Shown in pieces: positions 1-64,000 of a stretch of 64,000 bases of DNA (position 1 is its first letter; each line of letters begins with the position of its first letter). Under the pieces are notes generated by a model. The model had not been told where the DNA came from. It saw only the letters and a list, made by a program, of their open reading frames with translations, and did not search any database. Source of the DNA: Vulcanimicrobiota bacterium. Lineage in GTDB: Bacteria; Vulcanimicrobiota; Vulcanimicrobiia; Vulcanimicrobiales; Vulcanimicrobiaceae. A program made the position numbers and the translations under genes. The stretch lies in contig CAWGBN010000007.1 in assembly GCA_963820825.1 (NCBI GenBank), positions 64,001-128,000 on the forward strand, written 5' to 3'.

Positions 1-1888
1 CGCGCGTATCTTCGTCGGAGTGCAGAATCATCACCGGCGTATGGATTCCCTCAACGTACGTCAGCGGTGAGAACTTCGCGTAATCGGTGCTGGCCGGATC
101 CCACGGCGGCCCCCACGTATAGTAGCCGCCGCCCAAGCCGTTCTTGCCTGCGAAGTCGGCCGCGAGATTCTCACTCTGAAGATTGCTCACCGCACGCTCG
201 GCAACCGCGACCTTATAGCGGTCGGTGTGCGCGATCACCCATAGTGTGGCGTATCCGCCGTACGAGCCGCCGAGAACGCCCATGTGCGTGGCGTCGACGT
301 CGGGGCGGCGAACGGCGGCGTTCATCACGGCCTGCACGTCTTGGAACATCGCGTCGCCGTAGTTGCTCTCCAGCGCCTCTTCAAACGCGTACCCGTGGCC
401 CGTGCTTCCCGCCGGATCGGAGAAGACGACGTTATACCCCATCGACGTATAGAGTTGAAACTCCGCAAAGAACGTATCGCCGAACTGCGTCTCCGGTCCG
501 CCGTGAATGTCGAGCAGCGTCGGATGCTTCGCACCCGGCGCGCCGGTCGTCGCCGGCATGAACCAGGCCTGCACGGTAAATCCCGCGGGGTCCTTGACGT
601 CGAACTCCTGCGGCTGGGAGAGGGTCACCGAAGCGAGATAGGCGCCGTTGACGTTGGTGAGCCGGCGCGGCGCGCCGCCCGCAACGTTTGCAACGAAGAC
701 GTCGGCGGGATGCGCGAAATCGCTATAGAGATAGGCGACGCGGCTTCCATCGGTCGAAACGCTGCACGACCAGGCCTCGCCGTTAGGCGGGGTGACGTCG
801 GTAAACGTGCCGTTGGTGAGGTCGAGCGTCCGCAGATTTGCATAACCAGGCCCGTCGACGTTGAGCAGCGCGCGGTCGGCCCCGGGCAACGGCGCCCCGC
901 AGAGTCCGCCGCCCTCTTTCATGTCGGCGAGCAGCGAATCGCCCCAGCCGACCGTATTCTTCGTCACGACAATGCGCCGGTCGGAACCGTCGAGGTTCGC
1001 GACGACGAGCGCCGGCTGCCCCGCCGAGTCTTTGACGTCGGCGCTCAAAAAGTAGACGTGGCGATTGTCGTTGCCGATAAAGAACCCAAAGTTTGCGGGA
1101 AGCGGCGAGTCGACTTTCTGCATTGCGCCGCCCGTCGACGGCACGGTGTAGACGTCGTTCGTTCCGCTATCGACCGATTCGAAGCGCAGGGAGTCGAAGA
1201 GAATCGTCTTATCGTCGGGCGACCACGCATCGAACCCTTCGGAGTATTGACCCGAGGTGAGTTGCTTGGGATTCGAACCATCGGCAGCGACCGTCCAGAT
1301 ATGCTGATGGTCGCGGTAGGTGTAGCCTGCTCCGTTTACCTGGAAGAAGAGCTGGTTGATGATATTGATGTCGCTCTTCTTCTGCGCATCCTTCGGCGTG
1401 AAGCCGGCCTTGGCAAAATCAATCTGCGCCGCCGGCATTGGATCGGTCTCGGTTACCGTGAGCGCGATGCGGTCGCCGGCGTGGGAGACCACCGGTCCCG
1501 AGACGCCCTGCTTCATATGCGTCAGTTGGACGATCGCGCCGGTGCCCAGCGTGTACCGATAGAGTTGCGGCTTCTGCTTCTCCACCCTACGGACGAAGAC
1601 GAAGCTCCGCCCGTCGAGCATCCATGCGTAGTCGCCGTCGCCGACGTGCTTGGTGACGTTCTCGGTGAGCTTTCCCGTCGATACGTCGACGAGGTCGATC
1701 GTGCGATCGTAAGTATCCTTCGGACCGTTCATCCGCGAGGATTGCACCAGCACGTGAGTGCCGTCGGGCGAGATGCTCGTCGCGCTCAAGAGCGTAAGCT
1801 TGTAGAGATCTTCGGGGGCGACCGGCGCCGCCGCGACGGCTATCGGGGAGAACGCCAGGAGGATCGTTGCAAGAAACACATTTCGCAT
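1..1888 (-). CDS. S9 family (prolyl oligopeptidase/acylaminoacyl-peptidase-like) peptidase with signal peptide; 3' end runs off the window
   Basis: Manual translation from ATG at 1888 (MRNVFLATILLAFSPIAVAA...) gives PD40-like SPDG repeats, an in-frame GGSYGG nucleophile motif near 250-270 and TPVMILHSDEDTR near the window start. Absent from the ORF track because no stop codon lies in the window. Confidence 0.9.
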   Translation of the reverse strand, partial: MRNVFLATILLAFSPIAVAAAPVAPEDLYKLTLLSATSISPDGTHVLVQSSRMNGPKDTYDRTIDLVDVSTGKLTENVTKHVGDGDYAWMLDGRSFVFVRRVEKQKPQLYRYTLGTGAIVQLTHMKQGVSGPVVSHAGDRIALTVTETDPMPAAQIDFAKAGFTPKDAQKKSDINIINQLFFQVNGAGYTYRDHQHIWTVAADGSNPKQLTSGQYSEGFDAWSPDDKTILFDSLRFESVDSGTNDVYTVPSTGGAMQKVDSPLPANFGFFIGNDNRHVYFLSADVKDSAGQPALVVANLDGSDRRIVVTKNTVGWGDSLLADMKEGGGLCGAPLPGADRALLNVDGPGYANLRTLDLTNGTFTDVTPPNGEAWSCSVSTDGSRVAYLYSDFAHPADVFVANVAGGAPRRLTNVNGAYLASVTLSQPQEFDVKDPAGFTVQAWFMPATTGAPGAKHPTLLDIHGGPETQFGDTFFAEFQLYTSMGYNVVFSDPAGSTGHGYAFEEALESNYGDAMFQDVQAVMNAAVRRPDVDATHMGVLGGSYGGYATLWVIAHTDRYKVAVAERAVSNLQSENLAADFAGKNGLGGGYYTWGPPWDPASTDYAKFSPLTYVEGIHTPVMILHSDEDTR

Positions 1889-4005
1889 CACGTGCCTTTT
1901 TGCGCCCCGGCGTAGAAGATTACCTTGAAGATCGCTTGCGGCACGGTGGTCAGCGCGTTGGGGTTGCCGTAGGCGATATAGATCTCGCTGCGGCGCAGGC
2001 GCAAGTGATAGGCGATCGAGACGTTAGAGCACTCCCCTTCGCAGTTACCGCCGCCGTTGGGAATCGGCGGATAGCCCACCACCCGCCGCAGGCCGATCGC
2101 GAACGACGAGTTCGGCCCGAGCTGGTATGCATAGCTGAGACTCTCGAACCATTGGATGTTGTCGGAGGCCGGCGAGGGTTGCCACTGCGCGGTGTCGTCG
2201 AGCGAGAGCGTCAGCGCGCCGTGATTGCCGACCCGGATCGTCGTAGAGCGGAACCACGTATCGAGCCGGCCCGCGCCGTATCGGCCGGTGTTGTACGAGA
2301 TGCTCGTCGGATACGAGGACGGACCGTGATACGGAAACTGTCCGGGATTATTCGTCTGCAGCCCGCTGTTGTAGGTGAACTGAAAGCCCCCGTTCTGCGT
2401 GATCGGCGTCAGCAGATCGCCGAACCGCCAGTAGTTCGAGCCGGAGTAAAACTGCAGATCGAGCGCCTTCTTCGTAAGCACGTCGAGGACGAGCTGGTTA
2501 TCGCTCTGCGCCTGGCCGAATTCCGGCCCTTGATACCGGTCGAGGAAGCCGGCCAGACCCACCGAGACCAGCTTAGCGCTCGGACTAAAATCGAAGATCT
2601 TGGCCGCATAGAGTGCGTAGCCGGCGATGCCCGGGTGCGAGATGAAGCCGTCGGTCGGGTTATAGTATTCGCCGAGCTTGCGCGTCGCGCCGAAGAAGCC
2701 GAAGGTTTGATTCGCCCAACCGGCCCCAACTTCGTAGTACTGCGCCTGGTCGGGCACGAGCGCGTTCGTCCCCGAGTCGTTGCCGTAGTTCGCGTACGCG
2801 CTGAAGTGCTTGAGATCCGAGTATGCGATCCCGCCCTCCGTCGTCGTGTCTATGAATCCCGGCATCGTCACCGAGACGCGTTGCAGACTCGTGAACCAGC
2901 TCGTGTTCGCTGAGGTAAAGTTGAGCGCGCTCGCGAGGTCGTTGCGGTTATCGCCGACCGAGTCGAAGGTTGCAAAGCCGAGCGGGCCCTGTTTGCCCTC
3001 GACGGCGTACCCCTGCGAGGGCGTCGGAATCGCCGGGGTATAGAGCGATTGGATGTTCTGACAGGCGTCGCAGTTGAACTGATTGTAGAAGCTCGCGGCC
3101 TGCGTAAAGAAGGGCCGCACTTCGCTATAATACCGCTGGTAGACCGTCGGCGCGATCGTTTGCTGATCGAGTTCGACGTTGGAGTAATCCGGATGAAAGG
3201 TCGAGTAGAACGACGCCGTCGGGGTGATCGGAATCGAGAGATCGGCCCCGACGCGTGAGGTCGAGCCGCCGATCGTCTGGCTCGCCGCTTCGCCGAGGGC
3301 ATAAATCGCGGCGCGCGGTTTGGGGCGCGAGAACCCGACTTTGATCTGCGGAAGCGTGATGCTGCCCGCGTGCGCGTAATCGGAGTTGCCGAAACTGTCG
3401 GGCTGCATTTGAATTTTGTCGAACGACCAGACCTGCTGCTCGCCCGTAGCGCGTACGTAGCGCACGAACTGCGCCTTCCAAGTGCCGCCGTGCGCGTTGC
3501 GGATAACGTCGAGCGGTATCCGCATCGTGACCGTGTAACCGTCGCCGTGCGTTATGCCCTGCGAGTCCCAATTCGGCGAATAGCCGGTATTCTCCGACGA
3601 GTACTCGTAGTGCGTTCCGTTCGGCGTCGAATAGAACTGATAGAAGTAGCCGCTGATGCCGTTGGGCCAGAGGTCGACCCAGACCGCGTCGTCGCTTCCT
3701 TGACCGACGTCGTTAGTGTGCTGCGCGGCCGAGATCTGCTCGCGCTGCTTGGCATCGAAGCGCAGGTAGAGCGAGTGCCCGTCGGTCCCGATCCAGGCCG
3801 TCGTCGGTTCGCTCGCCGGACGGGAACGGAAGGCATCCCAGGTTAGCTGCAGGTTCGCCGCGTGCGACCACTCGGTCACCGGCGCGTTGGGATCGAGCGG
3901 GGGATCGGCCGCGTCGGGGACTGCGACCTGGGGATAGGCGAGCGCCGCTACGGTCGTCATCGCGATAACCGCCGCGGCGCCGATCGCCGCGAGCCGGCCG
4001 TTCAT
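1888..4005 (-). CDS. Secreted hypothetical protein; N-terminal CBM9/DOMON-like domain and a DUF5916-like, probably outer-membrane beta-barrel C-terminal region
   Basis: Start MNGRLAAIG overlaps the upstream stop (TAATG). Has a signal peptide, GYTVTMRIPL and HPDYSNVELD...YSEVRPFF motifs resembling DUF5916 proteins, and an aromatic/alternating beta-strand-rich C-terminus. Confidence 0.65.
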   Translation of the reverse strand: MNGRLAAIGAAAVIAMTTVAALAYPQVAVPDAADPPLDPNAPVTEWSHAANLQLTWDAFRSRPASEPTTAWIGTDGHSLYLRFDAKQREQISAAQHTNDVGQGSDDAVWVDLWPNGISGYFYQFYSTPNGTHYEYSSENTGYSPNWDSQGITHGDGYTVTMRIPLDVIRNAHGGTWKAQFVRYVRATGEQQVWSFDKIQMQPDSFGNSDYAHAGSITLPQIKVGFSRPKPRAAIYALGEAASQTIGGSTSRVGADLSIPITPTASFYSTFHPDYSNVELDQQTIAPTVYQRYYSEVRPFFTQAASFYNQFNCDACQNIQSLYTPAIPTPSQGYAVEGKQGPLGFATFDSVGDNRNDLASALNFTSANTSWFTSLQRVSVTMPGFIDTTTEGGIAYSDLKHFSAYANYGNDSGTNALVPDQAQYYEVGAGWANQTFGFFGATRKLGEYYNPTDGFISHPGIAGYALYAAKIFDFSPSAKLVSVGLAGFLDRYQGPEFGQAQSDNQLVLDVLTKKALDLQFYSGSNYWRFGDLLTPITQNGGFQFTYNSGLQTNNPGQFPYHGPSSYPTSISYNTGRYGAGRLDTWFRSTTIRVGNHGALTLSLDDTAQWQPSPASDNIQWFESLSYAYQLGPNSSFAIGLRRVVGYPPIPNGGGNCEGECSNVSIAYHLRLRRSEIYIAYGNPNALTTVPQAIFKVIFYAGAQKGT

Positions 4006-4781
4006 TACAGAGTCGCTCCCTCGAGATTCGAGTTGCTGCCGCGCCGCAGCGTCGCCGCATCGACCGCTTTGCAGTTCTGCGGCTCGCGGCCGCCCCGGCA
4101 GACTAGCGCCCCGCGCAGATCCGCTCCGTGCAGATCGGCGTTGAGGAAATTGGCGCAATGGATTCCGTCGGTGGTATGGCTTTCGTTATCGATCACCACG
4201 TTGCCGTACGAGCAGAGCTGCGCGTTGCGAAAGTCCGCGTCGCGCAGATCGGCGCCGACAAAATCGACGCCTTGCACGTCCGCCCGCTCGAAGCGTACGC
4301 CGCGGGCGCTCGCATCGCGAAAATCGCTGCCGACGATCGAGACGCCCGAGAGATCGCGTCCCCGCAGGTCCGCGCCGCGCGCGTTGCAGCCGATGCATCG
4401 AGCGAAGAGCCCGCGCAGGTCGGCGTCGTCGAGCCCGGTCACCGCGTCGCTCAGGTTCGCGCCGGTGAGATTCGTCGACCCGAAGTGCGCGCCGTGAAGC
4501 TTCGCGCTGCGGAGGTCTACGCCGGTGAGGTTTGCATCGCGCAAATCCGCGCCGCGCAGATCCGCGCGGCTAAAGTCCACGCCGGTCAGATTGGCATTGC
4601 GGAGATTCGCGTTACGCAGATCCGATCGGGCGAAGTCTACGCCGACGTAGGCTCCGTGGGTGAGGTCGGCTCCGCGCAGATCGCGTCCGGCAAAGTCGCA
4701 TCCGGTGCAGTTTGCCGGCAGTCCCGGCCCGACGGCCAGGGTAAGTACGAGCGACATAAGCGAAGGTAAGCGGCCGTTCAT
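4005..4781 (-). CDS. Secreted pentapeptide-repeat protein
   Basis: GGAG RBS before ATG 4781, a hydrophobic N-terminus, many A(D/N)LxG-type pentapeptides and two CxGC caps (CTGCD, CIGCN). Confidence 0.9.
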   Translation of the reverse strand: MNGRLPSLMSLVLTLAVGPGLPANCTGCDFAGRDLRGADLTHGAYVGVDFARSDLRNANLRNANLTGVDFSRADLRGADLRDANLTGVDLRSAKLHGAHFGSTNLTGANLSDAVTGLDDADLRGLFARCIGCNARGADLRGRDLSGVSIVGSDFRDASARGVRFERADVQGVDFVGADLRDADFRNAQLCSYGNVVIDNESHTTDGIHCANFLNADLHGADLRGALVCRGGREPQNCKAVDAATLRRGSNSNLEGATL

Positions 4782-4893
4782 TGTCGTTCTCCACTTTGAA
4801 ATCGGCGATTGGGGTGCACGAAACCAGACCGGCAATCGCCAGGCGTTATTTTTGGGATAGGTCGGTCGGGCGCGCTATCGCGCCGAGCCTAGA

Positions 4894-7005
4894 TCAGGGG
4901 TGCGGCGAGTGGCCCTTCGAGAAGTCCATACCGATCATCTTGGTCCTCGAAAGATCGACGTGACTAAGGTCGACGCCGCTCAGGTCGCAACCGTTGAGCG
5001 TTGCGCCGACCAGATTTACTCCGTCCATTCTTGCATTACTGAAATCGGTGCCGACAAGTTCCGCTCCGGCGAAGTTGACGTTGCGCAGATCGGCCCCCGT
5101 GAAGTCGTCGCCGTTCGTGCGCACGCCGTGCAAGTCAAGCCCCGATAGGTCGGCCCGGCTGAAGTCGCAGCCCTTGCAGTGAGTCAGGACGTCTCGGGCC
5201 TGCGACGATCCGAGCCGGGCTCCCGTGAACTGACAACCCGAGAGCCACGCGCCGGTGAAATCGGCGCCGGTCAGGTTTGCGTTCGAGAAGTCGCAGCCGG
5301 TCAGGTGGGCGTTGCGGAATGACGCGCCGCTCAGATTCGCCTTGGTGAAGTCGGCGCCGTTGAAAGATCCGCCTGAAAAGTTCGCTCCGGTCAGGTTCGC
5401 CTTGGAGAAGTCGACGCCGGTGTAGTTGACGTCGCGCAGGTCCTTGCCGGCCCAGTTGACGCCGCTGTAGTCACAGCCGACGCAGGTCTTCACTTGCGCG
5501 AGGGTCGTCGCGGCGATGTGCCGCGCGAGCGCGGCCGTCGAGCGCGTCATCTCCTGCGCAAGCTTCGTCTCGCCGGCCGGAAGCGTAACGCTCATCTTCG
5601 GGACGTTCACGTCCGTGGCCGGAACATGCAGCGTCATGCCCGGGACGGTGACGTGCGTCGCCGGAACCTCGATCGTCCTCCGTTGCCGCGGCGGGCTTTG
5701 CGGCTGGGCAGGCGGATTCTGACTCCGCACAGGCGGACTCTGACTCTGCGCAGCGGTTTGCGTGCGCCGGACGACCTCGATGCGCATGGCAGCCGCGCTG
5801 TGCGCTGCGGCCGAGGCCGCGACGTGCGGTGCGAGCGACGCGGCGACGCGCGGCGCGGCCGGCGTGGCGACCTGAGGGGCGGTGGCCGGCGCCGCCGCCG
5901 TGGCGATTACCGGACCCGCCACCGACGGCGCGACCGCGGCGATCGCAAGCGCGATTGATCCGACGATCGCTACCGCGGCGGCAGCCGGCCCGAGCGAGAG
6001 ATTGGTCGCAATGTTGCGGCCCGCGCCGAGCAGCCGTTCGATGCGCAGCGAGATGTGCTTTCGCGTCGCGAAGACGCCGGGGGCGGGGATCGGGTTGCGC
6101 GGCCACGACGCATTCTCCGCCATCTTGGTGAGGCAGAGCGCGTACGGCCGAACGGTGCCGATGAACGAGAGCACCCAATCGTCGCAAGCGACCTCGCGTT
6201 CGAGATCGAGTTGCTGTCCGGCAAAGAGCGCGGCGGGATTCCAGCCGAGCAACGCGCTGATCAGCCGCTGCAAGCCGTTCGTCCAATCGTCGGCACGGCG
6301 CAGATGCGCGAGCTCGTGCAGGCAGATCTGATCCACCTCCGGCTCGGAGAGCCGGTCGAGCAGCGAATGCGGGATGAGGATCATCGCATCGAAGAGCCCG
6401 ACGGCGATCGGAACGTCGGTCGCGTCGCTGACGCAGAGCCGAACGTCCCGTGCGCCTTTATTCGCCCGCAGCCATTGCGGCATCGCGTCGCGATACTCGA
6501 CCGGTAGCGGAAGCGCGTCGCGTTTGAGCTGCTCGAGGCGAATCAAGCCGACCGCGAGACGAACGATCGCGTAACCGGCAAATCCCAGCCACAGCAGAAA
6601 GACGGCGACCGAAACTGCGGTCGGAATCGTCACCCGCGCGCGTTCGGGAAGACGTACCGGTTCGGGTTGCGCGCCGGCCGGCGTCGTCGTCCTTTGGAGC
6701 GGCGCCGGGAGCTCCGTATGCTTTACGGGTTCGTGCGAGACGGTCGCCGTTTGACGAATCGTCGCGAGCGTCGTGACGACCTGCGCCGGCGCAAAGAACG
6801 CAAGCGTCGTCGCCACCGGCACGACGAAGGCCGCGATCAGCGTCGCGCTCCAAACCGCGTACCGGGTTGCCGCGTTGATGCGCGGCCACGCGCGCAGCAG
6901 CAGCCAGACGCAGAGAACGAGCAGTGCGTCCTGCCAGAGCGCGTTTAGCACGATTGCCGAAAGCGCGCTCGCGACGGTTAGGAATCCTTGCTCTAGTCCG
7001 TTCAC
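4894..7005 (-). CDS. BlaR1/MecR1-like M56 metallopeptidase with Pro/Ala-rich linker and C-terminal pentapeptide-repeat domain
   Basis: N-terminal TM segments, HELAHLRRADDW zinc motif, EREVACDD and RIERLL typical of M56, then pentapeptide repeats with CVGCD and CKGCD caps. Overlaps the blaI-like stop (GTGA). Confidence 0.92.
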   Translation of the reverse strand: MNGLEQGFLTVASALSAIVLNALWQDALLVLCVWLLLRAWPRINAATRYAVWSATLIAAFVVPVATTLAFFAPAQVVTTLATIRQTATVSHEPVKHTELPAPLQRTTTPAGAQPEPVRLPERARVTIPTAVSVAVFLLWLGFAGYAIVRLAVGLIRLEQLKRDALPLPVEYRDAMPQWLRANKGARDVRLCVSDATDVPIAVGLFDAMILIPHSLLDRLSEPEVDQICLHELAHLRRADDWTNGLQRLISALLGWNPAALFAGQQLDLEREVACDDWVLSFIGTVRPYALCLTKMAENASWPRNPIPAPGVFATRKHISLRIERLLGAGRNIATNLSLGPAAAAVAIVGSIALAIAAVAPSVAGPVIATAAAPATAPQVATPAAPRVAASLAPHVAASAAAHSAAAMRIEVVRRTQTAAQSQSPPVRSQNPPAQPQSPPRQRRTIEVPATHVTVPGMTLHVPATDVNVPKMSVTLPAGETKLAQEMTRSTAALARHIAATTLAQVKTCVGCDYSGVNWAGKDLRDVNYTGVDFSKANLTGANFSGGSFNGADFTKANLSGASFRNAHLTGCDFSNANLTGADFTGAWLSGCQFTGARLGSSQARDVLTHCKGCDFSRADLSGLDLHGVRTNGDDFTGADLRNVNFAGAELVGTDFSNARMDGVNLVGATLNGCDLSGVDLSHVDLSRTKMIGMDFSKGHSPHP

Positions 7006-7388
7006 TCTCCCGGCTCCTCATACTCGGCGATCAGCGCCCGCAGGCGAAGCAGCTCCTCGTTCGAGGGTCGCTCCGTCTCGATCAAGCGTAGCGCAAGTGC
7101 GCCTGCGCTGTTGTCAAAGAATCTTGAAAGCAGATGTCCGACGGCGTGTCCGGCCGCCTCCTCCCGCGCGACGAGCGTGCGGTAGACGTACGCTCGCCCG
7201 GCCTCCACGTGGTCGACGTACCCCTTGCGCTCGAGGATCCGCATCGTCGTGAGCACGCTATTGTAGGCGAGCGGTGGAGGGGGTAACGCGGCCGTCACGT
7301 CCGCGACGGTCGCCTCGCCCTTCTCCCAGAGTACTTCCATCAGCCGAAGCTCGGCTTCCGTGAGCGTGACGGAACGGCGTCGCGCCAT
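7002..7388 (-). CDS. BlaI/MecI/CopY family transcriptional repressor
   Basis: LTEAELRLMEVLW...LAYNSVLTTMRILERKGYV...GRAYVY signature. Confidence 0.93.
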   Translation of the reverse strand: MARRRSVTLTEAELRLMEVLWEKGEATVADVTAALPPPPLAYNSVLTTMRILERKGYVDHVEAGRAYVYRTLVAREEAAGHAVGHLLSRFFDNSAGALALRLIETERPSNEELLRLRALIAEYEEPGE

Positions 7389-7389
7389 C

Positions 7390-7515
7390 CTATCGCCCCA
7401 GATCCGGGCCCCAGCCCTGGAAGATGCGGCTGGAGCCGTGCGCGTCGGGCAACCGGACCCGCGTACGGGCGGTCACGGGGAGCTCTTCGGTCGTGGGGTC
7501 GGGCTTGCGGGTCAT
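7390..7515 (-). CDS. Putative 41-aa small protein, first gene of the blaI-like operon
   Basis: GGAGG RBS 5 nt before ATG 7515. Translates MTRKPDPTTEELPVTARTRVRLPDAHGSSRIFQGWGPDLGR and stops 1 nt before the blaI-like ATG. Confidence 0.55.
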   Translation of the reverse strand: MTRKPDPTTEELPVTARTRVRLPDAHGSSRIFQGWGPDLGR

Positions 7516-7534
7516 CTCTGCCTCCATTGGGTCT

Positions 7535-7593
7535 ACTAACGATTTAGTTGCATCATATCCGGCCGCGGCGGCTTTGTCAACTAAGTATTTAGG
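7535..7593 (-). promoter_or_regulatory. Sigma70-type promoter (TTGACA-17-TATGAT) flanked by two palindromic operators ACTAA-N4-TTAGT, putative BlaI-family sites
   Basis: Minus strand: -35 TTGACA 7580-7575, -10 TATGAT 7557-7552, 17-nt spacer. Operators at 7535-7548 (ACTAAcgatTTAGT) and 7580-7593 (ACTAAgtatTTAGG). Confidence 0.8.
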
Positions 7594-7705
7594 ATTAAAA
7601 GAGCCCCGGAGACTGCCCCCACGCGGCGAGCCGTTGGGGGAATGCCGAAAGTGGCTGCCAATAAGGAGGCTGACTCAATCGCCCCACGCACCCAAGGAGA
7701 AGAGT

Positions 7706-8740
7706 TTGTTGAAAACGGCGCGCCTGGCGCTCCTATTTCTGACCGGCGGCCTGTTGGCCGCGTGCGGCAAAGGAACGCCGATCACCAGCGGCACGCCGAC
7801 GCCCTCCCCCACGATTCCGCCGCAAGTCACCGCTCAGTACAAAATTCCGACCGCGTCGAGCGAACCGCTCGGCATTGCGCTGGGAAGCGACGGCAATATT
7901 TGGGTGACCGAATTCGCATCGAGTAAGATGGCGCGGCTCGGCACGGCGGGTAAATTCGCCGAGAGCGTCACGCCCACACGCAAGGCCGGCCCCAACGGCG
8001 TCGCTTCAGGCCCCGGGCCGAACCTCAACGTCTGGTTCACCGAAACCAACGTCGGCCGCGTCGCGCAAGTTACGATTGCGGGACCGCCCTACTCGGAGTA
8101 CACGCTACCCGATTCCGCGGCGAAGCCGGTCGGCATCGCGCTCGGATCGGATGGGAACATGTGGGTTACCGACCCCGGTACGAACTCGGTCTGGCGCGTC
8201 GAGCAGATTCGCGCGAAGCCCCACGTGCACTTTACGCAGTACCACCTCACCGGCAACGCGCAACCGATGGTGATCACCAACGGTCCCGATGGCGCGCTCT
8301 GGTTTACCGAACCCGGAACGGACAGCATCGGTCGTCTCAGCACCAACGGCCGCACGCTCAGCGAGTATCCGCTCACGACGAAGAACGCCTATCCGATGGG
8401 CATCGCCTCGGGAACCGATAACGGGCTCTGGTTCGTCGAACAGAAGGGGCTCCAGATCGGCCGCATGTCGATCACCGGAGCCGTTACCGCCGAGTATCCG
8501 CTCAACGGAGCGATGCAGCCCGATGCGATCGTGCAGGGCATCGACGGGAACTTCTACTTCACCGATACCGCCAAGAATAAGATCGGGCAGTTCTTCTTCA
8601 AAACGCATCGCGTGAATTTCTACTCCATTCCCACGGCAGACTCCGAACCGACGGCGATGACGATCGGATTGGACGGGCAGGTCTATTTCGTCGAGACGGC
8701 CGGCAATAAGGTGGGTCAGTTCCGCTACTTCAACGTGTAG
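7706..8740 (+). CDS. Vgb-like (virginiamycin B lyase fold) beta-propeller lipoprotein
   Basis: AAGGAG RBS with TTG start, lipobox LLAAC, and repeated PxGIxxGxDGxxWFTE blades. Confidence 0.85.
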   Translation: MLKTARLALLFLTGGLLAACGKGTPITSGTPTPSPTIPPQVTAQYKIPTASSEPLGIALGSDGNIWVTEFASSKMARLGTAGKFAESVTPTRKAGPNGVASGPGPNLNVWFTETNVGRVAQVTIAGPPYSEYTLPDSAAKPVGIALGSDGNMWVTDPGTNSVWRVEQIRAKPHVHFTQYHLTGNAQPMVITNGPDGALWFTEPGTDSIGRLSTNGRTLSEYPLTTKNAYPMGIASGTDNGLWFVEQKGLQIGRMSITGAVTAEYPLNGAMQPDAIVQGIDGNFYFTDTAKNKIGQFFFKTHRVNFYSIPTADSEPTAMTIGLDGQVYFVETAGNKVGQFRYFNV

Positions 8741-9008
8741 GCCGCTCCGCGCCGGCATCGCTCGGCTGCAGCTCGGCCAGCACGCGAACCTCCGCCGCGC
8801 TACCGATCAAAAAATAGCGCGTTCCGACTCGAACGAGATGGATCGCGGCCTGGGTGGATAGCGCCGTCGTCTCCAGCAGTTTCAGGCAACGGCCGGCGCC
8901 GAACGGGCGCACCGTCTTAAGCCGGCGAGCGACGGCGTAGGCGATCGTCAGCAAGAGCCCGACTACCGCCAGCTTCGCAACGTAGGCCGCCCAAAAGCCC
9001 GCGGGCAT
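8730..9008 (-). CDS. fliO: Flagellar biosynthesis protein FliO-like
   Basis: Single TM followed by LKLLETTALSTQAAIHLVRVGTRYFLIG...VRVLAEL, a FliO-type pattern; next to flbD and fliJ. Confidence 0.7.
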   Translation of the reverse strand: MPAGFWAAYVAKLAVVGLLLTIAYAVARRLKTVRPFGAGRCLKLLETTALSTQAAIHLVRVGTRYFLIGSAAEVRVLAELQPSDAGAERPTR

Positions 9009-9013
9009 CGCGG

Positions 9014-9214
9014 CTATTGCGCAGCGGAGCTCGCGGCGTAAATCTTGCGCCTGAAGGCCACGACGCGGCGCTCGATCTCCTCCGGCGGTTCGCAGACGAC
9101 CACGGTATTTCCGGTCGTCAGCGTTACGATCGTCTCGCCGTTGCGCTCGATCCTCTCGATCAAGTCGCAGTTGAGCATCACCGGTTGGCCGTTCGGCCGC
9201 GAGAGCGCGATCAC
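9014..9214 (-). CDS. flbD: Flagellar FlbD (SwrD-like) family protein
   Basis: MIALSRPNGQPVMLNCDLIERIE...TIVTLTTGNTVVVCE matches the FlbD family pattern. Confidence 0.85.
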   Translation of the reverse strand: MIALSRPNGQPVMLNCDLIERIERNGETIVTLTTGNTVVVCEPPEEIERRVVAFRRKIYAASSAAQ

Positions 9215-9657
9215 GCCGTGGCCTTTCCGGATCGGCGGGCATTTGCCTCGTCGATCTCGAGCTCTTCGCGCCGCGCCTCCTCGAGCTCGAACGCGTGCCG
9301 GCGCCGCTCCTTCAGCCGTTCGATAACACGCCGTTCGCGGCGCGCCGTGGCGAGCGCCTTACCCGCGATTTCGCACTCCGCCTCGAGCTGCGCGCAGCGC
9401 CGCTGCGCGCGTTCGATCGTCCGTACCAGCGATCGCAGATCGGCGTCGTAGAGGCGCGCCTCGCTCGTACGTCCCGTACGGCCCGCATCAACGAGCAGAT
9501 TCGTGATGCGCGCTCGCGCGTTGGCCAGCCGTTCGAATTCGCGCCGGCATTGCTCGACTGCGTGCCGGCGCGCCGCGAATATCGCGAGCCTCTCCCGTTC
9601 GACGCGCTCGCGCGCCTCGAGCAGCGGCTGAAGAGCGAAGAGAAACTGCGCCGTCAT
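9211..9657 (-). CDS. fliJ: Flagellar export protein FliJ
   Basis: 148-aa coiled coil with F.F.LQPLL..RE N-terminus and ERLKERRR...EIDE C-terminus. Confidence 0.78.
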   Translation of the reverse strand: MTAQFLFALQPLLEARERVERERLAIFAARRHAVEQCRREFERLANARARITNLLVDAGRTGRTSEARLYDADLRSLVRTIERAQRRCAQLEAECEIAGKALATARRERRVIERLKERRRHAFELEEARREELEIDEANARRSGKATA

Positions 9658-9684
9658 AGCGCATGAAACTCCCGCCGCCCGGCG

Positions 9685-10878
9685 TTATCGAGCCAGCTGG
9701 CTGCGTTCTCTTCCGACCGAGACGAGTTCGATCGGAACGTCGAGCAGCTCGCGCACGCGATCCACGTACTCGCGCGCCGCCTTCGGCAGATCGGCGATGC
9801 TTCGGCAGTTCTCGACCGGCTCGCTCCAGCCGGGAAGCTCTTCGATCTCGAGCTCCAGCTCCGGCGCAGCCGCCTCGGCAAAGGAGACCGCTCGGCCGCC
9901 GAGGCGATAACCGGTGACGATCGCGACGCGTTCGAACCCGGTGAGCACGTCGAGCTTGGTAATGACTAGACTCGTCAGACCATTGAGTGCGACGGCATAC
10001 CGTCCGGCGGCGGCATCGAGCCAACCGCAACGGCGCGGACGCCCCGTCACCGTGCCGAACTCGCCGCCCTGCCGGCGCAGCCGTTCGCCCCGCTCGTCGT
10101 TCAGTTCCGACGGGAACGGTCCGCCGCCGACGCGCGTGCAGTAGGCCTTGAGCACGCCGATCACACGTCCGATGGCGGTCGGCCCGATTCCAAGCCCGGT
10201 GCACGCTCCGCCGGCGATCGTGTGCGAACTCGTCACGTACGGATAGGTTCCGTAACCGACGTCCAGGAGCGATCCCTGCGCACCCTCGAGCAGGACGCGC
10301 TTCCCCCGCGCGAGCCGGTCGTGGATGTAGGCGACACCGTCGACCACGTGCGAGGCGAGCCGCCGCATCGCCGCCTTCGTCTCGCCGTCGATTTCGCCGT
10401 TTCCGTGAACCAAGTCGGCGAACCGAAGGCCCGTACGCGCGACCCGGTCGACGTACGCGGGGCCGATGCCGCGCCCCGTAGTTCCGATTGCGTTGGCACG
10501 CGCGGTCTCGCCGGCTCGATCGCGTTCGACGTGGTGCGGAAAGACGACGTGCGCGCGATCGGAGATCTTCACCCGGCCGATATCGATGCCGATCGCGGCG
10601 AGTGCGTCGAGCTCCTCGAGCAGCGTCTGCAAGTTGACGACGGTGCCCCCACCGACGAAGAGCTCGGCGTGCGAGTGCATGACGCCCGATGGAACGATCC
10701 GCAAGGCGAGCTCGCGATCCCCGACGACGATCGAATGGCCGGCGTTATCCCCGCCGCCGAATCGTGCGACCACGTCGTACTCCGCCGCGTACAGGTCGAC
10801 GATCCGTCCTTTGCCCTCGTCGCCCCACTGCAAGCCGACGATGATGTCCGCGCGCGAGGCCGCTCCGTTACGGGACAA
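9685..10878 (-). CDS. purA: Adenylosuccinate synthetase
   Basis: GLQWGDEGKG, GGDNAGH, EGAQGSLLDVGYGTYPYVTSS and GTVTGRPRRCGWLD motifs. The TTG start is approximate. Confidence 0.97.
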   Translation of the reverse strand: MSRNGAASRADIIVGLQWGDEGKGRIVDLYAAEYDVVARFGGGDNAGHSIVVGDRELALRIVPSGVMHSHAELFVGGGTVVNLQTLLEELDALAAIGIDIGRVKISDRAHVVFPHHVERDRAGETARANAIGTTGRGIGPAYVDRVARTGLRFADLVHGNGEIDGETKAAMRRLASHVVDGVAYIHDRLARGKRVLLEGAQGSLLDVGYGTYPYVTSSHTIAGGACTGLGIGPTAIGRVIGVLKAYCTRVGGGPFPSELNDERGERLRRQGGEFGTVTGRPRRCGWLDAAAGRYAVALNGLTSLVITKLDVLTGFERVAIVTGYRLGGRAVSFAEAAAPELELEIEELPGWSEPVENCRSIADLPKAAREYVDRVRELLDVPIELVSVGRERSQLAR

Positions 10879-11815
10879 AGTTCTCTCCGTCGACCGCACC
10901 GTACGGATCGTGCAGCCCGTTTGACGAGTCGAGCGTCGCAATTGGTTTGGCCCGAGGGTAGGCCATCACCCGAACGCTCAATCCCGCCTGCGTAATATAC
11001 GCCTGCGTATTGGCCTTATTGATGGTGATGTGGATCGGCTGCTTGTAGAAGATCCCGAACTCGCCGGAGATCTTCTCGTAGGGCGGATCGAGCACGTAGA
11101 CCTTATCCGCGGTAACGTCGCAGACGAGCAACGCGCCGTGCGCGTCGATCGCCATGCCGTACGGAAACTTGAACTTCGGCTTGAGCGTCGTGGCGTGGCA
11201 ACCGCTCAAGCCGCCTTTGAACTTCACGATCCGGCCGTAGTATTGGTTGGTCGTATAGTCGACGAAGACGGTCCCTTCGTGATTGACGGCGACGCCCGTA
11301 ACGAGGTCGCCGCTGTCGAGCGCGCAAGTCGCGATGACCGCGTTCTTCTTCTGCGCGTACTCGTTGACGTAGTGTCCGGTGTAGTCGGCCTCGTAGACGT
11401 TTCCCGCACCGTCGGTCGTCACGCTGACCGGCGAGGTCACCTTCGCGCTGTAGGTAAAGGTCGGCGATTTCCCGGGAAGCTTGTACTCGACGATCGAGTC
11501 TTTTCCGGTCTGCTTGGCGCTGGTGACGTAAAGGTTTCCCTTGTCGTCAACCCAGTTGCCCCACGGGTGACCGACGCCGTCGATGATCGTACCGACCTTC
11601 TTCCAGGTTCCGTTTGCGAGAATCTCGATCGCTTTGTGGCTGAAGTCGGTGACGAAAAGATGCTGCGCCAGAAGATCCGGTTCGCCGCCCATTGCCTGCG
11701 GCGCGCGCGATATCGCCGCGCTCGCACTTGGAAGTCCGGCTCGCTGCATCGTGCCGCCGTTGCATCCGGCGACGGTTATCAGCGCCGCAATTGCCGTAGC
11801 CGTGAGAAGTCGCAT
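10868..11815 (-). CDS. Hypothetical beta-propeller (NHL-like) lipoprotein
   Basis: Lipobox VAGC and repeated D..GNLYV / D..GNVY blades. Confidence 0.75.
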   Translation of the reverse strand: MRLLTATAIAALITVAGCNGGTMQRAGLPSASAAISRAPQAMGGEPDLLAQHLFVTDFSHKAIEILANGTWKKVGTIIDGVGHPWGNWVDDKGNLYVTSAKQTGKDSIVEYKLPGKSPTFTYSAKVTSPVSVTTDGAGNVYEADYTGHYVNEYAQKKNAVIATCALDSGDLVTGVAVNHEGTVFVDYTTNQYYGRIVKFKGGLSGCHATTLKPKFKFPYGMAIDAHGALLVCDVTADKVYVLDPPYEKISGEFGIFYKQPIHITINKANTQAYITQAGLSVRVMAYPRAKPIATLDSSNGLHDPYGAVDGENFVP

Positions 11816-11845
11816 AGCTCGCCCCTTCGGGGCCGGCGGTGAAGC

Positions 11846-13165
11846 TTACTCCGTGGTGAACTCGAGGTCGCTTGTGTCGCCCATCGGAATTTCGGGGGTG
11901 CCTTGGAACTGCGTCATCACGAACTCGGAGAAGAGCGCGTTGGGCCAACCGAAATCGCGCCGCGTGAACTGCTGCGGGTTATCGGGATTGAACGATTCGT
12001 GCAGCAAGTGGTCGCCTGGGTCGCTTGCGAGAAGCTGACCGAGCACGTCCTGTTTCTCGGCGCCGCTCGTCGCGGTCATTCCTTCGACGATGAGCGCCAA
12101 CGGCCAAACCCAATGGTCCGGCGTGTGGTAACTGCCGATCCCGCGCGCGATGTGCCCTTGATAGAACGACGGATTGTCTTGCGAAAGCAAGAACCGGCGC
12201 GTGTTGTCGTAGTACCGGTCGCCGGGCGTGGTATATCCGAAGTACGGTGCGGCGAGCAGGCTCGGAATGTTCGCGTCGTCGGTCAAAATCGCGTGACCGA
12301 GCCCGTCGACTTCGTACGCGTAGATGTAACCGTACTTCGGCACGAGCACGAGGCCGTAGGTTTGAATGCCCCGCTGCACTTCGTCGCGCAGCGCTTTTGC
12401 CTCGCGCGCCTTCATCACGTTGTGGTAGACGTTGAGCTCGATCTCGGCCATGTCGCCGAGCGCGACGACCGCGAACATCTCCGATGGAATCAAGAAATTA
12501 TACTGGCAAGCATCGTCGGATGGACGGAAACCCGTCCAGATCATTCCGGTATAGCCGACGGAGTTTCCGCGTCCCCCGTTGGGGAGCTCCTTATGGGTAT
12601 AGCGGGAGTCGCGCGGATGGTTCTGCTCCCTTTCCATCGTCGCCAGCACGCCGTCGAGCATCGTGGAAAAGTCGCCGGTAAAGATCGCCGTATCGCCGGT
12701 CGTCTTCCAATAGCTCCACGCCAACGCCGTCGGATAGGCCAGCGAGTCGAGCTCGAACTTCTGCTCCCATACGCGATAGTCCAGCGTGTAGGCGTTCGCA
12801 TAGGGATCGATCTGCACGTACTTCACCATGCGGGCAATGATCCCGCGCAGCAGGCTTCGCACGTCCGGATCGTCTTTGGCAAAGAAGAGATACGGGCGCG
12901 CTTGCGCGCTGGCGTCGCGCAGCCACTCCGCCGGAATATCCCCGGTCATGATGTAGGCCGTGCCGTCGGGCGCGTATTGGGCGAGCTTGCTCGTGTCGAG
13001 CAGTGCCGCGCGGAACATCTCCTGGAGGTGCCCGTTCGGGCTGCGATACTGCGCCGCGGCCTGCTCGATGGATCGCAGTTCGAGCGCGACGGCCGGCGGC
13101 GGAGCGAAGCTCGTCCCGGCACAGAGTGCCGCGACGAGGAGGTTGGTAACGAAGCGTCGGCCCAC
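11846..13165 (-). CDS. Glycoside hydrolase family 125 (exo-alpha-1,6-mannosidase-like), with signal peptide
   Basis: TGDIPAEWLRDAS, WEQKFELDSL, FRPSDD, DDANIPSLL and F.WPNALF motifs. GTG start overlaps the upstream TAG. Confidence 0.9.
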   Translation of the reverse strand: MGRRFVTNLLVAALCAGTSFAPPPAVALELRSIEQAAAQYRSPNGHLQEMFRAALLDTSKLAQYAPDGTAYIMTGDIPAEWLRDASAQARPYLFFAKDDPDVRSLLRGIIARMVKYVQIDPYANAYTLDYRVWEQKFELDSLAYPTALAWSYWKTTGDTAIFTGDFSTMLDGVLATMEREQNHPRDSRYTHKELPNGGRGNSVGYTGMIWTGFRPSDDACQYNFLIPSEMFAVVALGDMAEIELNVYHNVMKAREAKALRDEVQRGIQTYGLVLVPKYGYIYAYEVDGLGHAILTDDANIPSLLAAPYFGYTTPGDRYYDNTRRFLLSQDNPSFYQGHIARGIGSYHTPDHWVWPLALIVEGMTATSGAEKQDVLGQLLASDPGDHLLHESFNPDNPQQFTRRDFGWPNALFSEFVMTQFQGTPEIPMGDTSDLEFTTE

Positions 13166-13677
13166 TAGGCGGGCCAAGTCCCGTGTGCGTACAAAGCCGG
13201 CAACTCCCGATAGCGCCCTAGATAATCGAGCCCATAGCCCACGACGAATACGTCGGGGACCTCGAACGCCCTGTACTTGATTTCAATGTTCGCAATTCTC
13301 CTGTGCGGGCGATCGAGCAGGGTGCAGACGGCCAACGAAGCCGGGCCTCGCTCGAGCAGCCGTTTGAGAACGTACTGGAGCGTCAGACCGGTGTCGATCG
13401 TATCGTGAACCAGGACGACGTGGCGGTTGCGGATCGCCGTCGTGACGTCCCGCGCCAAGACGATCCCATCCCCCTCGCCGCAGCGATTGACCGAGAGAAA
13501 GTCGACGTCGTGCGGTATCGTCACGGCCCGTGCCAGGTCGGCGAGAAAGGTCGCCGCAGCGTCGAGCAATCCGACCATGAGCGGCCGTTTACCCGCATAA
13601 TCCTGCGATATGTCCGCCCCGATGGCGGCGACGCGGCCCGCAATCGATTCCGAATCGAAGAGCGGGTCGCCGATCAT
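13165..13677 (-). CDS. hpt: Hypoxanthine phosphoribosyltransferase-like protein with degenerate motifs
   Basis: I..DYAGK.P, VVLVHDTIDTGLTL and FVVGYGLDY..RYRELP motifs. ATGA-coupled to the upstream gene. Confidence 0.75.
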   Translation of the reverse strand: MIGDPLFDSESIAGRVAAIGADISQDYAGKRPLMVGLLDAAATFLADLARAVTIPHDVDFLSVNRCGEGDGIVLARDVTTAIRNRHVVLVHDTIDTGLTLQYVLKRLLERGPASLAVCTLLDRPHRRIANIEIKYRAFEVPDVFVVGYGLDYLGRYRELPALYAHGTWPA

Positions 13678-14003
13678 GACGCCTGCTTGAAGCGGGAGAA
13701 TACCCGCTCGACGTCGCGCCGCGTGAAGAGCTTGACGTTCACTCGCGGATGGTGCCATCTCATCAAGCGCAGCTTGCGATTCTTGCGCGTGTTACGAACG
13801 GGTTTTGCGACCGTCACCTCGATGTAGAGGTCGTATTCGGGGAGATAGAAATCGGGGGTGAAGAACTCGACGGGCCGCCCGTGCTGGTTCCACACGATCG
13901 GGAAACTGCGCGGTTCGTAATGCCAGATGATTCGGTAGAAGTCGAAGATGCGCGCCAGCTCGGCTTCGCTAGCATGTGCGAACGGGGCCCGGGGCATAGC
14001 CAC
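13674..14003 (-). CDS. Small PD-(D/E)xK nuclease-fold hypothetical protein
   Basis: SE...W.YEP..F...FTPDFYLPEYDLYIEVT pattern. Confidence 0.7.
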   Translation of the reverse strand: MAMPRAPFAHASEAELARIFDFYRIIWHYEPRSFPIVWNQHGRPVEFFTPDFYLPEYDLYIEVTVAKPVRNTRKNRKLRLMRWHHPRVNVKLFTRRDVERVFSRFKQAS

Positions 14004-14032
14004 GGACCATTATCTACGACGAGCGCGCCACG

Positions 14033-14740
14033 TTATCCCGCCGGAACGCGCAAGACGAAACGCGCCCCGCCCAGCGGCGACGGTTCGACCCGCACGTCAC
14101 CGCCCGCGCGCTCCGCGATTGCCTTAACCACGGCCAAGCCGATTCCGCTTCCGGCTCGTGCCGGCGTCGTACCGCGCACGCCCATGGCGAAGATTGCGTC
14201 GCACGCCTCGGGCGCGATTCCGCCGCCGTCGTCTTCGACCCGAACGGCGACGAAACGCTCCTCCCGCGCGCACGATACCTCGACGGTGCCCTGCTCGCGA
14301 CCGTGCTTTACCGCGTTCTCGACGAGATTGACGAGCGCGTGAACGAAGGCGTCGCCGTCGACGCTCGCGTGGAGTGCCTCGGGAAGACCCAGGCGTATCG
14401 TAATTCGGCGCCGCGTGGCCAGCGGCGAGAGTATCTCGATCGTCGCGCGTATCTGTTCGACGACGTTGCAGACGACTCGCTCGCCGGGAGCGCCAAGTTC
14501 GAGCGGCGAGAACTCGAGCAACCCGTCGACGAGCCGCCCGAGCCGAAGCGCCTCTCGGCGCGCGGTCTGCAAGAATCGGCGCGCGGTCGGCGGATCGCAC
14601 TCCCCATCGAGCACGGTCTCCAGGTATCCGCTGATCGAGGCGAGCGGCGTTCGCAGTTCGTGCCCGAGCGTCGCCAGCAGGGCGCGCGAGCCGCGACGGC
14701 CGCCGGCGCTATCCGCGTACGAACTTATAGCCGAATCCAT
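14033..14740 (-). CDS. Histidine kinase (HisKA + HATPase only)
   Basis: GHELRTPL, NLVENAVKH, DDGGGI and GSGIGL boxes. The start is uncertain and overlaps the response regulator. Confidence 0.85.
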   Translation of the reverse strand: MDSAISSYADSAGGRRGSRALLATLGHELRTPLASISGYLETVLDGECDPPTARRFLQTARREALRLGRLVDGLLEFSPLELGAPGERVVCNVVEQIRATIEILSPLATRRRITIRLGLPEALHASVDGDAFVHALVNLVENAVKHGREQGTVEVSCAREERFVAVRVEDDGGGIAPEACDAIFAMGVRGTTPARAGSGIGLAVVKAIAERAGGDVRVEPSPLGGARFVLRVPAG

Positions 14741-15395
14741 GGACGGTGCGGAGCAGCGAGAGCCGCCACGGCTCCTCGATCTTCGTGCGCAAACGATGGA
14801 TGTGGACGTCGATCGTCCGCTCGTCGCCGCTGAAGTCGAATCCCCAGACCCGTTGGAGGAGCCAGTCGCGCGAGAGCGCGACGCCGGCATTTCCGGCCAG
14901 CTCCATGAGCAGCGCAAACTCGCGCGGCTTGAGCTTCACGTCGACGCCGTCGACGCGCGCCTCGCGAGCACGAGCGTCGATCTCCAATCGTCCGAAGCGC
15001 AGCACCGGACTGGGCGGCGGAAGCGCGCGCCCGCTGCGGCGCAGAATCGACTTGATGCGCGCAACGACCTCGCGTGCGGAGAACGGCTTGGCGATGTAAT
15101 CGTCCGCACCCAGCTCGAAGCCGAGAATGCGATCGATCTCCTCGGTGCGCGCGGTCAGCAGGACGATCGGCAGCGTTCGTTCCTCGCGGCGCAGCGTCCG
15201 CACGACGTCGTAACCATCGACGCCGGGCAAGCCGACGTCGAGCACGAGCAAGTCGGCGGCTCCGCGCGCGTGGCGCAATGCGGCATGACCGTTGGAGAGG
15301 CCGACGACCGCGAGGCCCTCGCGCTGCAAATGATGGGTGAGCAGTTCGCGAATCGCGCTATCGTCTTCGGCGACGAGAACGGTTGGCGTCGACAT
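14709..15395 (-). CDS. OmpR/PhoB family response regulator
   Basis: Receiver domain (EDD, LLVLDVGLP, GADDYIAKPF) plus winged helix (RTIDVHIHRLRTKI, TVHGFGY). Confidence 0.95.
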   Translation of the reverse strand: MSTPTVLVAEDDSAIRELLTHHLQREGLAVVGLSNGHAALRHARGAADLLVLDVGLPGVDGYDVVRTLRREERTLPIVLLTARTEEIDRILGFELGADDYIAKPFSAREVVARIKSILRRSGRALPPPSPVLRFGRLEIDARAREARVDGVDVKLKPREFALLMELAGNAGVALSRDWLLQRVWGFDFSGDERTIDVHIHRLRTKIEEPWRLSLLRTVHGFGYKFVRG

Positions 15396-15416
15396 GGCGG
15401 AACGAGTGCCCGCCGT

Positions 15417-15956
15417 CTAAACCGACTGAGACACCCCTATGTCATCCTTCGGCGTGTCGAAGGACGACAATGGACCGAAGCGCGCCGCATGGTCGCGCAA
15501 AACGCGATAGATCGTCGCGGCGGGGAAGCCGAGTCGTTCGAGGCGACGGGCCGCCGAGGGATATGCAATGCCGGGATTCTTGGTCAACAACCGGTCGAAG
15601 GCGGCGCTGCAGCGCGACCCCTCGTGTTCTTCGAGCGAGGATACGGCTTCGGCGGCCGCCTCGCCGTCGATCCCTTTGCGGATGAGCTCGACGACGAGAC
15701 GTTCGTTGCCGATGGGTTTGCGTTTCCGCTCCACGTAGAGCTTCGCGTAGAGACGGTCGTCGAGGAAGCCTTCGCGCTTACAGCGCTCGATCGCCGCGCG
15801 AGCGGCGGCATCGTCGAAGCCCTTGCGCTCGAGGTGCGTCCAGAGACGCGCCTCGGTGCAGCGCTGCCGCGCCAAGAACGCCAGCGCCGCACCATACGCC
15901 CTTTGAGGCGCTCGGTCGCCGCGTCGTTGTTGCTCGTCGCTCGAATGGGTAACCAT
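15417..15956 (-). CDS. recX: RecX regulatory protein
   Basis: ALAFLARQ..TEARL..HL.RKG, GFLDDRLYA and ELIRKGI motifs; directly downstream of recA. Confidence 0.88.
   Translation of the reverse strand: MVTHSSDEQQRRGDRAPQRAYGAALAFLARQRCTEARLWTHLERKGFDDAAARAAIERCKREGFLDDRLYAKLYVERKRKPIGNERLVVELIRKGIDGEAAAEAVSSLEEHEGSRCSAAFDRLLTKNPGIAYPSAARRLERLGFPAATIYRVLRDHAARFGPLSSFDTPKDDIGVSQSV
15441..15464. repeat. REP-like palindromic element within the recX 3' end
   Basis: GTCATCCTTCGGCGTGTCGAAGGA contains the hairpin TCCTTCG-6nt-CGAAGGA and resembles the copy at 34849-34871. Confidence 0.45.
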
Positions 15957-16011
15957 TCCACGCTCCTCGCGCCTAGACGCGGCAGCCGATCGCTCTCAAA
16001 GGATGTCGTGA

Positions 16012-17049
16012 TTAATCCGCTACGGTGGCGGGCGCCTTGCCGTTCGTGGAGGCCGTCTTGCCGAGCGCTTCGCGAATCTTCGCTTCGATCTCCCCGGCAA
16101 GGTCGGTGTGTTCTTCGAGGAAGGCTTTCGCGTTCTCGCGTCCCTGGCCGATGCGCTGCTCGCCGTAGGTGTACCACGAGCCGCTCTTTCCGACGATGTT
16201 CTGATCGAGGGCGACGTCGAGAATCGAACCCATCTTCGAGATGCCGTGGCCGTAGGTGATATCGAACTCCGCCTGGCGGAAGGGCGGCGCGACCTTGTTC
16301 TTGACGACCTTGACCCGCGTTCGCGTGCCGACTACGTCTTGACCGACTTTGATCGTCTCGAGCTTGCGCACGTCGAGCCGCACCGATGCGTAGAACTTCA
16401 GCGCCCGGCCGCCCGAGGTTGTCTCGGGATTGCCGAACATCACGCCGACCTTCTCGCGGAGCTGGTTGATGAAGATCATTACCGTCTTGCTGCGCGAGAT
16501 CGCGGCGGTCAGCTTGCGTAACGCCTGCGACATCAAGCGCGCCTGCAACCCGACGTGTGCGTCGCCCATATCGCCTTCGAGCTCGGCTCGCGTTACCAGC
16601 GCGGCCACCGAGTCGATGACGACGACGTCGACTGCATTACTGCGCGTGAGCATCTCCGCGATCTCCAGCGCCTGTTCGCCGGTATCCGGCTGCGAGACGA
16701 GGAGATTGTCGAGATCCACGCCGAGCGCGGCGGCATAGTTTGGATCGAGAGCGTGCTCGACGTCGACGAAGGCCGCCGTTCCGCCGGTCTTCTGTGCCTC
16801 GGCGATGGCGTGGAGCGCGAGCGTCGTCTTACCGCTCGACTCCGGACCGTAGATCTCGACGATGCGCCCGCGCGGAAGGCCGCCGACGCCTAATGCCAAG
16901 TCGAGCGCGATCGAGCCCGTCGGAACGATATCAAAGGCCATTCGCTCCTGAAAATCGCCCATGCGCATGATCGAGCCTTTGCCGAACTGCCGCTCGATCT
17001 GGGCGAGCGCGTTGGTGAGGGCGAGTTGCCGTTCGTCTTCTGCTGCCAT
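16012..17049 (-). CDS. recA: Recombinase A
   Basis: [21 protein letters not shown] and [12 protein letters not shown] motifs. Confidence 0.99.
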
Positions 17050-17072
17050 TTGGTTCCTTTCTATTGCTTCCC

Positions 17073-18026
17073 TTACATCACGCTCTCACGTCGCTGTGCC
17101 AAGGGTATGGCATTCTGCTCGTCGTCGAAGATCGCGTCGATGAATTCGGCTGGGACGAAGGGGCGCAGGTCTTCGGCTCCCTCGCCGAGGCCCACGAACT
17201 TGATCGGTATCTCGAGCTCGTCGACGATTGCGACGAGCACGCCGCCCTTTGCCGTCGAGTCGAGCTTGGTGATGACGATTCCGGTGAGTTCGGTTGCGGC
17301 ATGAAAGAGCTTCGCTTGCGAAATGGCGTTCTGACCGTTCGTGCCGTCCACCACCAGGAGCGTTTCGGTCGGCGGCTCGCCGAGCTCGCGCTCGATCACG
17401 CGCCGAATCTTCTTGAGCTCTTCCATGAGATTGGTCTTGGTCTGAAGGCGCCCGGCCGTATCCACGAGCACGACGTCGGCGCCGCGCGCTTTGGCCGCGC
17501 GAAGGCCGTCGAAGACGACCGAGGCCGGATCGGCGCCCTCGGCACCGCGAACGATCGAGGCGCCGCTGCGTTCGGCCCAAATCGCCAACTGCTCGGCGGC
17601 CGCCGCGCGAAAGGTATCGGCGGCGACGAGCATGACCCGCTTACGATCGTGATGCAGGAGCGTCGCGAGCTTCCCGATCGTAGTCGTCTTACCGCTGCCG
17701 TTGACCCCGACGACCAAGATGACCGCCGGCTTGCGGTCGACCCGCAACGTGTCATTCGGGAGCGTCAGAAATCGCTCGACGTCCTTGCGAAAACGCGCGA
17801 TCGGCTGATCGGCCGTCGTCCACTCCTCTTGCCGCGCGACGGTCTGCAGACCGGTGAGAATCTTCTGCGTCGCAGGCACGCCGAAATCGGCCAGGATCAA
17901 CGTCTCTTCGAGTTCGTCCCAAAACTCGGGCGTCAGCGGCCGCTCGGGGCGACCCAGACGCGTAACGGCCGCGAAACTCTCGCGAGCGCGGCCGAGGGAA
18001 GAGCGCAAACGCGATAGCCAGCTCAC
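17073..18026 (-). CDS. ftsY: Signal recognition particle receptor FtsY
   Basis: [22 protein letters not shown] and [10 protein letters not shown] motifs. Confidence 0.97.
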
Positions 18027-18053
18027 CGCGCGCCCTTCATCTCCACGATCTTG

Positions 18054-18083
18054 ACTCTACCATGCGAACGTACGTTCGGTCAA
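18054..18083 (-). promoter_or_regulatory. Promoter with a perfect Gram-positive-type LexA (SOS) box CGAAC-GTAC-GTTCG in its spacer
   Basis: Palindrome at 18065-18078. Minus-strand TTGACC (18083-18078), 18-nt spacer, TG-n-TAGAGT (-10 at 18059-18054). Confidence 0.8.
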
Positions 18084-18119
18084 ATCATCGCCGTCCCGTT
18101 GCCGGCGTTGGGCGGTTTT

Positions 18120-19589
18120 TTAGGATGCGCCGGCCGTCGCCACTGTCCGCGCTTCGGCTTGCTCGCGTTTACGCTCGCGTAAGAAGTGGAAGAACTCGAC
18201 GCCTTCGCGCAGGCGGCGTTTGCGCACCTGACGGTCGCCGAGCATGCCGCCGAGCAGCGAGAACATCTTGCGCGGCCGGAAGTAGAACTTCCGGTAGAAC
18301 TCGTCGACCCCCTCAAACATCATCGTCGAGGTCAAGCCGGGATAATTCAAGGCCGCGTGCTGCACGCCGTGCGTATCCACGAGGTCGCTGCTCTGCGCTT
18401 CCAGCCAGCCGTTCTCTTGTGCTTGTTTGTAGAGGTACGTTCCCGGATAGGGCGCGGCAAGCGAGACCTGAATGGTCTCGGGATCCATTTCGCACGCAAA
18501 GTCGATCGTCTCGCGAATCGTCTCGGGCGTCTCGCCCGGCATCCCGAGAATGAACGTGCCGTGCACCTTGATGCCCAACTCGCGGCAATCTTTCGAGAAG
18601 CGCCGGATGATGTCGAGACGCGTGCCCTTCTTCATGTTGTTGAGCACGTTCTGGTTTCCCGACTCGTACCCGACCAGCAGCAGGCGAAGCCCGCCGGCCT
18701 TCATGATCTCAAGGGTCGCGCGCGGGACGTTCGGCTTGGCGTTGCACGACCAGGTGATGCCGATCCGCCCCAGACGGCGCGCGATCTCTTCGACGCGCGG
18801 AATGTTATCGGTCAGCGTGTCGTCATCGAAAAAGAACTCCTTGACCTCGGGGAACATCGCCTTCGCCCGCCTCATCTCCGCCTCGACGCTCTCGGCGCTT
18901 CGCACGCGATAGAGATGGCCGCCGATGGTCTGCGGCCAGATGCAAAACGTGCACTTCGATTTGCAGCCGCGTCCGGTGTAGAGCGAAAGGTACGGATGCT
19001 GCAGGTAGCCGTTGAAGTAGTTCGGGATCGTCAAGTCTCGCCGATAGACGTCGAGGACCGACGGGAATGCGTCCATGTCGGTGATGATCGGGCGCTCCGC
19101 CGTGTGAACGATGCTGCCGTTACTCCGATAGGCGAGGCCGTCGATTTCGCTCAACGGTTTGCCCTGCGCAACCTCGACGCAGGTATAGTCGAACTCGCCG
19201 ACGCTCACCCAGTCCACTGCCGGCGCGCCGCGAAGCGATTCGTCGGGCAGCACGCTGACGTGTGCGCCGACCATTCCGACGACGGCATTCGGATTCTCTT
19301 CCTTCAACCGCTCGGCGAAGCGCGCGTCGTTGCCGAACGATGGAGCGCTCGTGTGGATGACGATGCGCTCGTACTCTTTGGCGAGCGGCGCGACCTGATC
19401 GACGGTCAGCTCGTCGGGCGGCGCGTCGATCAAGCGACTTCCGGGTATCATCGCCGCCGGCTGCGCGAGCCAGGTCGGATACCAGAACGACCGGACCTCC
19501 CGGCGACACTGATAACGCGCACCGGCGCCGCCATCGTAACCTTCGAAGGTCGGCGGATTCACGAACAGCGTTTTTAGGAAGTCGGGCAT
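18120..19589 (-). CDS. hpnJ: Hopanoid biosynthesis associated B12-binding radical SAM protein HpnJ
   Basis: KTLFVNPP.F.G.DGGAGARYQ..RE..SFWYPTWLAQPAA N-terminus and CKSKCTFC motif; GAGGAG RBS. Confidence 0.93.
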   Translation of the reverse strand: MPDFLKTLFVNPPTFEGYDGGAGARYQCRREVRSFWYPTWLAQPAAMIPGSRLIDAPPDELTVDQVAPLAKEYERIVIHTSAPSFGNDARFAERLKEENPNAVVGMVGAHVSVLPDESLRGAPAVDWVSVGEFDYTCVEVAQGKPLSEIDGLAYRSNGSIVHTAERPIITDMDAFPSVLDVYRRDLTIPNYFNGYLQHPYLSLYTGRGCKSKCTFCIWPQTIGGHLYRVRSAESVEAEMRRAKAMFPEVKEFFFDDDTLTDNIPRVEEIARRLGRIGITWSCNAKPNVPRATLEIMKAGGLRLLLVGYESGNQNVLNNMKKGTRLDIIRRFSKDCRELGIKVHGTFILGMPGETPETIRETIDFACEMDPETIQVSLAAPYPGTYLYKQAQENGWLEAQSSDLVDTHGVQHAALNYPGLTSTMMFEGVDEFYRKFYFRPRKMFSLLGGMLGDRQVRKRRLREGVEFFHFLRERKREQAEARTVATAGAS

Positions 19590-19647
19590 GCTTAATCTCC
19601 TCTCGGTTTTCTCCGGTTTTCTGCCGACGGCATAAAGCCTTTTCCCC

Positions 19648-19926
19648 TCAGGCCGGCCGTTGCGCCAGATCCGCTGCGCGGACGGCGACCTCATGCTCGC
19701 CTTGACCGGCGCCGATCGTGTCGAGTTTCACGAACTCGCGCGCGATCAACGGCAGTGCGACGCCCGTCATGAAGACGACGAAGCCTTCGAAGAACTTACC
19801 GGCGGCCGCGAGCGACCAGATGCGCCACTGCATCGACGTCATCGGTGCGGATCCGAGCACGGTTCCATCGGCCCAGGCGGGCATTTCGTCGATGTAATCT
19901 TGAACGGAGTCTCGAGCGTCGGCCAT
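19648..19926 (-). pseudogene. MFS transporter remnant (first TM only)
   Basis: YIDE.P.WADGT...QWRIWSLAAAGKFFEGFVVFMTGVALPLIAREF is an MFS N-terminus, but the ORF ends after about 92 aa. Confidence 0.65.
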
Positions 19927-19973
19927 AAGGGAGACGCCCGTGGCTTCTCTATCGAGCGGGCGCGCCCTTGCCT

Positions 19974-20612
19974 TTAAAGCGCCCTGAGCGCGCTCTGCAC
20001 GTCCCTGAAGCGGCGAAAGTTCGAATACGCGACCGAAATCGTTCCCTCGCCGGGGAACGGCCCGTACGTGCCCTTGTACGCTTGCGTCTCGTCGGTCGCC
20101 GACCAATATCCCGAAAGCACCTCTCCGCGCCGATCGGTGATCTCGCCGGAGGTTGCGTGCGGCGGAAGCGCGGCGGGTTGATAAGTGTACGTGACGACGT
20201 TGTATTGCGCGTCGTAGCTAAAGCTTCCGTCGCCGTGCGCGCCGTCGCGCACGTTTGACGTGAAGCCGATCGTTGCCGGGCCGGTGCTCCGGTATTGATA
20301 TGCGCCAAAGTTGCGTGCGTCGAACGGCGTCGCGAACGCCTCGTTCGGCTTGGGATGACTCCACGAATCTTCCAGGGCGGCTACGTCGGCGGCGCTCGCG
20401 GCCTTGCCGTCGATCGAATAGCTCGTCACGCGCACTTTCGCGATCGCGCCATCGTCGTAGGCAACGTTCATCGTGAGATCTTCATGGCGCCGCGAGAAGC
20501 CGGCATGCACGTCGAAAACGCGGTGCAACTGACAGACGACGGCCCCGCGGCTCGTCTGGGCAAACCGCTGCGCCACCTGCGCGAGCGCGGGCGGCGCATC
20601 TGCCGGCAGCAT
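19974..20612 (-). CDS. Hypothetical protein
   Basis: 212-aa ORF with protein-like composition, co-oriented and closely spaced with neighbours. Confidence 0.7.
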   Translation of the reverse strand: MLPADAPPALAQVAQRFAQTSRGAVVCQLHRVFDVHAGFSRRHEDLTMNVAYDDGAIAKVRVTSYSIDGKAASAADVAALEDSWSHPKPNEAFATPFDARNFGAYQYRSTGPATIGFTSNVRDGAHGDGSFSYDAQYNVVTYTYQPAALPPHATSGEITDRRGEVLSGYWSATDETQAYKGTYGPFPGEGTISVAYSNFRRFRDVQSALRAL

Positions 20613-20624
20613 CAGCCCACGCCC

Positions 20625-20981
20625 CTAGGGGTGCAGGATGACGCGGTTGGCGATGAAGGTGCCGTTGCTATAGTAGCCGACCAACGCCACGCGCTCGCCG
20701 GCCGCCGGCGTTGCTCCCGTCGGAAAGATGACCGTTCCGTGCTTGAGGTCGACCGTCTGCACCACGCCGTTGCGGCGCATTACGGTCAGCCGGTATGGCG
20801 AGAATGCGCCGACCGTTCCGAGCATTACGTGATGTCGATCGTACTGGCGTTGATCCCAGCCCGGTTGCCACGTCGTGTAGGATGGAACGTCGTACTGCGC
20901 GCTAACCGGGAGAGCGGTTACCGCGCCACCGAGAATGAGCACCGTTGCCGCCAGCGAGGTCATTGCAGTGTAGAATCTCAT
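20625..20981 (-). CDS. Secreted hypothetical protein (possible OB-fold/DUF5666-like)
   Basis: Signal peptide ending VSA-Q; G..V...G...NGTFIANRV C-terminus. Confidence 0.7.
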   Translation of the reverse strand: MRFYTAMTSLAATVLILGGAVTALPVSAQYDVPSYTTWQPGWDQRQYDRHHVMLGTVGAFSPYRLTVMRRNGVVQTVDLKHGTVIFPTGATPAAGERVALVGYYSNGTFIANRVILHP

Positions 20982-21034
20982 GCACGCCTGTTACCCCCTG
21001 CTCGAACCGCTCTAACTCAGTCTAAATGCGCTCT

Positions 21035-21865
21035 TTATGGGTGGGTCGTCGAAACGTAGAGGAAACGGTTTGGCAAATCAAGCGTAAAGCTGCGCCCGGC
21101 CCAAAACGCGTTTCCGACGTCGCAATCGTAGATGAGATCGGAGTAGCGCACGGCCGGTGAGGCAAGTGCCGTCTCCGAGGCACCGACGAGCGAGAGCGCG
21201 TCGAGCCGTCCGCTGCCGGCGCTTGTATCGAGACCGATCGAAGCAGCGAACGTCTTGTCGAGCGTAATCCCCTGCGAGCCGGTATCGATCTCGCAGAGAC
21301 CCGTCTTGCCGTTCCCGAAGTCGAAGCGCGCAAAGATCGCGAGCGAAATGCCGAGATCGTCCTGAAGTATGACCGGCACGCGCACCTGCTGGCGAACGCG
21401 TTCCGGGAAGGTCTGCGCATCTTCGATGACGATCTGGCGATTGCGAAAATCGAAGGTCGTGGTGATGGTGCGAAAGGCCGTCGCCGCAATCAGACCCTCG
21501 ATGCCGGTTCCGTCGAGGCCCTTCCAAATTCCGACGTACGGCGCGGTGAGGGGAGCCCCGCCCATCGCGAAGGTCACGACCTTACCGATCGGGAGATCGA
21601 CGCGCTCGCCGGTGAGTCGCAGGCTTACGTATTTGCCGCTGACGGCGACGTAACGCCGCCCCAGGTCGCTTGAGAGAACGTCGACGCCCGCCCCTAAATT
21701 GACGAGCATCGGCACGGCCGGCTGACCGTCGACCGAAGCCTGAACCTCGAGCAGACCGTTCTTGACGTCGGTGAACGGTATCGTCTCGACCGCGCTCGCG
21801 GGCCGCGGGACGGTGCAGAGCAGCACCGCCGCCGCGACCGCGACGAGTGAGTTAGAACGCCCCAA
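21035..21865 (-). CDS. Secreted retropepsin-like aspartyl protease family protein
   Basis: Two-lobed pattern: first lobe VNLGA (degenerate), second lobe IDTGS; signal peptide. Confidence 0.7.
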   Translation of the reverse strand: MGRSNSLVAVAAAVLLCTVPRPASAVETIPFTDVKNGLLEVQASVDGQPAVPMLVNLGAGVDVLSSDLGRRYVAVSGKYVSLRLTGERVDLPIGKVVTFAMGGAPLTAPYVGIWKGLDGTGIEGLIAATAFRTITTTFDFRNRQIVIEDAQTFPERVRQQVRVPVILQDDLGISLAIFARFDFGNGKTGLCEIDTGSQGITLDKTFAASIGLDTSAGSGRLDALSLVGASETALASPAVRYSDLIYDCDVGNAFWAGRSFTLDLPNRFLYVSTTHP

Positions 21866-23060
21866 TCCCGTTGGGAGTTCCCAGACCGGTCGGTCCGTCC
21901 CAACCGGTGCCGGCCTTGCAGAGCGGCGCGCCGCAGCTTCCGTTGCTGCCGGAGGTGACGTCGTTCAGGCTCGACGTGTGCGAGTAAAGATTCCCCGGAT
22001 TATTCGCGCTCGTATTCCCGGCCAGCGCAAAGACCGAAGCGACGATCGGCGTAGCGACGGAGGTTCCGCCGAAGACCGTCCAGCCGGAATAGCCGTACGA
22101 ATCGTAGACGGCAACGCCGGTGTTCGGATTGGCATCGGCCGAAACGTCGGCTTGCGCGCGCTTCGTGCAGCCCGTGGTGATGCCCGTTTGGAAGCTGGGC
22201 TTGGCATAGACCGTGCTGCATCCGCTTCCCGCACCCGACCAGGCCGACTCGGTGCGCGGACTCGTCGAGCTCAGCGTCGTTCCGCCGACGCCGATCACGG
22301 TCGGCAGAATCGCCGGCCACTGCGCGATCGAGTTATGCCCGTTGTCGCCGGTCGCCGCCGTAATCGCGACGCCGGCGACGTTGAAGTCGCCATCCTTCGA
22401 CTTGGTGCCTTCGTTGCCGCTCCAGCTATTGCTCACGTAGTTCGCATGTTGGGTGGCGTAGACTTCCGCCGCGGCGAGATTGGCGGTCGTCGACGACTTC
22501 GCTTCTACCAGGAGGACTTTGCAGTTCGGGCAGATCGCGGAGACCATGTCCACGTCGAGCGACTCTTCCGCGGCCCAGCCCATATTCTTGGCCGTCCCAA
22601 ACGCGTGCGCCGTGAAACATCCGCTCGAGGCCGTGCACGGCGGAAGGCCGTATTGCGCGCGGTACTTCGCAAGATCCGCGGCGGCATTCGGATCGACGTA
22701 GGCATCGACGATCGCGACGGTCACGCCGCTGCCGTTGCTCTGACTGTACGACGTCAGATTGTACGCCGTCTGCAGGTCGCTCGGGCCGTATCCGCCCGGT
22801 GTATCCGGACGAATCAGTCCGTGGACGTCGGTACGGACCCAAGCCTGACAGCGCGCGTATCCGACTGCCACCGCGCCGCAGACGCGGGCAGCCGGGCCGG
22901 AGCGCGGCCAGAGTCCGAGCTGCGCCGCAGTCGGATGACCGGATTTTACGGAAGCAAGCGACGAACTCGCGCCTCCGCTGGGGACAACCGCGTTCGACGC
23001 TCCATTACACGCGGTCAGGGCAGTAACCAAAGTCACCGCAATAATCGTTGGATATCGCAT
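21852..23060 (-). CDS. S53/S8 (sedolisin-like) serine peptidase lipoprotein
   Basis: Lipobox LTAC; EESLDVD, SNSW, ATGDNG, GGTSVATP and GWDGPTGLGTP motifs. Confidence 0.9.
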   Translation of the reverse strand: MRYPTIIAVTLVTALTACNGASNAVVPSGGASSSLASVKSGHPTAAQLGLWPRSGPAARVCGAVAVGYARCQAWVRTDVHGLIRPDTPGGYGPSDLQTAYNLTSYSQSNGSGVTVAIVDAYVDPNAAADLAKYRAQYGLPPCTASSGCFTAHAFGTAKNMGWAAEESLDVDMVSAICPNCKVLLVEAKSSTTANLAAAEVYATQHANYVSNSWSGNEGTKSKDGDFNVAGVAITAATGDNGHNSIAQWPAILPTVIGVGGTTLSSTSPRTESAWSGAGSGCSTVYAKPSFQTGITTGCTKRAQADVSADANPNTGVAVYDSYGYSGWTVFGGTSVATPIVASVFALAGNTSANNPGNLYSHTSSLNDVTSGSNGSCGAPLCKAGTGWDGPTGLGTPNGIGAF

Positions 23061-23159
23061 GTTTCCTCCGTTTCCTCGTGTTGCGAGCAGGCTGCGACAA
23101 GACTTTACGTTTTCCTGCGTCGAACAAACGAGTAACGTAACTCGGCGTCTGGAGGTGCC

Positions 23160-24563
23160 ATGAACCGGTTTGAGGCCTTATTTTTTTCCGCCGCGGTCGT
23201 CGCGCTCGCCGGCTGCGGCTCGGGAACGACTCCGGCGCCGGGGCCGGCTGCGGCCAACGGAATTCAGCACGTCGTCATCATGGTCCAGGAGAATCGCAGC
23301 TTCGACAACATCTTCGCGGGTTTTCCCGGAGCCGATACGACGATGGAAGGGCCGTGCAAACCGGCAAAGTGGTGCAAGGGGTCGCATATCGTCAAGCTTC
23401 ACTCGGTCAAGCTCGAGAGCAACGGTGCGGCCTACTTCGGCGTAGATATCGATCATAGCCATCACGGTTTCGAAGTCGAATGCGATCCGAACGCCTCGAA
23501 CGTCTGCCAAAACGACGGATTCAATCTCATCCGTTACGGTCAAGCCGGCCAGGGCTTTCCGGCGAAACTCTATCCATACGCCTATGTCGACCGCAAGGAG
23601 AGCGCGCCGTACTGGAAGCTCGCGCAGCAGTACACCCTCGCCGACGAGTTGTTCTTCACCGAAACGGCCTCGAGCTTCATCGCGCACCAGGCGATTCTCT
23701 CGGGCACCGTTCAATACAGCAAAGACGCGGTCTTGACCGATCAGCCGAACAATACGCCGTGGGGATGCGACGCGCCAACCGGCACGACGACGCCGCTCTT
23801 GTTCTCCAATGGCAAGTACAAATACAACGGCCCCAAACCGTGCTTCACGCAGTACGGCACGCTCGCCGACCTGCTCGATGCAAAGAACGTGGGGTGGAGA
23901 TTCTACGTCGACTCGTCCGGGAACGGCCCCAACTCCGACTTTTCGGGCTCCGTCTGGAACGGCTACGATGCGATCAAGAAGATTCGCTACGGCCCCGATT
24001 GGCACAAGAACATCAGCATTCCCAACACGTCGCTCTTCGGCGACATCTCCTCCGGAACGCTGCCCTCCGTCTCGTGGGTGATTCCCACGCTCTTCGACTC
24101 CGACCATCCGGCGAGCGGATGCAACGGCGGCCCCTGGTGGGTCACCAAAGTCGTCAACGCGCTGGGCACCAGCCGCTACTGGAAGAACACCGCGATTATC
24201 CTGATCTGGGACGACTGGGGCGGCTGGTACGACAACGCACCGCCGGATCAAACGAACTATCACCAGCTCGGCTTCCGCGTTCCGATGATCGTCATCTCGC
24301 CGTATGCCAAGCCCGGGAATATCTCGAGCACGCACTACGATTACGGCAGCATCTTGAAGTTCGTCGAAGAGACCTTTGGGCTGGGATCGCTCGGTACGAC
24401 CGACGCGACCGCAGCATCCATGGACGACATCTTCAACTTCAAGCAAAAGCCGAACGCCTTCGTCGCGGCTCCCGAGCCGCCGGTGATGAGCTGCGGAAAG
24501 CAAGCATCGGCCCCGAACGCGGCACGCGCGATCATCGAGCACGACGGAGGCATCCCCGAGTAG
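23160..24563 (+). CDS. Phosphoesterase (phospholipase C/acid phosphatase family) lipoprotein
   Basis: Lipobox LAGC; IQHVVIMVQENRSFDN, WDDWGGWYD and GFRVPMIVISPYAK motifs. Confidence 0.92.
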   Translation: MNRFEALFFSAAVVALAGCGSGTTPAPGPAAANGIQHVVIMVQENRSFDNIFAGFPGADTTMEGPCKPAKWCKGSHIVKLHSVKLESNGAAYFGVDIDHSHHGFEVECDPNASNVCQNDGFNLIRYGQAGQGFPAKLYPYAYVDRKESAPYWKLAQQYTLADELFFTETASSFIAHQAILSGTVQYSKDAVLTDQPNNTPWGCDAPTGTTTPLLFSNGKYKYNGPKPCFTQYGTLADLLDAKNVGWRFYVDSSGNGPNSDFSGSVWNGYDAIKKIRYGPDWHKNISIPNTSLFGDISSGTLPSVSWVIPTLFDSDHPASGCNGGPWWVTKVVNALGTSRYWKNTAIILIWDDWGGWYDNAPPDQTNYHQLGFRVPMIVISPYAKPGNISSTHYDYGSILKFVEETFGLGSLGTTDATAASMDDIFNFKQKPNAFVAAPEPPVMSCGKQASAPNAARAIIEHDGGIPE

Positions 24564-24565
24564 CG

Positions 24566-25234
24566 ATGGCGCTCTTCGCCGACCGCGCCGACGCGGGACG
24601 GCAGCTCGCCGAAGCGCTCGCCGAGTACGCGAACGATCCGAACGCCGTCGTGCTGGCCTTACCGCGCGGCGGCGTGCCGGTCGGTTACGAAGTGGCGCGA
24701 CACCTCCGCTTGCCGCTCGACGTCTACGTCGTTCGCAAGCTCGGCGTACCGGGTCACGAGGAGCTTGCGATGGGAGCGCTCGCCGGCGACGGAACCTGCG
24801 TCCTCGACGAGCAGCTGATCGGCTCGCTCGGCATCGGCGACGAAGCGCTGCAGGAGGTCGTCGAGCGCGAGGCCGGCGAGATGCGCCGGCGCGAGCGAGC
24901 CTATCGCGACAAGCGTTCGCAAGCGAAGGTCGCCGGTAAGAAGGTTATCGTCGTCGACGACGGGCTGGCAACCGGCGCGACGATGCGCGCCGCGGCATCG
25001 GCGCTGCGAGCGCATCGTCCCGCGGCGATCGTCGCGGCCGTCCCGGTCGCGGCGCGCCGAACCTGCGCGGCGCTCCGGGGCGTCGTCGATCGCCTCGTCT
25101 GCGTCCACACCCCCGAACCGTTTCATGCCGTCGGGCTCTACTACGACGACTTCGCCCAGACCAGCGACGACGACGTGCGCCGCCTCTTAGCCCAATCCGC
25201 AGGGGCTCGAACAGGGCGCCGCGCAAGTGCGTAG
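24566..25234 (+). CDS. Putative phosphoribosyltransferase
   Basis: FADRADAGRQLA, LPRGGVPV, VRKLGVPGHEELAMGA and VDDGLATGATM motifs. Confidence 0.9.
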   Translation: MALFADRADAGRQLAEALAEYANDPNAVVLALPRGGVPVGYEVARHLRLPLDVYVVRKLGVPGHEELAMGALAGDGTCVLDEQLIGSLGIGDEALQEVVEREAGEMRRRERAYRDKRSQAKVAGKKVIVVDDGLATGATMRAAASALRAHRPAAIVAAVPVAARRTCAALRGVVDRLVCVHTPEPFHAVGLYYDDFAQTSDDDVRRLLAQSAGARTGRRASA

Positions 25235-25245
25235 TAATCAGGGGC

Positions 25246-25566
25246 ATGAAGCGTCAATTTGCCGCCGTCGCCGGATTCGCGCTGACCGTCATCTTCTATT
25301 CGTTCACCGGGTTGCGCGGTTCGGTCGATACGTGCAAGTGGTTCGACGACAATCTCACCGATCGCTCGATCGGCGCACTCACGCACCAGACCGATCTGCT
25401 CTACAACCGCTTGGCGCTACGGCCCGACGCTCCGGTAACGGTCGGCGGAACCGCGGTCACCCAGGAGGGCGAACAGCTCGTCGACTTCAAGCTCGACTCG
25501 GCCACCATCTGCAGTGCAGCCGAATCGGTCTACGGCCCGACTCCCGCACCGTCGGCGTCGCCCTAA
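25246..25566 (+). CDS. Hypothetical membrane-anchored protein
   Basis: N-terminal hydrophobic segment; follows the PRTase gene and converges on the next gene. Confidence 0.6.
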   Translation: MKRQFAAVAGFALTVIFYSFTGLRGSVDTCKWFDDNLTDRSIGALTHQTDLLYNRLALRPDAPVTVGGTAVTQEGEQLVDFKLDSATICSAAESVYGPTPAPSASP

Positions 25567-25572
25567 CGAACG

Positions 25573-27150
25573 TTAGCGAACGTCCCACGATTCCGGTGCG
25601 ACCGGATACATCAGCATGTTGCGCGCAAAGCCGGTCACGCCGCTGCCGACGACGTCTACGTTCGATTCGAACGCGATCGGAACGACGGGCACGTCGCGGC
25701 GCACGATCCGCTGCATCTCCAAGAAGTCGTGGCGCCGGCGCAGCGGATCGCCGGTGGTCGCTTGATCCTCAAAGAGCGCGTCGAATCTTGGATTGCAATA
25801 GTTCATCGAGTTGTTTCCATCGGGGCCGCGTTGGCTGCACGCAAAGATCACCGACTCCTCAGGATCCGCCGCGCCGATCCACTGCGCCGCCGCTAGGGTA
25901 AACGACCCGCTTCGCAGCGGACCGCCCGGAGCGTTGAAGAGCGCTGCAGCGTACGGCTTGATCGTCGCGTCCATCCCCGCGCGGCGCAGCTGCTCCTGTT
26001 CGATCACCTGCATCCACGTGCCGCGTTCGGGCGCGAGTGCGATTGTTAACGCCAACGGCCGTCCGTCCTTCGTCCAGCGGCCGCGATCGCGCTGCCATCC
26101 GCCGGCCTGCAGCTCGCGCGCAACCGTTGCCGAATCGCCGCTGGTCGTCTGCGGTGCGGGATCGTGCCAGGCAAAGACCGGCGGCAGAAATGAATCCGCG
26201 GCCGCGAGTGCCCCGAACCGCCCGCGCACGATCTCGCTGCCGTCGATTGCGGCCGCGATCGCGCGCCGGACGTGGGTATCGGCCGTCGGCCCCGCCGTCG
26301 TCTGCAGCATCAGAGAGTAGATTCCGTTGATCGGGGTAATCGCGACGCGCGCACCGGCGACGCCTCGAGCCTCAGGAATCTGCGCCGCATTGATCTCGGT
26401 TACGTCTACGTCGCCCGCGCGCAGGGCTAAGAGCGAGGCCTGCGTCGTGGGAATCAGCACGAAGACGACGCGCACCAATTTGGGGCGTGGCCGGTAGTAT
26501 GGATTGGCCTCGAGCACGATGCGATCGGCGCGCCGCCAGGCAACGACCTTAAACGGTCCCGTTCCAAAGGGCCGTTCGTTCCATGCGGCGTCAGTAACGT
26601 CGCTCGAAGCAAACGCGTGCGCCGGCAAGATGCCGAAGGCAAAATCGGCTTGCGCGAAGAGTTCCGCGACGGCGGCGTTCCACCGCTGCTTCAGCCGAAC
26701 CACCACGGTATAGCGATCCGGCGTCTGCAGCGCCGCGACGCGCCGGTACGCATCTTGCGACTCCACCGGATTGCGCGGGTCGAGGATCGCTCGAAAGGTG
26801 AAGGCGACGTCGGCCGACGTGAGCTCGACCCCATCGGCGAAACGCACGCCGCGACGGAGATGATAGACGATCGTCTTGCCGTCGACGGAGATCCCTCCGT
26901 TGGCGCGCGACGGCACCCGCGTGACGAGTATCGGCACGAGCTGGTTATCGGCCGAGAGGCCCACCATCGTTTGGGTGACGAGCAGATCGTAGCCGATCGT
27001 ATCTTGGTCGTGGGCGAGCAGCGGGTTGAGCGACGAAGGATCGACGTTATCGGCGATGCGCAGGACGTGTGGTTGTGCGCGCTCGACGCCGGTGCGCGCG
27101 CAAGCGGCCAGCGCCAGCGCGAGAACGATTGCCGCCGTCGCGCGCCGCAC
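25573..27150 (-). CDS. Peptide ABC transporter substrate-binding lipoprotein (family 5)
   Basis: Lipobox LAAC; LRRGVRFADG..LTSADVAFT and GTGPF motifs. Confidence 0.92.
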   Translation of the reverse strand: MRRATAAIVLALALAACARTGVERAQPHVLRIADNVDPSSLNPLLAHDQDTIGYDLLVTQTMVGLSADNQLVPILVTRVPSRANGGISVDGKTIVYHLRRGVRFADGVELTSADVAFTFRAILDPRNPVESQDAYRRVAALQTPDRYTVVVRLKQRWNAAVAELFAQADFAFGILPAHAFASSDVTDAAWNERPFGTGPFKVVAWRRADRIVLEANPYYRPRPKLVRVVFVLIPTTQASLLALRAGDVDVTEINAAQIPEARGVAGARVAITPINGIYSLMLQTTAGPTADTHVRRAIAAAIDGSEIVRGRFGALAAADSFLPPVFAWHDPAPQTTSGDSATVARELQAGGWQRDRGRWTKDGRPLALTIALAPERGTWMQVIEQEQLRRAGMDATIKPYAAALFNAPGGPLRSGSFTLAAAQWIGAADPEESVIFACSQRGPDGNNSMNYCNPRFDALFEDQATTGDPLRRRHDFLEMQRIVRRDVPVVPIAFESNVDVVGSGVTGFARNMLMYPVAPESWDVR

Positions 27151-27728
27151 TAGAGCGGGCGCACGCGCAGCGCGAGGCTGATGCGCGGGCCGGTGGCGGC
27201 ACGCGTCTTTGGAATGCCGTGGTCGTAATGCAGTTGCGTCTCGTAACTCATCAAGAGCAGGCTCCCCGTCTCCAGATTCAAGTCGAAGACGCGGCGCGGT
27301 TTGCTCTTGCTGCGAATCGTCATCAATCGCGTCGCTCCGAGCGAGATCAGCGCGATGGGATACCCGGCAACGATCTCGTAGAGGTGGTCGTTATGCGGCG
27401 CGACGCTGTCGCGGCCGTCGCGATAGAGGTTCAGGCCGGCGCTGTTAAACGGCGTCCCCGTCGCCGACGCGGTAAGTTGCGCGGCCTCGGCGAGCGCCGG
27501 CGGCAGCTGCGGATCGTCGAGGCGGTAGCGCGCCACGAGCCGCGGCACGTCGACGTCGCGATCGTACATCCGCCGCCGTTCGCTCTGCCAGGAGACGCCC
27601 TCGCGCAGGCTTTCGAACCAACGCCGTGCGGTTTGGGCGTCGGCGAAACCCGGCAGGTACGCGATCGAGCCCGTCGCATCGTCGACGAGCGTGCGCCGCG
27701 GCGCTCCAAAGATTCCGAGCTGCGTCAG
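27150..27728 (-). CDS. AlkB-like 2OG-Fe(II) dioxygenase (ALKBH2/3 type)
   Basis: FNSAGLNLYRDGRDSVAPHND, ISLGATR, HGIPK and RISLALR motifs. The start is probably a CTG overlapping the gdh stop. Confidence 0.88.
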   Translation of the reverse strand: MTQLGIFGAPRRTLVDDATGSIAYLPGFADAQTARRWFESLREGVSWQSERRRMYDRDVDVPRLVARYRLDDPQLPPALAEAAQLTASATGTPFNSAGLNLYRDGRDSVAPHNDHLYEIVAGYPIALISLGATRLMTIRSKSKPRRVFDLNLETGSLLLMSYETQLHYDHGIPKTRAATGPRISLALRVRPL

Positions 27729-28996
27729 GGGTAGAGGCCGCGGAGCTTCGTCGCCTCGGCGACTCGCGCTACCGCGACGCAGTACGCTCCTTTGCGCATC
27801 GAAACGTTGTGTCGTTTCGCCTGCTCGTAGGTCTCCCGGAAGGCCCGCGTCATCTTGCGTTTCAGGCGTTCGTTGATCTCGTCTTCCTCCCAGAAGTTCG
27901 CCTGAAGGTCTTGCACCCACTCGAAGTACGAGACGGTGACGCCGCCGGCGTTTGCCAGAATATCCGGCAAGACCATGATGCCGCGGTCGAAGAGAATCTC
28001 GTCGGCATCGGGCAGCGTCGGCCCGTTGGCGGCCTCGGCGACGATCTTCGCCTTGATGCGCGGCGCGTTTTCGCGGGTAATCACCTTCTCGAGCGCGGCC
28101 GGCACGAGCACGTCGCAATCGTACTCGAGCACTTCCTTATTATCGGTGCGCTCGCCGCCGGTAAAGCCGACGACCGAGCCCGTCTCGAACTTGTGCGCGA
28201 TCAGACCTTTGACGTCGAGCCCGCGATCGTTCGCGACGCCGCCGTGCGAGTCGGAGGCGGCAACGACCGTGTACCCGTGCTCGCTCATGAGCTGTGCGGC
28301 ATACATCCCGGCGTTGCCGAAGCCTTGGATCGCGACGCGCGCCCCTTCGATCGTCATGCCGTGCGCCTCCATCGCTTCGTCGACGGTGTACATGCAGCCG
28401 CGCGCGGTCGCCTTGTCTCGTCCGAGCGATCCGCCGATTGCGACCGGCTTTCCGGTGACCACGCCCGGAATCGAGTAGCCGTGCTCCATCGAAAACGTAT
28501 CCATGATCCACGCCATGATCTGCGGCGTCGTGTAGACGTCGGGTGCGGGGATGTCTTTCTCCGGGCCGATGATGATCGAGATCTCGCTGGTAAACCGGCG
28601 CGTCAGGTTCTCGAGCTCCTGCAGCGACATCTCCTTGGGATTGCAGATCACGCCGCCTTTTGCGCCGCCGAACGGAATATTGACCAGCGCGCACTTCCAC
28701 GTCATCCACATGGCGAGCGCTTTGATCTCATCGAGCGTCACGTCGGGATGGTATCGAATCCCGCCCTTGCCCGGTCCGCGCGAGAGGTTGTGCTGCACGC
28801 GGTATCCGGTAAACATCCGGAATGCGCCGTTGTCCATCCGGGCGGGAACCGAGACTTCGAGAACGCGCTTGGGGTGGCGAAGATAGCCGTGGAGCGATTC
28901 GTTGAGGCCGATCAGCAGCCCGACTTCGTCGAGCTGCTGCTGCGCCATCTCCCAAACGTTATCGCGAGCCTGAACGGCGGAGACGTCTTGAGCCAT
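27725..28996 (-). CDS. gdhA: Glutamate (Glu/Leu/Phe/Val) dehydrogenase
   Basis: GPGKGGIRYHP, PFGGAKGG, DIPAPD, QGFGNAG and NAGGVTVSYFEW motifs. Confidence 0.95.
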   Translation of the reverse strand: MAQDVSAVQARDNVWEMAQQQLDEVGLLIGLNESLHGYLRHPKRVLEVSVPARMDNGAFRMFTGYRVQHNLSRGPGKGGIRYHPDVTLDEIKALAMWMTWKCALVNIPFGGAKGGVICNPKEMSLQELENLTRRFTSEISIIIGPEKDIPAPDVYTTPQIMAWIMDTFSMEHGYSIPGVVTGKPVAIGGSLGRDKATARGCMYTVDEAMEAHGMTIEGARVAIQGFGNAGMYAAQLMSEHGYTVVAASDSHGGVANDRGLDVKGLIAHKFETGSVVGFTGGERTDNKEVLEYDCDVLVPAALEKVITRENAPRIKAKIVAEAANGPTLPDADEILFDRGIMVLPDILANAGGVTVSYFEWVQDLQANFWEEDEINERLKRKMTRAFRETYEQAKRHNVSMRKGAYCVAVARVAEATKLRGLYP

Positions 28997-29011
28997 TTCG
29001 ACCTTTCGAGT

Positions 29012-29593
29012 TCACTGGTGCGGCTGACCGTACATCGTGGCTTTGTACGCCGGCAGATGCGGGTTCTTCCAATGGCTTCCATCCTCGAAGGTAATCTTCA
29101 AGGGGACGCACTTCGCGTAGCTCGTCTGCAGCGGAAAGACGTTCGGGCTTAAACCGAATTTGTGCTTGATCTCGGCACCCGGCGAGAAGGTTCCGACGTC
29201 TTTGACCTCGGCAACGAGCGCACCGCGAACGAGGAGACCGAACTCGATCTGCTTCATCACCACGTTCGTGACGTTCTTGTAATCGATGCCGAGCGTCGGA
29301 TCGTTCTCTACCGGCGCTTGGTAGTACGTCGGGCCGTAGACCGACGGATATCCCCAATAGCCGCGATAGAAGCCGCCGTAGGCGGGACCCGGCCAGTAGG
29401 CGGGCGTGTATCCTGCCCAGTTGTAGCTGACGTTGCGCTCCGGATTGCAAGCACTGACCGCGATCGGGTGGGGCGTGGTTACGTGCGCGGCCTCTGCCAT
29501 CGCGACGTTCGACGACTGTGCCGCGCTCACCGCGGGAAGGGCGGCGGCTACGCAGAGCGCTGCAACGCCGAGAGAAAGACGAGCCGAGTTCAT
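29012..29593 (-). CDS. Secreted hypothetical protein
   Basis: AAGGAG RBS, signal peptide, Tyr/Gly/Pro-rich insert. Confidence 0.75.
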   Translation of the reverse strand: MNSARLSLGVAALCVAAALPAVSAAQSSNVAMAEAAHVTTPHPIAVSACNPERNVSYNWAGYTPAYWPGPAYGGFYRGYWGYPSVYGPTYYQAPVENDPTLGIDYKNVTNVVMKQIEFGLLVRGALVAEVKDVGTFSPGAEIKHKFGLSPNVFPLQTSYAKCVPLKITFEDGSHWKNPHLPAYKATMYGQPHQ

Positions 29594-29654
29594 CGAGCTG
29601 ATACTCCTTATAGGTCGGATCCGTGAAAAGTGTTAAGGACAAGGTTCTGCAAGC

Positions 29655-29681
29655 AAAAGGGCGGCGCCTTGGCGCCGCCCT
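29655..29681 (-). terminator. Rho-independent terminator
   Basis: AGGGCGGCGCC / GGCGCCGCCCT inverted repeat followed by a T run on the minus strand, downstream of the FecR/DUF6600-like gene. Confidence 0.8.
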
Positions 29682-29709
29682 CGCTCCTACTCCGTAACCG
29701 AGCGTGCGG

Positions 29710-31989
29710 CTACTGCGGAGGGCGTCCGCCCCCGCCGCCGTGGCGTCCGCCGCCACCACCGCCGCCGCCGCCGGAAGAACGCGGGGCCGAGTAGTTGCCG
29801 CCGTGCGAGTACGACCCCGCCGATCCCCGTGAGTACGACGGATAGCTTCCGCGCGACGACGGATAGCTGCCACGCGAGTATGACGGATACGAACTGCGTC
29901 CGTACGACTGATCGGATCCTCGTGAGTACGAGGGATACGAGGTGCGTCCGTACGACTGATCGGATCCTCGCGCGTACGACGGATACGAGGTGCGTCCGTA
30001 CGAGGGCGTGTCGTTTCGCGAAGACGATCCGTATGGATTGCGCTGATACGAATTTCGCTCGTAGCCGCTGCGATCCGAAGCAGACGCGCCGCGATTATAG
30101 GAGGCCGTGGAAACGTTTCCACGCTGGTTCGAGAACCGGCTCCACGAATCGGATGGTGTGCCTCTCTCACGCGGCGCTTCAACCGAATCGCTTCGTCCGT
30201 TGCGCGTGCCGACGTTCCCCCGAGTCTCGTCGCCGCGCGCCTGGCTACCCCGATCCTCGTTGAACCGCGTCCAGGAACTCGACGGCGCGTTGTCGCGATT
30301 GCCGTTGAGCGTGCCACGGTCTGCCGATCCGCCGAACGCGTTCCCACGATTGGGCGCGTTCTCATGCGCCACGGGTGCGTTCGCTCGCATTACCGGCGCG
30401 TTCTGATGCGATAGCGGTGCGTTGGCCCGGCTCGGATTTCCTTGGATTTCGTGCGCGACTGCGCGTTGCTGCGCGTCGAACTGCATCCGGCCGGCGAGCG
30501 CGTGGTTCGCCGCAGCGAAGCGCGGTGAGTCGAAGTTGTGCGAGAGCGAGACCGGCGCGCTGATCGAGCGACCGCCGAATCCGAGACTCTCTCGCGTCGG
30601 CGAGATCGGCGCGCCGCCGTGAATCGTGCCGACGTGTCCCGTGATGTTATGCTGGTTCACCGTGAAGGTGTGGCCGTAGATCGTTCCGCCGCGGAAGTGG
30701 CCGACCGCAACGCCGTGCACGCCGCCGTGCGGAAAGTACCGGTAGATGTTGGTGATGTGGGTGACGTTGACCACGTTACGCCCCCAACCGCCGCAGCAAC
30801 CCCAGCCGCCCCAGCCCCAGCCGTAGCCGGTCCAGGCCCAACCCGGATACCACGGATAGTACGGAGCGTACGGCGCAAGCGGATACCAACCGACGTACGG
30901 GTAGCCGAAGCCGCCATAACCGCCATAACCGCCGTAACCGCCGTAACCACCGGAGCCGAAGCCGAGCGAGACGCCCCACCCCGCTCCGCCAACGCCGACG
31001 CCGAAGCCGAAGAATCCAACGAGCGCCGGCGACCAGGCCGGATAAGACGAGTAGGCCGGCGGAGACCACGCCCAGCCGTAGTTATTTGCGTAGTACCAGC
31101 GCCCGTAATGATAGGGCGCCCAGCCCCACGGCTCATTCGCAACCCACGTCCAGCCGTAGCCGTCTTCCCAGGTCCACGATCCGTTGCCGTACGGCGACCA
31201 ATTCGCCGTTTGATCAGGCACCCAGGACTGCCCGTATCCGGGCACGTTCTGCCATTGTCCGTATGCGCCGAGATTATCGTAGCCGGCGATATCCGGATTG
31301 ACGTTCGGGCTTGCGTTCAGAGCTGCGACCATCGTCTGATCGCGCTTGGCGTTGAAATCGTCGAACGTATCGTAGCCGACCTCCGTCGTATACGTGATCG
31401 ATGGATTCGACGCGGAGCCGCGGGCGACGAGCGTGCGTCCCGAGTCGAGCGTGTAGGTCTGTTGCGGCGTGACGATCTCCGCCGTTCCCCGGCGCACCGT
31501 TGCCCAGGTCGAGCCGTCCTTGCCGATCGAAACGCGGTAGTCGCCGGCCTCGTGCGCGCGCACCGTCACCGACGGCGTGTCGATCTGCACCGGCTGACCG
31601 CCGTGCACGACGCCCAGCTCGACCGTCCCGTCGGCAAGTTGGAGCTGCCGGTTATTCGGATCGTCGCTGGTGATCCGTGCCTGAACGTTGCCGCCCAGCC
31701 GAACCGCCGTCGACCCGTCGAACTGCAGCTCGCCGCGCGAGCTCGCTCCGGTCGAGACGTAATCGCCGGGAAGCAGCGGAGCGTTCACCACGGCGGCGAC
31801 CTGTTTGTTGCTGTCGCCGCGCTGAACCACCACCGAGCCTTGGACGATGCTGACCCGGGTAACGCCAGGCCCGTTCTTGTCGGGCGCCTGTTCGGCCGAA
31901 GCCGGAACCGCGCTGAAAAGGGTCGTCCCGAGCAGGGCGACCCCGGAAACCAGGCTGATGAGCCGTTTGCTAGTCATTGGTAATTGCAT
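29710..31989 (-). CDS. Secreted FecR-domain / DUF6600-like protein with low-complexity Ser/Tyr/Gly/Arg tail
   Basis: Signal peptide, FecR-like N-domain (VNAPLLPGD...ELQFD), YGWTWV..EPWGWAPYHYGRW motif; GAGGGG RBS. Confidence 0.85.
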   Translation of the reverse strand: MQLPMTSKRLISLVSGVALLGTTLFSAVPASAEQAPDKNGPGVTRVSIVQGSVVVQRGDSNKQVAAVVNAPLLPGDYVSTGASSRGELQFDGSTAVRLGGNVQARITSDDPNNRQLQLADGTVELGVVHGGQPVQIDTPSVTVRAHEAGDYRVSIGKDGSTWATVRRGTAEIVTPQQTYTLDSGRTLVARGSASNPSITYTTEVGYDTFDDFNAKRDQTMVAALNASPNVNPDIAGYDNLGAYGQWQNVPGYGQSWVPDQTANWSPYGNGSWTWEDGYGWTWVANEPWGWAPYHYGRWYYANNYGWAWSPPAYSSYPAWSPALVGFFGFGVGVGGAGWGVSLGFGSGGYGGYGGYGGYGGFGYPYVGWYPLAPYAPYYPWYPGWAWTGYGWGWGGWGCCGGWGRNVVNVTHITNIYRYFPHGGVHGVAVGHFRGGTIYGHTFTVNQHNITGHVGTIHGGAPISPTRESLGFGGRSISAPVSLSHNFDSPRFAAANHALAGRMQFDAQQRAVAHEIQGNPSRANAPLSHQNAPVMRANAPVAHENAPNRGNAFGGSADRGTLNGNRDNAPSSSWTRFNEDRGSQARGDETRGNVGTRNGRSDSVEAPRERGTPSDSWSRFSNQRGNVSTASYNRGASASDRSGYERNSYQRNPYGSSSRNDTPSYGRTSYPSYARGSDQSYGRTSYPSYSRGSDQSYGRSSYPSYSRGSYPSSRGSYPSYSRGSAGSYSHGGNYSAPRSSGGGGGGGGGRHGGGGGRPPQ
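29860..30003 (-). repeat. Intragenic 48-bp tandem repeat (16 aa, SYGRTSYPSYxRGSDQ)
   Basis: CGTACGA recurs at 29901, 29949 and 29997 with near-identical intervening sequence. Confidence 0.85.
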
Positions 31990-32164
31990 ATTCCCCTCAG
32001 CAATATTGAACCGGAAATTGGAGGGTGAAAGCATCGAATCATGATTAGCTTACCATTAAGCTCCCGTGAGAGGGGAACTCGTGCTCGGCGCAACGCCGGG
32101 GCGCCAAACGGGCAAGAGAATCGCGCCGGCGGCGGAAAACCTCACGTCGGAGGTATCATCCGTA

Positions 32165-32449
32165 ATGAAAGAAGCCCACAAGGGAATGACCCGCCGAACC
32201 TTCGTCGCTAACGCCGTCGTGCTTCCGGCCCTCGCCGGGCTGTTGCTCGCCGAGACGAAGATCGCCGAAGCGAAAGGCTCGCAGTCCCAGTTCAAATATC
32301 AAGGCACTCCCAAGGACGGGCATAAGTGCTCGCAATGCACCTTCTACATCGCCGGCAGCAGCGCGAAGGCGAACGGCACGTGCAAGATCGTCGACGGCTC
32401 CATCAGCCCCAACGGCTGGTGCACGGCCTGGGCGGCTAAATCGAGCTAG
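32165..32449 (+). CDS. High-potential iron-sulfur protein (HiPIP), Tat-exported
   Basis: TRRTF Tat motif; YQ..P.....CSQC..Y...C..V.G.ISPNGWC.AW; GGAGG RBS. Confidence 0.88.
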   Translation: MKEAHKGMTRRTFVANAVVLPALAGLLLAETKIAEAKGSQSQFKYQGTPKDGHKCSQCTFYIAGSSAKANGTCKIVDGSISPNGWCTAWAAKSS

Positions 32450-32543
32450 ACGTCCGCTAAACCGACCAGCAACGGGAGCGATGCCGAACTCGGCACCGCT
32501 CCCGACTCTTTTCCGCGGGCTCGCCGCAACGACGAGCGAGGGC

Positions 32544-33731
32544 TTAGACGACTTCGAACAGACCCGCGGCGCCGATGCCGCCGGCAACGCACATCGTCAC
32601 CACGACGTACTTAACACCGCGGCGCTTGCCCTCGATGAGCGCGTGCATCGTCATCCGCGCTCCGCTCATGCCGTAGGGATGTCCGATCGAAATTGCGCCG
32701 CCGTCGACGTTGAACCGGTCGTTCGGAATGCCGAGCGTGTCGCGACAGTAAACGGTCTGCACCGCAAAGGCCTCGTTGAGTTCCCAGAGCCCGATCTCGT
32801 CGATCGTCAAATCATATTGCTTGAGCAGCTTGGGCACCGCATAGACCGGCGCGATGCCCATCTCGCCGGGCTCGTTGCCGGCGACGGCATACCCGCGATA
32901 GATCCCCAGCGGCGTCAGATTCCGTTGCTGCGCCGTCGTCGCGTCGACGATCGCAACGGCCGCGGCGCCGTCGGAGAGCTGCGATGAGTTCCCGGCGGTA
33001 ATCGAGGTATCGGCAACGCCGGGCACCGCGCCCTTGAGCGCCGCCAAGCCCGCGAGCGTCGTGTCGGGACGATTGCCTTCGTCCTTCTTCAGCTCGACCC
33101 GGCGCTCCGTAACGGCGCCCGTCTCTCTACTCTCCTCGGCCTTCCACGATGACAGCGCAACGATCTCGGCGTCGAAGCGTCCCGCCGCTTGCGCGGCCGC
33201 GGTTCGTTGCTGGCTTTGCAGTGCGTACTCATCCTGCCGCTCGCGCGTGACGCGGTATTTCTTCGCGGTGAAATCGGCGGTAAAGAGCATCGGCGTGTAG
33301 AGATCGGGCACGTGACGCAGCAGCCACTCTTCGGTGAGGAAGCGCACGTGCACGTCGTTCTGCACCATGCTGATCGACTCGACACCGCCCGCGACGACGA
33401 CGTTTACGCCGTCGGCGATCACACGCTTTGCCCCCGCGGCGATCGCGTCGAGACCCGACGCGCAGAACCGGCTTACGGTCTGCCCGGGAACGGTGACGGG
33501 ACACCCCGCGCGCAGCGCCGCCGTACGGCCGATATTGTTTCCGGTTGCGCCTTCGGGCAAGCCGCAGCCCATGATGACCTCGTCGACTTCCGCCGGATCG
33601 ATTCCGGCCCGCTCGATCGCGTGCTTGACGGCATGTCCGGCCATGGTCGCGCCCTCGGTCTGATTGAAGGCACCGCGAAAGGCACGTCCGATCGGCGTTC
33701 GCGCCGCCGAAACGATAACTGCTTCACGCAT
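32544..33731 (-). CDS. Acetyl-CoA C-acyltransferase (thiolase)
   Basis: [21 protein letters not shown] and TMCVAGGIG motifs. Confidence 0.95.
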
Positions 33732-35733
33732 GCGCGGCATACCACATCGGGCCGCCGAGATGCGGCGGGAAACCGTAGCCGTACACGTAGACGATGTCGA
33801 TGTCGCTGGGACGCAGCGCGATGCCCTCTTCGAGCAGCTTTTTACCCCGATGGACGAGCGCGCCGAGCAGACGGTCGCGAATCTCCTCGTCGCCGACCTC
33901 GCGCGGTGCGATGCCCGCCGCACGCGCCTCCTCGGCGAAGATCCGGTCGACTTCGTGATCGGGAATCGGCTCGCGGCCTTTGCCGACGGCCTTGTCGTAT
34001 TTGAAGAATCCGGCCATCGTCTTCTGTCCCAACCGGTTCATCTGCACGAGGCGTTCGAGCACGTTGGTGCGTCCGAGCGCCTCGGCGCCGCGCGCCTTCT
34101 GCACCGCCAAACCGATGTCGAGTCCGGAGAGATCGCTCATCGCAAACGGGCCCATCGGAAAGCCGAAGGCCTTCATCACCGCGTCGATGCGCGCCGGTAC
34201 GACGCCCTCTTCGGACAGCGCCGTCGCTTCGCGCAGGTAATCGAAGATCATGCGGTTTCCGATAAAGCCGAAGGCGTTGCCGGAGAGCACGGCTTTCTTG
34301 CGCAGCCGCTTTCCGAGTTGAAAGGCGATCGCCAGCGTCTGCGGCGAGGTCTTTTCACCGCGGACGATCTCGAGCAGCGGCATGATGTTCGCCGGGACGA
34401 AGAAATGGAGCCCGAGAACGCGGTCCGGGCGCTTCGTTTCGTTGGCGAGCGCGTCGATGTCGAGCGTCGACGTATTGCTGGCGAGGATGGCCTCCGGCTT
34501 GGCGATCGCGTCGAGCTTGCGGAAGACCTCGCGCTTGACGTCGAGATTCTCGAAGACCGCTTCGACGACAACGTCGGCGTCGGCAAGCTCGTTCCAATCG
34601 TCGGTGAAACGAATCGACTGACCGCGCTTCCAGGCCTCTTCCTGCGTCAGACGCCCCTTCTGCACTTGATACATGAACATGCCCATCACGGTCTGGCGCG
34701 CTTTGTCGACGGCCGCTTCGTTCGTGTCCACGACGACGACCGGAATGCCGGCCTGCGCAAAGGCGATCGCAATGCCGCTCCCCATCGTCCCGGCCCCAAC
34801 GACGCCAACCTTGTTGACCTCGCTTCTTACGTGGCGATCGCGCTCCGTGCCGTGCTGAGCTTGTCGGAGGATGTCGACGCCATCAATCTTTGCCAGCTCC
34901 CGTTCCGCAAAGAAGATGTGACGCAGCGCTTGCGACGGCTCCGAGCGAACGAGCTCGTCGAAGAGCCGCGTCTCGCGGGCGATGCCGAAATTGAACGGCA
35001 GTTCGACGGCGGCTTGCACTGCATCGATGAGCTTGTGCGCGGCGAATCCGCCGTTCTCTTCGGGCGGAACCATCTTGTGCGCTTGCGCGACGACGTACGG
35101 TCCGGCTTGCGCCGGAAGGTCTTTGGCGATGGTCGCGTCGCGCTGCGAGATCCGCCGTTTCGGGCCCTTGGCGAGCGCTTTCGCACGGTCGAGGAGCGCG
35201 TCGGCCGCAATCTCGTCGAGGATTCCGAGCTCGAGCGCGCGCTGCGCGGAGATCGACGATCCTTTGAGCATAAACTCGAGCGCCGCACGCGCGCCGACCA
35301 GGCGCGGCAGCCGCTGCGTTCCGCCGGCGCCCGGCAAGAGTCCCAGCTTGATCTCGGGCAAGCCGAGCTTCGAAGACGCCGTCGCCACCCGGTAATCGCA
35401 CGCCAGCGAAAGCTCGAGAGCGCCGCCGAGGCAGGTTCCGTCGATTGCGGCAACGTGCACCTTGACGCTTTCGTCGATGAGCGCGATCAGATCGCGGATC
35501 GTCACCGCCTCCGCGGGCAGCTCGCGATTGAAATCGTTGACGTCCGCGCCCGCGCTGAAGAGCCCGTTCGCACCGGTGATGACGATCGCTTCGACCGCAT
35601 CGTCGGCGTGCGCCGCCTCGAGTGCCGCTTTGAGCATCTCGCAATACGCAAACGAGAGAGCGTTGACCGGCGGGTTGTCGAGCGTGATAACGCGCAGGCG
35701 CGCGTCGGCCACGACGAGCTCGGAAGGCAGCAT
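33724..35733 (-). CDS. Enoyl-CoA hydratase / 3-hydroxyacyl-CoA dehydrogenase (FadB-like)
   Basis: [35 protein letters not shown] and HFF.PA motifs. Confidence 0.95.
34849..34871. repeat. REP-like element within the fadB-like gene
   Basis: GCCGTGCTGAGCTTGTCGGAGGA, read as ILRQAQHG in the interdomain linker. Confidence 0.45.
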
Positions 35734-35735
35734 CG

Positions 35736-37559
35736 CTACGCGGTTACCGCCATCTTCCGATCCAGATCGAACTGCGCCTCGGTCAGCGTCATGACGTCGC
35801 CCGATCCGTCGACGATCTGGCGCTGGAACCAGGCCGCTTGCGAGAGAACGTGCGAAGCGTAGAATGCCGCGGTCGCGAGCTTGGCGCGGTAGAACTCGCT
35901 CTCGGCGTCGTTGTCCGCGATCTTCGCCGCGGCAATCTGTGCGGCGCGCGCCATCTGCCAGCCGCCGGCGACGGTGCCCCAGAGCCGCAGATACGGCACC
36001 GAACAAGCGAAGGCTTTGTGCAGGTCGCCCATCGCGTTCATCCCGATCCACTGCGAGGTTTCGTTGAGCGTGACGAGCGCCTTCCCGAGCGCTTCGCCGA
36101 TCCGCTTCACCGCCGGGTCGGAATGCGCGGCGCACTCCTTGGCAACGGCCTCCATCTTCTTTCCGACGCTCGTCGCGGTCGCGCCCATGTCGCGCAAGAG
36201 TTTGCGGCCGATCAGATCGAGCGACTGAATCCCGGTCGTACCTTCGTAGATCGTGATGATGCGCACGTCGCGATACTGCTGCGCGATGCCGGTCTCTTCG
36301 ATGTACCCCATCCCGCCGAAGACTTGCAGCGCGGTCGAGCAGAGCTCGACGGCGCTCTCCGTGCACCATCCCTTGACGACCGGAATCATCAGCTCGACGA
36401 AGGACTTATGCTCCTTGCGAACTCTTTCGTCGGGATGGCGCAGCGCGTAGTCGAGCGAGGCCGCCGTAACGTAGGCGAGAGCGCGCATCGCCTCGATCGT
36501 CGCCTTCTGCAGCATGAGCATGCGCCGCACGTCGGGATGCTTGACGATCGGCTCGGGGGTGCGCGAGCCGGGCTTGAGGTCGCGGCCCTGCACGCGCTCC
36601 CTCGCATACTCGAGCGCACTCTGATAGGCGCGATCGGCAAGCGCGATGCCCTGCACGCCGACTGAGAAGCGCGCCGCGTTCATCATGATGAACATGTATT
36701 CCAGCCCGCGGTTCGGCTCGCCGACGAGATAGCCGACGGCGCCCTGGCCCTTCTCCCCGTAGTTCAGCGTGCAGGTCGGATTCGCGTTGATTCCGAGCTT
36801 GTGCTCGATGCTCGCGCAGACGACGTCGTTGCGCTCGCCGAGCGTCCCGTCGCCATTGACGATGAACTTCGGCACGATGAAGAGGGAGATGCCCTTCGTT
36901 CCCTCCGGAGCATCGGGCAGACGCGCGAGCACCAGATGGATGATGTTCTCGGCCATGTCGTGCTCGCCGAAGGTAATGAAGATCTTCGTCCCGGTGATGC
37001 GATGGTGGTCGCCCTCAGGCACCGCGCGCGTTCGTACCTGGGCAAGGTCGGAGCCAGCCTGCGGTTCGGTTAGGCACATCGTCCCCGTCCACTTTCCGGA
37101 GACGAGGTTGGGGATGAACCGTTGCTTCTGCTCCTCCGAGCCGACCAGCTCGATTGCTTCGATCGCGCCCTGATTGAGCAGCGGGCCGTTGGCAAAGCCG
37201 ATGTTCGCCGCGTTCCACATCTCCAGCGTTGGGCCGAGCAGAACCTGCGGAAGCGCCTGGCCGCCGTACTCGGCCGGGACCGGTAATCCGATCCAGCCGG
37301 CATCGGCGAATTTCTTGTAGGCTTCTTTGAAACCGGGCGGCGTCGTCACCTCACCGTCCTTCCAAGTGCAGCCCGCCTTGTCGCCCGTCCGGTTCAGCGG
37401 GTCGAGGACCCCGGCCGCGAAGCCGGCCGCCTCCTCGAGCACTGAGTCGAGCACGTCGAGGGTCTCCTCGCAGCCCGGAAGGGCCGCGACCCCGTCGATG
37501 CCCGCGAGCTCGCGCAAGGCAAACTGCATCTCCCGCAAGGGGGCTCGATAGACGCTCAT
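35736..37559 (-). CDS. Acyl-CoA dehydrogenase
   Basis: TMCLTEPQAGSDL, GTKIFIT, IEHKLGI, FGGMGYIEE and IYEGT motifs. Confidence 0.95.
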   Translation of the reverse strand: MSVYRAPLREMQFALRELAGIDGVAALPGCEETLDVLDSVLEEAAGFAAGVLDPLNRTGDKAGCTWKDGEVTTPPGFKEAYKKFADAGWIGLPVPAEYGGQALPQVLLGPTLEMWNAANIGFANGPLLNQGAIEAIELVGSEEQKQRFIPNLVSGKWTGTMCLTEPQAGSDLAQVRTRAVPEGDHHRITGTKIFITFGEHDMAENIIHLVLARLPDAPEGTKGISLFIVPKFIVNGDGTLGERNDVVCASIEHKLGINANPTCTLNYGEKGQGAVGYLVGEPNRGLEYMFIMMNAARFSVGVQGIALADRAYQSALEYARERVQGRDLKPGSRTPEPIVKHPDVRRMLMLQKATIEAMRALAYVTAASLDYALRHPDERVRKEHKSFVELMIPVVKGWCTESAVELCSTALQVFGGMGYIEETGIAQQYRDVRIITIYEGTTGIQSLDLIGRKLLRDMGATATSVGKKMEAVAKECAAHSDPAVKRIGEALGKALVTLNETSQWIGMNAMGDLHKAFACSVPYLRLWGTVAGGWQMARAAQIAAAKIADNDAESEFYRAKLATAAFYASHVLSQAAWFQRQIVDGSGDVMTLTEAQFDLDRKMAVTA

Positions 37560-37795
37560 TTATGGCTCTCCTCTACCTTTTATCGTACCGCCGGGCCGGT
37601 CGCCGCGCGGCCAGTGATAAATCATACATTATTAAAAATAATAGCTCAAGCGAGCGAGCCTGCTCGTCGATTGCCGCCATTTGGGGGAATTAGAATCCGC
37701 AGAAAACTCATCGCCTGCTTGCGCACTCCGACGCCGCAACGGCGTATTGTAATCGTAGCACAATCGCATACTTCGCAAGGAGAAAACACGAACCG

Positions 37796-38140
37796 ATGTT
37801 CCTGCTGTCAGTACTTCTATCCGCAGCAACCTTTATGCCCGCCGCGGCGCCGCACGGTTTCGCGACCGCTCGAACCGGCACGATCTACGCCAACCCGATT
37901 TCGCCGGACAGCTCCTGTAAGCCCGGCAAGATCTGCGCTTCGTCGACGATCGCGCTCGGTAAGGGCTGCTTCTTCAACAACTATTACAAGAAGGGCACGA
38001 TCGGCGGTACTCCGCTCGCCGTCAACGTTTCCGAGACCGGATCGAGCAACGTCTTCGTCTATTGGGTGAATGATACCGACCTGACGATCGGCATCACCAA
38101 GAAGGCGAGCGCCAATTACTATTGCGCGCCGTCATCGTAA
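37796..38140 (+). CDS. Small secreted hypothetical protein with four Cys
   Basis: AAGGAG upstream, signal-like N-terminus, 114 aa. Confidence 0.65.
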   Translation: MFLLSVLLSAATFMPAAAPHGFATARTGTIYANPISPDSSCKPGKICASSTIALGKGCFFNNYYKKGTIGGTPLAVNVSETGSSNVFVYWVNDTDLTIGITKKASANYYCAPSS

Positions 38141-38226
38141 CGGCATACGCTCAGCCGCTACAGGGCAAGGCGGGCTCGAGACCGAGTCCGCCTTTCTTTT
38201 GATCGCAATGTGGTAAGGTAAGAGCG

Positions 38227-38454
38227 ATGAGCGCGCAGCCCTTGGACGTCCGCATGGCGAGCCTGGAAGGCTCGTACCGACAGGTCAGCGATCGTCTCAA
38301 CGGCATCGACCATCGCCTCGACGGGTTCGAGCAAAGAGTCGAGGCACGCTTTCAGACGACCGATGCAAAGATCGACGGCCTTCAGTGGCGGATGACGGCC
38401 CTGATCCTTGGGTCGTGGTTCACGCTCATGACCGCGACTCTTCTTCATCACTGA
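38227..38454 (+). CDS. Small coiled-coil protein with C-terminal TM (DUF1640/CCDC90-like)
   Basis: RLNGIDHRLDGFEQRVEARF heptads followed by a hydrophobic C-terminus. Confidence 0.65.
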   Translation: MSAQPLDVRMASLEGSYRQVSDRLNGIDHRLDGFEQRVEARFQTTDAKIDGLQWRMTALILGSWFTLMTATLLHH

Positions 38455-38464
38455 AGCGCGACAC

Positions 38465-41400
38465 TTACTCCGTTACGTTGAGCGTGCTCCCTGCGCTGCG
38501 GCCGAACTGCTCGGGCGCATCTTGGAGATAGGCGTGCGCGCCGGGCCAGGCAAACGTGCCCGGCGTCACCGAGCGCACGAGATAGTGCAGCTCGTAGACG
38601 CCCGGGTCGAGATGCTGCGCGTAGGCGACGACGCGATCGCGATAGATTTGGCTGGTATCGATCTGCCAGCTATTGCTCTGCGGCACGATCGCCTGCAGGG
38701 AGGTGCGGAAGGTCGTATCCACGGCCTCAAAACCGGCCGGAAGCGGATCGTCGATGACGAGCCGGTCGACGGGATGGTCGACGATCGTGCGCACGCCGAT
38801 ATCGAAGACCCGTCCGGCCGCGACCGAGACCGGAAGTGCCGTGGCGAGATCCATCGTCGACAGCGGCGTCGTATTCGCCGACGTCGCGGCGCTCGGATCG
38901 CTCAGCACCCGCACGACTCGGAATGCCGCAAGCTCGCCCGGAGCGTTCGCCGCTACCGGATAAGTATAGAGAACGAGGTAGTGCGCCGCGCCGCCCTGCG
39001 AACGAATGGCAATCGCGCTGCCGCGCAGTTCCGCAGCCGGCACGCTGAACGTCTGCGACGAAGCGGTCGAGCCGAAGCGTGCGGTGCCGAGCGTGCGACT
39101 TCCCACGCTTGCGGTCGCGGTCGCCGGCGCGAGCCGTTCGGTTGCCGCGTAGGCTGCCAGCGCCGTCACTGCCGACGCGGTATCGTCGGTCGTCGGCCAG
39201 CCGCACCGGCACTGCTGTGCGACGAGCGCGCGAACGGCGCCGTCGAGCTGCTCCACCGGCGCGTGCTGCTCGAGCAGCAGCTGCAGCATCTGCGACTGCG
39301 CGTCGACCAGCGATCCGAGCCAGCTCCACCGCGTCGAGATACTTGCCGTCGCGTATCGTCCGGTCACGTAGAGGCTCTGCCGCAGACGCTGCGCCATCGC
39401 CGCGCCGCGCGACTGCCACCCGGGAACGCGCAAGAGATAGCGGGCTAATCGAATCTGCGTTGCGCTGTCGAAGTCGTTCGATTGCGCGACGATCTCCGCG
39501 AGAAAGTCGCTGCGCGGCGGTCCGGTACTGGCGAGCGCCCACAGCGCTTCGAAACGAAGCTGGGCTTTGCAGAGCGGATCGCGCGCGCACCACTTGAAGA
39601 CGTTCGGATCGGCCAGCGCCCGCGCCATGAACGCAGCCGCACTCGCGACCGGAGCCGATGGAACGGTCGCACCCTGCGCGCGTGCAAACGTGAGTGCCTC
39701 GAGAGCACCCGCCGTAGCGAAGGGATCGCTCTCCTTCGCGTTGACGTATGCGCCGAAGCCGCCGTCGCCGCGCTCATAGGAGAGCAACTGCGTCAGGTTC
39801 GTTGAGATTTCGGCATCGGGATCGAAGGCGAGCTTGAGACGATAGGGTTCCCGCAAGCGGCGCAGTGCGCTCGCAATCGCAAGGCGCGATGCCGATTCGT
39901 CGGCAAGCGGCAAGGAGTCGACGGTCATAACCCGCTCCGACGGCGTCACGAACTGCGGAACGATCGAGTTGGCGAGCGTCACCTGCAGCGTACCGCCGGA
40001 GGTTAGTGCGATCGGAATCGAGACGCCGCCGCGCGTCGCGCCGCTCTCGATCACCGAATCGGCGCTCTCACGCTCACGCGCGGTAAACGGAACGGAGAAT
40101 GCGTCGCCGTGCGTGCTCAGCATTGCGCGCGCATCGAGGGTGCTCGGCGCCGGGGTTCCGACCGTGACCGGGAAGCGGAACGCCTGCACGCCGGTCGCCG
40201 CGCGTTCCGCCGGTTGCTGCGTTCGCGGATCGCCCGCTGCGAAGCTCAGCGCGCCGGTGAGTTTGAGGACGAGATCGAGGGGGCCGGCCGCGCCGGTCTG
40301 ATTCGCAATCGAGATGCCGAGATCGAAATGGTCGCCCGGGCGAGCAAACTGCGGCAGGAGCGGATTGGCGATCAGCGGCTGCGTCGAGACGAAGGTTGCG
40401 TCGGCGCTGCCGAAGTGCGCGCGGTCTTGCTGCAAGGCGACGGCCATCACTCGCCACGTGGTCAGGTCGTCGGGCATCGTGAGTCCGGCGCTCGCGTGAC
40501 CGGCCGCATCGGTCTGCAGCACGCCGTAGTAGGCCAACGGCCTGAAGTTCGTGCGAACGCGCGTGCTCGCGGCTCCTGCGAGGTAACCGCCGCCGTATCC
40601 GTAGCCTTTTTCGAGCGGCGGGGTCTGAGTCTTGAGCGTGACGTTCTCGCGGTTGTCGGCAAAGATCGCGGCGATCGGCTGCTGCGCGAAGACCGTCTGC
40701 ACGAGATCGGGCAGCCGGTATCCGGAGAGCTGCAAGATCGCATCGTTGACGACCATCGCGACGATCTCGCCATGCACCGGCGCGCCGCTGCGGCCGGTGA
40801 GTGTGAATCGCACCTGCTGCGCGGCGCCGGGATGCACGGTCGCGTCGCGCGGTGCGATCGCGAGCTTGAGATAGCGGTCGCCGAGATCCACGTTGAAGGC
40901 GGTCATACCGGTCAGCGCGAGGCGCGCATCTGCGCTCGACGACGCACGGGCGGCGTGCGGATCGCGATTGACGACCACCGCTTCCACGGCGGCGTTGGGC
41001 AGCATCGCCGGCGTGACTTTAAAGTCGACGTGAATCGCGCCGCTGACGCCGCGCAGCGTCGTCCGGTAGAGCGCATCGTTGCGGACCACGGCGAAGTAAA
41101 CGTCGGCCTTGGCGTAGGGCGAGGCGACGAGTGCGGTCGCGGTCTCGCCGATCGCATACTGTTTCTTGTCGAGCTTCACGGCGACGGCGTTCGGATCGCT
41201 CAATCCCCAATCGGCCTCGCCCGGCCCGAAGGCAAAGACTTGAATGCTCGTCGCGCTTGCCGCGTCGCGGGCACCGCCGAAGTTTGCAAAGACGCGATAG
41301 ACGCCCGTCTCGCTCGGCGTCAGCTGCGCGGTCACCGGATCGTCGCCCGACGTGACGTCGGCCGATCCGACCGTGTCGTATTTGATCGATTGCTGCGCGT

Positions 41401-44128
41401 TCTCGCCGCCCTCCACTTCCTGCGTCGCCGAGACGAAGGTCATCTTCTGCAGTTCTAGATGGACGCTGCGTCCGGAGATCACTCTGCCGTCGCCGTCGGT
41501 AACGATGACGCGAATCGGCATCGCCGAGCCGGCCTTCCCGACCGCGTCGGAGGCAAGGCCGATCGTCGCGTCGGCCGGGAGCGCAAGGAAACTCTTCGAG
41601 TCGGAGACCGAGAGATTCGAAACGTCGCTCGTCTCCATGTCGACGCGATAGGTCATTGGGAACGGCAGGTCGCGCGGCACGGCGACGTCGAGCGTGGTCG
41701 CGCCCCGTGCGTCGAGCGCCAAGTCGCGCTGCAGAACATCGGTATCGAACGACGGCGTCTGCTCGGGCCAGAACCATTGCGGACCGAACCAGAAGTCGTC
41801 CCAGCCCTTGGGCTGCACCGTCGCGACGTCGCGCGTGACGTACGCGTGCGCGGTTCCACCTTGCAACGGTGCGCCGAAGAGATAGGCTGCGGCGACGCCG
41901 GTGTGCACGCTCGATCCGGCCGTAGCCGAGGTCGCTCCCAGCGTCAGCGTGAGCTTGAAGTTCGGCGGTTTGAACTCCGCGACGCGCAGCGAGCCGTTGA
42001 TGTCGTTGCCGTTTGCGCCCTTCGCGTCGACCGTGTAGTATCCCAAAGCCTGCTGCTTTGAAAACGTAATGGGCATCGAGAAGACGCCGAACGCATCGGT
42101 CTTATACGTACCCAGGGCGGTCGCACCGTTGTTCGGATCGGTCAGCGTCACTTTATAGGGTGCGTTCGCATCGGCGACGACGCTCGAGCCTTTCACGTAG
42201 TATGCGATGCCGGTGACCTCGCCGCGTTCGCCCGGCTGATACATCGCGCGGTCGGTAAAGATCGTCCCGCGTGAGAGCGGCGCGCCGCTCGTCCATCCGC
42301 TCGACACATCGAAGCGCGAAACGCCGCTGTAATTCCAGACCGTGACCGTCGCGAGGTCGCTCCCCTCGGTGACGACGACGCCGAGGTTCGGGCCCGAATT
42401 CGACGTCGCTCCGACCGAACAGCGCTCCACGTCCACGCCGTAGAGATCGAGCTCGCCGCTCGAATCCGTCGTGCCTTGCGCGCACTGTTGGGGCGGAACT
42501 TTGGCGGCCTCGTCGAGACGATAGAGCGTTACGTTCGCGCCGCGAACGGGAGCGCCGTCGCTGAGATGCTGCACGAGAACCATGCCGCGCGCCGGGAACC
42601 ACTGCGCGAATACGCCGAGGTTGGTGAGTTGCACGATCCCGGTAAGGCTCGGATCGGAGGTCGGCGCGTCGAGCGCCGTGCGAAATCCGTACGCGAGCGC
42701 GCCGTACGCACCGCCCAGCTCCGATTGAATCGGAACGCGCACGACGCTCTGCACGTTGCGCCGCGCGCTGCCCAGCGTTCGCGACGGCCAGGTGGCGTAG
42801 GGCGGCAGCATCGAGAGCGCACCGGAGAACCCGAGCATCCGCGCCGGCATTACGCGTGCGTACGCGGCTTGATACCGGTTTCCGGGAAGGTTCGTCGCGT
42901 AGAAGTTCAACGCAATCGGCGCGCCGGCCGGGAAGACGTTCGTGCCGTTTGGGGCCCACGCGCCCGGCGCGAACTCGGTCGTGCGGATCGAGACGTGCTG
43001 CTCGCTACCGAGGCTCTGGCCGAAGACGTCCTTGACGCTGGCCGCGACCGTCGCGGTGTAGCTCTTATCGGGATCGAGCGCGTAGGGGTCGATGACGATC
43101 GCATTCGGTTGATAATCCGGCACGCTGACGAGCGTCTTTACGTTCGCCGGCGCGGGTGAGATCGTTACGGCGCCGGCGACCGACGGCGCGTCGAGCCCGT
43201 TGTTGAAGGTAATCACCGGATCGCCGCCGGCAAATCTTCCGCCGCTGCCGGGGCTGGCGCTCGGGGTCGGCACGATCGCGAGCGCGCCGTAGGTTCGTAC
43301 CGCGCCGGCGAACTGCTGCGTGGTCGTGAGATTGCCGTAGAGCGGCTCGACGCCCGGCGCGATCGCCAGCGCATAGTTCGTACCGCGCGTTAGTTCGCGG
43401 GTGGGACGCAGATCGTAGACCCACGTGCTGAGCGACGGATCGAAGCGTTCCTCGGCGCCGCCGCCGGGGTAGGGCGTCGGCTGCGCCTCCAGCGCTGCCG
43501 TGACCGCGACGCTCTCCCCGCCGCCGACGAGCGTCGCGTGCGCTGCCAGCGAGGCTTCGTCCACTGCAGCGTTCGCGGTGACTTGCAGCTTCGGGCTCAG
43601 ACCGACCGGCGGCGGAGTCGATTCGTCGTCCGTGACTTGAGTCTGCGGAAGGTTCGTAAAGCTCAGCGGCGCGGTTGCGAAGGTCCAGGCAAGATCGCGA
43701 TCGAGCGAGTCGCCGGCCAGGTCGCGCAGCCCCGCGCCGAGGGTGATCTGCACGCGCGTTCCGATCGGCAGCGCTTGATCGGCGACGAAGCCGATCATCC
43801 GGGGCGTCAAGACCGTGAAGTGGCCGCGAAGCGCCGGCGCGATCGAGAGGTGGCGCAGAACCTCCGTCGGCCCGGCGCCCGAGAGCGCCTCGACCGGGGT
43901 AACCGGCTTGGCAAAGACGATGCGAATCTGCGCGAGATTATCGGCGGTTCCGCTCGGAGAGATCGAAGTGATCCACGGCGGAAGCGACGGCTTCGGCAGT
44001 GCCGCCACCGGCGCCGGCTTCGTGCCGCTCGGCGCCGGGCCGCCGCACGAAACGAGGGCCGCCGCCGCGACGGCGACGCAGAGAAACCCGACATCCCGCA
44101 ACGGCGGTCTCCTGAAGGCAGAAGTCAC
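38465..44128 (-). CDS. Bacterial alpha-2-macroglobulin family lipoprotein lacking the CxEQ thioester
   Basis: Lipobox LVSC; IFTDRAMYQPGE, AEFKPP, PDDLTTWRVMA, DPLPAGFE and VTPGTF.WPGA motifs. Confidence 0.93.
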   Translation of the reverse strand: MTSAFRRPPLRDVGFLCVAVAAAALVSCGGPAPSGTKPAPVAALPKPSLPPWITSISPSGTADNLAQIRIVFAKPVTPVEALSGAGPTEVLRHLSIAPALRGHFTVLTPRMIGFVADQALPIGTRVQITLGAGLRDLAGDSLDRDLAWTFATAPLSFTNLPQTQVTDDESTPPPVGLSPKLQVTANAAVDEASLAAHATLVGGGESVAVTAALEAQPTPYPGGGAEERFDPSLSTWVYDLRPTRELTRGTNYALAIAPGVEPLYGNLTTTQQFAGAVRTYGALAIVPTPSASPGSGGRFAGGDPVITFNNGLDAPSVAGAVTISPAPANVKTLVSVPDYQPNAIVIDPYALDPDKSYTATVAASVKDVFGQSLGSEQHVSIRTTEFAPGAWAPNGTNVFPAGAPIALNFYATNLPGNRYQAAYARVMPARMLGFSGALSMLPPYATWPSRTLGSARRNVQSVVRVPIQSELGGAYGALAYGFRTALDAPTSDPSLTGIVQLTNLGVFAQWFPARGMVLVQHLSDGAPVRGANVTLYRLDEAAKVPPQQCAQGTTDSSGELDLYGVDVERCSVGATSNSGPNLGVVVTEGSDLATVTVWNYSGVSRFDVSSGWTSGAPLSRGTIFTDRAMYQPGERGEVTGIAYYVKGSSVVADANAPYKVTLTDPNNGATALGTYKTDAFGVFSMPITFSKQQALGYYTVDAKGANGNDINGSLRVAEFKPPNFKLTLTLGATSATAGSSVHTGVAAAYLFGAPLQGGTAHAYVTRDVATVQPKGWDDFWFGPQWFWPEQTPSFDTDVLQRDLALDARGATTLDVAVPRDLPFPMTYRVDMETSDVSNLSVSDSKSFLALPADATIGLASDAVGKAGSAMPIRVIVTDGDGRVISGRSVHLELQKMTFVSATQEVEGGENAQQSIKYDTVGSADVTSGDDPVTAQLTPSETGVYRVFANFGGARDAASATSIQVFAFGPGEADWGLSDPNAVAVKLDKKQYAIGETATALVASPYAKADVYFAVVRNDALYRTTLRGVSGAIHVDFKVTPAMLPNAAVEAVVVNRDPHAARASSSADARLALTGMTAFNVDLGDRYLKLAIAPRDATVHPGAAQQVRFTLTGRSGAPVHGEIVAMVVNDAILQLSGYRLPDLVQTVFAQQPIAAIFADNRENVTLKTQTPPLEKGYGYGGGYLAGAASTRVRTNFRPLAYYGVLQTDAAGHASAGLTMPDDLTTWRVMAVALQQDRAHFGSADATFVSTQPLIANPLLPQFARPGDHFDLGISIANQTGAAGPLDLVLKLTGALSFAAGDPRTQQPAERAATGVQAFRFPVTVGTPAPSTLDARAMLSTHGDAFSVPFTARERESADSVIESGATRGGVSIPIALTSGGTLQVTLANSIVPQFVTPSERVMTVDSLPLADESASRLAIASALRRLREPYRLKLAFDPDAEISTNLTQLLSYERGDGGFGAYVNAKESDPFATAGALEALTFARAQGATVPSAPVASAAAFMARALADPNVFKWCARDPLCKAQLRFEALWALASTGPPRSDFLAEIVAQSNDFDSATQIRLARYLLRVPGWQSRGAAMAQRLRQSLYVTGRYATASISTRWSWLGSLVDAQSQMLQLLLEQHAPVEQLDGAVRALVAQQCRCGWPTTDDTASAVTALAAYAATERLAPATATASVGSRTLGTARFGSTASSQTFSVPAAELRGSAIAIRSQGGAAHYLVLYTYPVAANAPGELAAFRVVRVLSDPSAATSANTTPLSTMDLATALPVSVAAGRVFDIGVRTIVDHPVDRLVIDDPLPAGFEAVDTTFRTSLQAIVPQSNSWQIDTSQIYRDRVVAYAQHLDPGVYELHYLVRSVTPGTFAWPGAHAYLQDAPEQFGRSAGSTLNVTE

Positions 44129-44160
44129 GTCCTTGCCGTCGTAGATTCAATGCAGCGACG

Positions 44161-46347
44161 ATGAAACTCTTTGCGTGGATCGTTCCCGTTTCGCTCTTGA
44201 CGGCGCTGTTCGCACTCTATCTGGGCGGAATCGACGTTTCAATGCTGCGCGCGCCCGCGGAATCGGTCACCTTCACCGATCGCAACGGCGGCCTTCTCGG
44301 AACCGTGCTCGGTTCGGGCGCCTCGCACGTTGCCGGCGTGCCGCTCGCATCCGTCTCGCCGCTCTTTCTCGAGGCGATCGTCGCCGCCGAAGACGCGAGA
44401 TTCTGGCAGCACGGCGCAATCGACGTTCCGGCACTGCTGCGCGCAACGCGCGATTTCATCATCTACGGAGAGGCGCGCAGCGGCGGCTCGACGATCGCGA
44501 TGCAGCTCGCGCGCCTGCTGAACCCCGCGCCTTCGACGATCCGCGGAAAGCTCGAACAGATCGCCGCGGCAGAGCGCATCGCGATGATCTCGAGCAAGGC
44601 GGCAATTCTCCAGCAATACGTCAACCGCGTTCCGATGGGCGGGAACATCTACGGAGTCGAAGCCGCGGCTCGAAGCTATTTCGGGGAGTCCTCGGCCGAT
44701 CTCGATCTCGCGCAGGCCTCGCTCTTAGCGGCGATTCCCAACGATCCGGCAAATCTCGCTCCCGGCGACGATTGGAGGGCGCTGCGCGCGCGCCAGCGCT
44801 TCATCTTGCAACGGATGGCGGCGCTGCGCGAGATCGCGCCCGGCGACGCGGCCATTGCATTCGCCGAGACGCTCCACGTACGGCGGCGAGAGTCCGGCAT
44901 CGCCGGCGCTCCGCATGCCGTCTTCTTTCTCGCCCGAGCGACGCCGAGAGCCGGCGGCCGCGTGCGCACGACGATCGACGCAGCGCTGCAGCGATTCGTT
45001 CAAGCGCAAACCGAAGACGTCGTCGGCGCGCTCGCGCAGTATCACGTCACCGACGGCGCCGCGCTCGTGGTCGATAATCGTTCCGGTGAGGTGCTCGCCT
45101 ACGTCGGATCACCCGACTACTTCTCCGCCGGCGTGCTCGGAAGCAACGACGGCGTCCAGGCGCTGCGCCAACCCGGCTCCTCGCTCAAGCCGTTCACCTA
45201 CGAGCTCGCGCTCGAGCGAGGCACGATCGCGTCGACGTCGATCCTCTCCGACGCGCCCGCGGCGTACGCACTCCCGGGCGGACGACTCTACCAGCCCGTC
45301 GATTACAGCGGCCGCTTCAGCGGATCCGTGCGCGTGCGCTATGCGCTCGCAAACTCGCTCAACGCGCCGGCGGTACAGGTGCTCTCCTCGCTCGGCGTCG
45401 GAACGCTGCTCGACCGGATGCACCAGCTCGGCTTTGCGCATCTCGACCGCCCTGCGTCCTACTATGGACTCGGGCTGACGCTCGGCAGCGGCGAGGTCAG
45501 CCTTTGGGAGCTCGTGCAAGCCTACGCGACGATCGCGCGCGGCGGCGATGCGCTTCCGCTGACGCTCGTCGCGGGAGCGCCCACGATGCCGGCTCGCGTC
45601 GGGCGGACCGCGTACTGGCAGCTCGTCACCGATATGCTCGCCGACCCGTACGCCCGTGCAAAATCCTTCGGCGTCGGCTCGGTCTTACAGATGCCGTTTC
45701 CCGCCGCGGTGAAGACCGGCACCTCATCCGATTATCGCGATACCTGGACGATCGGATTCACGCGCGACTACACGGTCGGCACGTGGGTCGGGAACTTCGA
45801 CGGGAGTCCGATGCGCGGCGTCTCCGGCGTCACCGGAGCCGGGCCGCTCTGGAACCGGATCATGTTGCATCTGTACGAGCGCAACGACGATCCGCCGCCC
45901 TTCCCCGCACCGCGCGGCTTCGTTCGCGCGACCATCTGTGCGACGACCGGGCGCGCTCCCGCGCCGCACGCGCACTGCCCGGGTGTCGTTCGCGAGTGGG
46001 TCTTGCCGCACGATCTTGCGGCGGTCGAGCGTCCCGCGGCGGGCGAAGGGCTGCGCATTCTCTTTCCGCGCGACGGCGACGTCTTCGTTCGCGAGACTGC
46101 TGCCGGCGCGCTCGGCCGCAGCGAAGAGCAGCTCGCGCTGCGCGCCGCCGACGCGGCCGGCCCGGTACGGTGGAGCGTGGAGGGCGCACCCCTCGCCCTC
46201 GATGCCAACGGCAATGCATTCTGGCCGCTGCGTCTGGGCACGTGGCGCATCAGCGCGCACGACGGCACGCAGAACGAGACGGTTACCATCCGCGTCGTTC
46301 CCCCGCCGCGACGCGCGCAGCCGGGATTTACTCGGAAGTCCGGCTGA
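44161..46347 (+). CDS. pbpC: Penicillin-binding protein 1C
   Basis: EDARFWQH and GGSTIAMQLAR transglycosylase motifs; SSLK, SLN and KTG transpeptidase motifs; PBP1C-like C-terminal domain. Confidence 0.92.
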   Translation: MKLFAWIVPVSLLTALFALYLGGIDVSMLRAPAESVTFTDRNGGLLGTVLGSGASHVAGVPLASVSPLFLEAIVAAEDARFWQHGAIDVPALLRATRDFIIYGEARSGGSTIAMQLARLLNPAPSTIRGKLEQIAAAERIAMISSKAAILQQYVNRVPMGGNIYGVEAAARSYFGESSADLDLAQASLLAAIPNDPANLAPGDDWRALRARQRFILQRMAALREIAPGDAAIAFAETLHVRRRESGIAGAPHAVFFLARATPRAGGRVRTTIDAALQRFVQAQTEDVVGALAQYHVTDGAALVVDNRSGEVLAYVGSPDYFSAGVLGSNDGVQALRQPGSSLKPFTYELALERGTIASTSILSDAPAAYALPGGRLYQPVDYSGRFSGSVRVRYALANSLNAPAVQVLSSLGVGTLLDRMHQLGFAHLDRPASYYGLGLTLGSGEVSLWELVQAYATIARGGDALPLTLVAGAPTMPARVGRTAYWQLVTDMLADPYARAKSFGVGSVLQMPFPAAVKTGTSSDYRDTWTIGFTRDYTVGTWVGNFDGSPMRGVSGVTGAGPLWNRIMLHLYERNDDPPPFPAPRGFVRATICATTGRAPAPHAHCPGVVREWVLPHDLAAVERPAAGEGLRILFPRDGDVFVRETAAGALGRSEEQLALRAADAAGPVRWSVEGAPLALDANGNAFWPLRLGTWRISAHDGTQNETVTIRVVPPPRRAQPGFTRKSG

Positions 46348-48083
46348 TTTCGTAGGCGACGTGTGCTCGCAGCGTATCGAGCGTCATCGAACCGCTATCG
46401 ATCAGCCACGCGTGAAAGCGGCGAATGTCGAAAGCGCTTCCGAGCTTCTTGCGCGCCTCTTCGCGGATCGCGAGCATGGTGAGCTCGCCGGTCTTATACG
46501 CGAGCGCCTGTCCCGGAATATCGGTCGAGTACCGCAACGATTCGCTGGCAATCTGCGCGTCGCTTAAGGTGAGGTTCTCGCGCATGTACTGCATCGCGCG
46601 CTCGCGGCTCCAGCCCAGCGCGTTCATCCCGGTATCGACGACGAGCCGGGTCGAGACCATCAGATCCTGCATGATCCGTCCGGCCTTGTCGTAGGGCGTT
46701 CGATAGACGCCCATATCCCAGCAGAGCTGCGAAGCGTACTCGCCCCATCCTTCGACGAAACCGGTCTCGCTGAAATCGTAGCGCCGCACGTCGGGCAATG
46801 CCGCGTTCTCTTGCTGGAGCGCGATCTGAAAGTGATGTCCCGGGATGAGCTCGTGACAGATCAGCGCACCGGCTCCCAGCATCGAGGTTCGTTCCGGATG
46901 CCAGGCATTGTAGTAGTAGATGCCTTTCGGCCGCGCGGCCTTGGGCTGATCGTAGTAGCCGAACGTCTGCGATCCCGCGAGCGCCTGCGGTAGCGGCGCG
47001 ACGCCGTACGGCGCGGTCGGCGTGTGCAGGAAATACTGCGGCACTGCAGCCTGCGCGCGACCGACGTAGAGCTCGAGGCGATCGCCGAACTCTTGGGGCG
47101 TCTTCGGAAAGAAACGCGGATCGTGCGCCAGATACCGCTTGAACTCTGCGAGCGTCCCGCTAAAGCCCACCTGAGCGCGGATTCCATTCAACTCGGCGTT
47201 GAGCCGGCCGACCTCGGTGAGTCCGCGCGCGTGAAGTGCCTCCGGCGTCGTCGTCAGCGTCGTATAGGCAAGAATCAGATGTTGGTAGTACTCGCGCCCT
47301 CCGGGATACTGCGAGAGCCCGACCCCGGCCGGGGCGCCCGACCGGTACGCGCCGCCGAGATACTCGGCAACGCCGTTGAAGGCCGGCACGACTTCTTGCG
47401 TTACGATCGTCTGCGCCTGCGCCTTGAACGCGACGCGATCGGCCGCGGCGACCGCGCCGAGCCGCGCGTCGTCGGGGACGAGCGCTCCGCTCTGCGCCGG
47501 GGCCGCATACGCCGCGAAAGACCGCCGCCGCAGCACTGCTCTCGACGTCGGGGAGAACGATGCCGCGCGCGTGCTGGCCTTCGAGGAAGGCTCGCATCGA
47601 GCGCACCAAGGCCGCGTCCTGATGCAGCAGCGAGAGATATCGCGCGGTATCGTCGGGTTGGGCGAACCGGAAGCTCGTCAAGAGACCGGAGATCGCGCTG
47701 AGCTGCAAGCCGCCCGCATACGGCGTCGCTTGCTGTACCAGCCAATAATACTTGCGCGACGCGACGACGCCCGCTGCCAAGTATTTCAGCGTGCGGTAGG
47801 TCAGCCACCGGTCGTGATCGAGCCTCTCGGAATCGACCCGCGCCAGCGCGTCGAGGACGCCCTGCGCGAACTCCGCGTCGCGCTGCGCTTCGTCGAGCGC
47901 GATCGGCCGGACCGTTTCGACCGGTAGACCGAGCTGCGATCGAAGATTGTAATCGGTCTGCAGTTCGTGCTGCCAATAGCGCGCGGCGAGATCGTCGACC
48001 GCCGTCGCGTTCGGGTCGCTGGTCGCCGCCGTCGTCGCGGTCGCCACGAGCGCGGCCATCAGGAGCGTTACGTATGCCTTCAC
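46328..48083 (-). pseudogene. DUF885 family protein with a single +1 frameshift near 47518 (real or sequencing error)
   Basis: The N-part (signal peptide) and C-part (HELIPGHHFQ, EGWGEY, RLVVDTG, PGQALAYK) are in different frames. Removing one T from GTCTTTCGCG restores VFAAYAA. Confidence 0.8.
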
Positions 48084-48110
48084 GCTCCCATTATAGAAGC
48101 CGAGCCCCGC

Positions 48111-49280
48111 TTAGTAAAAGAACTGCTGGAGCTGGTTGAATCCCGGGCCGAAGGCCCAGCCCATGCGTTTGCCCGGATTGATCGCCGGCGGCGGCTCTGC
48201 GATCGCGAACTTGAAGCCGGTGATCGTCTCGACCACGTTCCCCGATTCGTCGTAGACGACGATCGCGCTGCCCTGACTCCCGTTGCAATAGAACGAATCG
48301 GTCACCAGAAATAGACCGTTGACGGGGTCGCTCGCGATTCCCGCGCCGCTGTTGCCCTGCGAGGCATTGCCTGTGCACGGAAGCTGGACCGCGGTGCCCG
48401 TCTGTTGGGCGAGATTGTAAAACTCGACCTGCGCGTTGAGCTCCGTCGTCGTCGCGGCGATTCCGGTCCTCGAATCGACGGCCAGTCCGTTGACGAATCC
48501 CGAGCCGAACGGACCCTCGTTCAAACCCGTGAACTGCGTCTGCTTTCCCGTCTTCAGGTTGACGAGCACGTTGATCGGCGCCTCGCCGCCGACCCTGCCG
48601 CCGTCCGGAGAGGTCGCGATGACGGCCTGATTCGTTGCCGTATCTTGAGCGAACTGCGGTCCGTCTCCGAGTGAGAAAGTGCTCGGATTGAGGTGGATGA
48701 CCTTGCCGAACGTGTTCTTCGCGACGTTCGACGAGAAGAGAATCGGGACGTCGTCGTTCTGCAGCTCGATCGCGAAGATCGCCGTCTTGCCGGTCGTCTG
48801 ATTCGGGCCGGCCCCCTCGACTTGAATGTCGGTCACCGGCGGCGTCCACTTTCCGGTGAACTTCCCCGCGGTCGCCGGATTCATCACGTTGTAGAAGCGT
48901 TTGGCGAAGATCGAGCCCTTTGGCACCACGTATCGCGTGACCAACCCGACGTCGCCGGCGGAGATGTTGACGAAGCTGTACGACGTTCCACTCGGAACGC
49001 GCTTGGGGAAGACCTTGGTGATCTGCCCGGTATCCTGATCGAACGTCTCGATGCTCGATGCAGTCGCGATCACCCCGTCGTTGCCGTTCTGGTTGATGTC
49101 GAAGCCGAAGATTTGACCGCCCTTTTGGCTCGAGAGCACCTTCCCGAGTCCGACGGTGTGGTGTCCCGCCTGACGTGCGGCGGGGAGCTGGGCGCCTGAC
49201 GGAGCGAGCGGCGGCGCCGAGGCGCCGCCGCTGCAGGCTGCTAGGAGAACTGTAACTACGAAGACGTGCGTAACCTTCAT
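48111..49280 (-). CDS. Hypothetical beta-propeller lipoprotein
   Basis: Lipobox LAAC; GLAVD and GIASDP blade-like motifs. Confidence 0.75.
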   Translation of the reverse strand: MKVTHVFVVTVLLAACSGGASAPPLAPSGAQLPAARQAGHHTVGLGKVLSSQKGGQIFGFDINQNGNDGVIATASSIETFDQDTGQITKVFPKRVPSGTSYSFVNISAGDVGLVTRYVVPKGSIFAKRFYNVMNPATAGKFTGKWTPPVTDIQVEGAGPNQTTGKTAIFAIELQNDDVPILFSSNVAKNTFGKVIHLNPSTFSLGDGPQFAQDTATNQAVIATSPDGGRVGGEAPINVLVNLKTGKQTQFTGLNEGPFGSGFVNGLAVDSRTGIAATTTELNAQVEFYNLAQQTGTAVQLPCTGNASQGNSGAGIASDPVNGLFLVTDSFYCNGSQGSAIVVYDESGNVVETITGFKFAIAEPPPAINPGKRMGWAFGPGFNQLQQFFY

Positions 49281-50398
49281 CGTTCCAGAACCTGCAGATT
49301 GTTATCGTTGTCGTCGTTGAAGTACACTCTTTGGTTCTTGATCTCGTTGCCCGTCGTGACGATCCCGAAGAGCGCGCCGGCCGCGCCTTTATCCACGTTG
49401 CGAACGTCCATCACTCTGCCGCTGCGCGAGAGTTCGACCATGAGGTTCTGACCGCTCGGATTGCTGGTGTTGCCGACGACGATGTTGCCGTTGGCGAGCA
49501 GCGCCGCGCTGATCGGACCGTCGAGCGGCTTACCCGAGTAGAGCAGCCGCGCGTTCGAGGCTGAGGGACCCGAGAAGCTCTTCCCGCCTTTGCCGACGAC
49601 GATTCCGCCGGCCGGGATCGAGCTCACACTCGCAAACGCAACGACGGTATTATTCGTTCCATCCACGATGTAGAGCGTATCGATGCCGGGATCGTAGGTC
49701 AAGCCGGAGGGACCGAAGATGCTGCCCGGCTTGCCGTGATTGACGGCAAAGCCTTTCGCGATGACGTCGTAGGTGAACTTCGAACCGAGGTTGATGCGCA
49801 CGATCGTTCCGTCTCCGGCGTTCGACTCGTAGAACGCGGGATTCCCCGACTCCGGCTCCGCGTAGATCTGTCCCCACGGACGATCGAACTTCTTGCCTTT
49901 GATGTTCGCCTCGAGCTTGCCCGAGGGCGAGAGCACCGGATTGTCGTCGGCAGCAAAAGCCGCGGCCCAGATGTCGTCGGCCGGGCCTAGCGCAAGCGCG
50001 TCACATCCCAGCAATACTTTCTTGTCGGCCGAGATCAGCGTTGGTTTTGAGCCCGGCTTCGGATGAAGCGCGACGATCGTATAGCCCGTTCCTTGCACGT
50101 TGCTCTTGGCGTTGAAGTTGCAGACGACGAGGTCGCCCTGTTGGAAGGCGCCCGTCGTCGTCGCAGCGACGCTGAGGCCGTATGGATTGAGCTGATGCAG
50201 TTTCGGATCGACCGTCGAGCCGATCACGACTTGCTTCTTGAGCATCTTGAGCATCGAGTACTCTTTCTGCGGCTCGATCCTGCGCAGAGTTCCCGCACCG
50301 CCGCTCTGCGCCGGTAGCATGGCGCCATGGCCGCAGCCGGCCGCGGCGACGAGAAAGAGTGCTGCAGCGATGCCGGTGGTCGTCCGGGAGAGAAGCAT
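49277..50398 (-). CDS. Hypothetical beta-propeller lipoprotein
   Basis: Lipobox AAGC; NPYGL, GDLVVCNFN and GPSGLTYDP..DTLYIVDG motifs. Confidence 0.78.
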   Translation of the reverse strand: MLLSRTTTGIAAALFLVAAAGCGHGAMLPAQSGGAGTLRRIEPQKEYSMLKMLKKQVVIGSTVDPKLHQLNPYGLSVAATTTGAFQQGDLVVCNFNAKSNVQGTGYTIVALHPKPGSKPTLISADKKVLLGCDALALGPADDIWAAAFAADDNPVLSPSGKLEANIKGKKFDRPWGQIYAEPESGNPAFYESNAGDGTIVRINLGSKFTYDVIAKGFAVNHGKPGSIFGPSGLTYDPGIDTLYIVDGTNNTVVAFASVSSIPAGGIVVGKGGKSFSGPSASNARLLYSGKPLDGPISAALLANGNIVVGNTSNPSGQNLMVELSRSGRVMDVRNVDKGAAGALFGIVTTGNEIKNQRVYFNDDNDNNLQVLER

Positions 50399-50498
50399 AC
50401 GGGCCTCCGATTCGGCTAAGAGCCTCTTACGCTAGGACCGGTGCATGAAAAAACTCTGAAACGCCCGCGTCACGCCGCTGCAAGCTTGCTGCGCGACG

Positions 50499-51116
50499 AT
50501 GGCGACGATGCAGAAGGACGCACTCGCAATCGCGCGTCGCCTCTTCGAGTACGAACGTGGACGGGCGGCGGAGAACGAGGTCGTCGAGACGCTGCTGCGA
50601 TTCGGCCGGGGAGCGCTCGCGTACGCGGTACGCAGCCACGTGCGCGTCATGCTGCTCCATCCCGGCGAGCTCTACCGGCAAGCGTCGCAAGCGCTGGCCC
50701 GCTTGGGCATCGACGTCGATGCGTGGCCGGCGCCTCCGGCCGGTCTCTTCGTCGTCGAGGAACGCGCGCTCTATCTGCGGTCGCGAAGTCCGATGACCGT
50801 CGCGCACGAGTTCGGTCACGCGCTCGACTGCGCGCTCGGCGGCGGCGTCTATCGCAGCGGCATCGATCCGCAGGTGCGAGCGCTCTTTGCCAACGCGACG
50901 AGTTTCGTCACGCCGTACGCGGCGACCGGCGTGGACGAATATTTCGCCGAGTCGCTGCGTGCCTACGTCGAAGCGAACGACGCCGCCTCGCCGTGGCCGC
51001 GCGCGACGCGCGCTCGGTTGCGCCACGGCGACCCGGGAATGCACGAATACGTCGAGCTGCTCTTCGAGCGCGATTTCGGCGAGCGCCCGCAGGCACGCAA
51101 AGTCGTCTCTATTTAA
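50499..51116 (+). CDS. Zinc metallopeptidase, anthrax-lethal-factor (ATLF/M34)-like catalytic domain
   Basis: TVAHEFGHALD followed by YAAT..DEYFAES; no signal peptide. Confidence 0.75.
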   Translation: MATMQKDALAIARRLFEYERGRAAENEVVETLLRFGRGALAYAVRSHVRVMLLHPGELYRQASQALARLGIDVDAWPAPPAGLFVVEERALYLRSRSPMTVAHEFGHALDCALGGGVYRSGIDPQVRALFANATSFVTPYAATGVDEYFAESLRAYVEANDAASPWPRATRARLRHGDPGMHEYVELLFERDFGERPQARKVVSI

Positions 51117-51550
51117 TGCACCGCTTGCACGTCGGCGGTGCTGACCCCCGGCGCATCGTTCTTCCACGAGCTGCGGATGTAGGTAATCACCGATGCGATC
51201 TGATCGTCTGAGAGCACGCCCTTCCACCGCGGCATGATGCCGCTATAGGCCTGGCCGTGGACGACGAGGCGTCCTTCCAAACCATCCTTGACGATTGCAA
51301 TCACCGCGACCGGAGTGCCGGTCACCGCGGGATTGCCGGCGAGCGGCGGAAACGCTCCGGGAATCCCTGCTCCATTGGGCTGGTGGCAGCTCGAGCAGTT
51401 TGCGCTGTAGATCGCTCCCCCGTCGCTCGCCGATGCGGGATTCTTCCCCGCCGCGGCCGAGGCCGAGGCCGATGCCGTCGCCGAACCCTGCGAGCCCTTC
51501 GCGCATCCCGCGAAGACGATTGCAACTGCAAGCGCGAGAACGAGTTTCAT
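51113..51550 (-). CDS. Monoheme cytochrome c lipoprotein
   Basis: Lipobox FAGC; CSSCH heme motif; GAFPPLAG and MP motifs. Confidence 0.92.
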   Translation of the reverse strand: MKLVLALAVAIVFAGCAKGSQGSATASASASAAAGKNPASASDGGAIYSANCSSCHQPNGAGIPGAFPPLAGNPAVTGTPVAVIAIVKDGLEGRLVVHGQAYSGIMPRWKGVLSDDQIASVITYIRSSWKNDAPGVSTADVQAVH

Positions 51551-52752
51551 ACCGGCCTCCGTGGTCGAGCGCTCATCGCCCAGACGAGTGCGACGAGCAA
51601 GAAATTGGCGACGAGCGAACTCCCGCCGTACGACATAAACGGTAGCGTGATCCCGGTCAGCGGCAAGACTCCGATCACGCCGCTCACGATGATCACCACT
51701 TGGAATCCCAGGGTCGCACCGAGTCCCGTCGCGAGTAGCTTCGTATAGAGATCGGGTTGCTCGAGACCCGTTGCGAAGATCCGCCGGACCAGATCGAGGA
51801 AGATCGCCAAGACGATCAGCGCGCCGATCAATCCGAACTCCTCCGAAAAGGCTGCGTAAACGTAATCGGTCCAAACGTCCGGAATGAATTCGGGATGGCC
51901 CAACCGGTACCCGCTGCCGGCGAGTCCGCCGGCAGCGAGCGAGTAGTACGCCTGCGACGATTGATAGCCGGCATGGAGCGGATCCGAGAAGGGATTGCGC
52001 CAGACGGCGATGCGCTCTTGCACGTACGGATAGTGATGCACCGCCCAGAACGCACCGAGCGCGAAGAGAAGCGCGCCGAAGACCACGATGTCGAGCCGGC
52101 GCGTCGCCACGAAGAGCAAGGTCGCGAATGTTGCAAGCAGCAGGGTCGCCATTCCGAGGTCGCGCTGGACCACCAAGATCGCCATCGACGCTCCCCATCC
52201 CACGAAGAGCGGCCCGAGATACTTCACGTTCGCACGCAGAGACCACGGGCGAGCGTTGCCGATCACGTCGGCGGTCTCGGCGAGATACGCCGCGAGAAAG
52301 AAGACGATGAAGAGCTTGATCAGCTCGATCGGCTCGTACTGCACCGGTCCCAGCCGGATCCACAGCCTCGCGCCGTTGACTTCCTGGCCGAGGAGCAGCA
52401 GGAGCGCGAAGAGCGCGAGTGATGCGACGACCCAAAGATACTTATACGACGCGAAACGGCGGAACTGCGAGAACGCCGGGGCCGCGACGATTGCCAACGC
52501 GATCGAGATGAGGATCCATAGCTGCTGCTTCTCCGCCAACGCCGGCGCGAGACGTGCGACCATTGCGAGTCCCAGCGCCGCGAGTACGACCGCAAGCGCG
52601 GGGAGCAGATCGTCGCGCACCATCGTCGCGGGCTGCCAGAGCACCCAGACCAGCGCGAGCATCGCGAGCAGCGCGAGCATCCAGGATGGACCGACCGTAT
52701 GCGGCGGCGCAAAGCGGAGGATGAGCGCGGAGACGGCCAGCGCCCCGATCAT
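51547..52752 (-). CDS. rodA: SEDS family (RodA/FtsW) protein
   Basis: NGARLWI...QYEP.E..K, QRDLG, TDY...EEFG and PLTGITLPFMSYGGSS motifs. Confidence 0.9.
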   Translation of the reverse strand: MIGALAVSALILRFAPPHTVGPSWMLALLAMLALVWVLWQPATMVRDDLLPALAVVLAALGLAMVARLAPALAEKQQLWILISIALAIVAAPAFSQFRRFASYKYLWVVASLALFALLLLLGQEVNGARLWIRLGPVQYEPIELIKLFIVFFLAAYLAETADVIGNARPWSLRANVKYLGPLFVGWGASMAILVVQRDLGMATLLLATFATLLFVATRRLDIVVFGALLFALGAFWAVHHYPYVQERIAVWRNPFSDPLHAGYQSSQAYYSLAAGGLAGSGYRLGHPEFIPDVWTDYVYAAFSEEFGLIGALIVLAIFLDLVRRIFATGLEQPDLYTKLLATGLGATLGFQVVIIVSGVIGVLPLTGITLPFMSYGGSSLVANFLLVALVWAMSARPRRPV

Positions 52753-52781
52753 CGGCGCGGCGCGCCGGAAGAGCAGCCCGA

Positions 52782-53219
52782 TCAGTCGGCGTGCACCGCG
52801 GTGACGACCAGCCGAGTCGTACCGACGTCGATCTCGTCGCCCTGCTGAATCTCGATCGCCTCGCCGACTCGCCGTCCGTTGAGAAAGGTGCCGTTGCTGC
52901 TCTTGAGATCTTCGAGGTAGACGACGCCGTTCTGACCCTCCATGCGCGCGTGACGCCGGCTCACCTCCGCGTCCCGAAGAAAGACCTCGGCGTCGCGGCT
53001 TCGCCCCAGCTCAAACGGCGTACGCAGTTCTGCGACGCGCCGCTCGCCGCGTTCGTAGATCTCCAGATCGACGCGAATCGGCGTCATCGCGCCGACGTCG
53101 GCGGCGGCACGAATCCGCGGGCGCGCGGCGAATGCCGCGACGAGCGCGAGCGCAACGGTGATCTCGAGCGTGCCGATGCGCATCTCGCGGACGAATCCCG
53201 CCGCCACCGCAAGCATCAT
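52782..53219 (-). CDS. FHA domain protein with N-terminal TM (FhaB-like)
   Basis: GR...VSRRHA...DLKSSNGTFLNG motif. Confidence 0.88.
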   Translation of the reverse strand: MMLAVAAGFVREMRIGTLEITVALALVAAFAARPRIRAAADVGAMTPIRVDLEIYERGERRVAELRTPFELGRSRDAEVFLRDAEVSRRHARMEGQNGVVYLEDLKSSNGTFLNGRRVGEAIEIQQGDEIDVGTTRLVVTAVHAD

Positions 53220-53881
53220 TGCGTCTCCACTCGCATGCGGGTATTGCCGAAACGAAGCTCGTCGCCTTCGCGCAGCCGTTCGGTCTCGATGCGCCGCCCA
53301 TTGAGAAAGGTGCCGTTCGTCGAACCGAGGTCGCGTACGCGCGCCTCGCCGCCGGCGACTTCGATGACCGCGTGCGCGCGCGAGACGCCGGGGTCGAGCA
53401 GAACGATCTCGCTCTCTTCGCTCCGCCCGATGCGCGACGTCCGTCGCAACGCGTAGAGGGCCTCGGGTGGAACGCCCTCGAGCGTCCGCAGCCGAAACGA
53501 TCTCACGGTCGGGGCGGCTTCCGCGACGCCGATCTCGACGGCCCCGGCCGGAACGGACGGGCGCGCGGTCATGACGACGGCGGCTTTGCCCTCTTCAAAG
53601 GTCACGCCAACCTTCGCCGCGAGATTCCGCAGGACGTCGGCCCAGGCGCGTTCCAAATATCGGCGGTGTTCGGCGAGGCGTTCGAAGTCCGCGGGATTCA
53701 CGTAGACCGTGTACGCCCCGGGCGCGTGCAAGCGACCATCGTCGTCGCGCGTCTGCGCCTCCATCGTTGCGACGAGCTTGCGCGCAATCTGCGCCGGCTC
53801 GAGATCGCTGGGAAAGGTCTTGGCAAAGGCGCGCTCGATGAGTCCGGCGCAGAACTGTTCGAGCCGGGCCAAGAAACTCAC
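53216..53881 (-). CDS. DUF3662 + FHA domain protein (FhaA-like)
   Basis: LE......IE..FA..F...LEP.QIARKL N-terminus; FHA GR, SR.HA and STNGT motifs. Confidence 0.88.
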   Translation of the reverse strand: MSFLARLEQFCAGLIERAFAKTFPSDLEPAQIARKLVATMEAQTRDDDGRLHAPGAYTVYVNPADFERLAEHRRYLERAWADVLRNLAAKVGVTFEEGKAAVVMTARPSVPAGAVEIGVAEAAPTVRSFRLRTLEGVPPEALYALRRTSRIGRSEESEIVLLDPGVSRAHAVIEVAGGEARVRDLGSTNGTFLNGRRIETERLREGDELRFGNTRMRVETQ

Positions 53882-55197
53882 GGACGCCGCTCCACCCGCG
53901 CGATGTAAAAGCCGTCGCGTCCCTCGATGCCCGGCGGGACGAGCACGTCGTTATCGGCGGTCAAGAACGAGGCGTACGCGGCCGGAATCAGGCTGCGCTC
54001 GAAGTTCTGCTGCGCCAGGAACCAGTCAATCACTTCCGTCGTTTCGCGTGGATCCGTCGAACAAACCGCATAGACGAGTGCGCCGCCGGGGTAGACGTGA
54101 CGCGACGCCCGCTCCAGCAGAGCGCGCTGCGTCAGCGCCAGGCGTTCGCCATCGGTACCTTGCTTCTTCCAGCGCGCCTCGGGATGGCGTCCGACGACGC
54201 CGATTCCCGAGCAGGGCGCATCGAGCAGGATGCCGTCGAAGCAACGCTCGGGCGGCAAGAGCTCGGTGCTCGCGTCGCCGGTGACGAGCGCCGCCTCGAT
54301 GCCGGTCTCTTCGAGCCGCTGCGATAACGTCGCGACCTTTCGCGGGTCGCGCTCGATGCAGAAGAGCGTCCCTTGCTCGCGCAGCCGCGCGCCGATTTGC
54401 AGCGCCTTATTGCCGCGTCCGCTGCAGACGTCGAGAATCGCCTCGCCGGGCTCCGGGCCGAGCACGTCGACCGCCATTGCCGAGCTCTCCGATTGCGGCC
54501 ACCAGCGGCCGTCGGCATGCACGCGCGCAAGCGTGCCGCGCTCGACCAAGAGCACCTCCGGAACGATCGGCGACGGCGCCGTTTCGATGCCGTCGCCGCG
54601 CAGGCGCTCGACCGTTTCGTCGAGGCCGTCTTTGAGTCTGTTGACCACGAGCGCCGGGCGCGGCGGCAGATTTACGCCCGCGCAGACGCGCTCGAGCTCC
54701 GCTCCGAAGACCTGACGCCACTGCCGCACGAGCCACGTCGGCAGCGAGAACCGCGTCGCCAAATACTCGTCATCGTTCTCGAACGACTCGCGCTGCGGCA
54801 GTGCCGGATCGGCGCGAAGCAGGCTGCGGAGCACGGCGTTGACGAGATTGCCCAATCCGCGATGGCCGAATCGCTTGGCGAGATTGACGAACTCGTAGAC
54901 GGTCGCGTGGACGTCGGCCCGCGTATAGACCAGTTCGTAGGTCGCCAGGCGCAGAATCTCGCGGATCGCCGGCGGCAGCTGCGTCTGGACAAACGGCTCG
55001 AGCTGCCAGTCGAGCGCGCGCCGCATCTTGATCGCGCCATATGCCAGCTCCGCGGCGAAGGCGCGGTCGCGGTCGTCCAAATGCGAGCGGCGAGCGCGAT
55101 AATCGAATGCGGCCTGCGCGCTGCGCTCGATCGCGTGCGACTCCGCGGGCGGAAAGACGTCGCGCACCACGGCGAGCGCGAGCTCGCGCGCGTTCAC
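53878..55197 (-). CDS. rsmB: 16S rRNA m5C967 methyltransferase RsmB/Sun
   Basis: NusB-like N-domain; DVCSGRGNK, DAPCSG and YAVCS motifs. Confidence 0.9.
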   Translation of the reverse strand: MNARELALAVVRDVFPPAESHAIERSAQAAFDYRARRSHLDDRDRAFAAELAYGAIKMRRALDWQLEPFVQTQLPPAIREILRLATYELVYTRADVHATVYEFVNLAKRFGHRGLGNLVNAVLRSLLRADPALPQRESFENDDEYLATRFSLPTWLVRQWRQVFGAELERVCAGVNLPPRPALVVNRLKDGLDETVERLRGDGIETAPSPIVPEVLLVERGTLARVHADGRWWPQSESSAMAVDVLGPEPGEAILDVCSGRGNKALQIGARLREQGTLFCIERDPRKVATLSQRLEETGIEAALVTGDASTELLPPERCFDGILLDAPCSGIGVVGRHPEARWKKQGTDGERLALTQRALLERASRHVYPGGALVYAVCSTDPRETTEVIDWFLAQQNFERSLIPAAYASFLTADNDVLVPPGIEGRDGFYIARVERRP

Positions 55198-56024
55198 GGC
55201 CTTCCCCGGCTGCGGAGGTACTCATCGCCGCTCATCCGCCCGCGATTCGGCGCGATCAGCTCGTCGATCTCGAGCTTTCCATCGGCTCCGACGTGCGCGC
55301 GGAGAATCTTGACCGTCTCGTCGCCGAACGTCGCTCGCGCGGCCGGCTGCGGCGAGAATGCGCGCACGGCGTTGACGATTCGTTCCGGCGGCCAGCTCAA
55401 GTCGAGCGTAAGATCCTCCTTGGCGAGCGGACGCGTCAAACTCCCCTCACCGTCTTGGCGCGCGCGCGTAAGCGCGCCTCGCTGCGCCAAATCGATCGCC
55501 TCGCCGAGCAGCTTGGCGCCGAGCCCGGCGAGGCGATCGTGAAGTTCGCCGTACGTCTCGCCGGGCATAATCGCGACGCGCTTGCGCAAAACGATTTCGC
55601 CCGTATCGAGCCCCGCATCCATCAGCATGATGCTCACGCCGGTCTCGCGCTCGCCGTTGTAGAGCGCCGTTTGAATCGGCGTCGCGCCACGGTATTTCGG
55701 CAGCAGCGATGGGTGCACGTTTAGCGCGCCGGCGCGCGGAAGCTCGAGCAGTTCTTGCGGGAGTATCCGGCCGTACGAAGCGAGGACGAAGAGGTCGAAA
55801 TGCTCGTCACGCGCCGCGCGGGCGAACTCGCGCAGGCGAAGCGGTTCGTGGACCGCGATGCCGAGCTCGAGCGCGGCAGACTTTACCGGGCTCGGCTTCA
55901 ACCGGTGGCCCCGGCCCGCGGGCCGGTCGGGCTGGGTGACGACGCCCGCGAGCGCAGTACGTGCCGCGACGACGCGCAGGCTCGGCACCGCAAACGCGCT
56001 CGTGCCGAAAAAGAGGCTCTTCAC
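55194..56024 (-). CDS. fmt: Methionyl-tRNA formyltransferase
   Basis: FFGTSAFA, VVTQPDRPAGRG, NVHPSLLPKYRGATP and MDAGLDTG motifs. Confidence 0.95.
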   Translation of the reverse strand: MKSLFFGTSAFAVPSLRVVAARTALAGVVTQPDRPAGRGHRLKPSPVKSAALELGIAVHEPLRLREFARAARDEHFDLFVLASYGRILPQELLELPRAGALNVHPSLLPKYRGATPIQTALYNGERETGVSIMLMDAGLDTGEIVLRKRVAIMPGETYGELHDRLAGLGAKLLGEAIDLAQRGALTRARQDGEGSLTRPLAKEDLTLDLSWPPERIVNAVRAFSPQPAARATFGDETVKILRAHVGADGKLEIDELIAPNRGRMSGDEYLRSRGRP

Positions 56025-56527
56025 ACCTCGGCGGTCTCTTTTTCCTCGTCGCTGATCGCCGGGCGAACGTTCTTGGCGCGATCGATGTAGAGCTTCCCGT
56101 CGAGATGATCGACTTCGTGCTGCAGGCACTGCGCGAGCAGACCGTCGCCCTCGATCCGGATCTTGTTCCCGTAGCGATCCAAGCCGCTGACGGCGGCGCG
56201 CTCGTACCGAACGATATCTCCTACCATGCCGGGAACGGAGAGGCACCCTTCGCGCAGCTCGACTTCATCGCCGAGCCGCTCGAGCTTCGGATTGATGACC
56301 ACCGCGGGCTCGTGCTCTTCGTCGTGGACGTCCATGACGAAGAGCCGCTTCGAAACGTTGACTTGCGGGGCGGCTAGACCGACGCCCGGCGCGCCGTACA
56401 TCGTCTCGAACATATCGTCGATCAGCTGCTGAAAGAGCGGATCGGCAATCTCTTTGAGGTCGACCCGCTTTGCGACTCTGCGAAGCGTCGGATGGCCGTC
56501 GGCCAGAATCTCGCGCACGTAGGGCAT
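56021..56527 (-). CDS. def: Peptide deformylase
   Basis: GVGLAAPQ, EGCLS and QHEVDHL motifs. Confidence 0.97.
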   Translation of the reverse strand: MPYVREILADGHPTLRRVAKRVDLKEIADPLFQQLIDDMFETMYGAPGVGLAAPQVNVSKRLFVMDVHDEEHEPAVVINPKLERLGDEVELREGCLSVPGMVGDIVRYERAAVSGLDRYGNKIRIEGDGLLAQCLQHEVDHLDGKLYIDRAKNVRPAISDEEKETAEV

Positions 56528-56586
56528 CGGGGGCGGCTATTCGTCCTCGCCGCCGTCCGCTACTCTTAGCCGGTATTTCGGCGAGT

Positions 56587-57078
56587 CTATCCCTTCGTAC
56601 GAAAGGACGACACGACGGTGTGCGGAGTGCAGTTTCTTCCGCCATCGTTCCAAAGCAGCGTCACGCTCTGCCCGGGGGAGAGGAAGGGCTGCGTTCCGTA
56701 CGGGCCGGCAATCGCCGTCGCGTAGTACGATGGATTCGAATACGTCGGCTTTGCATGCGGATTCGGGATCTGCGACCCGCTGATCGGCGCAAAGTTGCCG
56801 GTGAACGTCGACGTACCGTTTGACTGCTGGAGAAAGAAGTCGAACTGATTGCTTGGCGGTAGAGCGCCTTTGGTCGAAACGTACACGTTTCCGAGCCCGG
56901 TCCCAACGCCTTTCGCATTGGGTTTCGGATAGAGAACTTCCATTTGGTTGGCAGGGCCGCCGCAGTTGCCGCTGGGACCGGACGTCGGCCCCGGTCCGGG
57001 ACCATAGACTCCGCTGTTGCAAGCCGCAAGCATGCCGGCGGTGCAAAGAACGATGAGAGCGCCAATCGACCGTTTCAT
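56587..57078 (-). CDS. Hypothetical lipoprotein
   Basis: MKR... lipobox LAAC and a Pro/Gly-rich linker. Confidence 0.75.
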   Translation of the reverse strand: MKRSIGALIVLCTAGMLAACNSGVYGPGPGPTSGPSGNCGGPANQMEVLYPKPNAKGVGTGLGNVYVSTKGALPPSNQFDFFLQQSNGTSTFTGNFAPISGSQIPNPHAKPTYSNPSYYATAIAGPYGTQPFLSPGQSVTLLWNDGGRNCTPHTVVSSFRTKG

Positions 57079-57135
57079 GCCGTAGAACATCCGCTGCGCG
57101 CCCTCCGGCCCCTGCCGGAGCCAATGGGAATTCCC

Positions 57136-58581
57136 TTAAAGAATGTACCCGGAGAGGTCGGCGTTGGCGACGACGTCGGCGAGACGAGCGCGTACGTACT
57201 CGCCGTCGATGGTAACGCGCCCGGTCGTCTCCGGCGCCTCGAAGCTGACGTCTTCGAGCACCCGCTCGAGAACCGTATGCAGCCGCCGGGCGCCGATGTT
57301 CTCAGTCTGCTCGTTCACCCGCATCGCGAAGGTTGCGAGTTGGTCGATCGCGTCCTGGGAGAATTCGAGCGTCACCGCGTCGGTAGCAAGCAACGCCTTG
57401 TACTGCTCGACCAGCGCGTTTTTCGGCTGGGTGAGTATCGTCTTGAAATCTTCCGCAGTCAGCGAATCAAGCTCGACGCGAATCGGCAGCCGGCCCTGGA
57501 GCTCGGGAATGAGATCGGAGGGCTTGCTGATGTGGAAAGCCCCCGCCGCGATGAAGAGGATGTGATCGGTCGTGATCGGGCCGTGCTTGGTGTTGACGGT
57601 CGAGCCTTCGACGATCGGCAGGATGTCGCGCTGTACCCCTTCGCGAGAGACGTCGGGACCGCCGCGGTGCTGGGTCGAGCCCGCGACTTTGTCGATCTCG
57701 TCGATGAAGATAATCCCGTCTTCTCCGGCACGCCGCAATGCCTCACGCTTCACCGCGTCCATGTCGATGAGTTTTGCAGCCTCTTCCTGCTCGAAGATCC
57801 GCCGCGCCTCCGCGACCGTAACGCGCTTCTTCGTTCGGCGCTTCGGCAAGATTCCGCCGAGCATCTCGCCGATGTCCCCGCCCTGATCGAGGCCTCCGCC
57901 GATCACGCCGATCGGCAGACTCGGGGTCTCCTCAACCTCAATCTCGATCAGGCGCACGTCGTAAAAACCGCGTTCGATCTCGCCGCGCGTCTGTTCGCGA
58001 ACGCGCTGCGCCTCGGCGGAGACGGCCGGCGATGGATTCGTCTGCGCCTGCTGCTGACCCGTGTAGCCGGTTCCGAAGATCGATCCGAGCGCCGCGCCGA
58101 GCGGGTTTCCCTGGCCTTGCGCCGAGGGCGGACGCGTCTCCGGATGAAGCACGTCGATGACCCGCTCGACCGCGTGACGCGCGGCGAGCTCGCGCACCTC
58201 GTCGCGCCGTTCGTTGGTCACACTTCGAATCGAGGCCTCGACGAGATCGCGCACCATCGACTCGACGTCGCGGCCGACGTAACCGACCTCGGTGTACTTC
58301 GTCGCTTCGACTTTCACGAACGGCGCGCCGACCAGGGCCGCCAAGCGCCGCGCGATCTCCGTCTTACCGACGCCGGTCGGACCGATCATCAAGATGTTCT
58401 TCGGGGTTATCTCCTCGCGCAGATCCTCTCGCGCCATCGCCCGCCGGTACCGGTTGCGCAGCGCGATTGCGACCGCGCGCTTCGCCTTCGCCTGCCCGAC
58501 GATGTACTTATCGAGCTCTTCGACGATCTGGCGCGGGGTTAAATGGGCGGGATCGAGACTCGTCGTCAGCGCGGTCGTCAC
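57136..58581 (-). CDS. hslU: ATP-dependent protease ATPase subunit HslU
   Basis: [30 protein letters not shown] and ENIGARRL motifs. Confidence 0.97.
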
Positions 58582-59102
58582 GGAAGAGTCTCCACCGTGA
58601 TGTCGTTGTTGGTATAGATGCAGATTTCCGAGGCGATCTCCAGCCCTTTGCGCGCGATCTCGGCGGCATCGAGCGGCGTGTTTCGAAGCATCGCCGCCGC
58701 GGCCGCCTGCGCGTAAGCGCCGCCGCTGCCGATGGCGGCGATCCCCTCGTCGGGCTCGATCACGTCGCCGGTGCCCGAGAGCAGAAAAAGATGCTCGCCG
58801 TTGCCGACGATCATCAGCGCCTCCAGCCGGCGCAGGACGCGGTCCTGCCGCCAATCCTTTGCCAGCTCGACGGCCGCGCGCCGGAGATCTTTGAACTCGC
58901 CGAACTTCGCCTCAAACTTCTCCAGCAGCGTGATGCCGTCGGCCGCGGAGCCGGCGAAGCCGGCGATCACCTTACCGCCGCAGACCCTGCGTACCTTACG
59001 CGCACTGTGCTTTACGATCGTTTTGTCGAGCGTGACTTGCCCGTCGCCCGCAATCGCGAGCCGTCCATCGCGGCGCACGGCCAGAATCGTCGTTGACTTC
59101 AT
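58578..59102 (-). CDS. hslV: ATP-dependent protease subunit HslV
   Basis: TTILAV...AGDGQVT, GFAGS, GSGG and ICIYTN motifs. Confidence 0.97.
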
Positions 59103-59103
59103 G

Positions 59104-60429
59104 CTAGCGTGAGTACCCGGCAGGCGCGAAGAGGGTTTCAGCGGCAAAGGCATCGATGGCGGCGAGCGCGCGCTCGGCCAGCACCCGCCGCCGCTCCCGC
59201 TTCCCGGCGACCGCCACCGCCGGAAAGGAGCCCCAGGTGACGTTCGACGGCTGAAAATCGGGCGTTTCGCGGTTCTGCAAGTGCGCGATCACGGCGCCGA
59301 ACGCGCTCTCGCGCGGAAATTCGACCGGCGGCGCTCCGAGGATCGCACGTGCCGCATGAATGCCCGCCATCGCTCCGCAGGCCGCCGCTTCGACGTAGCC
59401 CTCGGCACCGGTGATCTGTCCCGCGAAGTAGAGCGCTTCGGTACCGCGTAGCCGCAGACTCGGCTCGAGCAGTCGCGGCGCGTCGATGAACGTATTGCGA
59501 TGCATCACGCCGAGACGAAGCCACTCGGCATCGTGCAATCCGGGGAGTCTGCCGAAGGCTTCGCGCTGCGCCGGCCAGCTCAGCCGCGTCTGAAAACCGA
59601 CGAGATTGTAGGCCGTTCCCTCGCGATTCTCTTTGCGCAGCTGCACCACCGCATAGGGCGTCTCCCCCGTTCGCGGATCGCGCAGGCCGACGGGTTTGAG
59701 CGGACCGAAGCGCAAGACGTCGTCGCCGCGATCGGCCATCTCCTCGATCGGTAGACATCCCTCGAAGTAGCGCGTCTCCTCGAAATCCTTTGCCGGATGG
59801 CGCTCGAGGGTGCGCAGATCGGTGAGCAGACGCTCGTATTCGCCGCGGTCGAGCGGGATGTTGAGGTAGTCGTCGCCATCTCCCTTATCGTAGCGGGATT
59901 TCCGGTACATCGGCGCTTCGTCGATCGAATCGGCGGCGACGATCGGTGACGCGGCGTCGTAATAATGCAGGCGAGCGCCGGCGATGCGATCGAGGCTCGC
60001 CAGAAAGTCCTCGCCCGGGAGCGGACCGCACGCGACGATCGCGGGACGGTCGAGCGGAATTGCACGCACTTCCTCGCGGTGGAGGGTAATGCGCGGTTCG
60101 TCTGCGATTCGCGCTTCGATCAGTTCCGCAAAGCGCTGCCGGTCGACCGCGAGCGCTCCGCCCGCCGGCACGGCCGTCTCGCGCGCCGAGCTGACGATCA
60201 GCGAGCCGAGCCGCGCGAGCTCCTCTTTGAGCAGTCCGACGGCGTTCTCGAGCGCGGCGCCGCGAAGCGAGTTGCTGCAGACGAGCTCGGCGAGCGCTCC
60301 CGTCTTATGCGCGGGTCCGCTGCGAAGCGGCCGCATCTCGTAGAGATCGACCTCGGCGCCGCAACGCGCGGCCTGCCACGCCGCTTCGCATCCGGCCAAC
60401 CCACCCCCAATGACCGTGAGGCGAAGCAT
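59104..60429 (-). CDS. trmFO: tRNA (uracil-5-)-methyltransferase TrmFO
   Basis: [26 protein letters not shown] and GQITG.EGY motifs. Confidence 0.95.
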
Positions 60430-60442
60430 TGTGACGAAGGAT

Positions 60443-62552
60443 TCAGGAGCTGGCAGCCGCGGGCGTGAGCGCGGTGACGTCGTGACTCCGGTCCGCCGCG
60501 CACTGCAGCGTGACGTTGCCGCCGCGCCGCGTCTTAGCCAGAACGTGCGAGCCGCAGGCGGGACAGCGCTCCGGAACGACGGCATCCCACGAGATGAAAT
60601 CGCACTTCGGATAGTTCGCGCATCCGTAAAAGGTGCGGCCCTTCTTGGAACGGCGCTCGACGATCGCGCCGCCGCAGCGCGGGCACGCGGCTCCCGTCTC
60701 CTTCACGATCGGTTTCGTCGTCTTGCACTCCGGATAGCCGCTGCACGAGATGAACTTCCCGAAGCGGCCGTGCTTGATGACCATCGGGCGGCCGCAGGTC
60801 GGGCAGATCTCGTCGGTCGGCTCGTCGCGCAGCTCCAAGCGCGGCAGCTTCTTCTCGGCAGCCTCGAGCTCGCTCTCGAAGGGGCCGTAGAAACTGCGCA
60901 GCAGCGCGATCCAATCTTCGTTCCCCTCGGCGACCCGGTCGAGATCGCCTTCCATCCGGGCGGTGAAGTCGAGGTTGACGATCTTCGGGAAGTGCTCGAC
61001 GAGCAGATCGTTGACCGCGAAGCCGATCGGAGTCGGCATGAAGCGCCGCTCTTGCTGCGTCACGTAGCCGCGCGCCTGGATGGTCTCGACGATCGTCGAG
61101 TACGTCGACGGTCGGCCGATGCCGTTATCTTCAAGCGCTTTGACGAGCGCCGCTTCGGTGAAACGCGGCGGCGGCTCGGTGAAGTGCTGCTTCGGCTCGA
61201 CCCTCCGGCACTCGAGCGCCTCGCCTTCGTTTAATTCCGGCAGGCGTACGCGGCCCTTGGCGCCGTCGTCTTCCTTCGACTCGTCGTAGACGCGGGTGAA
61301 GCCTGGGAATTTCATGACGGTTCCCGTTGCGCGGAACGTGTAATCGGCCGCGGCAACGTCGACGACCGTCTGGTCGAAGAGCGCCGCCGACATCTGCGAG
61401 GCGACGAAACGCTCCCAAATCATGGAGTAGAGGCGCAGCTCCTCGCGCTTGAGGATTCCGGCGAGGCGTTCCGGCGTTCGGTGCACCGAGGTAGGGCGAA
61501 TCGCTTCGTGCGCGTCCTGCGCGCCCTCCCGAACGCGATGAATCTTGCCCCCGTGGAACTGCTCGCCGTACGTCGCGACGATGAACTCGCGAGCCGCGTC
61601 GCGCGCCTGATCGCTGATGCGCGTCGAGTCCGTACGCATATAGGTGATCAGGCCGACGGTCCCCTCGCTTCCGCCCAGATCGACGCCCTCGTACAGCGCC
61701 TGCGACACCTGCATCGCGCGCCGGACGCGCATCTTCAGTTTGCGCGAGGCCTCCTGCTGTAACGTCGAGGTCGTGAACGGGGCCGGCGGATTGCGACGCA
61801 CCTCGCGGCGCCTTACCGATCCGACCCGGTAGGCGGCGCCCTCCAGCGCGCGTAGAATCGCGTCGGCCTCGGCCGCATTTCGAATTTCGAGCTTCTCGCC
61901 GCGATGGGCGACGAGATCGGCCGAGAACTCGATCGGCGCGCCCGCCGCGCTCTCGGTCGCCGCAAGCAGGGCTGCGATGCGTCCAGTACTCTCTCGGGAC
62001 GAAGGCCTCGATCTCACGCTCGCGGTCGACGATCAGTTTTACCGCGACCGATTGAACGCGCCCGGCGGAGAGGCCGCCGCGGACCTTCGACCAGAGCAGC
62101 GGCGAAATCTTGTAGCCGACGAGGCGGTCGAGAATGCGCCGCGCCTGCTGCGCGTTCACGCGATCCATGTCGATGACGTGCGGGTGCTTTAGCGCCGCTA
62201 ACGCCGCTTCTTTGGTGATCTCGTGGAGCTCGATTCGCTGCGGGTCGCGGCAGCTTCAGCAGCTCGGCCAGGTGCCACGCGATCGCCTCGCCTTCGCGGT
62301 CGGGGTCGGTCGCGAGGTAGACGTCGGTCGCGCTCTTCGACGGCGCTCGCGCAGCTCTTTGATGACGTCGCCCTTACCCTTGATCGTCAGGTATTTCGGC
62401 GCGAAATCGTGCTCGACGTCGACGCCGAGCGTGCTCTTGGGAAGATCGCGCACGTGCCCCACCGATGCTTTCACCGCGTAGCGCGCCGGCAAGAACTTCT
62501 TGATCGTCCGCGCCTTGGTCGGCGACTCGACGATGATCAGGGGCTTTTTCAC
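60443..62552 (-). CDS. topA: DNA topoisomerase I, interrupted by about four single-base insertions (likely sequencing errors)
   Basis: [37 protein letters not shown] and zinc ribbons are spread over several frames. Apparent extra bases near 62348, 62338, 62250 and 61980. Confidence 0.93.
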
Positions 62553-62760
62553 GGGGCCTAGTATACTCCGCGGTCAAGACCGGGCTCGAATAGCGCGCGC
62601 GGCCAAACGCTGTTGCGAGGGCGCGCGTTCGCGCACGCGCGTGCACGTATGCGCGCGCGAATTTGCATCATTTGACGAAATCCTCTATGATGCGCTCAAA
62701 AGCGCGCAATGAGCGCTGTCCAATAAACGCTTATCGTCCCCGGGGGACGAGGAGGAATGA

Positions 62761-63148
62761 ATGGACTCCGATTCCACGATGAACGGCGGCCCGGTCGAAG
62801 AGGTAAAGAAGCTTCGCAAACGGGCCGCTAAAAAAGCCGTCGCCGCTGCGGTCGTTCGCAAGGCAGTTGCGTAAGCGGCGAGTTCGCAAGGCCGTCCGTC
62901 GCAAGGTCGCCGCACGGTCGTGCGCAAGGCAGTCGGCGTAAGAGTCGCCCGCAAGGCCGTGCGCCGGAAAGTCGCCCGCAAGGTCGTGCGCACGAAGGTA
63001 GTCCGCAAGGCCGTGCGCCGGAAAGTCGCCCGCAAGGCGGTGGCCGTAAGGTAGCGCGCAAGGCCGTGCGCCGGAAAGTCGTCCGCAAAGCGGTGCGCAA
63101 GAAAGGTAGCCCGCAAGGCCGGCAAAAGGGCGGCGCAAGAAGAGGTAA
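62761..63148 (+). CDS. Lys/Arg/Ala/Val-rich histone H1-like (Hc2-like) protein, frameshifted in this sequence
   Basis: [37 protein letters not shown]...; 27-bp repeats CGCAAGGCCGTGCGCCGGAAAGTCGCC (RKAVRRKVA) at 62950, 62977, 63004 and 63031. Confidence 0.7.
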
Positions 63149-63180
63149 CCGCCGAAAGATGAACGCTAAGCTGTACGCAA

Positions 63181-63222
63181 TTGAAGGCGGGCGGCCACAC
63201 GCAGTGACTGCCCGCCTTTCAA
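63181..63222. terminator. Putative bidirectional terminator hairpin
   Basis: TTGAAGGCGGGC...GCCCGCCTTTCAA inverted repeat between convergent genes. Confidence 0.65.
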
Positions 63223-63224
63223 TG

Positions 63225-64000
63225 TCATGAACTGACGCGAGCCGCCGGCGCTTGGCCGCCGTGCTCTTCCACCCAGTGGCACGCGGCGATAGTGGCCCGG
63301 CGCGTACTCCTCGCAGCGGCGGCTCTTCGACGATGCAGCGATCGAACGCGATCGGGCAGCGCGTGTGAAAGCGGCAGCCCGACGGCGGATTGACCGGCGA
63401 CGGAATGTCGCCGGTCAGGACGATGCGCTTGCGCCGGCGCTCGACGCGCCGGATCGGGAATCGGAATGGCCGAGAGCAGCGCCTGCGTGTACGGGTGGAG
63501 CGGGTTCGCGATAGAGCTCGTTGCGGTCGGCGAGCTCGACGAGCTTGCCGACGTACATCACGGCGACGCGGGTCGAGATGTGCCGCACGACCGAAAGATC
63601 GTGCGCGATGAAGAGATAGGTGAGCCCGAACTGCTCCTGCAGATCCTCGAGCAGGTTGATGACCTGCGCCTGAATCGAGACGTCGAGCGCCGAGACCGGC
63701 TCGTCGCAGACGATGAACTTCGGGCTCGACCGCGAGCGCCCGCGCGATGCCGACGCGCTGGCGCTGACCGCCGGAAAACTCGTGCGGGATAGCGGTTGGC
63801 GTGATAGGGCTGCAAGGCCGACGAGCTAGAGCAGCTCCTGGACGCGCTCGTCCATCGCCTTTCCCGTGGCGAGCCGGTGAATTCGCAGCGGCTCGGCGAC
63901 GATGTCGCCGACGGTCATCCGCGGATTGAGCGACGCGAACGGGTCCTGGAAGATGATCTGCATCGATCGGCGCAGCCGGCGAATCTCGGTGCGGTTCAGT
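63225..64000 (-). CDS. Oligopeptide/dipeptide ABC transporter ATP-binding protein (OppF/AppF-like), partial, with indels
   Basis: [50 protein letters not shown] and GCRFHTRCP motifs in shifting frames. Confidence 0.88.

Follow-up and report, generated by a model that had tools for sequence, protein, structure and literature searches.

What does a BlaIR switch sense, and what does it control, when its M56 protease carries pentapeptide repeats in place of a penicillin-binding domain? Nearly all that is known of BlaIR switches comes from beta-lactam resistance, and the locus described here comes from a soil bacterium of the Eremiobacterota (Vulcanimicrobiota), a little-studied phylum that lives in acidic, nutrient-poor soils and is abundant there. 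In the window, the whole stretch of 64,000 nucleotides that was analysed, an operon encodes, in this order, a small ORF, a BlaI-type repressor, an M56 protease with a pentapeptide-repeat protein (PRP) ectodomain, an exported free PRP, a CBM9/outer-membrane barrel protein and an S9 peptidase, with overlapping start and stop codons at three gene junctions (Table 1). The barrel gene, the S9 peptidase and the conserved 41-codon ORF were not part of the initial annotation; no Pfam family was matched by the small ORF, whose peptide, marked by TRVRLP and GWGP, is conserved in 25 of 49 loci. The host genome (2.98 Mb, 85% complete) contains an Omp85 gene, and an outer membrane is described for a cultured member of the phylum in the available part of PMC9758169.

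Table 1. Features of the operon and of its divergent neighbour, in positions of the window
Feature	Position	Strand	Remarks
Distal operator candidate, palindrome CTAA-N4-TTAG	7581..7592	(-)	Abuts the -35 hexamer directly
Candidate sigma-70-type promoter, TTGACA-17-TATGAT	7552..7580	(-)	11/12 matches
Proximal operator candidate, palindrome CTAA-N4-TTAG	7536..7547	(-)	Just 3' of the -10 hexamer
Small ORF, 41 aa	7390..7515	(-)	GGAGG ribosome-binding site; stop one base ahead of the blaI ATG
BlaI/MecI/CopY-family winged-helix repressor, 128 aa	7388..7002	(-)	Pfam Penicillinase_R, PF03965
M56 membrane zinc protease with Pro/Ala-rich stalk and PRP ectodomain (sensor), 703 aa	7005..4894	(-)	Assigned from Pfam, motifs and model
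HELAH of the sensor, residues 230-234	6318..6304
First CxGC of the sensor, residues 508-511	5484..5473
Second CxGC of the sensor, residues 610-613	5178..5167
Free PRP, precursor of 258 aa	ATG 4781, stop 4005	(-)	Pentapeptide E 1.9e-40; hydrophobic signal-like N-terminus
First CxGC of the free PRP	4709..4698
Second CxGC of the free PRP	4397..4386
Exported protein with CBM9-like beta-sandwich and large outer-membrane-type beta-barrel (DUF5916-like), 705 aa	1888..4005	(-)	ATG overlaps the PRP stop by one base (TAATG)
S9 (prolyl-oligopeptidase family) peptidase	1..1891	(-)	Signal peptide; 4-base overlap with the 705-aa gene; extends past the window to G000:C7:63831
Vgb-lyase-family beta-propeller	7709..8740	(+)	Divergent; lipoprotein-type signal; regulatory region in common with the operon

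The repressor, the protease and the pentapeptide-repeat ectodomain

The repressor matches PF03965 over profile positions 1-114 of 115 (E 2.6e-28; 99.1 bits, cut-off 22.6) and can be aligned from end to end with MecI, BlaI and the M. tuberculosis homologue, but remains below the NCBIfam orthology cut-offs (BlaI_of_BCL, 35.5 vs 180 bits; MecI, 20.9 vs 250; CopY_TcrY, 49.2 vs 121.95). Judged by these profiles, it is a member of the family but not an orthologue of BlaI proper, MecI or CopY/TcrY. The Asn-Phe of MecI, which we take to be the BlaI/MecI cleavage site in the dimerisation domain, is not conserved, with Arg-Leu at the aligned position; this site defines the staphylococcal proteins, not the whole BlaI/MecI/CopY family. 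The TGA of blaI (7004-7002) overlaps the GTG of the M56 gene (7005-7003), so that the GTGA coupling of a BlaI-family repressor to an M56 peptidase with HELAH, as described in the initial annotation, was found in place in each of its elements.

The protease matches Peptidase_M56 (PF05569) at residues 19-323 (E 9.1e-29; 101 bits, cut-off 31), and E271xxxD275 is intact as well as HELAH. H230, E231, H234, E271 and D275 are invariant across 57 sequences and align with the zinc-site residues H201/E202/H205/E242/D246 of BlaR1 (H201ExxH, E242xxxD), whose motifs and topology were taken for comparison from the available part of PMC9834060. The NCBIfam model blaR1_generic gave 60.9 bits vs a cut-off of 400, its match being confined to residues 126-325, and no Pfam penicillin-binding (transpeptidase-like, SxxK) domain was matched in the 703-aa protein. 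Its C-terminal domain is instead Pentapeptide (PF00805; approximately residues 495-700, E 2.6e-43), for which the sensor and the free PRP score 145.6 and 136.4 bits, respectively, vs a cut-off of 20.2. A disordered, Pro/Ala/Gln-rich stalk of about 115 residues (364-478) separates the last membrane helix from the repeats. Pfam, sequence and model thus agree with the earlier description of the sensor as a Pro/Ala/Gln stalk with pentapeptide repeats and two CxGC motifs, not a penicillin-binding domain.

In the structure model, whose M56 part is of moderate confidence only, four transmembrane helices are seen (3-39, 45-71, 129-163 and 338-363), and the model matches BlaR1 8exp_A in Foldseek (E 1.4e-4, 316 columns). 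The density of Lys and Arg, zero at the N-terminus, reaches 25 per 100 residues in loop 1 and 20 directly behind TM3, and it drops to 3 directly behind TM4. From the helices, this charge bias and the fold match, a four-TM layout is predicted with the active site in the cytoplasm and the PRP domain in the periplasm, and not a cytoplasmic PRP domain, on which the initial interpretation would have foundered. Four observations speak for a sensor PRP outside the cytoplasm: the homology with BlaR1 and its topology, the distribution of charges, the invariance of the Cys pairs and the signal peptide of the paralogue. Secretion of this paralogue, the free PRP, is read from the sequences.

The PRP ectodomain is modelled with a pLDDT of about 96 and a strand periodicity of 20 residues, and the helix finds PRP structures at E about 1e-11; those of AlbG and Qnr are among its matches. 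Both PRPs consist of tandem five-residue repeats with, by Pfam score, model and fold match, a right-handed quadrilateral beta-helix fold. Assignment to the gyrase-protecting PRPs of the Qnr/MfpA/AlbG type is contradicted by the predicted extracytoplasmic placement of both PRPs and by their scores, which are under the cut-offs of the respective models (sensor and free PRP: penta_rpt_Qnr, 64.4 and 59.8 vs 240 bits; MfpA, 44.3 and 44.7 vs 360 bits).

Promoter, candidate operators and conservation of the operon

The candidate promoter, a strong one, is the sole promoter-like site in positions 1-8000 of the window (shuffle mean 1.2), and its TTGACA is conserved in related loci. The two palindromes that flank it are 45 bp apart; only six exact copies of CTAA-N4-TTAG occur in the genome, and this is the only such pair found in it, a count that, like that of two PRP genes given below, is a floor because the genome is 85% complete. 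The distal palindrome is conserved in place (exact or with one to two changes) throughout the 49 loci that have a blaI upstream region, and the pair is exact in 28/49 and relaxed in 34/49, the remainder having one to two changes; the distal site is conserved in distant relatives too. Since the gap between the M56 and PRP genes is short (median 96 nt) and lacks a promoter or operator of its own (TTGACA in 0/43 loci, an operator-like site in 2/43), the free PRP is most simply read as being co-transcribed from the candidate BlaI-operated promoter.

The M56-PRP fusion is common in Vulcanimicrobiota, and almost none was found elsewhere. The linkage on which the initial interpretation depended holds up: blaI lies upstream of the fusion in 49 of 50 close loci, and a free PRP lies downstream in 43 of these 50 and, in a separate distant set that shares no locus with the first, in 34 of the 45 that could be assessed. 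Because it recurs at this frequency, the blaI-M56-PRP arrangement is, on comparison of the sequences, well beyond chance. In one genome (locus L072) blaI and M56-PRP are kept and the PRP and barrel are both lost.

Candidate cues and outputs of the proposed switch

We consider it probable that the locus is a self-repressed regulated-proteolysis switch of the BlaIR type in a diderm bacterium, with a periplasmic PRP receptor. A repressor dimer on the palindromes would block the promoter; an extracytoplasmic cue at the PRP helix would turn on the protease site in the cytoplasm, upon which the repressor would be cut, and expression of the operon would then rise, giving more of the switch itself and of the free PRP, to which this family adds the barrel and the peptidase. 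The free PRP would most likely recognise the target of the sensor and might serve as effector or buffer.

The kinship of the two PRPs bears on this scheme. The sensor domain and the free PRP are collinear, with 37% identity over 200 residues and both CxGC motifs in register, in agreement with the adjacent secreted PRP of the same double CxGC architecture that had been described initially, but the second CxGC of the free PRP is absent in 11 of 40 aligned orthologues. They are the sole PRP genes found in the genome, and a tree built from 43 pairs shows only two switches between the labels sensor and free vs a shuffled mean of 29; by this tree they are ancient co-inherited paralogues, paired since before the main lineages split. 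Moreover, the operon of distant lineages stops after the PRP gene(s) and encodes nothing but PRP there besides the regulators. All three observations would also suit a homeostat in which the sensor helix reads the free PRP or its assembly by like-with-like contact and keeps the level of exported PRP and barrel constant. We regard this as unlikely, as 18 of 95 assessable loci (7/50 close and 11/45 distant) have a sensor but no free PRP next to it, which indicates that the free PRP is not indispensable, and no conserved exposed face that might mark a ligand site was found on either helix, nor one common to both. The net charge of both helices is modest. This, the lack of such a face on either helix, the loci without a free PRP and the unconserved cleavage dipeptide weigh against our preferred scheme as well.

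The cysteines invite a different account, in which the CxGC pairs of the ectodomain would be the sensing element, through thiol-disulfide exchange or Cu(I)-type binding, and the helix a scaffold. The four CxGC Cys of the sensor occur without exception in the close orthologues (50/50), and among 17 distant members the first pair is likewise never lost, while at least 90% retain the second; the free PRP has four further conserved Cys at its C-terminus. A copper-responsive BlaI/M56 pair, PetRP, is reported in the available part of a bioRxiv paper (10.1101/2020.07.31.226407). However, no copper, thiol-redox or metal-handling gene was found in or beside the operon in the loci examined, and the second CxGC is evidently dispensable in the free PRPs that lack it. 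In addition, the repeat register puts the Cys in the first coil, facing inwards and directly behind the capping helix, and for this reason the pairs may most simply be taken as disulfides that staple the first coil in each segment of the helix. A redox or metal switch therefore seems to us distinctly improbable.

With a cue received by the helix itself as the preferred reading, a signal passed on from the operon's own barrel has to be weighed. The 705-aa protein is below the Pfam DUF5916 (PF19313) cut-off (16.6 vs 22.6 bits), and its nearest Atlas clusters have PF19313 in 19-50% of members. In its model (pLDDT 80.2, pTM 0.81) the N-terminal domain matches the CBM9 structures 1i82 (TM 0.70) and 4jpq (0.71), and the barrel resembles outer-membrane proteins of 22 to 26 strands with E down to 4e-8, so that the modelled protein has the layout of DUF5916/CBM9_1 (PF06452) proteins, a CBM9-like sandwich followed by a barrel. 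The long disordered stalk might carry the helix across the periplasm to this barrel, whose occupancy would be the signal, in the manner of FecA-FecR or the TonB_C-tipped M56 proteins. The barrel gene is present in 46 of 50 close loci, including loci without a free PRP, and at locus L056 a similar barrel gene also follows a paralogous BlaI-M56 pair whose sensor is different. Such a relay is nevertheless very unlikely, since a barrel adjoins M56-PRP in only 6 of 50 distant-lineage loci, which makes it a later gain of this family that the ancestral logic lacked.

An inducible envelope defence against a peptide-type antibiotic would likewise engage the helix, which would bind the compound, with the free PRP sequestering it and the Vgb-lyase-like propeller and the S9 peptidase degrading it. 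AlbG, McbG and Qnr are PRP resistance factors, and the first and last of these are among the fold matches given above. The divergent propeller is a member of the streptogramin B lyase family (Pfam E 1e-69; PDB 2qc5, E 6.9e-49) and is retained next to the operon in three genera, and 11 of 16 long loci of the host genus include the S9 peptidase in the operon. On the other hand, both genes are absent from most other lineages with the trio, the propeller is far under the NCBI Vgb cut-offs (185 and 158 bits vs 600), and known resistance PRPs protect gyrase in the cytoplasm. We thus think that there is little chance of a defence function of this kind.

Relation to known systems

The proposed switch with a PRP receptor resembles BlaR1-BlaI and MecR1-MecI of S. 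aureus and B. licheniformis in the coupling of the repressor gene to the M56 gene, in HExxH and ExxxD, in the four-helix layout, in two palindromic operators, here candidates, and in a sensor-related exported protein that would be under the switch. In contrast to BlaR1/MecR1, a PRP beta-helix on a long flexible stalk takes the place of the penicillin-binding domain, the operators have another sequence, the cleavage dipeptide of MecI is missing, the host is diderm, and the outputs would be a PRP and an outer-membrane barrel.

BlaI and M56 pairs that sense no beta-lactams are described for CenIR of C. difficile, PvmSR of P. aeruginosa, PetRP of Synechocystis and the mycobacterial BlaIR, as far as the available parts of the sources extend (PMC13492132; 10.64898/2026.08.03.742534; 10.1101/2020.07.31.226407). 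Unlike these, whose sensor is absent or short and largely unstructured, the present system has a large, confidently modelled folded sensor with an exported paralogue adjacent to it. In a survey of about 15,000 M56 proteins with 254 architectures, only about 6% had a penicillin-binding domain, and more than 90% of BlaIR switches had other, unexplained sensors (PMC13492132, 2026, available part). In the same part of this source the M56 form tipped with a TonB C-terminal domain ranks as the second commonest architecture; its function has itself had no experimental test according to the available part of 10.1101/2023.07.07.548152. The host genome carries one such pair (G000:C6), and diderm hosts and a periplasm-spanning linker are common to both forms, but the tip here is a PRP helix and not TonB_C, so that no partner with a TonB box is implied.

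Extracytoplasmic right-handed quadrilateral beta-helices also occur in the Rfr proteins of the thylakoid lumen (PDB 2f3l/2g0y, 2o6w, 3n90) and in DotG/IcmE of the Legionella type IVB system (7muc), all of which are among our sequence or fold matches; neither the fusion to a signalling protease nor the BlaI-type switch holds for those proteins. To our knowledge, the functions of the Rfr proteins and of the DotG/IcmE PRPs are largely unknown. The M56-PRP architecture was not found described in the literature searched, and the word 'pentapeptide' is absent from the main text of the CenIR paper. The initial statement that no system of this type had been characterised accordingly stands for the architecture, but the system is less unprecedented than was implied, because diverse BlaR-type sensors are already in print (PMC13492132, available part). 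In summary, this is a real, conserved system of which the PRP-sensor architecture is new and the BlaI/M56 kind already known.

A more far-reaching idea, which we hold to be rather doubtful, is that the PRP helix genuinely acts as a receptor outside the cytoplasm and that a sensor tip with an exported paralogue is a general design rule of BlaIR systems. If so, the sensor would have been made by fusing a copy of a protein that handles a compound or envelope component to an M56 protease, this would be the first ligand-binding role for a periplasmic PRP, and the ligands of orphan BlaIR systems would become reachable through what the exported paralogue binds. The system offers a well-folded sensor, a purifiable exported paralogue as bait, a portable promoter and operator, and hundreds of natural variants. 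It also ties the DUF5916-like outer-membrane protein family, on which no paper was found, to a defined regulator. Solving the cue would shed light on the role of periplasmic PRPs and on how Eremiobacterota sense their envelope or surroundings.

Architecture and predicted topology of the protease-sensor fusion

The genes of the module are arranged head to tail on the minus strand within window positions 1-7600 (see the table of features). The initial annotation had proposed a BlaI/BlaR1-type signalling module in which a BlaI-family repressor gene is coupled to that of an M56 peptidase with an HELAH motif, whose sensor consists of pentapeptide repeats and not of a penicillin-binding domain, and both points were borne out by the Pfam matches and by the overlap of start and stop codons between the two genes. 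Within the 703-aa fusion protein (M56-PRP; PRP, pentapeptide-repeat protein) the Pfam scan assigned residues 19-323 to Peptidase_M56 (E 9.1e-29) and residues from about 495 to 700 to Pentapeptide (E 2.6e-43), and no penicillin-binding domain was present. HELAH occupies residues 230-234, and H230, E231, H234, E271 and D275 were invariant in an alignment of 57 sequences. These zinc-site residues align with H201ExxH and E242xxxD of Staphylococcus aureus BlaR1, motifs reported to coordinate zinc in the cryo-EM structure (PMC9834060).

Features of the module and related loci. G000, genome carrying the window, and G161, genome of a relative, are followed by contig (C) and position; L numbers are homologous loci; other positions are those of the window.
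Feature	Position	Strand	Remarks
Small ORF, 41 codons	7515..7390	-	GGAGG ribosome-binding site; stop one base ahead of blaI ATG
BlaI-family repressor, 128 aa	7388..7002	-	Pfam Penicillinase_R, E 2.6e-28
M56-PRP, 703 aa	7005..4894	-	GTG start overlaps repressor TGA
Free PRP gene	4781..4005	-	112-nt gap to M56-PRP gene
Barrel protein, 705 aa	4005..1888	-	ATG shares one base with free PRP stop
S9 peptidase gene	downstream of barrel gene, extends beyond window	-	4-base overlap with barrel gene
273-aa protein	G000:C7:62901-63722 (L076:4902-5723)	-	just beyond window, behind S9 peptidase gene
Promoter, TTGACA-17-TATGAT	7580..7552		11/12 matches
Palindromes, CTAA-N4-TTAG	7581-7592; 7536-7547		flank promoter
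Exported beta-propeller	7709-8740	+	lipoprotein-type signal; virginiamycin/streptogramin B lyase family
Second barrel copy	G000:C8:479439-481592	+	32% identity; no BlaI/M56 neighbour
Second BlaI/M56 pair of the genome	G000:C6:311466-313155 (L059:4466-6156)		429-aa protease ending in TonB_C (E 4e-6)
Paralogous M56 proteases	L056:3962-8356; L057:3989-6175; L058:3974-5731		same phylum, different sensor
Locus without free PRP	L072 (G161:C1:630879-642882)		member of window's genus; blaI and M56-PRP kept; barrel gene a 122-aa remnant

Four long helices (residues 3-39, 45-71, 129-163 and 338-363) were seen in an AlphaFold model of M56-PRP (mean pLDDT 66.7), in which residues 364-478 were disordered and residues 505-695 formed a PRP helix modelled at a pLDDT of about 96. 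Foldseek matched this helix to structures of PRPs (E about 1e-11) and the N-terminal region to BlaR1 (8exp_A, E 1.4e-4, 316 columns), for which four full transmembrane helices, an active site toward the cytosol and a sensor on the opposite face have been described (PMC9834060). Across the M56-PRP alignment the number of lysines plus arginines per 100 residues rose from 0 at the N-terminus to 25 in the first loop, was 20 directly after the third helix, and fell from 13 directly before the fourth helix to 3 directly after it, a charge pattern that fits a predicted orientation with both the N-terminus and the C-terminus outside. Since an Omp85 gene is present in the genome, and a Gram-negative envelope with an outer membrane has been reported for V. 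alpinus, a cultured member of the phylum (PMC9758169), outside is taken to mean the periplasm for the PRP sensor.

Paired pentapeptide-repeat helices and their conservation

In the model a short alpha-helix (residues 480-499 for one motif, 600-609 for the other) stands ahead of each sensor CxGC motif, which starts a run of coils. Judged by the repeat register, the first Cys occupies the central inward position of a pentad and the second the inward i-2 position of the next. Because both Cys residues thus sit at inward repeat positions opening a coil run, the simplest reading is that each pair may form a disulfide staple at the first coil. All four sensor Cys were invariant in 50 of 50 orthologues, and among 17 distant M56-PRP members (31-53% identity) the first pair was invariant and the second retained in at least 90%. 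The next gene had been described as encoding a free, secreted PRP with the same double CxGC architecture, which agrees with our alignment: the protein is collinear with the sensor domain (37% identical across 200 residues, both CxGC in register), and its N-terminal hydrophobic segment points to probable export. Such a segment precedes the first Cys motif in 44 of 44 free-PRP ORFs of related loci, with a typical Ala-x-Ala end in several; a single ORF has CxDC as this motif, the other 43 have CxGC. When 40 free PRPs were aligned, six Cys were invariant, namely the first pair and four C-terminal ones, and the second CxGC was lost in 11. The description given in the initial annotation was right on every checkable point.

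The sensor and free PRP genes gave the only Pentapeptide matches in this 85%-complete genome. In a maximum-likelihood tree of 43 sensor/free PRP pairs, drawn from 57 that passed length and motif filters (with every third locus, numbered as a multiple of 3, retained among L003-L032), the label switched twice, compared with a mean of 29 after shuffling, and none of 500 shuffles was as low; the duplication is therefore old, and both copies have been inherited together. The sensor clade and the free PRP clade have a parallel inner structure, L125 being the only locus whose free PRP groups with its own sensor. A search of both helices for a conserved exposed face found none, the conserved positions being structural ones plus R604, an invariant Arg in the linker helix of the sensor. 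The idea of a DNA mimic was dropped, given the modest net charge, with medians of -5 (sensor domain) and -2.5 (free PRP). Prediction of a complex between residues 478-703 of the sensor and the mature free PRP, based on alignments of 57 and 40 rows, respectively, scored 0.29 and 0.20, short of the 0.32 mark, which favours neither binding nor its absence.

The fusion itself is widespread in the phylum. The best 120 matches in a collection of 5.8 billion proteins all combined M56 and Pentapeptide (50-100% identity); they originated from bins of Cybelea, Baltobacteraceae and Eremiobacterota, and were named only 'pentapeptide repeat-containing protein' or by two COG names. At least 219 of 301 genomes of a phylum sample had a match at E up to 1e-10, a tally that may include partial-length matches and contains nine unpublished genomes used for no other result. 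Of the ESM Atlas clusters with at least 50 members, only two showed the M56-PRP architecture, both commonest in Vulcanimicrobiota, and both domains were found in 22 of 24 hand-picked representatives from an exhaustive search. A scan of one genome per species recovered 50 fusion loci, 44 of them titled as Vulcanimicrobiota/Eremiobacterota lineages; three others were labelled Limnocylindria, Limnocylindrales or Armatimonadota and three 'uncultured bacterium', and the odd lineage labels may be binning artefacts. At six loci from Acidobacteriota and Proteobacteria the match was confined to the M56 part.

Conservation of the neighbourhood across genomes, a check suggested in the initial annotation, was confirmed in two sets of 50 loci. 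In set 1, the window's family with the window's own locus included, blaI lies upstream in 49 (the remaining locus begins at a contig end) and a free PRP gene immediately downstream in 43. Set 2 was retrieved by the pattern HE[YH]AH and was taken as non-overlapping because this pattern misses the HELAH proteins of the window's genus; here 34 loci have a free PRP gene downstream, 11 lack it and 5 could not be assessed, and several loci carry two PRP genes. The full order of lyase-like gene (divergent), blaI, M56-PRP, PRP, barrel, S9 peptidase and 273-aa protein was found in 11 of 16 long loci within the genus.

Promoter, candidate operators and small ORF

The promoter ahead of the small ORF is the only sigma-70-like site in window positions 1-8000. 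Exact CTAA-N4-TTAG palindromes occur six times in the genome, with a single pair, at the blaI promoter. Beyond this pair, the genome-wide regulon search returned four single palindromes, one of them on contig C8, where it falls within or between unrelated ORFs at 4.4 kb from the barrel paralogue; we take these four as chance occurrences, about 10 being expected by a base-composition estimate. Upstream of blaI in 49 loci the palindrome-promoter layout comprised an exact pair in 28, a relaxed pair in 34 and one or two changes in the rest, with the distal palindrome only at L049. The distal palindrome, placed directly against TTGACA, is found again in set 2 and even among M56-only systems from other phyla; it therefore probably represents the operator type used by a broad branch of BlaI-like repressors. 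A yTAA-N4-TTAr site abutting TTGACA was seen upstream of blaI in the M56-only loci L128-L132 (Acidobacteriota, Vicinamibacterales, Betaproteobacteria). In many distant Vulcanimicrobiota loci, among L077-L124, the ATG is only about 7 nt past the -10 hexamer, which suggests leaderless transcripts.

Across 43 loci, no TTGACA occurred in the gap between the M56 and PRP genes (median 96 nt), which held an operator-like site in two of them. The economical reading of this layout is that the operon genes would be co-transcribed from one promoter, so that the repressor would also repress its own synthesis. Terminator-like sites were about as frequent as expected (7 vs 6.4), and an Rfam scan of window positions 1-9000 at E up to 0.1 returned no match. 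The small ORF between the candidate operators and blaI spans 39-45 codons across loci, has its own ribosome-binding site and ends no more than a dozen bases from the start of blaI; its peptide (motifs TRVRLP and GWGP), without a Pfam family, is conserved in 25 of 49 loci, mostly of the window's genus, and in relatives without it blaI directly follows the promoter. The beta-propeller gene, divergent from the operator region and retained there in three genera, matched the lyase family in Pfam (E 1e-69) and PDB 2qc5 (E 6.9e-49), and its scores lie far under the NCBI Vgb cut-offs.

The linked barrel protein and relation to other BlaI/M56 systems

A point outside the initial annotation is the 705-aa barrel gene, which lies downstream in 46 of 50 set 1 loci, one copy being a remnant and one divergently placed; four of these 46 have no free PRP, and there the barrel gene stands directly behind the M56 gene. 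Relatives of the protein are 'hypothetical proteins' (59-88% identical) without a Pfam domain, and its own DUF5916 match falls below the cut-off. In its model (pLDDT 80.2, pTM 0.81) about 22 long strands accompany a signal helix and a beta-sandwich; the sandwich resembled CBM9 modules (TM 0.70-0.71) and the remainder large outer-membrane barrels (E down to 4e-8). DUF5916 was present in 19-50% of the members of the nearest Atlas clusters, and CBM9_1 in 14-27%; a literature search found no paper mentioning DUF5916. In set 2 the barrel gene is adjacent in 6 of 50 loci and the operon stops after the PRP gene(s), and therefore the trio of blaI, M56-PRP and free PRP genes represents the ancestral core, to which the barrel was added in the window's family. 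The 273-aa protein has a signal-like N-terminus and no Pfam family, and its gene is kept at the cluster end in most loci of that family, including genera without the S9 peptidase.

The sensors of the paralogous M56 proteases at L056, L057 and L058 consist of tandem helical repeats of roughly 35 residues each, without a Pfam family. Directly behind the L056 pair lies a gene homologous to that of the CBM9/barrel protein (E 3e-196), and thus BlaI/M56 switches with differing sensors appear to control the same kind of outer-membrane protein. The TonB_C-ended protease of the genome's second pair has the common diderm architecture.

No paper on a BlaR-type protease joined to a PRP was found in the literature on BlaR1, M56 and pentapeptide repeat, none combined Eremiobacterota and pentapeptide, and none of 15 papers, of a total of 520 on Eremiobacterota, BlaR1, BlaI, Baltobacteraceae and M56, treated the architecture. 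The CenIR paper counts about 15,000 M56 proteins, which fall into 254 architectures; TonB_C ranks second, and about 6% carry the penicillin-binding domain. It concludes that BlaIR systems sense many things; the word 'pentapeptide' is absent from its main text, and its supplements may list the M56-PRP architecture (PMC13492132). PvmSR and PetRP are described as further non-beta-lactam BlaI/M56 cases. The module is thus genuine and conserved as well as uncharacterised. In general its logic would be that of the BlaI/M56 family; new here are the PRP sensor fold, the paired exported paralogue and the link to an unstudied outer-membrane barrel. The locus that has lost its free PRP (L072) is a natural deletion, and could show what the switch does without local outputs.
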